A stretch of DNA of 21,824 bases, from assembly GCA_964493715.1 (NCBI GenBank), contig CAZBPC010000055.1, positions 1-21,824 of the forward strand, read 5' to 3'. The DNA is from an uncultured archaeon. Its GTDB lineage: Archaea > Asgardarchaeota > Lokiarchaeia > Sigyniarchaeales > SOKP01. A program made the position numbers and the translations under genes. Shown piece after piece: positions 1-21,824 of the stretch (position 1 is its first letter; each line of letters begins with the position of its first letter). The notes beneath the pieces are model-generated. The model ran no database searches. It had not been told where the DNA came from and saw nothing but the letters and a program-made list of their open reading frames with translations.

Positions 1-829
1 AAATTAGTCCAGCTGTTAATGGATCGAATCCTATATATTCAAACCAAATAATCATGAAAAAGATCCCATTCCAAGGGATTGATCCGGCCGTTCCTTGAAG
101 GACAATCAAAAGAAACGTTTTATTTTTTAGAATCTTTTTAAAGTCGGAGCGTGACAGCATAAATCTTTCTGCTTTTTCTGAAGTTAAAACCTCCTGTAAT
201 TCTGGTTCCATCTCACCTCGTATGGGATCTTTAGCAAAAATTAAAACTAAGACACCAATTAAAGCGCTAATTACTCCCCAGATAATAAATACAAATCTCC
301 AACTATCGATTCCGAGAATTTGTTTATAAGCACCTACTAATGCTGTCGCAACTATAGTTCCAAGAATACTCCCGATCACGCCAGTAAGGGCAAACCATCC
401 AAAAGCTTTTCCTCGTTTGCTTGGAGAAAAATAATCGGAGATGAGAGATTGAGCGGTAGGAACAATTACAGCAAGCCCTATCCCAGTGATAGCTCTATAA
501 ATTAGCATATCTATAAATAAGGTACTGAAAGCCACCATAATCGTGAAAGCGGCCCATAAGAAACATCCTATAGCTAAAACTCGCTTTCTTGAATGCTTAT
601 CGCTCCACCAACCCCATAATGGAGTTGCAAGAGCTTGTAGTAATGATCTTATTCCTGTCAAATTACCTAAATCTACAATGCTTAAGCCAGTTGAGTTTTG
701 AATTTGCCCATAGACTGCAGGAAAAATCTGGCCATCCGAATTATCAATTATATTTGCTAAATTTATTGTGACTTGTGTACCTGTTCTACCAGGAACTTTT
801 CTTATATCATCTTCTTTTTTTTTAGACAT
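1..829 (-). CDS. MFS transporter (Spinster-like), runs off the left edge of the window; not in the ORF track
   Basis: Hand translation from ATG 829 (alternative in-frame ATG 838): MSKKKEDDIRKVPGRTGTQVTINLANIIDNSDGQIFPAVY...LWGWWSDKHSRKRVL (MFS motif A)...YRAITGIGLA...SLISDYFSPSKRGKAFGW...LQGTAGSIPW; multiple hydrophobic helices. Confidence 0.9.
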   Translation of the reverse strand, partial: MSKKKEDDIRKVPGRTGTQVTINLANIIDNSDGQIFPAVYGQIQNSTGLSIVDLGNLTGIRSLLQALATPLWGWWSDKHSRKRVLAIGCFLWAAFTIMVAFSTLFIDMLIYRAITGIGLAVIVPTAQSLISDYFSPSKRGKAFGWFALTGVIGSILGTIVATALVGAYKQILGIDSWRFVFIIWGVISALIGVLVLIFAKDPIRGEMEPELQEVLTSEKAERFMLSRSDFKKILKNKTFLLIVLQGTAGSIPWNGIFFMIIWFEYIGFDPLTAGLI

Positions 830-1091
830 GATACTCATCTTTATTTTTTTTTTTTTGAAAAATTTTTATATGAAAATTAAGAGAAGTAGAATTTTAAACT
901 AAATAAACATATGGGTCTCTCACTTTCAATTCTTAAAAATATTATTTAGTGAAAAAATACTTTTAAAGATAAAACTAAAAGAAAAAATTAAGAGTGAATT
1001 GGTTCATTTGTCAAAATGTCAAAATAGGTTATCTTTCGGGTATGATGTCTAAGCATTATCCTTAAATACCTTCTTTTTATTCTTTATTATT

Positions 1092-2267
1092 ATGGATATA
1101 AATATTTTCTTATTTTTGAGCGGAATTTTTTTACTAACATACGTTATTGGGATGCTAATAGAAAAGATCCATATTCCGTGGATTTTTTCTGCGTTGATTT
1201 TAGGATTTATTCTTGCGATTTTTAATCCTTTTTCTTCGATTACATCTTCTCCAACGTTTGATTTTTTTTCCCAATTGGGGATGTACTTTTTACTTTTTAT
1301 TATTGGTTTTGAAGTAGATCTAAAAGAAATGAGAAAGATGGGGAAATTTATCATTAAATCGACTGTAATAACGATTTCTTTGGCAACACTTTTTGGGACT
1401 CTACTCATTTATTTTGTTTTCAGAGTAGATTTATTTATCTCGATTATTCTTAGTATGTCATTTGCAACAGTGGGAGAAGAAATTTTAATACCTATTTTGG
1501 ATGAATTCAAATTGACCAACAAACCATTAGGACAAACTATTATTGGAGTAGGCAGTTTAGATGATATAATTGAAGTTCTTTCTTTAATTTTTGTTATTTT
1601 ATTAGTAGGTTCAAATTCACCTCAAGGAGATTTTAACATATGGGTAATAATAATTGCTCTTTTTGTCTTGTTTGCCCTAACAATTGGATTGATTAAATTT
1701 AAAAAAGAACGCAACAAATTTAAACACACAGGAGTTGAACCACTCTTTGTTTTTGTCATTTTTGTTCTATTCTTATTTATAGGCATAGGTACGTTTGCTG
1801 AAGCCGCTCCACTTGCTGCACTGTTAGCAGGGATTGGTTTAAGAACATTCATGCCACAGGACAGATTAAAAGTCATAGAATCAGAAGTCAAAACAATATG
1901 TTATGGTTTTTTTGCTCCGATATTTTTTTTAATGGTGGGTGTGTCAATGAACTTCATATATCTTGTTACTTTTCCATTACTGATAATATTAGTTGTGTTG
2001 GTAAGCATTGCAGCAAAATTGTTAGCCAGTTATATTAGTGGGAAAAAAAGGCTTGGTAAAAAGGATTCAACTTTATTAGGGATTGGACTATCGGTAAAAT
2101 TTAGCACTAGTATTGTTTTAATTTCAATATTATTTGAAAACAATTTGATAACTTCTGGCTTGTATTCAATTATCATTGCTTCTAGCATGATTTTTGCCTT
2201 TCTAATTCCTATTTTATTCTCAGGGTTATTAGCAAAATGGAAATCGTCTCTAAATTTGGAAAATTAA
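1092..2267 (+). CDS. Cation:proton antiporter (CPA2, NapA/KefB-like)
   Basis: 391 aa, strongly hydrophobic; GMYFLLFIIGFEVD, SLDDII, GFFAPIFFLMVG and AAKLLAS match CPA2 motifs. Confidence 0.88.
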   Translation: MDINIFLFLSGIFLLTYVIGMLIEKIHIPWIFSALILGFILAIFNPFSSITSSPTFDFFSQLGMYFLLFIIGFEVDLKEMRKMGKFIIKSTVITISLATLFGTLLIYFVFRVDLFISIILSMSFATVGEEILIPILDEFKLTNKPLGQTIIGVGSLDDIIEVLSLIFVILLVGSNSPQGDFNIWVIIIALFVLFALTIGLIKFKKERNKFKHTGVEPLFVFVIFVLFLFIGIGTFAEAAPLAALLAGIGLRTFMPQDRLKVIESEVKTICYGFFAPIFFLMVGVSMNFIYLVTFPLLIILVVLVSIAAKLLASYISGKKRLGKKDSTLLGIGLSVKFSTSIVLISILFENNLITSGLYSIIIASSMIFAFLIPILFSGLLAKWKSSLNLEN

Positions 2268-2414
2268 TTACTAAATAATAATAATAAAAAATTAAAAATC
2301 ATTTACTTTTTTCTTCTATAGAATACCATTTTGGAAGAATTCATTATAAAATAATTGTATTTGATTACAAAATTCTTTTATTTAGTATTTATAATAAAAA
2401 TCTTAAAATAACAT

Positions 2415-3779
2415 GTGAAAACTAATAAACCTATGAAAGTAGTAATTATTGGAAATAACGTAGCAGGGACTTTCACGGCTCAAAATATAAGATCTCTCAA
2501 TGAAGATATTGAAATCCACATCTATACGCAAGAACAGTATCCTTACTACACAAGGATTAAACTTCCAGAATTAATATCAAAAAAAGTCAACATTGAGAAT
2601 ATAATAGTATTTAAAGAAAATTGGTATAAGACCAACCGAATAAATTTACATCTGAATAAAAAAGTACTAAAAATCGATCCAAAGAATAAAACTATCTTTT
2701 TTGAGAGGGATAGTAACCCATTACAATATGATAAACTGATCCTTGCTTTAGGAAGTATTCCAAATATTCCATCTATTAAAAATGCAAGAGAAATGAAGGA
2801 TCAAAATAAAGGTGTGTTCACTTTACGAAGTATAGATGATGCATTAAACATTAGAGAATATATCGAAAAATTGTCCGTAAAGAAAGCGATTGTAATTGGA
2901 GGAGGGCTTTTAGGATTAGAATTGGCGAATCAGTTAAAAGATACAACCCTAGAAACCACGGTTGTAGAATTTTTTCCAAGATTATTACCACGACAACTTG
3001 ATGAAGAATGTGGAACCATGCTTAAAGATGAAATCGAAAACCGGGGCATTAAAGTGGTTTTGAATGCCACTACTGAAGAAATCTTGGGAAACAGTAAGGT
3101 TAGTGGAATTAAATTAAAGGATGGAAGAATTCTTGATGCAGGTATAATTCTGATCCAAGCTGGAATTAATTTAACAATTGATTTGGCTAAAAATGCAGGA
3201 ATTACGACGAATAGGGGAATTTTAGTAAATGAATTTATGGAGACTAGTGAAAAGGAGATTTATGCCGTAGGAGATTGCATCGAATACAAAAATCAAGTTT
3301 GGGGAATCATCCCTGCATGCATGGAACAATCAAAAATAGCAGCAGCTTCCATCATTGGATCCCAAAAGGTTGAATATGAGGGAACCACCCCCAAAAATAC
3401 TTTAAAGATAGTCGGTCTTGATCTTACTTCAATAGGCGTAATAGATCCCTCAAGGGAAGAATCTGGGGGTTGGGATATTTTAAAAAAAGCGGATAAGAAA
3501 GATTGTTGCTATCAAAAAATAATTCTAAAGGATAATAAACTCAAGGGAGCGATTCTTTTAGGAGAAAATAAAGCGATGCCATATATCACTAAAAAAATGG
3601 AAGAAGATGTAGATAAAGAAGAGCTTAGAAATTTGTTAGAATTATATGTTTATGTGTGTAATAATTGTGGAATGGAATATGATGAAGCAAAAATGAATGT
3701 CATGTTTGATGACTTGCCCGATGATTTTAAATGTCCAGGTTGCGGTGGATCCAAGGATAATTTTAGAAAAAAGGAATAA
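2415..3779 (+). CDS. NAD(P)H:rubredoxin oxidoreductase-like flavoprotein with a C-terminal rubredoxin domain (start may be ATG 2433)
   Basis: VVIIGNNVAG (FAD), YDKLILALGS, VIGGGLLGLE (NADH), IYAVGDC; C-terminal CNNCG...LPDDFKCPGCG. Confidence 0.9.
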   Translation: MKTNKPMKVVIIGNNVAGTFTAQNIRSLNEDIEIHIYTQEQYPYYTRIKLPELISKKVNIENIIVFKENWYKTNRINLHLNKKVLKIDPKNKTIFFERDSNPLQYDKLILALGSIPNIPSIKNAREMKDQNKGVFTLRSIDDALNIREYIEKLSVKKAIVIGGGLLGLELANQLKDTTLETTVVEFFPRLLPRQLDEECGTMLKDEIENRGIKVVLNATTEEILGNSKVSGIKLKDGRILDAGIILIQAGINLTIDLAKNAGITTNRGILVNEFMETSEKEIYAVGDCIEYKNQVWGIIPACMEQSKIAAASIIGSQKVEYEGTTPKNTLKIVGLDLTSIGVIDPSREESGGWDILKKADKKDCCYQKIILKDNKLKGAILLGENKAMPYITKKMEEDVDKEELRNLLELYVYVCNNCGMEYDEAKMNVMFDDLPDDFKCPGCGGSKDNFRKKE

Positions 3780-3794
3780 ATAAGAGAAAAAATC

Positions 3795-3941
3795 ATGACC
3801 GTTTATAGATGTAAAAGATGTAATTATCTCTATATTGATGAGGAACAAGGAAAAGCCTTTGAACATGTCGAACGTGATTACAAATGTCCTAATTGTCGTG
3901 CCTCAAAGAGTTTCTTTGTTAAAAAGGAACATATCAAGTAA
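3795..3941 (+). CDS. Small rubredoxin-like protein, 48 aa; not in the ORF track
   Basis: MTVYRCKRCNYLYIDEEQGKAFEHVERDYKCPNCRASKSFFVKKEHIK*; two CxxC motifs with rubredoxin spacing and conserved aromatics; starts 15 nt after the upstream stop. Confidence 0.85.
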   Translation: MTVYRCKRCNYLYIDEEQGKAFEHVERDYKCPNCRASKSFFVKKEHIK

Positions 3942-3987
3942 GGTTTTTAAATTTATTATCATGTTTCTTTTTTTAGGTGAAGATATT

Positions 3988-5610
3988 ATGGTATATGATA
4001 TAATTATTAAAAATGGTAAAATAATTAGTGGTGCAGGGAATCCTTGGTATCACGGAGAAATTGGCATTATAGGAGGAAGAATTGCCAAAATCAGACCCAA
4101 GATAAATAATGATGCTGAGAAAATAATTGATGCCTATGGGTTAATCGTTTGTCCGGGATTTATTGATATTCATTCTCATACTGATTATATCTTACCGGTA
4201 AATAGAAGTCAAGAATCAACCTTGTGTCAAGGAATCACGACAACAATGGTAGGCATGTGCGGAGATGGAATGGCTCCTATTCCGAAAGGTAAGGAAAAAG
4301 ATTTTAAGAAAAAAATAGCAAAAATCGATCCTGTACTTAAACAATTTGATTATCCTTATCACACTTTCAAAGAATACTTGGAATATAATGATCGCAAAAG
4401 AAATTCAGCAAACTTAGCTTTTTGTGTAGGTTATGGGAACATAAGGTGGGCAGGAGGTCAAGCTTTTGAAAATCGAGTAGCAACACCAGAAGAAATGGAA
4501 CGGATGAAAAGTTATTTACGAGAAGCCATGGAAGCTGGAGCGTTCGGGATGAGTACAGGGTTGATTTATGCCCCTCAAATTTTTGCTAAAACGGAAGAAT
4601 TAATTGAACTAGCAACAATAGTGGGGGAATATAATGGATTGTACTTCTCGCATATTCGGAGTGAAGGAAAGGAGATTATTAAAGCAATAAAAGAAGCTAT
4701 CGAAATCGTCGAAAAATCGGGATGCCGTGGAGGTCAAATCGCACACCATAAAGTTGCTGGTGAACAATTTTGGGGAGGAAGCATCCATACTTTAAAATTA
4801 TTTGAGGACGCTAATGAAAGAGGAATACTCATGACCTATGATCAATATCCGTATAATAGAGGCATGTCAGATCTTGCAACAGCACTCCCACCGTGGACTC
4901 GTGAAGGAAATAATGATATTATCCTAGAACGAATAAAAGATCCAGAAATTCAAGAGAAAATCAAAAAGGATGTTGAGGAAGGAATCGAAGGATGGGAAAA
5001 TTGGATTAAAAATGAAGGGATGAAAAACATTTACATCTCAACCGTGGGTTCAGATAAGTGGAGGGATGTCGCTACTTTAAGCATTCCTGAAATCACTAAA
5101 AAGAAAGGTTTGATTGATGATTGGGATACCTTTTTTACATTACTGATTGATAATAAATTGGCGGTAGGAATCACGATTGAAAGTATGGGCGAGGAGGATG
5201 TACGACGAATAATGACGGGACGGTATCAAATGGTAGGTACTGATGGAGCAGGTATTCCTGCATCTTTCAGTTCTGGAGCATTTCATCCCCGATTTTTTGG
5301 GACCTATCCCCGCATTCTAGGTAAATATGTAAGAGAGGAAGAAATCTTAACCCTTGAAGAAGCGATACGAAAGATGACCTCTTTTCCAGCGAGTAAGCTT
5401 GGCCTTCAAGATAGGGGGCTAATTCGGGAAGGAAATTGGGCAGATATCGTCATGCTTGATCCATTAAAAGTAAAAGATACCGCTACTTATGAACACCCTT
5501 ATCAACTTCCCGAAGGAATTCCACATGTTATCGTGAATGGAGTAATTGTGGTCCAAAATGGAAAAAAAAATAAAAAATCTCCGGGAAAAGTTATCCTACG
5601 CCCAACCTAA
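3988..5610 (+). CDS. N-acyl-D-amino-acid deacylase (D-aminoacylase family amidohydrolase); true start ATG 3988, not 3835
   Basis: MVYDIIIKNG start preceded by AGGTGA (3975-3980); PGFIDIHSH, GMCGDG, SHIRSE, HHKVAG, GTDG, HPRFFGTYPR, EEAIRKMT motifs; the longer ORF call overlaps the rubredoxin gene. Confidence 0.92.
   Translation: MVYDIIIKNGKIISGAGNPWYHGEIGIIGGRIAKIRPKINNDAEKIIDAYGLIVCPGFIDIHSHTDYILPVNRSQESTLCQGITTTMVGMCGDGMAPIPKGKEKDFKKKIAKIDPVLKQFDYPYHTFKEYLEYNDRKRNSANLAFCVGYGNIRWAGGQAFENRVATPEEMERMKSYLREAMEAGAFGMSTGLIYAPQIFAKTEELIELATIVGEYNGLYFSHIRSEGKEIIKAIKEAIEIVEKSGCRGGQIAHHKVAGEQFWGGSIHTLKLFEDANERGILMTYDQYPYNRGMSDLATALPPWTREGNNDIILERIKDPEIQEKIKKDVEEGIEGWENWIKNEGMKNIYISTVGSDKWRDVATLSIPEITKKKGLIDDWDTFFTLLIDNKLAVGITIESMGEEDVRRIMTGRYQMVGTDGAGIPASFSSGAFHPRFFGTYPRILGKYVREEEILTLEEAIRKMTSFPASKLGLQDRGLIREGNWADIVMLDPLKVKDTATYEHPYQLPEGIPHVIVNGVIVVQNGKKNKKSPGKVILRPT
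5353..5387 (+). repeat. 35-bp perfect direct repeat, copy 1 (inside the D-aminoacylase 3' region)
   Basis: CTTGAAGAAGCGATACGAAAGATGACCTCTTTTCC is identical at 5353-5387 and 6437-6471. Confidence 0.97.
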
Positions 5611-5646
5611 ACTAAAAAAAGGTAAAAAATGAAATTTAAATAGAAT

Positions 5647-5662
5647 AGTATACAAATATACT
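5647..5662. promoter_or_regulatory. Inverted repeat upstream of the antitoxin gene; candidate autoregulatory operator
   Basis: AGTATA-CAAA-TATACT ending 13 nt before ATG 5676; TA operons are commonly autorepressed through such sites. Confidence 0.45.
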
Positions 5663-5675
5663 TTGGTAAACTAAT

Positions 5676-5960
5676 ATGTCAGTTGTAAAAATTAAAAATA
5701 AAAAAAGTCTAGAACAACTTCAAGCGAAATTAACCTTGAGATTGGGTCGAAAACCCACTCAACAAGAAACACTTGATTACTGTCTCATTTTAGCTAATCA
5801 AAATTTTGAAAAAGTCATTGAAATAGCAATGCAACTTCCAATGCTAAATTCAAAAAGAGTCCAAGAGATTATTGAAAAAAGAAACAGCTTGGATGACATT
5901 CCTTATAACTCTAATATTCAATTTGATTCAGAAAATGATACAGATATTTATAACTCATAA
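5676..5960 (+). CDS. Putative antitoxin (VapB-like, probable ribbon-helix-helix N-terminus)
   Basis: 94 aa; beta-strand-like start SVVKIK followed by helices, acidic C-terminal tail; 3 nt upstream of a PIN gene. Confidence 0.7.
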   Translation: MSVVKIKNKKSLEQLQAKLTLRLGRKPTQQETLDYCLILANQNFEKVIEIAMQLPMLNSKRVQEIIEKRNSLDDIPYNSNIQFDSENDTDIYNS

Positions 5961-5963
5961 TGG

Positions 5964-6404
5964 GTGCTTAATTTGGGCGTTTTTCTTGATAGCGGTTTTT
6001 ATCTTGGTCTTTGTCACCCAAAGGATAAATACGCGGAACAAAGCGAACGAATTTTAAAAGAATTAGCCACGGGGAATTATGGAGTTCTCTATACATCTTA
6101 TTTCATTGTAAATGAAGTCACAACATTAGCCGCAATTAGATCTAAAAATAACATCAAAGTGTTCAACCACCTTGAAAAATTATTATGGGGGAGTGAGAAA
6201 ATTGCAAGTATTCTTCCTTTCGATTTAAATAATGAACACGAAACATGGGAATTATTCAAAAAGATAAATATTACTGACTTGAAAGATAAAAAACCAATGA
6301 GTTTTACAGATATCAGTTCTATTATATTATGCAATCACCACCAAATCGAACATATCGTGAGCTTTGATTCTCATTTTGATAGGTTTCTTCAAAGAGTATT
6401 TTAA
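5964..6404 (+). CDS. vapC: PIN-domain VapC-family toxin (GTG start)
   Basis: VFLDSG, IVNEV, SFTD, SFDSHF give the acidic PIN catalytic residues; 146 aa. Confidence 0.9.
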   Translation: MLNLGVFLDSGFYLGLCHPKDKYAEQSERILKELATGNYGVLYTSYFIVNEVTTLAAIRSKNNIKVFNHLEKLLWGSEKIASILPFDLNNEHETWELFKKINITDLKDKKPMSFTDISSIILCNHHQIEHIVSFDSHFDRFLQRVF

Positions 6405-6424
6405 ATATAATAAATCAATTATTA

Positions 6425-6611
6425 AAGATTTTAACTCTTGAAGAAGCGATACGAAAGATGACCTCTTTTCCTGCGAGAAAGCTCGGGCTGCAAGATAGAG
6501 AGCTAATTCGAAGGGATTCCTCATATTATTGAATAAATAGTAGTAGCTGTGGTGCAAAATGGAAAAAAAAATAAAAAGTCACCCAGAAAAGTTATACATC
6601 ATATTCATTGA
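6425..6611 (+). pseudogene. Decayed duplicate of the D-aminoacylase 3' end
   Basis: Reads KILTLEEAIRKMTSFPARKLGLQDRELIR / EGIPHIIE*IVVAVVQNGKKNKKSPRKVI versus intact EILTLEEAIRKMTSFPASKLGLQDRGLIR...EGIPHVIVNGVIVVQNGKKNKKSPGKVI; has an internal deletion of about 85 bp and a premature stop. Confidence 0.93.
6437..6471 (+). repeat. 35-bp perfect direct repeat, copy 2
   Basis: Identical to 5353-5387. Confidence 0.97.
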
Positions 6612-6708
6612 GAAGATATTTATAAAATATTAAATTAATATTTTTATTATACATTCAATTACCAAATCCATCAAAAATTAAATATCAACAAAATTTAATG
6701 TGAATATT

Positions 6709-6843
6709 ATGGCTAAATATGAGTGTGGAGCTTGCGGCTATGTTTATGACGAAGATGTCGAAGGAACAAAATGGGAAGACCTCCCCGATGACTGGGTGTG
6801 CCCAGTATGTGGAGTAGATAAGAGTTTCTTTACTAAAATTTAA
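6709..6843 (+). CDS. Rubredoxin, 44 aa, short-chain type; not in the ORF track
   Basis: [44 protein letters not shown]; canonical CxxCGY and [11 protein letters not shown]. Confidence 0.97.
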
Positions 6844-6862
6844 GAACAGACCATTGAATATT

Positions 6863-6880
6863 ACTTTTTTTATTTTTTTC
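6863..6880 (+). terminator. Oligo-T tract after the rubredoxin gene (possible archaeal-type terminator)
   Basis: ACTTTTTTTATTTTTTTC about 20 nt after the stop codon. Confidence 0.35.
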
Positions 6881-7022
6881 ATTTAATTATTAAAACATTT
6901 TAATTTCATTTTAATTCTTAAACTTCTGGCAAATTTCTAAAAAATAGAAATCAAATTTATAAAAAGTATAAATCTCTAATTCATATTATAATATACTACT
7001 ACTAAAAAAGGGTGAAAATTAC

Positions 7023-8234
7023 ATGAATGATTTAGAAATCATGAAAGATGTTTCATATGTTGGATACGTGGATTGGGAAGTTAGGAACTTTCATGGCTAT
7101 TCAACGCATAAAGGATCATCATATAATGCATATTTGGTAAAAACGGGAGATAAATACGTGTTGATAGATACTGTAAAAAGACCATACTTCAAGTATTATT
7201 TAGAAAACATTCAAGCAGTGTGTGATCCAAAAGATATTGCCTATTTTATCGTGAATCATATCGAACCTGATCATTCAGGTTCCTTTCCGTTAATATTAGA
7301 ATATTTACCTAATGCTGAGATTATAGCCTCAACCAAGGGGGTAGAAATTTTAGAACAACATTATCACGAAGAAGTAGATAAAATTGTTTTTGAAAAAATA
7401 CGCGCAGTAAAAAATGGTGATACTTTAAACGTTGGAAATGGTAAAATTTTTACTTTTGTTCCTATTCCGATGATTCATTGGCCTGATTCGATGGTTTCTT
7501 TTATGACTGACGAGAATGGGAAAAATGTGTTATTTTCCAACGATGCCTTCGGGCAGCATTTTGCGACATCAAAACACTGGGATGATGAAAATAATTTTTC
7601 AGAAATAATGTGGGAAGCGGAAAAGTATTATGCGAACATTTTACTTCATTTATCAAATCTGATTGCTAAAACCCTCCCTGTTGTTGGAGCCCTGCCAATA
7701 GAGATCATTTGTCCTTCACATGGGGTGTGCTGGAGAAAACATATTCCTGATATCATAGAAGCTTATACTAAATGGTCGAGTGGTGAAATTGAAGAAAATA
7801 CTGCATTGATTATTTATGATAGCATGTGGGAAAGTACAACCAAGATTGCGAAAGAATTATACCACGAGATTTGGCGAAGGGGAATTCCGGTAAAAAGATT
7901 CAATTTAACTTCTTCTGATTATAGTGATGTTATAACCGAAGCAATGAAAGCTAAAGCGATTTTAGTTGGAAGTCCAACTTTAAATAGGGGCCTTTTTCCT
8001 TCAGTAGCACAATATTTATGCTACCAAAAAGGCTTAAAACCTATGAACAAGGTCGGTTTAGCATTCGGGTCGTATGGTTGGAGTAGAGGAGCAGTTAGAA
8101 CTATAATCAGTGAAATGGAAGCCACGGGAATAGCGATGTTGGACGATTCAATTGAAATACAATTCGTACCAAGGCCTAGTGATTTAAACTTTAAGGAAAT
8201 CGTGGATAAATTAGTTAAAAAAATGGAGGCATAA
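7023..8234 (+). CDS. fprA: Class A flavodiiron protein (O2/NO reductase)
   Basis: GSSYNAYL, NHIEPDHSGS (HxExDH), IHWPDSM, FSNDAFGQH, PSHG; flavodoxin domain YDSMWESTT, GSPTLN, FGSYGWS; GGGTGA RBS at 7010-7015. Confidence 0.96.
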   Translation: MNDLEIMKDVSYVGYVDWEVRNFHGYSTHKGSSYNAYLVKTGDKYVLIDTVKRPYFKYYLENIQAVCDPKDIAYFIVNHIEPDHSGSFPLILEYLPNAEIIASTKGVEILEQHYHEEVDKIVFEKIRAVKNGDTLNVGNGKIFTFVPIPMIHWPDSMVSFMTDENGKNVLFSNDAFGQHFATSKHWDDENNFSEIMWEAEKYYANILLHLSNLIAKTLPVVGALPIEIICPSHGVCWRKHIPDIIEAYTKWSSGEIEENTALIIYDSMWESTTKIAKELYHEIWRRGIPVKRFNLTSSDYSDVITEAMKAKAILVGSPTLNRGLFPSVAQYLCYQKGLKPMNKVGLAFGSYGWSRGAVRTIISEMEATGIAMLDDSIEIQFVPRPSDLNFKEIVDKLVKKMEA

Positions 8235-8238
8235 ACTC

Positions 8239-9420
8239 TTGGATTTTTCATTAACCGAAGAACAAAAAGCTCTTCAGCAAAAAGCACGGAATTTTGCAAT
8301 AAATGAAGTTTTACCAGTTGCGAAGAAGTATGATGAGTCTGAAGAATTTCCAATGCCCGTTATTAAAAAAGCCTGGGAAGAAGGATTATTAAATTTAGGT
8401 ATTCCAAAACAATATGGTGGTCTTGGATATGGTTTAATTGAATCTTGCATCGTTGTGGAAGAAATATCTTCTGCATGCCCTGGCATGGCTACTTCAATAT
8501 TTGATAATAATCTCGGAGCGGAACCAATAATTATAGGGGGCAATGAAGAACAAAAAACTCGAATATTAGGAGAACTCATAAAGGAATTTAAATTGATAGC
8601 ATTCGCGACTTCAGAACCTACTATGGGTTCTGATGTGGCAGGAATGAAATGTAAAGCAGAAAAAGATGGTGACGAATACATCCTTAATGGAGCTAAGTTT
8701 TGGATCACAAATGGTGGTTTTGCAGATTATATAACCGTTTTTGCAACGGAAGATCCTGAGAAAAAGCATAAAGGTATAGCAGCTTTCATAGTTGACACTA
8801 AAGCAGAAGGAGTAAAACTTGGGAAACATATTCCTAAACTTGGTCAAAGAGCATCAAATACCGTAGCCGTTTCACTTAAAAATGTAAGAATTCCTAAAGA
8901 TAACGTATTAGCAAAACCTGGTAGGGGTTTTGTTGTTGCAATGCAAACTTTCGCTCATACTCGACCTGCGATAGGAGCCTTCGCGGTCGGGTGTGCTCGC
9001 TCAGCCATGGAATATTCTATTGATTATGCTCAAAAAAGAGAAGCTTTTGGTAGACCAATTAGCAATTATCAAGCTATCCAACAAAAGATAGCAGATATGT
9101 ACAAGGATATCGAAGCAGCGAGATTACTAACATATAAAGCAGCGTGGGAAGCAGATCAAGGGCTCGATAATAACATGAGTTCAGCAGTTGCCAAAGCTTT
9201 TGCGTCTGATGTTGCAATGAGGGTGACCACCGAAGCGATTCAAGTTTATGGGGGTTATGGATATTTAAGGACTTACCCCGTTGAAAAACTCTTTAGAGAT
9301 GCGAAACTTTACCAAATTTATGAGGGAACTAGTGAAATACAAAGAATTGTCATATCTCGTTTTGCACTTAAAGGATACAAACATGCAATGCCTAGTGTAT
9401 TCAAAAGAGATAGAGTTTAA
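8239..9420 (+). CDS. Acyl-CoA dehydrogenase (short-chain/butyryl-CoA-like), TTG start
   Basis: FATSEPTMGSDV, LNGAKFWITNG, REAFGRPI, QVYGGYGY, FRDAKLYQIYEGTSEIQR (catalytic Glu); GGAGG at 8225-8229 inside the fprA 3' end. Confidence 0.95.
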   Translation: MDFSLTEEQKALQQKARNFAINEVLPVAKKYDESEEFPMPVIKKAWEEGLLNLGIPKQYGGLGYGLIESCIVVEEISSACPGMATSIFDNNLGAEPIIIGGNEEQKTRILGELIKEFKLIAFATSEPTMGSDVAGMKCKAEKDGDEYILNGAKFWITNGGFADYITVFATEDPEKKHKGIAAFIVDTKAEGVKLGKHIPKLGQRASNTVAVSLKNVRIPKDNVLAKPGRGFVVAMQTFAHTRPAIGAFAVGCARSAMEYSIDYAQKREAFGRPISNYQAIQQKIADMYKDIEAARLLTYKAAWEADQGLDNNMSSAVAKAFASDVAMRVTTEAIQVYGGYGYLRTYPVEKLFRDAKLYQIYEGTSEIQRIVISRFALKGYKHAMPSVFKRDRV

Positions 9421-9539
9421 ATCTGTCTTCTAAAAATTTAATTTTTCTTTTTATTAAAATACATCATTTTGAATTGTTTTTGATTATTTTTATACCCTTG
9501 ATAATCTAAATAATAAAAAAAAGAAAAGAGTTTTAAAAT

Positions 9540-9932
9540 TTATTCTGTTCCTTTCCAGAGTCCATGTAGATTACAATATTCACGCGCTACCAAATTTGAG
9601 GTATCTGCGACAACAAAAGTTGCCTTAGGTTGCATTCCTGGTGCTAACATTTGCCGTTTATAACAATTATCTTTACAAATTAGTTCAATCCACATGATAT
9701 AATGTTCTGTTGTCATTGGATGAGGAGTTCCCATTGAAATTCCAACATCAACGGTGACTTTATTACCTGCAATCGTGATCTTGGGAACATGTTTTTCTCC
9801 CTTCCAATCAGCAGTTTTTTCTTCTTGTAAAACCATGGGTTGACTACAGCATATTGTTACAGGAGCAGCTGGATTAAGAATTTCTATTACTTTTCCGCAA
9901 ACATTGCACTTATATATTTCCTTTTGTTTCAT
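9540..9932 (-). CDS. dfx: Desulfoferrodoxin (2Fe superoxide reductase)
   Basis: N-terminal CNVCG...CC desulforedoxin site; EKHVP, HPMTTEHYI and CNLHGLW centre II ligands. Confidence 0.96.
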   Translation of the reverse strand: MKQKEIYKCNVCGKVIEILNPAAPVTICCSQPMVLQEEKTADWKGEKHVPKITIAGNKVTVDVGISMGTPHPMTTEHYIMWIELICKDNCYKRQMLAPGMQPKATFVVADTSNLVAREYCNLHGLWKGTE

Positions 9933-10055
9933 AATTCTTCACGAATTTCATTTAGAAGCTTTTCCTTGTAAGAATTGATTTCTTATTATTTAATCATTTT
10001 GCTTAAATTTTATAAAAAAACCAGAGAAAAATAAGAAAAAAAAATATGTAATTCT

Positions 10056-10634
10056 CTAAAAATCTTCACATTTCTTTCTAAAGTAGGATCTATTATGATC
10101 ACAACTTGGACATTTCCAGTTTTCTGGTAAGTGATCCATCTCAATTTCGTAGCCGCATTCAAGGCATACCCACACGATCTTTTTATCCCGTTTGAAAAAT
10201 GCATCATCACCGATTATCTTTAATAGTTTTCCATATCGCTCAGCATGATGTTGTTCAGCTCTCGCAATAGCTCGTGCTCGTTTAGCAATATCGGGATATC
10301 CTTCTTTTTCAGCAATTTTTGCTAAATCTGGATATAGGTGTTGCCATTCCATGTTTTCTCCCTCAACAGCAGATTTTAAATTTTCTATGGTCGTTCCATA
10401 CGTGCTAGGGTAATCTTCGCAAACGTTGAATGGTCCATCCTTGTCTTTAAACTGTTGAAACATTTTATAGAAATTTAACCCGTGTTCTCTCTCTTGATTA
10501 GCTGTTTCTTCGAATATGTGAGAAACCAAAACATAACCTTCTTTCTTTGCTATGGAAGAGAAGAATGTATACCTGTTGCGGGCTTGACTCTCCCCAACAT
10601 AAGCCGCAAATAACTTTTTTTGTGTTTCCTTCAT
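10056..10634 (-). CDS. rbr: Rubrerythrin
   Basis: GESQARNRY, ETANQEREH, EGENME, AEQHH di-iron ligands plus C-terminal CLECG...CPSC. Confidence 0.96.
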   Translation of the reverse strand: MKETQKKLFAAYVGESQARNRYTFFSSIAKKEGYVLVSHIFEETANQEREHGLNFYKMFQQFKDKDGPFNVCEDYPSTYGTTIENLKSAVEGENMEWQHLYPDLAKIAEKEGYPDIAKRARAIARAEQHHAERYGKLLKIIGDDAFFKRDKKIVWVCLECGYEIEMDHLPENWKCPSCDHNRSYFRKKCEDF

Positions 10635-10749
10635 GATTTTTACCTCTTTAAATCAATTTTTAATGAATTTGGTAATAATAATCAAATGGATATTTTAACT
10701 TTTTTTACTTAAAAATAAAATTAAAGATAAAAAAAGACTTATTTCAAAA

Positions 10750-13155
10750 CTACTGATACTCAGTCAAGACAGGTATCACTGGAAATCCCTTACGATGCCA
10801 AGCAATCATTCCACCCGTCAAGTTTCTTACATCCTTGAATCCTGCTCTTACCATTAACTGGGAGGCCATCATTGAACGAGATCCACTATGACATATGACT
10901 ACTATCTCTTCATCCTTATATTCATTTAAGTCATCCATGTTGTTCATTAAATCTCCAAGTGGAATTAATTTTGAGCCTTGTACGTGACCTGTCCTTCCGT
11001 GATATTCTTGAGGAGTTCTTACATCTATTAAAATTGCTGGAGCATCATTCGTGTCAAGTCTTTCATGTAATTCTTCGGCATCGATTTGAGAAAGAGCCGG
11101 TGCGTTGGGACCTCTTCGATCTTTTCTTGATTTCTTTTTAATTTCAACGGGGGCTTTCATTTCTTCTACTTCAAGCTTTCCTTTCTCTAAAACTGCTAAC
11201 AGTTTCCCACCTTCTTTTCCAAGTGACAATAAATGAACCGAATCATTAAGTTTTGAATAAGCTTCAACGCTAGATTTAAAACCGGGGTCAGTAGCAAAAA
11301 TTTTTAACTTCTTATTTTCAGGCAATGATTCCAAGCCCTTGATTAACGCGTTCAATGGCCCTGGGCATGAAAGTCCACAGGCATCAACTTCAATGAACTC
11401 ACTAGTTTCAACGGTTTTTGATTCCATCATTTCTTCTATTAACTCTTCCGAAGGTCCGCATGCCGCAGCAATTTCTTCCGTTGTCATTCTTGCTATTTCA
11501 AACGTCTTATATCCTCCAGTAAGGTTATATACTTTTTTATAACCATTTTGCATTAAAAGCCTGGTTGCTAAATACCCACGAAATCCGACTTCACAGAAAA
11601 CGTAGATAGATTTATCCTTAGGAATCTCATCCAAGCGACTTCTCAGTTCTAAATCATTAATGTTACGAGCATTTTCAATAGTACCAATCTCGAATTCTTC
11701 GGGAGTTCTAACATCAAGCAGGAAGCTATTATTCTTCATTATATTTTCCAAGTCATGCCAATGCCAAATAGGCATGTCACCTCTCAGCACGTTCGATGCA
11801 ACAAAACCGGCCATGTTGATCGGATCTTTAGCTGATCCATAAGGGGGTGCATAAGCAAGTTCTAATTCCTCTAAATCAAATACAGTTCCTTGAAACTTAA
11901 TAACAGTCGAGATGACATCAATCCTTTTTTCTGTACCAGTACCTCCAACTGCTTGAACTCCTAAAATTTTTCCAGTTGGAACTTCAAATATTAATTTCAT
12001 AGCAATTGGAAATGCTCCCGGATAATATCCGGCATGATTATTTGGATGGATATATACCTTTTCATAGTTATATTTTAAATCCTTCACTTGTCGTTCGTTT
12101 AATCCAACAAAAGCTACGGTTAGGTCAAAAACTTTTAACACCGACGCTCCTAACACTCCTTTGTATATCGAGTCTCGCCCAGCAATGTTATCAGCAGCAA
12201 TCCTTCCTTGTTTATTTGCTGGACCTGCAAGTGGAATAGCTGTAAAGTCTTGTGTTTGTAACTGTTTCACTTGAACAGCATCTCCCACAGCATAAATATA
12301 CTGATCTGAAGTAAGCATGTGTTCATTTACCATAACATGCCCTTTTGGTCCAATTTCTAATCCCGCGTCTTTCGCTAGTTTACTTTCTGGTTTAACTCCA
12401 ATAGCTAGTATTATCATATCAGTCTGTATCTTCTTTCCACTTTTTGGTATCACGAAATTACAATGATTTTCATCACAATTAAAAGAATCTACGGGATCCC
12501 CCAGTTGAAGACATACTCCATTTAGAATCAATTCTTGGTGAACAAATTGTGCCATTTCTTTATCAAGCGGAGACAAAACTTGGTCTAACATTTCTACAAT
12601 CTTCACTCTTATGCCGCGTTCTCTTAGGTTTTCTGCCATTTCTAAACCTATATATCCTCCACCAATTATCGTGGCATGTTTTATATTACTTTTCTCAGCA
12701 AATTCCTTGATAGCCACTGAATCTGGAATTGTTCTCAAGGTAAAAGAAGGAACTTCTTCAAGTCCTTTAAAGGGGGGTACGATTGGTGAGGCTCCGGGTG
12801 AAAGTATTAGGAAATCGTAGTCTAAATTTAAAGTCTGACCTGTTTCTAAATCTTTTACATTAACAATTTTTTTATCCTTTTCAATCGAAATAGCTTCATG
12901 GTTGATTTTAATATTTATATTAAATCTATCCAAGAATGTCTCGGGAGTCATGAGTTCAAGTTGCTCGCGATATTTAATAATATGACCCACGTAATATGGA
13001 AGGCCACAGTTGGCGAATGAGACGTAAGATCCTTTTTCTATAACAATAATTTCGATATCTTCATTTAACCTCCTCAATCGGGCCGCTGCTGATGCTCCAC
13101 CAGCCACTCCACCTACAATAACTACTCTTTTCATGATATTTCCGACACTTCCCAT
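10750..13155 (-). CDS. CoA-disulfide/persulfide reductase fusion: CoADR + rhodanese + TusA(SirA) + rhodanese (start may be ATG 13134)
   Basis: IVGGVAGG, SFANCGLPY (redox Cys), GGGYIGLE, YAPPY; rhodanese LDVRTPEEF...FCEVGFRG; TusA VDACGLSCPGP...ATDPGF; second rhodanese IDVRTPQEY...ICHSGSRS...LTGGMIAW. Confidence 0.93.
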   Translation of the reverse strand: MGSVGNIMKRVVIVGGVAGGASAAARLRRLNEDIEIIVIEKGSYVSFANCGLPYYVGHIIKYREQLELMTPETFLDRFNINIKINHEAISIEKDKKIVNVKDLETGQTLNLDYDFLILSPGASPIVPPFKGLEEVPSFTLRTIPDSVAIKEFAEKSNIKHATIIGGGYIGLEMAENLRERGIRVKIVEMLDQVLSPLDKEMAQFVHQELILNGVCLQLGDPVDSFNCDENHCNFVIPKSGKKIQTDMIILAIGVKPESKLAKDAGLEIGPKGHVMVNEHMLTSDQYIYAVGDAVQVKQLQTQDFTAIPLAGPANKQGRIAADNIAGRDSIYKGVLGASVLKVFDLTVAFVGLNERQVKDLKYNYEKVYIHPNNHAGYYPGAFPIAMKLIFEVPTGKILGVQAVGGTGTEKRIDVISTVIKFQGTVFDLEELELAYAPPYGSAKDPINMAGFVASNVLRGDMPIWHWHDLENIMKNNSFLLDVRTPEEFEIGTIENARNINDLELRSRLDEIPKDKSIYVFCEVGFRGYLATRLLMQNGYKKVYNLTGGYKTFEIARMTTEEIAAACGPSEELIEEMMESKTVETSEFIEVDACGLSCPGPLNALIKGLESLPENKKLKIFATDPGFKSSVEAYSKLNDSVHLLSLGKEGGKLLAVLEKGKLEVEEMKAPVEIKKKSRKDRRGPNAPALSQIDAEELHERLDTNDAPAILIDVRTPQEYHGRTGHVQGSKLIPLGDLMNNMDDLNEYKDEEIVVICHSGSRSMMASQLMVRAGFKDVRNLTGGMIAWHRKGFPVIPVLTEYQ

Positions 13156-13361
13156 TTTTTAAGTTATGTGTGATTCATACACTACTTTTTAATTTGCAAT
13201 ATTAAATCTCCAATTTAAATCTCTTTATTATGAATTATGTATTAGATCTAATCTCAAACTATGAAGTGAAACAATTTAAAATTTGAAATTTATTTTTAAA
13301 AATCTTTTTTATAAATTAAATTTCGGTTGATTTATATTTCTTCAAAACCAATTAAATCCAT

Positions 13362-13892
13362 ATGGATGCTGAAAACAATTTAATTAAATTGATTAAATCA
13401 AGGAGAAGCATAAGAAATTTTGTTTATGAAAAAATAAGCAATGATACGATTAAAGAAATTCTCGAGTGTGGTCGTTGGGCCCCTTCTGCAAATAATTGTC
13501 AACCTTGGAAGGTATGTGTTGTAATTCATCCTACTGTGAAGAGAATGCTTGCAGAATTATCTAATGATGGTGGGATCATAGAAAATGCTTATGTAAATTT
13601 TGTTATATTTTTAGATGTTGAAAAAGGATCTGAACGAGTTAAAGATGTTCAATCATTAGGAGCCTTTATTCAAAATATTCTGTTAGGTGTTCAATCGAAG
13701 GGTTTAGGAGCTGTTTGGATCGGTGAAATTTTAAAAAACAAAGAACGAGTCAATGAAATATTTAAATTACCAATGGAAAAATTTGAACTGATGTGTGTCA
13801 TTGCCATGGGTGTTATCGATGAACCGGTGGCAAATCAAAAAATAAAAGAAAGAGAGAGATATCCTTTAGAGGATATTATAGAATTTTATTAA
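13362..13892 (+). CDS. Nitroreductase-family flavoprotein
   Basis: SRRSIRNF, WAPSANNCQPW, GLGAVWIG. Confidence 0.92.
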   Translation: MDAENNLIKLIKSRRSIRNFVYEKISNDTIKEILECGRWAPSANNCQPWKVCVVIHPTVKRMLAELSNDGGIIENAYVNFVIFLDVEKGSERVKDVQSLGAFIQNILLGVQSKGLGAVWIGEILKNKERVNEIFKLPMEKFELMCVIAMGVIDEPVANQKIKERERYPLEDIIEFY

Positions 13893-13901
13893 TCTATTGA
13901 G

Positions 13902-14594
13902 TTATTTCTTTTTCTCAAGCTTATTTTTTTTCATTTCTTTGAATTCTTTAGAAAAAAATTCATTTCCATAATGAGAAAATAACACGGCTGTAGGATCATG
14001 CGGAGCTGATCGATCCTTTGCAATTAAGGTTGTAACAGGAGCTTCTGAAAGATGAGTAAAAGTTATATCATGCCCAACACATAATCCAACGATTACATTC
14101 ATCTCGGTTTCTGCTTCATTTAGTAGCAGAGCTTGCGCTGCTGGGTTACAAGTAATCCATCCTATGGTATACCCTGTTTTTGAGAACATGGTATATTCTT
14201 CAGGAATCCCTACTTCCGTTTTTTTTACTCCTCCAGTCTTACAGCAGGTTGAGATCACTTCAAAACCATAATTTTCAAGTATTTCCGCGACTCTCTTCAC
14301 TTCTCGAAGCATCCCTACACAAAAAGCAAGTCCCAATCTATTATATCCCATTCCTTTGGCATATTCTACAGTATCTTTTAAACGTGACCAATGAATATAT
14401 CCTCTTGCTTCCACGATGGATGCTACTGCCGTAGATTTCTTAATAAATTCATCGGAGTCATACAAATCTCTCGCCTCCTTTTCAATTTTAGGATAAATTT
14501 TCATTGGACAGTTTTCTAATATCTTACTTGCTCGACCTACTGCACAATATTTGATTCCATTGCATTTATGACAAGTTGGTGCATTCATCTTCAA
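13902..14594 (-). CDS. DUF1847-family Cys-rich putative metal-binding protein (start TTG 14594 or ATG 14588)
   Basis: N-terminal CxxC...C...C; LGLAFCVG, CCKTGG, CNPAAQA, GLCVGHD, TTLIAKDR motifs. Confidence 0.85.
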   Translation of the reverse strand: MKMNAPTCHKCNGIKYCAVGRASKILENCPMKIYPKIEKEARDLYDSDEFIKKSTAVASIVEARGYIHWSRLKDTVEYAKGMGYNRLGLAFCVGMLREVKRVAEILENYGFEVISTCCKTGGVKKTEVGIPEEYTMFSKTGYTIGWITCNPAAQALLLNEAETEMNVIVGLCVGHDITFTHLSEAPVTTLIAKDRSAPHDPTAVLFSHYGNEFFSKEFKEMKKNKLEKKK

Positions 14595-14642
14595 TCTTCC
14601 ATATCATTTCATCAGATTATAATGATAGTGAGCATTTCTAAC

Positions 14643-14651
14643 TTATATAAA
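14643..14651 (-). promoter_or_regulatory. TATA-box-like element in the divergent DUF1847/MFS intergenic region
   Basis: TTTATATAA on the minus strand about 50 nt upstream of the DUF1847 start; the AT-rich background lowers significance. Confidence 0.3.
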
Positions 14652-14662
14652 TATTTGGTATC

Positions 14663-15943
14663 GTGATTAAAATCGAAAACTCAGAGAAATTTACTAGCGA
14701 TTTCAAGTCAATGCTAAACATCGTGATTTTTAATACCATGGGCTTTTTTTTCTTGGACTTTTTAATACCTTACATAGCGAGCCAAGTATTAAATGCAACT
14801 GGTATTGAAATCGGATTAATTTTTTCGGTTCAAATATTTGGTTTTTTAATAAGTTCTTCATTTACAGGATTCATTACGGATAAGGTTAAATCGAGAAAAA
14901 GTTTGATCTTGCTTGGATCTCTTGGAAGGGGGTGTGGCTATTTCATACTTTATAGTGCCATCATTTTAAACTCATTAATTGGAATGAATATTGGGACTTT
15001 TTCAATAGGTTTTTTTGCGGGGTTTTTTTGGATACCCTTAGATACATTAATAGCTGAAAAATCTAACAAGATTCACCGATCTCATGCGTATGGAAGAAGA
15101 GAATCGGCTATAGGTAGGGGAATGCTCATTGGTTCAATCTTTGGATTTACTATTTTTGGGTTTGCAATTTCCTCAACTACTAATCCTTTTATTATCTATA
15201 TGGCAATACCATTGTTTGGAATCGCAAATTTTTATGCAGGGATTCGATTCTATCGCAATGTTGATGAACGCATTAAATTCAATCAAGAAATGATTAGAGA
15301 AACAGAAAATAAGGATATATTAACTAAGATACCAAAAAGAATGATACTTGGGATGATAATACTGATGATAGTTCTGATCCTAGCAAACATTAATGGCTCT
15401 ATTGGACGCCCTTTTTTTAATGTATATATTCTTGACGAAATCGTAAATGATCCGACCATTGCGATGATAGCTTTTATTCCAAGCGGTTTTGTTCCATTAT
15501 TTCTCTCTCCTAAAATTGGGAGTTTGGTGGATAAAGTCCATCCAGCATTAGGGATATCTCTCTCAAGTACACTAGGGTCTTTGGTGACTTGGTTTCTGAT
15601 TAATTCTCCAAATGTTATAATGTTTTCAATTCTCTACGTTTTAGATGTTACCATTGTATCTGTTGGAAATTTAGTTTTTCAGAATTTTCTAAGCAGAATT
15701 TCAATCAAAAGTAGAGGAAAAATACTCGGTTTAAGATCATTTTCATCCAATTTTGGAGGAATGATCGGACCAATTATAGGTGGACTCTTATGGGATAATT
15801 TAGGTCACAAAGCTCCATTTATTGTTTCTATTTTAGTGGAATTGACCCTCATTCCAATGTACATTTTAGCAGTCTATTCTTTAAAAAATTACTTGACTGA
15901 GACCTATGGAATTGATAAAAAAATTCAACTAGAAAATATATAA
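14663..15943 (+). CDS. MFS transporter
   Basis: 426 aa, about 12 TM helices; GFITDKVKSRK and GSLVDKV motif-A variants; GGMIGPIIGGLLWD. Confidence 0.88.
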   Translation: MIKIENSEKFTSDFKSMLNIVIFNTMGFFFLDFLIPYIASQVLNATGIEIGLIFSVQIFGFLISSSFTGFITDKVKSRKSLILLGSLGRGCGYFILYSAIILNSLIGMNIGTFSIGFFAGFFWIPLDTLIAEKSNKIHRSHAYGRRESAIGRGMLIGSIFGFTIFGFAISSTTNPFIIYMAIPLFGIANFYAGIRFYRNVDERIKFNQEMIRETENKDILTKIPKRMILGMIILMIVLILANINGSIGRPFFNVYILDEIVNDPTIAMIAFIPSGFVPLFLSPKIGSLVDKVHPALGISLSSTLGSLVTWFLINSPNVIMFSILYVLDVTIVSVGNLVFQNFLSRISIKSRGKILGLRSFSSNFGGMIGPIIGGLLWDNLGHKAPFIVSILVELTLIPMYILAVYSLKNYLTETYGIDKKIQLENI

Positions 15944-16022
15944 AAAGAAATTAAGTGAGTCATTTAAACAAATTTTTCTATTTATTAATAAAAAAAAATT
16001 TAGTGCCATTTGAGAATTAAAT

Positions 16023-16718
16023 CTAGAACCTTAAATGTATGACATTTGAGATGATGGGACCTATCCAATAATAAAAATTAATCCAGAATTGACTTGTCAA
16101 ACCTAAATATAAGAGCGCATATAATAAGCCGAAAAAGAATCCAAAAATAACATCTATCGGATAATGCACTCCTAGTATTAATCTGCAAATCGCCATTACA
16201 ACATCTAAGCTAAGAAAAATGAAAAATATTATCATATTATTAAAATAAAAGCTAAATATAAGCCCAAACAACAATAAGAAGGCCACGTGACCACTTGGAA
16301 AGGATTGTTTTTCTGATTCAGACATTAAGTAAGGAATTTTTATGAAATCATCATGTTTTTTAACTCCCTCTTTTTTCAATGTGATATATGGGCGATTTCG
16401 CTTGAAAATTTTATACTTAACAAGAGAATGAAATATGATTGATTGTTCAAATCCTCCAGTGAACAAAACGATGAGGTAATAATCTTTAGTAATATATCCA
16501 TAAATGACCCACATTAACCATACTAATCCCCAGAAGTAAAGAGTGCCAAAAAAGCTGAAAGTCTTCGCAAACAACATGCTTCGCTTGGAGAAATCACTTT
16601 TATAAACTGAAAGAAATGTCTTAGTGTCCCAATCTTCTAATTTTTGGAGATATTCTGTTAAAGCTGACATATAATCTTGATTAATGATATTCGTTTCTTT
16701 ATATAGCTTTTCCGACAA
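16023..16718 (-). CDS. PAP2-family membrane phosphatase
   Basis: KxxxxxxRP-like (FKRNRPY), SFPSGH, CRLILGVHYPID. Confidence 0.92.
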   Translation of the reverse strand: MSEKLYKETNIINQDYMSALTEYLQKLEDWDTKTFLSVYKSDFSKRSMLFAKTFSFFGTLYFWGLVWLMWVIYGYITKDYYLIVLFTGGFEQSIIFHSLVKYKIFKRNRPYITLKKEGVKKHDDFIKIPYLMSESEKQSFPSGHVAFLLLFGLIFSFYFNNMIIFFIFLSLDVVMAICRLILGVHYPIDVIFGFFFGLLYALLYLGLTSQFWINFYYWIGPIISNVIHLRF

Positions 16719-16923
16719 TATATAATATTGTTTGGTTGAACTTTTAATAATATAATGAGTATTATTTGGAGAGTTCTACCTACAATAAAGCAAGAACGGT
16801 CATTTTTAATTTCATATTAGTCAGAACTTTATGGATAGTATTATAAATCATTCAACAATAGAAATCATAAAAAGTATTAATATTATTGTTTATGAACTCA
16901 ATCTAGGATATAGAGGTAATTTT

Positions 16924-17568
16924 ATGCTATCTTTGATAAATAAAGATAAGATTCGTGCTGATAATCTTATCATAGTAGTAATAATATTAAGTATATTCGT
17001 CATTTTTATCATTATGGATAAAATTGTTATAACAGCTCTTTTTGTATACCCCATGATGGCATTTCTTACTCATGGCGTTATTTACTTATATAATGGTATC
17101 AAAAAAAAAGATAAAATGTTATTTCAAGTATTATTGGGGATGTGTGAAATTATTTTTTGCATGTTTATGCTTGGTTTAGTTCTCTTTCAACCTGCTGTAG
17201 GACTAAGTGGAATGCTTGTATTATTTGCTTATCCCCTAATTATCACGGGTTTTGCTGGATTAATAAAGGCTATATTAATTGACGTGTATACTTTACAATA
17301 TAGAGTAATAAATGGAATCCTTGGTATGGCAACAATTATTTTTTCTTTTAATGCAATTACATTTTCTGAAATTTGGACATTAGGCTATTTAGCAATAATA
17401 TTTGTATTACTAATACTAAATATAATCTTTCGATCCGCTCTCTATTTAAGCGAGTTTGGCCTATCTATAAAACATTTTGAAAATTTTAGAATTATTTTTT
17501 TAATTTGGGATGGATATTTTCTCAAACTTGAATCCAACGTAGAAGAATCCGATGAAAAGAATGTTTAG
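16924..17568 (+). CDS. Hypothetical integral membrane protein (about 6 TM; HdeD/DUF308-like pattern); likely start ATG 16924 rather than 16831
   Basis: Long hydrophobic stretches; GAGGT RBS-like element just upstream of 16924; family assignment is tentative. Confidence 0.6.
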   Translation: MLSLINKDKIRADNLIIVVIILSIFVIFIIMDKIVITALFVYPMMAFLTHGVIYLYNGIKKKDKMLFQVLLGMCEIIFCMFMLGLVLFQPAVGLSGMLVLFAYPLIITGFAGLIKAILIDVYTLQYRVINGILGMATIIFSFNAITFSEIWTLGYLAIIFVLLILNIIFRSALYLSEFGLSIKHFENFRIIFLIWDGYFLKLESNVEESDEKNV

Positions 17569-17773
17569 GATTTATGGGTAAGTTTTGAATCCACTTAAGG
17601 AAGTTAAAACCATTAGTATCAGTTAAGATTTCAGCATTATGCATTTAATCATCACCATAAATATCTCTAAATATTTAATAATAACATTTTTTTAATGTGA
17701 TAAATAATATAACAGACGGTTTCACTAATGTTTAGTATACAAATAATAAATATTAAAAAAAGGCGATTGAATT

Positions 17774-18889
17774 ATTACTGATGTTCATTATAATAGAGAA
17801 ATAGGTTCTCAATTATTCCTATTTACACCTGGACCTGTTCATGTACCCGACAGAATTCTACAAATACTTGCTAAACCGAACGACACTCATCGCTCAAAAG
17901 TATATTCTGAAATGCATCAACTTACTACAGAAGGATTAAAAAAAATCTTATATACAAAAAATGAATGTTTACTATCTACATCAAGTGCTACGGGTTTAAT
18001 GGAGGCTTGTGTAAGAAATCTTATAAAGGATGATGAAAAGGCTCTATTTTTGACAGTTGGGGCTTTTGGAGACCGATGGTATGAAATTGGTACTTCAAAC
18101 GGTAAAAATTCGATTAAACAAAGTGTCGAATGGGGAGATGCTATTACTCCTGAATTTGCTCAAAAAGCTTTAGATAAAGACAAATACGCTGTAGTTTTCA
18201 TTCAGTCTAATGAAACATCCACCGGCGTGTATAATCCAATTGATAAAATCATTCCAATTATCAAGGATTATGGTGCTTTAGCTTGTGTAGACGCTACGTC
18301 CTCGATGGCAGGAGTTAAACTTGAAGTTGATAAACTTGGAGTTGATGTATGCTTAGCATCTGTACAGAAATGTTTTACTATACCACCTGGATTAGCAGTT
18401 TGTTCTATTTCTGAAGCTGCTATCGAAAAAACTTCCCAAGTTAAAAATCGAGGGCTATATTTTGACTTTGAAGATATGCTAAAGAAAAACAAATCACATC
18501 AAACTCCAACAACACCTCCAATACCTCAAATTAGGGCATTAGAATACCAGATAAATTACATTTTGAATAACGAAGGTTTAGAAAACAGATTTGAAAGACA
18601 TGCTAAATTAGCTAAGCGCACGCAAGAATGGGCTAAATCTTTAGGATTTGAAATGTTTCCTACTAATGAGAAATATTATTCGAATACTGTATCCACGATG
18701 AAAAATTCAATTAATATTGATATTTCCAAAATGGTGTCAACTTTAAGTAGTAAAGGTTATGGAATCGTTAATGGGTATGGATCCTTAAAGGATAAGACCT
18801 TCAGAATCGGTCATATGGGAGAAATCTTCATAGAGGATTTGAATAAAATGTTAAAGGTTCTTTCTGAGATCGTAGAAGAATTGAAGTAA
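17774..18889 (+). CDS. Class V PLP-dependent aminotransferase (alanine-glyoxylate/serine-pyruvate family; candidate phosphoserine aminotransferase); conserved N-terminus extends upstream of ATG 17912
   Basis: In-frame upstream LFLFTPGPVHVP...THRS; SSATGLMEA, GAFGDRW, NETSTGV, VDATSS, SVQKCF (PLP Lys) PPGLA, FRIGHMG; the start position is inferred (ATT). Confidence 0.88.
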   Translation: MTDVHYNREIGSQLFLFTPGPVHVPDRILQILAKPNDTHRSKVYSEMHQLTTEGLKKILYTKNECLLSTSSATGLMEACVRNLIKDDEKALFLTVGAFGDRWYEIGTSNGKNSIKQSVEWGDAITPEFAQKALDKDKYAVVFIQSNETSTGVYNPIDKIIPIIKDYGALACVDATSSMAGVKLEVDKLGVDVCLASVQKCFTIPPGLAVCSISEAAIEKTSQVKNRGLYFDFEDMLKKNKSHQTPTTPPIPQIRALEYQINYILNNEGLENRFERHAKLAKRTQEWAKSLGFEMFPTNEKYYSNTVSTMKNSINIDISKMVSTLSSKGYGIVNGYGSLKDKTFRIGHMGEIFIEDLNKMLKVLSEIVEELK

Positions 18890-18977
18890 TTTTTTTTTTA
18901 TCTTTTTTTGTAGTAGTATTTTAAAGCTATAACAACATTAAAAATAATATTAACACATTACAAATATGTGATCCAAA

Positions 18978-19907
18978 ATGAAGATTTTAATAAGTGATAA
19001 GCTTGAGGAAGCTGGTATTCAGATATTTGAAGAAAATGGATTTGAAGCAGTAAGGAAATTTTCTATTTCAAAGGATGAATTACGAAAGGAAATAGCGGAA
19101 TATGATGGTATTGTTGTAAGATCAAGAACTATATTAACCGATGATATTTTAGAAAATGCTAAAAAACTAAAAGTAATAGGAAGAGCTGGTGTTGGTTTAG
19201 ATAATATTGATCTAAAGAAATCAGAAGAATTAGGCATTACTGTATTAAATACACCTGAAGCACCTTCTATTTCTGTAGCGGAATTAACACTTGGTTTGAT
19301 GTTCGCTTTAGCGAGATACTTAACTATAGCCGATAAAACTATGCATCGAGGTGAATGGAATAAAAATGATTATTTAGGATATACGCTCCATGGTAAGAAG
19401 TTGGGTTTGATTGGTTTCGGTAATATTGCTAAACAATTAGCAAAGCGTGCTATTTCATTAGGAATGAGCGTTGGGGTTTATTCACGATTTAGTAAAGGTC
19501 AGGATGCTGTTGATGAAGCTAAAAACATTGGATGCAAGATATACCCCTCTGTAGAAGACGCGATGAAAGATGCACAAATAATCTCCCTTCATCTACCCTC
19601 ATCGCCACACACAGAAAATATAATCAATGAATCCACCCTTAAATTGATGAAACCTAATTCGATTATTATTAATACTGCGAGAGGAAAGCTGATAGATGAA
19701 AAAGCTCTAATTAAAGCATTAAAAAATAAAGAAATAGGTGGAGCTGCCTTGGATGTATATAGAGAAGAACCTTTGAAGGATGAAAATTTAATAAAGTGTA
19801 TGGATAATCTAATACTCACGCCTCACATAGGAAGTCAAACAATTGAAAATCAAGATGCAGCAGCTATGATGATTGCAGAAAAAATGGTGCATTTTCTAAA
19901 AAATTAA
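18978..19907 (+). CDS. serA: D-3-phosphoglycerate dehydrogenase-like D-2-hydroxyacid dehydrogenase (short form, no ACT domain)
   Basis: VVRSRT, GRAGVGLDNID, LIGFGNIA, INTARG, ALDVY..EP, TPHIGSQT. Confidence 0.8.
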   Translation: MKILISDKLEEAGIQIFEENGFEAVRKFSISKDELRKEIAEYDGIVVRSRTILTDDILENAKKLKVIGRAGVGLDNIDLKKSEELGITVLNTPEAPSISVAELTLGLMFALARYLTIADKTMHRGEWNKNDYLGYTLHGKKLGLIGFGNIAKQLAKRAISLGMSVGVYSRFSKGQDAVDEAKNIGCKIYPSVEDAMKDAQIISLHLPSSPHTENIINESTLKLMKPNSIIINTARGKLIDEKALIKALKNKEIGGAALDVYREEPLKDENLIKCMDNLILTPHIGSQTIENQDAAAMMIAEKMVHFLKN

Positions 19908-19925
19908 AATGAAATGATTAATTTT

Positions 19926-21116
19926 TTATAAATCATGAAGAATCAATCCAGATAACACTTTAGGATCAAACCACGTAGATTTTGGTGGCATAACACCTCC
20001 AAGATCTGCGATAGCTTCCAAATCCTTGATATTAACGGGATATAAATTAAAAAAGATATCATTTCCTTTTTCTGTTACATATCTTTCCATATCAATAGGA
20101 TTCTTTACACCTCCTACAAAAAAGATATTCTCATCCGCTCGTGGATCAGATATGCCTAAAATTGGATTCAAAACTTTATCTTGAAGTATAGCAACATCGA
20201 GACTATCGCGCTTTGATTTGAAATCTTTATCTTTCACACTTAATTCATACCACTTTCCTTTCAGACACATTGCTACTTGGTTTTTTCTTTTTGGATCAAA
20301 AGCTCTATCTTTTTGTTTAATCTCATATATTTCTCCCAATTTTTTCAGAAAATCTTCGACACTCATCAGTAATTTTTTAATTACTCGATTATAAGGAAGG
20401 ATTTGAATTTGATCATCAGAGGCAACATAAGAGAGGAGATATTGCCAAGGTTTATCCAATTCATCCATATCATTTTTACTTAATTGTATTTTACGGTATT
20501 CAGCAGCACTTGCGGCACGATGATGCCCGTCTGCGATATAGACCTTTTTATTTTTAAACAATTGAGCTAATTTTTCAATAATCTTCGTGTCAGTCTCTTG
20601 CCATAAAAAATGTTTGTAATCATTCATTGAAAAAATGAATATAGGATCCTTCATTTTGATTTTTTCAATTGTTTTATTAATTTTTTTATTTGCTGAAAAA
20701 ACACACCACACGAGTCCCGCAGCTACATTAGTTGCTAAAATATGATTAGTTCGATCTTTAAGAGCTTTCTCACGAGTATATTCATGCCTTACAATATTTC
20801 CCTCTTCATAATCTTGTAAAGATAAACCCATAATTAGACCTTGATGACTAAAGGATCTAGATTCCTGCCTATATACAAAAATACTTGGTTGATCTTCTTT
20901 GGTTATCAATCCATCATCTTTATATCGTTGAAAAGCTTTAGCTGCATTCTCGTATATCTCTTTTCCATTACCATCAGGCAAGATAAGATGAATTAGTGAG
21001 TTAGGATTAAGTTTTAATTTTTTTGCTTCCTCATCACTAATCACATCATAAGGATTTGTTGTAAATTCTTCCGGATTTCTTGGTAAATAGGGCTTTAAAG
21101 GTGATATTTTAACCAT
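19926..21116 (-). CDS. DUF1015-family protein (ParB/sulfiredoxin-like core); likely start ATG 21116 (ORF track gives 21140)
   Basis: PYDVIS, IVRHEYT, YIADGHHR, ILPYNR, MPPKSTWFDPKVLSGL are characteristic DUF1015 motifs. Confidence 0.9.
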   Translation of the reverse strand: MVKISPLKPYLPRNPEEFTTNPYDVISDEEAKKLKLNPNSLIHLILPDGNGKEIYENAAKAFQRYKDDGLITKEDQPSIFVYRQESRSFSHQGLIMGLSLQDYEEGNIVRHEYTREKALKDRTNHILATNVAAGLVWCVFSANKKINKTIEKIKMKDPIFIFSMNDYKHFLWQETDTKIIEKLAQLFKNKKVYIADGHHRAASAAEYRKIQLSKNDMDELDKPWQYLLSYVASDDQIQILPYNRVIKKLLMSVEDFLKKLGEIYEIKQKDRAFDPKRKNQVAMCLKGKWYELSVKDKDFKSKRDSLDVAILQDKVLNPILGISDPRADENIFFVGGVKNPIDMERYVTEKGNDIFFNLYPVNIKDLEAIADLGGVMPPKSTWFDPKVLSGLILHDL

Positions 21117-21174
21117 AATATGCATTAATGGTATGTGCATAATAAAATAGTTTCTATTTTAGGTTAACAAATTT

Positions 21175-21756
21175 TTATAACATTAATTTTGCTCTTTCGA
21201 GTGTTAACAATTCCCTTTTAAGATTTGTCTCCCATTCACTATCAGAATTTTTTCCCATAAATCCACCAATCTCTCCATCCTTTTTTAAAACCCGATGACA
21301 AGGAACAATTAGGGGGATTGGATTATTCCTGCAAGTATTTCCTATAGCGCGATATGCATTAGAACCGATATGAGCTCCGATCTCAAAATAGGAAGTAGTT
21401 TCTCCAAATTTTATCCTAATTAGCGATTCAAATACCTTAAAGGCAAATTCTGATTTATATTTGTTTTTAAGATCGAGATCCACATTTATTTTTTGTATTT
21501 CCGTGAATAAATCAACAGGTTTTCCAGAAAAATATTCTTTGAATAACATTTCAACGTTTTCAAGTATTTCATTCTCAATCAAATTAGATGAATCAACTGG
21601 CTTTAATTTTTTAGCTTCGATCATTTTTAAAATTTCCTTCTTATTTTTCAACATCGTTAATTCTAATAATAGCAGAGATTTAGTGCTATTTTGATATTCA
21701 TATTTCAAGAATATGTAAGCTTGAAGACCAGCGGGTTTAAAATGATAATAAGACAT
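21175..21756 (-). CDS. ogt: Methylated-DNA-protein-cysteine S-methyltransferase (MGMT)
   Basis: GETTSY, YRAIG, NPIPLIVPCHRV active site, GGFMG, KRELLTLE. Confidence 0.93.
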   Translation of the reverse strand: MSYYHFKPAGLQAYIFLKYEYQNSTKSLLLLELTMLKNKKEILKMIEAKKLKPVDSSNLIENEILENVEMLFKEYFSGKPVDLFTEIQKINVDLDLKNKYKSEFAFKVFESLIRIKFGETTSYFEIGAHIGSNAYRAIGNTCRNNPIPLIVPCHRVLKKDGEIGGFMGKNSDSEWETNLKRELLTLERAKLML

Positions 21757-21824
21757 AACAATTCTAAAATTGTAATGCTCGTTTTTTAAATTTATTATTT
21801 ATATCGATAACTATTTAAATTCCT

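Follow-up and report, generated by a model that had tools for sequence, protein, structure and literature searches.

The window analysed here, by which we mean the whole 21,824-nt stretch of DNA, is an oxygen-defence island of a Lokiarchaeia-type Asgard genome. It contains a trio of genes that encode a rubredoxin, a class A flavodiiron protein (FDP, fprA) and an acyl-CoA dehydrogenase (ACAD), called in this order on the + strand (Table 1). Together with the free rubredoxin nearby, the fprA-ACAD bicistron more likely than not forms a three-protein acyl-CoA:oxygen oxidoreductase chain within this Lokiarchaeial island. Lokiarchaeia are strict anaerobes and, of the living lineages, stand among those nearest to the archaeal ancestor of eukaryotes. 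The probable archaeal origin put forward in a preliminary description of this DNA agrees with loci 84-90% identical, which carry the names Promethearchaeota/Promethearchaeia.

In the proposed chain, a medium- or short-chain acyl-CoA would be oxidized to the enoyl-CoA at the FAD of ACAD, which would be re-oxidized in one-electron steps by rubredoxin and not by ETF. Rubredoxin would then pass electrons to the FMN of the class A FDP, whose diiron site would turn O2 into water (or NO into N2O). All the electron-transfer steps, the substrate and the product of this chain are what we infer from sequence, while the genes with their domains, the conservation of the operon and the fusion of orthologues to rubredoxin were established directly.

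Table 1. Features of the window that belong to the oxygen-defence island.
Feature	Position	Strand	Details
NAD(P)H:rubredoxin oxidoreductase (NROR) with C-terminal rubredoxin	2415..3779	+	454 aa; PF07992, PF18267 (Rubredoxin_C), PF00301
Second small rubredoxin-like ORF	3795..3941	+	48 aa; two CxxC pairs; 15 nt 3' of NROR gene
Free rubredoxin	6709..6843	+	ATG 6709, stop 6841-6843; 44 aa; PF00301 (E 1e-14)
Oligo-T tract, putative archaeal terminator	6865..6879	+	3' of rubredoxin gene; sequence reading
Class A flavodiiron protein (fprA)	7023..8234	+	ATG 7023, TAA 8232-8234; 403 aa; PF19583, PF00258
GGAGG ribosome-binding site of ACAD	8225..8229	+	Within the end of fprA, 9 nt before TTG
ACAD, MCAD-like	8239..9420	+	TTG 8239, TAA 9418-9420; 393 aa; PF02771, PF02770, PF00441
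T-rich tract, putative terminator of fprA-ACAD unit	9437..9452	+	3' of ACAD stop; sequence reading
Desulfoferrodoxin (superoxide reductase)	9540..9932	-	130 aa; PF01880, PF06397; convergent with ACAD
Rubrerythrin	10056..10634	-	192 aa; PF02915, PF21349; NF045767 above cut-off
CoA-disulfide-reductase-like flavoprotein with rhodanese, TusA and rhodanese domains	10750..13155	-	801 aa; PF07992, PF02852, PF00581 (two stretches), PF01206

The preliminary description had reported three co-directional genes and a TTG start of ACAD 4 nt after the fprA stop, with the GGAGG site inside fprA. The gene calls and the sequence agree with it on both points, the gap being 8235-8238. This junction is kept in 57 of 58 measurable related loci, with a gap of 3-20 nt and a GAGG-type site; ACAD starts with ATG in 50 loci and with TTG in 4. 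ACAD is thus predicted to be translationally coupled to the FDP gene. Transcription in archaea terminates at oligo-T stretches, which is the basis for the role assigned to the tract after the rubredoxin gene. Since the 179-nt spacer between rubredoxin and fprA (6844-7022) holds this tract, the rubredoxin gene is probably a transcription unit of its own, with fprA and ACAD as the bicistronic core.

The free rubredoxin matches PF00301 with 54.7 bits (cut-off 23), and its residues C6, C9, C31 and C34 are invariant among 25 sequences; the two CxxC pairs and the size fit the rubredoxin family, with a predicted iron site. Compared with the tethered rubredoxins of relatives it is shortened by a deletion of 8 residues, and for this reason it stays under the NF045768 cut-off. 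The FDP consists of an ODP domain (PF19583, residues 34-234) and a flavodoxin domain (PF00258, residues 263-387), with no additional module found by Pfam, and this combination of metallo-beta-lactamase-like diiron and flavodoxin domains only is that of class A. Its translation contains the stretch HIEPDH, corresponding to HxExDH, which we take to be the diiron ligand motif of FDPs. A genome search detected the fprA of the trio as the sole FDP.

The N-terminal, middle and C-terminal domains of ACAD all score above their cut-offs. Residue E362 of the IYEGT stretch does not vary among 32 sequences and aligns with the YEGT of MCAD, whose Glu (MCAD Glu376) is the catalytic base; W155 is also invariant and aligned with MCAD Trp166. 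With both residues kept, ACAD looks catalytically intact. The nearest solved structures are T. thermophilus ACAD (1UKW) and mammalian MCAD (1UDY, 3MDD, 1T9G, 2A1T), which align over the full length with E values of 1e-113 to 5e-122, while Bcd/SCAD structures match less well (E 1e-77 to 1e-90). By these matches ACAD would be MCAD-like rather than of the butyryl-CoA dehydrogenase (Bcd) type, and the parallel with a butyryl-CoA enzyme drawn previously may be inexact. No NCBIfam equivalog exceeded its cut-off for ACAD, the best being acryloyl-CoA reductase AcrC with 379 bits against 640. Neither an ETF_alpha domain (PF00766), nor a rubredoxin domain, nor Cys pairs at the C-terminus were found in the protein by Pfam and sequence inspection, and the form is unfused, as first described, with the free rubredoxin encoded separately.

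A survey of gene neighbourhoods, proposed with the preliminary description, found the fprA-ACAD adjacency to be widely kept and not unique to this genome. In a close set of 75 archaeal loci with ACADs 71-90% identical to that of the window, 60 have a same-strand FDP gene that ends at most 60 nt before ACAD, and in 3 it ends 61-400 nt before, counts that overstate the independent support, as most of the counted loci are close kin. A rubredoxin gene stands in the place of FDP, with no FDP, at 7 loci; the flank is too short at 4, and one locus has neither gene. A deeper set comprised 20 loci that belong to further families in the same order and class (ACAD 49-60% identical). An FDP gene occurs within 5 kb of ACAD in 16 of them and directly adjoins it in 6, while the order FDP-NROR-ACAD occurs in 2 and NROR-ACAD only in 1 more. 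The FDP of families f2/f4 is merely about 32% identical to the window FDP, and that of more distant class-level relatives 44-50%. As far as gene neighbourhoods tell, the FDP-ACAD pairing persists across order and class, even with an FDP of another lineage. Five genomes of the genus have no ACAD orthologue; in three of them FDP is truncated at the end of a contig, and the other two (G025, G013) have no strong FDP match.

The ACAD orthogroup is present in 178 of 299 Asgard genomes and is widespread beyond Lokiarchaeia. Outside this class, no rubredoxin, FDP or rubrerythrin gene was found within 5 kb of ACAD in 14 of 20 sampled loci, and in another Asgard family genes for HdrA/MvhD-like and 4Fe-4S proteins lie directly upstream. 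Since the orthogroup is mostly unlinked there, the association with FDP or rubredoxin is lineage-specific and not intrinsic to the protein, a point against the chain.

The functional link between ACAD and rubredoxin, which the preliminary description had suggested, is backed by gene fusions. In a sister subclade of the genus, 13 complete orthologues of 467-472 aa have a PF00301 rubredoxin attached at the C-terminus through a Lys/Glu linker, while 14 orthologues of other families (444-452 aa) end with a rubrerythrin-type rubredoxin (PF21349). The fused Lokiarchaeial proteins are 54-80% identical to the window ACAD and share with it the orthogroup, the position directly after FDP, the NROR, desulfoferrodoxin and rubrerythrin partners and the lack of an EtfA domain (Pfam found no ETF_alpha in L100 and L127). 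They differ by their tethered rubredoxin, whereas the clade of the window, which accounts for 59 of the 75 close loci, would need a free rubredoxin in trans, if any. In an ACAD tree of 105 rows with SH-aLRT supports, a short-Rd clade (SH-aLRT 99) is separate from a long-Rd clade, and the window falls within a 60-row unfused clade. This separation and the different rubredoxin types imply at least two independent fusions. Fusions of two rubredoxin types in turn argue that this orthogroup exchanges electrons with rubredoxin. This evidence is borrowed from orthologues, since the window ACAD is unfused, and that weighs against the chain here. A query with the C-terminal rubredoxin of one fused orthologue gave 87 matches among 95 candidates, and the only ACADs found were Lokiarchaeial ACAD-Rd fusions. 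Among the 70 matches of at least 689 aa in a search for long proteins, there were ACAD+ETF fusions (P0119, P0123, P0124) and no ACAD+FDP or ACAD+ETF_alpha+Rd protein.

The window contains no ETF or other beta-oxidation genes, as previously stated and as its Pfam annotation agrees. The genome encodes one EtfBA pair, located beside a Bcd paralogue (C9), and other ACAD paralogues adjoin crotonase and 3-hydroxyacyl-CoA dehydrogenase genes (C1, C95). In contrast to these paralogues, and unlike ETF-dependent MCAD, the trio ACAD has as its genomic partner the only FDP of the genome, which counts for an acyl-CoA:O2 chain. A route independent of ETF and NADH, as first claimed, is not supported, given this EtfBA pair and the NROR-rubredoxin fusion of the island.

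At the residue level, Ile198-Pro199 of ACAD aligns with MCAD Glu212, the partner of ETF alpha-Arg249. Pro stands at position 199 in 89 of the 90 order-level orthologues linked to FDP; among 14 Asgard orthologues with no FDP link, 11 have Glu there. This is a signal in favour of the chain that is post hoc, comes from related sequences and is not universal. The Bcd beside EtfBA has Glu-Asp at the Glu212 position, and T. thermophilus ACAD has no Glu there. LCAD uses a different Glu. A degraded ETF hydrophobic pocket in the FDP-linked clade was considered and rejected, the seven positions named in PMC10925408 being alike in linked and unlinked orthologues, so that FDP-linked ACADs may still dock ETF. 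The MCAD-like N-terminal helices are also retained, which counts against an ETF-free reading. A basic rubredoxin-docking surface, as judged by a pI shift of FDP-linked ACADs, was likewise rejected (medians 6.58 and 6.43, no signal).

By our comparison, the nearest known system to this locus is the butyryl-CoA:oxygen oxidoreductase (BOOR) of Fusobacterium nucleatum and butyrogenic Firmicutes, composed of BCR (FN1424) and FDP (FN1423) according to PMC12288474. The source study is that of Bystrom & Wolthers (2024, Biochemistry 63:2352), as relayed by PMC12288474, PMC12630350 and the preprint PMC13404960. A bacterial precedent exists, as the preliminary description had noted, but with another architecture than the fusion of all three modules given there: the BCR subunit consists of Bcd, the C-terminus of EtfA and rubredoxin, and FDP is encoded by a separate adjoining gene (PMC12288474). 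BOOR is characterised by a stable alpha4-beta4 complex, an acyl-CoA-dependent reduction of O2 to water and the lack of NO reductase activity, and it is the only ACAD-rubredoxin-FDP system known to have been studied experimentally.

By these accounts, both systems encode ACAD, rubredoxin and class A FDP together, with a bicistronic FDP-ACAD arrangement, and both belong to an anaerobe oxygen-defence setting beside rubrerythrin-type genes. The proposed flow from acyl-CoA through rubredoxin and FDP to O2 is also common to them, here as a prediction. In contrast, BCR has an EtfA FAD domain between Bcd and rubredoxin, whereas the locus ACAD has no ETF_alpha; rubredoxin is covalently fused in BCR and is a separate 44-aa protein here; the dehydrogenase is of Bcd type in BCR and MCAD-like by structure matches in the locus; and the host is a bacterium in one case and an Asgard archaeon in the other. 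As the locus has no EtfA FAD domain, a direct FAD-to-rubredoxin transfer lacks a tested precedent. In the Asgard/Lokiarchaeota literature on flavodiiron proteins, on rubredoxin and ACAD and on rubredoxin and oxygen, no such system appeared in titles and abstract openings; supplements could hold annotations. The earlier claim of an undescribed system holds for the archaeal EtfA-less form and not beyond that form.

The trio is surrounded by further genes of oxygen defence. Textbooks describe the NAD(P)H route as electron flow from NROR through rubredoxin to FDP. In this island the canonical branch that feeds in NAD(P)H is the NROR-rubredoxin fusion, which the neighbourhood map places 5' of the trio at most of the related loci. 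The fusion would act as a parallel second feeder of the same rubredoxin pool, which would also supply desulfoferrodoxin and rubrerythrin; the ACAD chain would then be an additional donor branch beside NAD(P)H and not its replacement. The desulfoferrodoxin scores 141.6 bits against TIGR00320, slightly below the cut-off of 146.9, and the CoA-disulfide-reductase-like fusion 516 bits against TIGR03385, below 578.8. The second rubredoxin-like ORF is 39.5% identical to the window rubredoxin (tblastn, E 1e-7) and had no NCBIfam match. This ORF, the NROR-rubredoxin fusion, the larger island and the rubredoxin-fprA spacer had been overlooked in the preliminary description. NROR-rubredoxin chains to FDP, superoxide reductase or rubrerythrin are described in anaerobes, such as the five-gene cluster of Moorella thermoacetica (PMC12288474, ref. 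58). The island shares NROR, rubredoxin, class A FDP, desulfoferrodoxin and rubrerythrin with these canonical chains, which contain no ACAD, whereas here an ACAD is coupled to the FDP gene.

NROR-rubredoxin alone would account for the function of rubredoxin and FDP, which counts against the ACAD chain. In an alternative reading, NAD(P)H entering through NROR-rubredoxin and the free rubredoxin would be the only feed of FDP, desulfoferrodoxin and rubrerythrin, and ACAD would be an ETF-dependent passenger, co-transcribed for regulatory or historical reasons and giving no electrons to rubredoxin in the unfused lineage. Such an arrangement fits the conserved NROR-Rd beside the trio, the presence of EtfBA in the genome, the lack of a tethered rubredoxin and the typical MCAD-like character of ACAD, with ETF-pocket positions like those of unlinked orthologues, as well as the 14 of 20 sampled loci of other Asgard families with no FDP link. 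We nevertheless regard it as unlikely. It leaves unexplained the short junction kept in nearly all measurable loci, an adjacency that survived replacement of the FDP lineage, the Rd-ACAD adjacency at the 7 FDP-deleted loci and two independent rubredoxin fusions in one orthogroup. Moreover, the FDP-linked clade has lost the acidic residue that corresponds to MCAD Glu212, which the Bcd beside EtfBA has kept.

Electrons might also run the other way, ACAD taking them from NROR-reduced rubredoxin and serving to reduce enoyl-CoA or acryloyl-CoA, or acting on an oxidatively damaged acyl thioester, that is, in repair or detoxification and not as a donor to O2. The best NCBIfam match, AcrC, points in this direction though far below its cut-off, as do some class-level loci (L131, L134) where NROR lies directly beside ACAD, one of them with no nearby FDP. 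Rubredoxin potentials are near 0 mV, so that there is little driving force for enoyl-CoA reduction from rubredoxin, while transfer to O2 is strongly downhill. The conserved direct neighbour is FDP and not NROR, and no specialised family model exceeded its cut-off for ACAD. ACAD-family enzymes are reversible, for example Bcd in butyrate fermentation (PMC12630350), but BOOR, in the account cited above, runs from acyl-CoA to O2. This reverse chemistry is highly improbable in our judgement.

Returning to the acyl-CoA:oxygen oxidoreductase chain, a more specific form of it can be offered tentatively. Lokiarchaeia may possess a minimal ETF-free acyl-CoA:rubredoxin oxidoreductase in which electrons would pass directly from the FAD of a plain MCAD-like ACAD to a 44-aa rubredoxin and on to FDP as the O2 reductase. 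The window would represent the ancestral three-protein state, after which two lineages would have tethered rubredoxins of different types independently of each other, and elsewhere the orthogroup would be wired to other iron-sulfur partners.

The means by which Lokiarchaeia cope with oxygen are central to eukaryogenesis scenarios. The unfused form and the twice-fused forms in close relatives provide a natural series on tethering versus electron transfer, and the proteins of the trio are small and soluble, which makes the hypothesis amenable to heterologous expression. If the proposed chain is true, the EtfA FAD domain of bacterial BOOR would be dispensable, and an ordinary ACAD would accept a one-iron rubredoxin, extending the acceptors of ACADs beyond ETF. 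Lokiarchaeia could then remove O2 without spending NAD(P)H, and their oxygen defence would be tied to the catabolism of fatty acids and amino acids. Acyl-CoA derived from fatty acids or amino acids would serve as a dedicated electron sink for oxygen in the archaea most closely related to eukaryotes.

The rubredoxin, flavodiiron protein (FDP, gene fprA) and acyl-CoA dehydrogenase (ACAD) genes form a co-directional trio at the coordinates given in the preliminary description, and their families were confirmed by Pfam. The ACAD gene was likewise found to start 4 nt past the FDP stop, with GGAGG at 8225-8229 within fprA. Reading of the sequence revealed an oligo-T tract 3' of the rubredoxin gene and 179 nt between this gene and fprA, so fprA-ACAD is the firm transcription unit, and the free rubredoxin gene is probably a stand-alone one. 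An oxygen-defence island, detailed in the table, includes the trio. Since the NAD(P)H:rubredoxin oxidoreductase (NROR) has its own C-terminal rubredoxin and a further small rubredoxin ORF lies nearby, the island holds three rubredoxin-type centres in addition to those in desulfoferrodoxin and rubrerythrin. According to a tblastn search of the whole genome, its only FDP, its only desulfoferrodoxin and all its rubredoxins are within the window.

Features of the trio and of the island around it (positions in the window)
Feature	Position	Strand	Remarks
NAD(P)H:rubredoxin-reductase-type flavoprotein (NROR)	2415-3779		C-terminal rubredoxin; Pfam
Second small rubredoxin ORF, 48 aa	3795-3941		rubredoxin-like, divergent in sequence; 15 nt after NROR gene
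Small ORF, 94 aa	5676-5960
Small ORF, 146 aa	5964-6404
Rubredoxin, 44 aa	6709-6843	co-directional with FDP and ACAD	PF00301
Flavodiiron protein (fprA), 403 aa	7023-8234 (stop 8232-8234)		Pfam ODP and Flavodoxin_1
ACAD, 393 aa	8239-9420 (TTG at 8239)		three ACAD Pfam domains
Desulfoferrodoxin	9540-9932	minus
Rubrerythrin	10056-10634	minus
CoA-disulfide-reductase-like flavoprotein, 801 aa	10750-13155	minus	plus rhodanese, TusA and second rhodanese
Nitroreductase	13362-13892
DUF1847 protein	13902-14594	minus	uncharacterised family; flanks the island
DUF1015 protein	19926-21140	minus	uncharacterised family; flanks the island

Many relatives conserve the 801-aa fusion at the island's far end. The two small abutting ORFs between the amidohydrolase and rubredoxin genes had no Pfam match at E 1e-3; by eye, their layout resembles a toxin-antitoxin pair, and the 146-aa product carries what we take to be PIN-like acidic positions.

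For the gene neighbourhood, 60 genomes (the window's own included) were searched with the ACAD and neighbours were mapped in 30 loci; a second survey covered 80 loci with 4-kb flanks, 75 archaeal and 5 bacterial. The loci with ACADs 84-90% identical to the window's belong to Promethearchaeota/Promethearchaeia archaea, which are Loki-type Asgard. FDP-ACAD adjacency recurs beyond this genome. Because the loci are close kin, the 75-locus counts overstate independent support: a same-strand FDP gene ends ≤60 nt upstream of ACAD in 60 of the 75 archaeal loci, one of divergent sequence lies 61-400 nt upstream in 3, FDP is absent and a rubredoxin gene directly upstream in 7, the flank is too short to tell in 4, and 1 has neither FDP nor rubredoxin. 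The FDP-ACAD gap is 3-20 nt, with a GAGG-type site, in 57 of 58 measurable loci, and the related ACAD genes start with ATG (50) or TTG (4). The seven fprA-less loci (L045, L072, L076, L103, L105, L106 and L109), in which ACAD is fused or unfused, look like clean fprA deletions. No rubredoxin or FDP was found near the ACAD in the 5 bacterial loci (Bacteriovoracaceae, Anaerolineae; ACAD 49-53% identical).

A deeper sample carries more weight: 20 loci from other families within this order and class, with ACADs 49-60% identical. FDP lies ≤5 kb from ACAD in 16 of them: 6 have it directly adjacent, 4 on the same strand at 0.2-1.1 kb, 4 about 3.8 kb upstream and 2 in the order FDP-NROR-ACAD. NROR-ACAD alone occurs at one more locus. 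The FDPs of two families (f2 and f4; L121-L129, L135-L139) belong to a second lineage about 32-35% identical to the window's FDP, their own identity being put at about 32%, and those of more distant, class-level relatives are 44-50% identical. The presence of this low-identity lineage beside orthologous ACADs indicates that the pairing outlived replacement of the FDP lineage. Loci L093-L095 also carry a second-lineage FDP (about 32-35% identical), beside an ACAD 82-84% identical to the window's, which implies replacement of the FDP gene at a fixed position.

Outside Lokiarchaeia, the ACAD orthogroup is matched (E 1e-105 or better) in 178 of 299 Asgard genomes. Of 20 loci sampled there, 14 are free of rubredoxin, FDP, rubrerythrin, NROR and desulfoferrodoxin genes within 5 kb; the other 6 (families f27 and f13) do have some in the vicinity, but not in an operon. 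The orthogroup being mostly unlinked there, the FDP link is a rewiring that an older Asgard ACAD underwent in one lineage and that has been conserved. In another family of the phylum (f12, L141-L148), all eight sampled loci have a same-strand gene for a conserved 4Fe-4S dicluster protein directly upstream of the ACAD orthologue (57-65% identity over ~336 aa). An HdrA-like/MvhD (FlpD) fusion gene comes before it in L147 (345-2645, 2624-4906), and L141 has the Fe-S part joined to a Pyr_redox_2/Fer4_20 module (972 aa). This Fe-S protein may be a different non-ETF partner of the same ACAD orthogroup.

Some longer open frames, and an apparent second rubredoxin immediately 3' of ACAD, pointed to fusions, so each ACAD orthologue was extended to its stop codon and the tails were searched with Pfam. 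In the window's clade (59 of 75 close loci) the proteins are unfused and of 391-396 aa. In a sister subclade within the genus (13 loci complete, 3 more cut by contig ends), the proteins have 467-472 aa, with a Lys/Glu-rich linker and a full rubredoxin (PF00301, 77.9 bits in L100). Those of other families of the order (14 loci, 444-452 aa) end in a short rubrerythrin-type rubredoxin (PF21349, 45.1 bits in L127), and those of class-level relatives (5 loci, 381-386 aa) are unfused. A free rubredoxin gene is kept upstream of fprA even beside a fused ACAD (e.g. L100, L101, L107).

A maximum likelihood tree of 105 ACAD domains was rooted on five own-genome paralogues; sequences <330 aa were left out, as were rows whose first 385 residues exactly matched those of another. 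In this quick search, with long outgroup branches and SH-aLRT as the only support measure, the Lokiarchaeial orthogroup is one clade (95), the short-tailed proteins are a single clade (99), the long-tailed ones lie inside the genus clade and the window ACAD belongs to an unfused clade of 60 rows. Within the long-tailed clade, two tailless scores are artefacts: a contig end truncates L028, and L036, though N-terminally partial, has the tail. The most economical reading is that the ancestor was unfused and that rubredoxins of different types were fused on two independent occasions, the window ACAD being the untethered, probably ancestral form. On comparative grounds, fusions that arose independently argue strongly for electron exchange between this orthogroup and a rubredoxin-type iron centre.

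The solved structures nearest to the ACAD are T. thermophilus ACAD 1UKW (E 5e-122) and pig and human MCAD (~1e-113 to 1e-119), with Bcd/SCAD-type structures well behind (1e-77 to 1e-90); the enzyme is thus MCAD-like and not obviously a butyryl-CoA dehydrogenase (Bcd). No NCBIfam equivalog scored over its cut-off. E362 (the Glu of IYEGT) and W155 (aligned with MCAD Trp166) are invariant in 32 orthologues. PMC10925408 describes seven MCAD residues as the pocket for the ETF recognition loop, the salt bridge from Glu212 to ETF alpha-Arg249 being key. When the seven aligned positions were tabulated, FDP-linked and unlinked orthologues showed no difference. In the window ACAD, Ile198-Pro199 occupies the Glu212-aligned position and the one next to it. 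At position 199, 89 of 90 order-level FDP-linked sequences have Pro, the 5 class-level ones have Lys and 11 of 14 unlinked Asgard orthologues have Glu; the own-genome Bcd beside EtfBA has Glu-Asp at the two positions. Only two of 385 columns split linked from unlinked sequences, the Glu212-equivalent among them. This post hoc and phylogenetically confounded change is suggestive of an altered electron acceptor; a missing Glu is no universal sign, 1UKW being without it and LCAD using another Glu.

The module set and the bicistronic FDP-ACAD arrangement are shared with the butyryl-CoA:oxygen oxidoreductase (BOOR) of Fusobacterium and butyrogenic Firmicutes. As described in PMC12288474, PMC12630350 and PMC13404960, BOOR consists of an ACAD-bearing subunit and a separate class A FDP encoded beside it, assembled as an alpha4-beta4 complex; it oxidises butyryl-CoA, with O2 being reduced to water, and has no NO reductase activity. 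On this description, its earlier portrayal as a single three-module fusion was inexact. No ACAD-FDP fusion was found among proteins of at least 689 aa (weak evidence). The window ACAD has neither an ETF_alpha nor a rubredoxin domain by Pfam, so that two defining BOOR features, the EtfA domain and the tethered rubredoxin, are absent and the locus is not to be filed as a BOOR member. Functionally, it may well resemble BOOR.

A Pfam scan bore out that the window is without ETF or beta-oxidation genes. The assembly (160 contigs, 3.68 Mb, G+C 31.3%, rated 100% complete) has one EtfB/EtfA pair, on contig 9, directly 3' of a Bcd-like paralogue that shares 43% identity with the window ACAD. The only EtfA (contig 9, region 16278-18295) is of 405 aa with an N-terminal ferredoxin-like 4Fe-4S segment, and the order Bcd paralogue, EtfB, EtfA is typical of Bcd-Etf clusters in anaerobes. 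The genome also has 15 ACAD C-terminal-domain matches (~14 loci), 19 crotonase-family and 6 3-hydroxyacyl-CoA dehydrogenase matches, and the ACAD paralogues on contigs 1 and 95 adjoin beta-oxidation genes. The organism thus has both acyl-CoA metabolism and ETF, but the window ACAD is placed with FDP instead. Given the NROR in the same island and the EtfBA pair, the independence from NADH and ETF stays no more than a proposal.

The main rival, that the ACAD of this unfused lineage is an ETF-dependent passenger, is rather unlikely; the EtfBA pair and the undifferentiated ETF pocket speak for it, the pairing with FDP and the rubredoxin fusions of the orthogroup against it. It is improbable that this ACAD-family protein is a reductase consuming rubredoxin electrons. 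We lean towards the best reading, a branch in which acyl-CoA electrons would pass to rubredoxin, then to FDP and then to O2, parallel to the NAD(P)H-NROR branch that would run alongside it in the same island.

No description of an Asgard FDP-ACAD system was found in a literature search of titles and the opening parts of abstracts. The window adds the untethered, probably ancestral form and the case for two independent fusions, together with the Glu212-equivalent change and an FDP link specific to Lokiarchaeia. With three small soluble proteins, the acyl-CoA/rubredoxin/FDP reading is directly testable.
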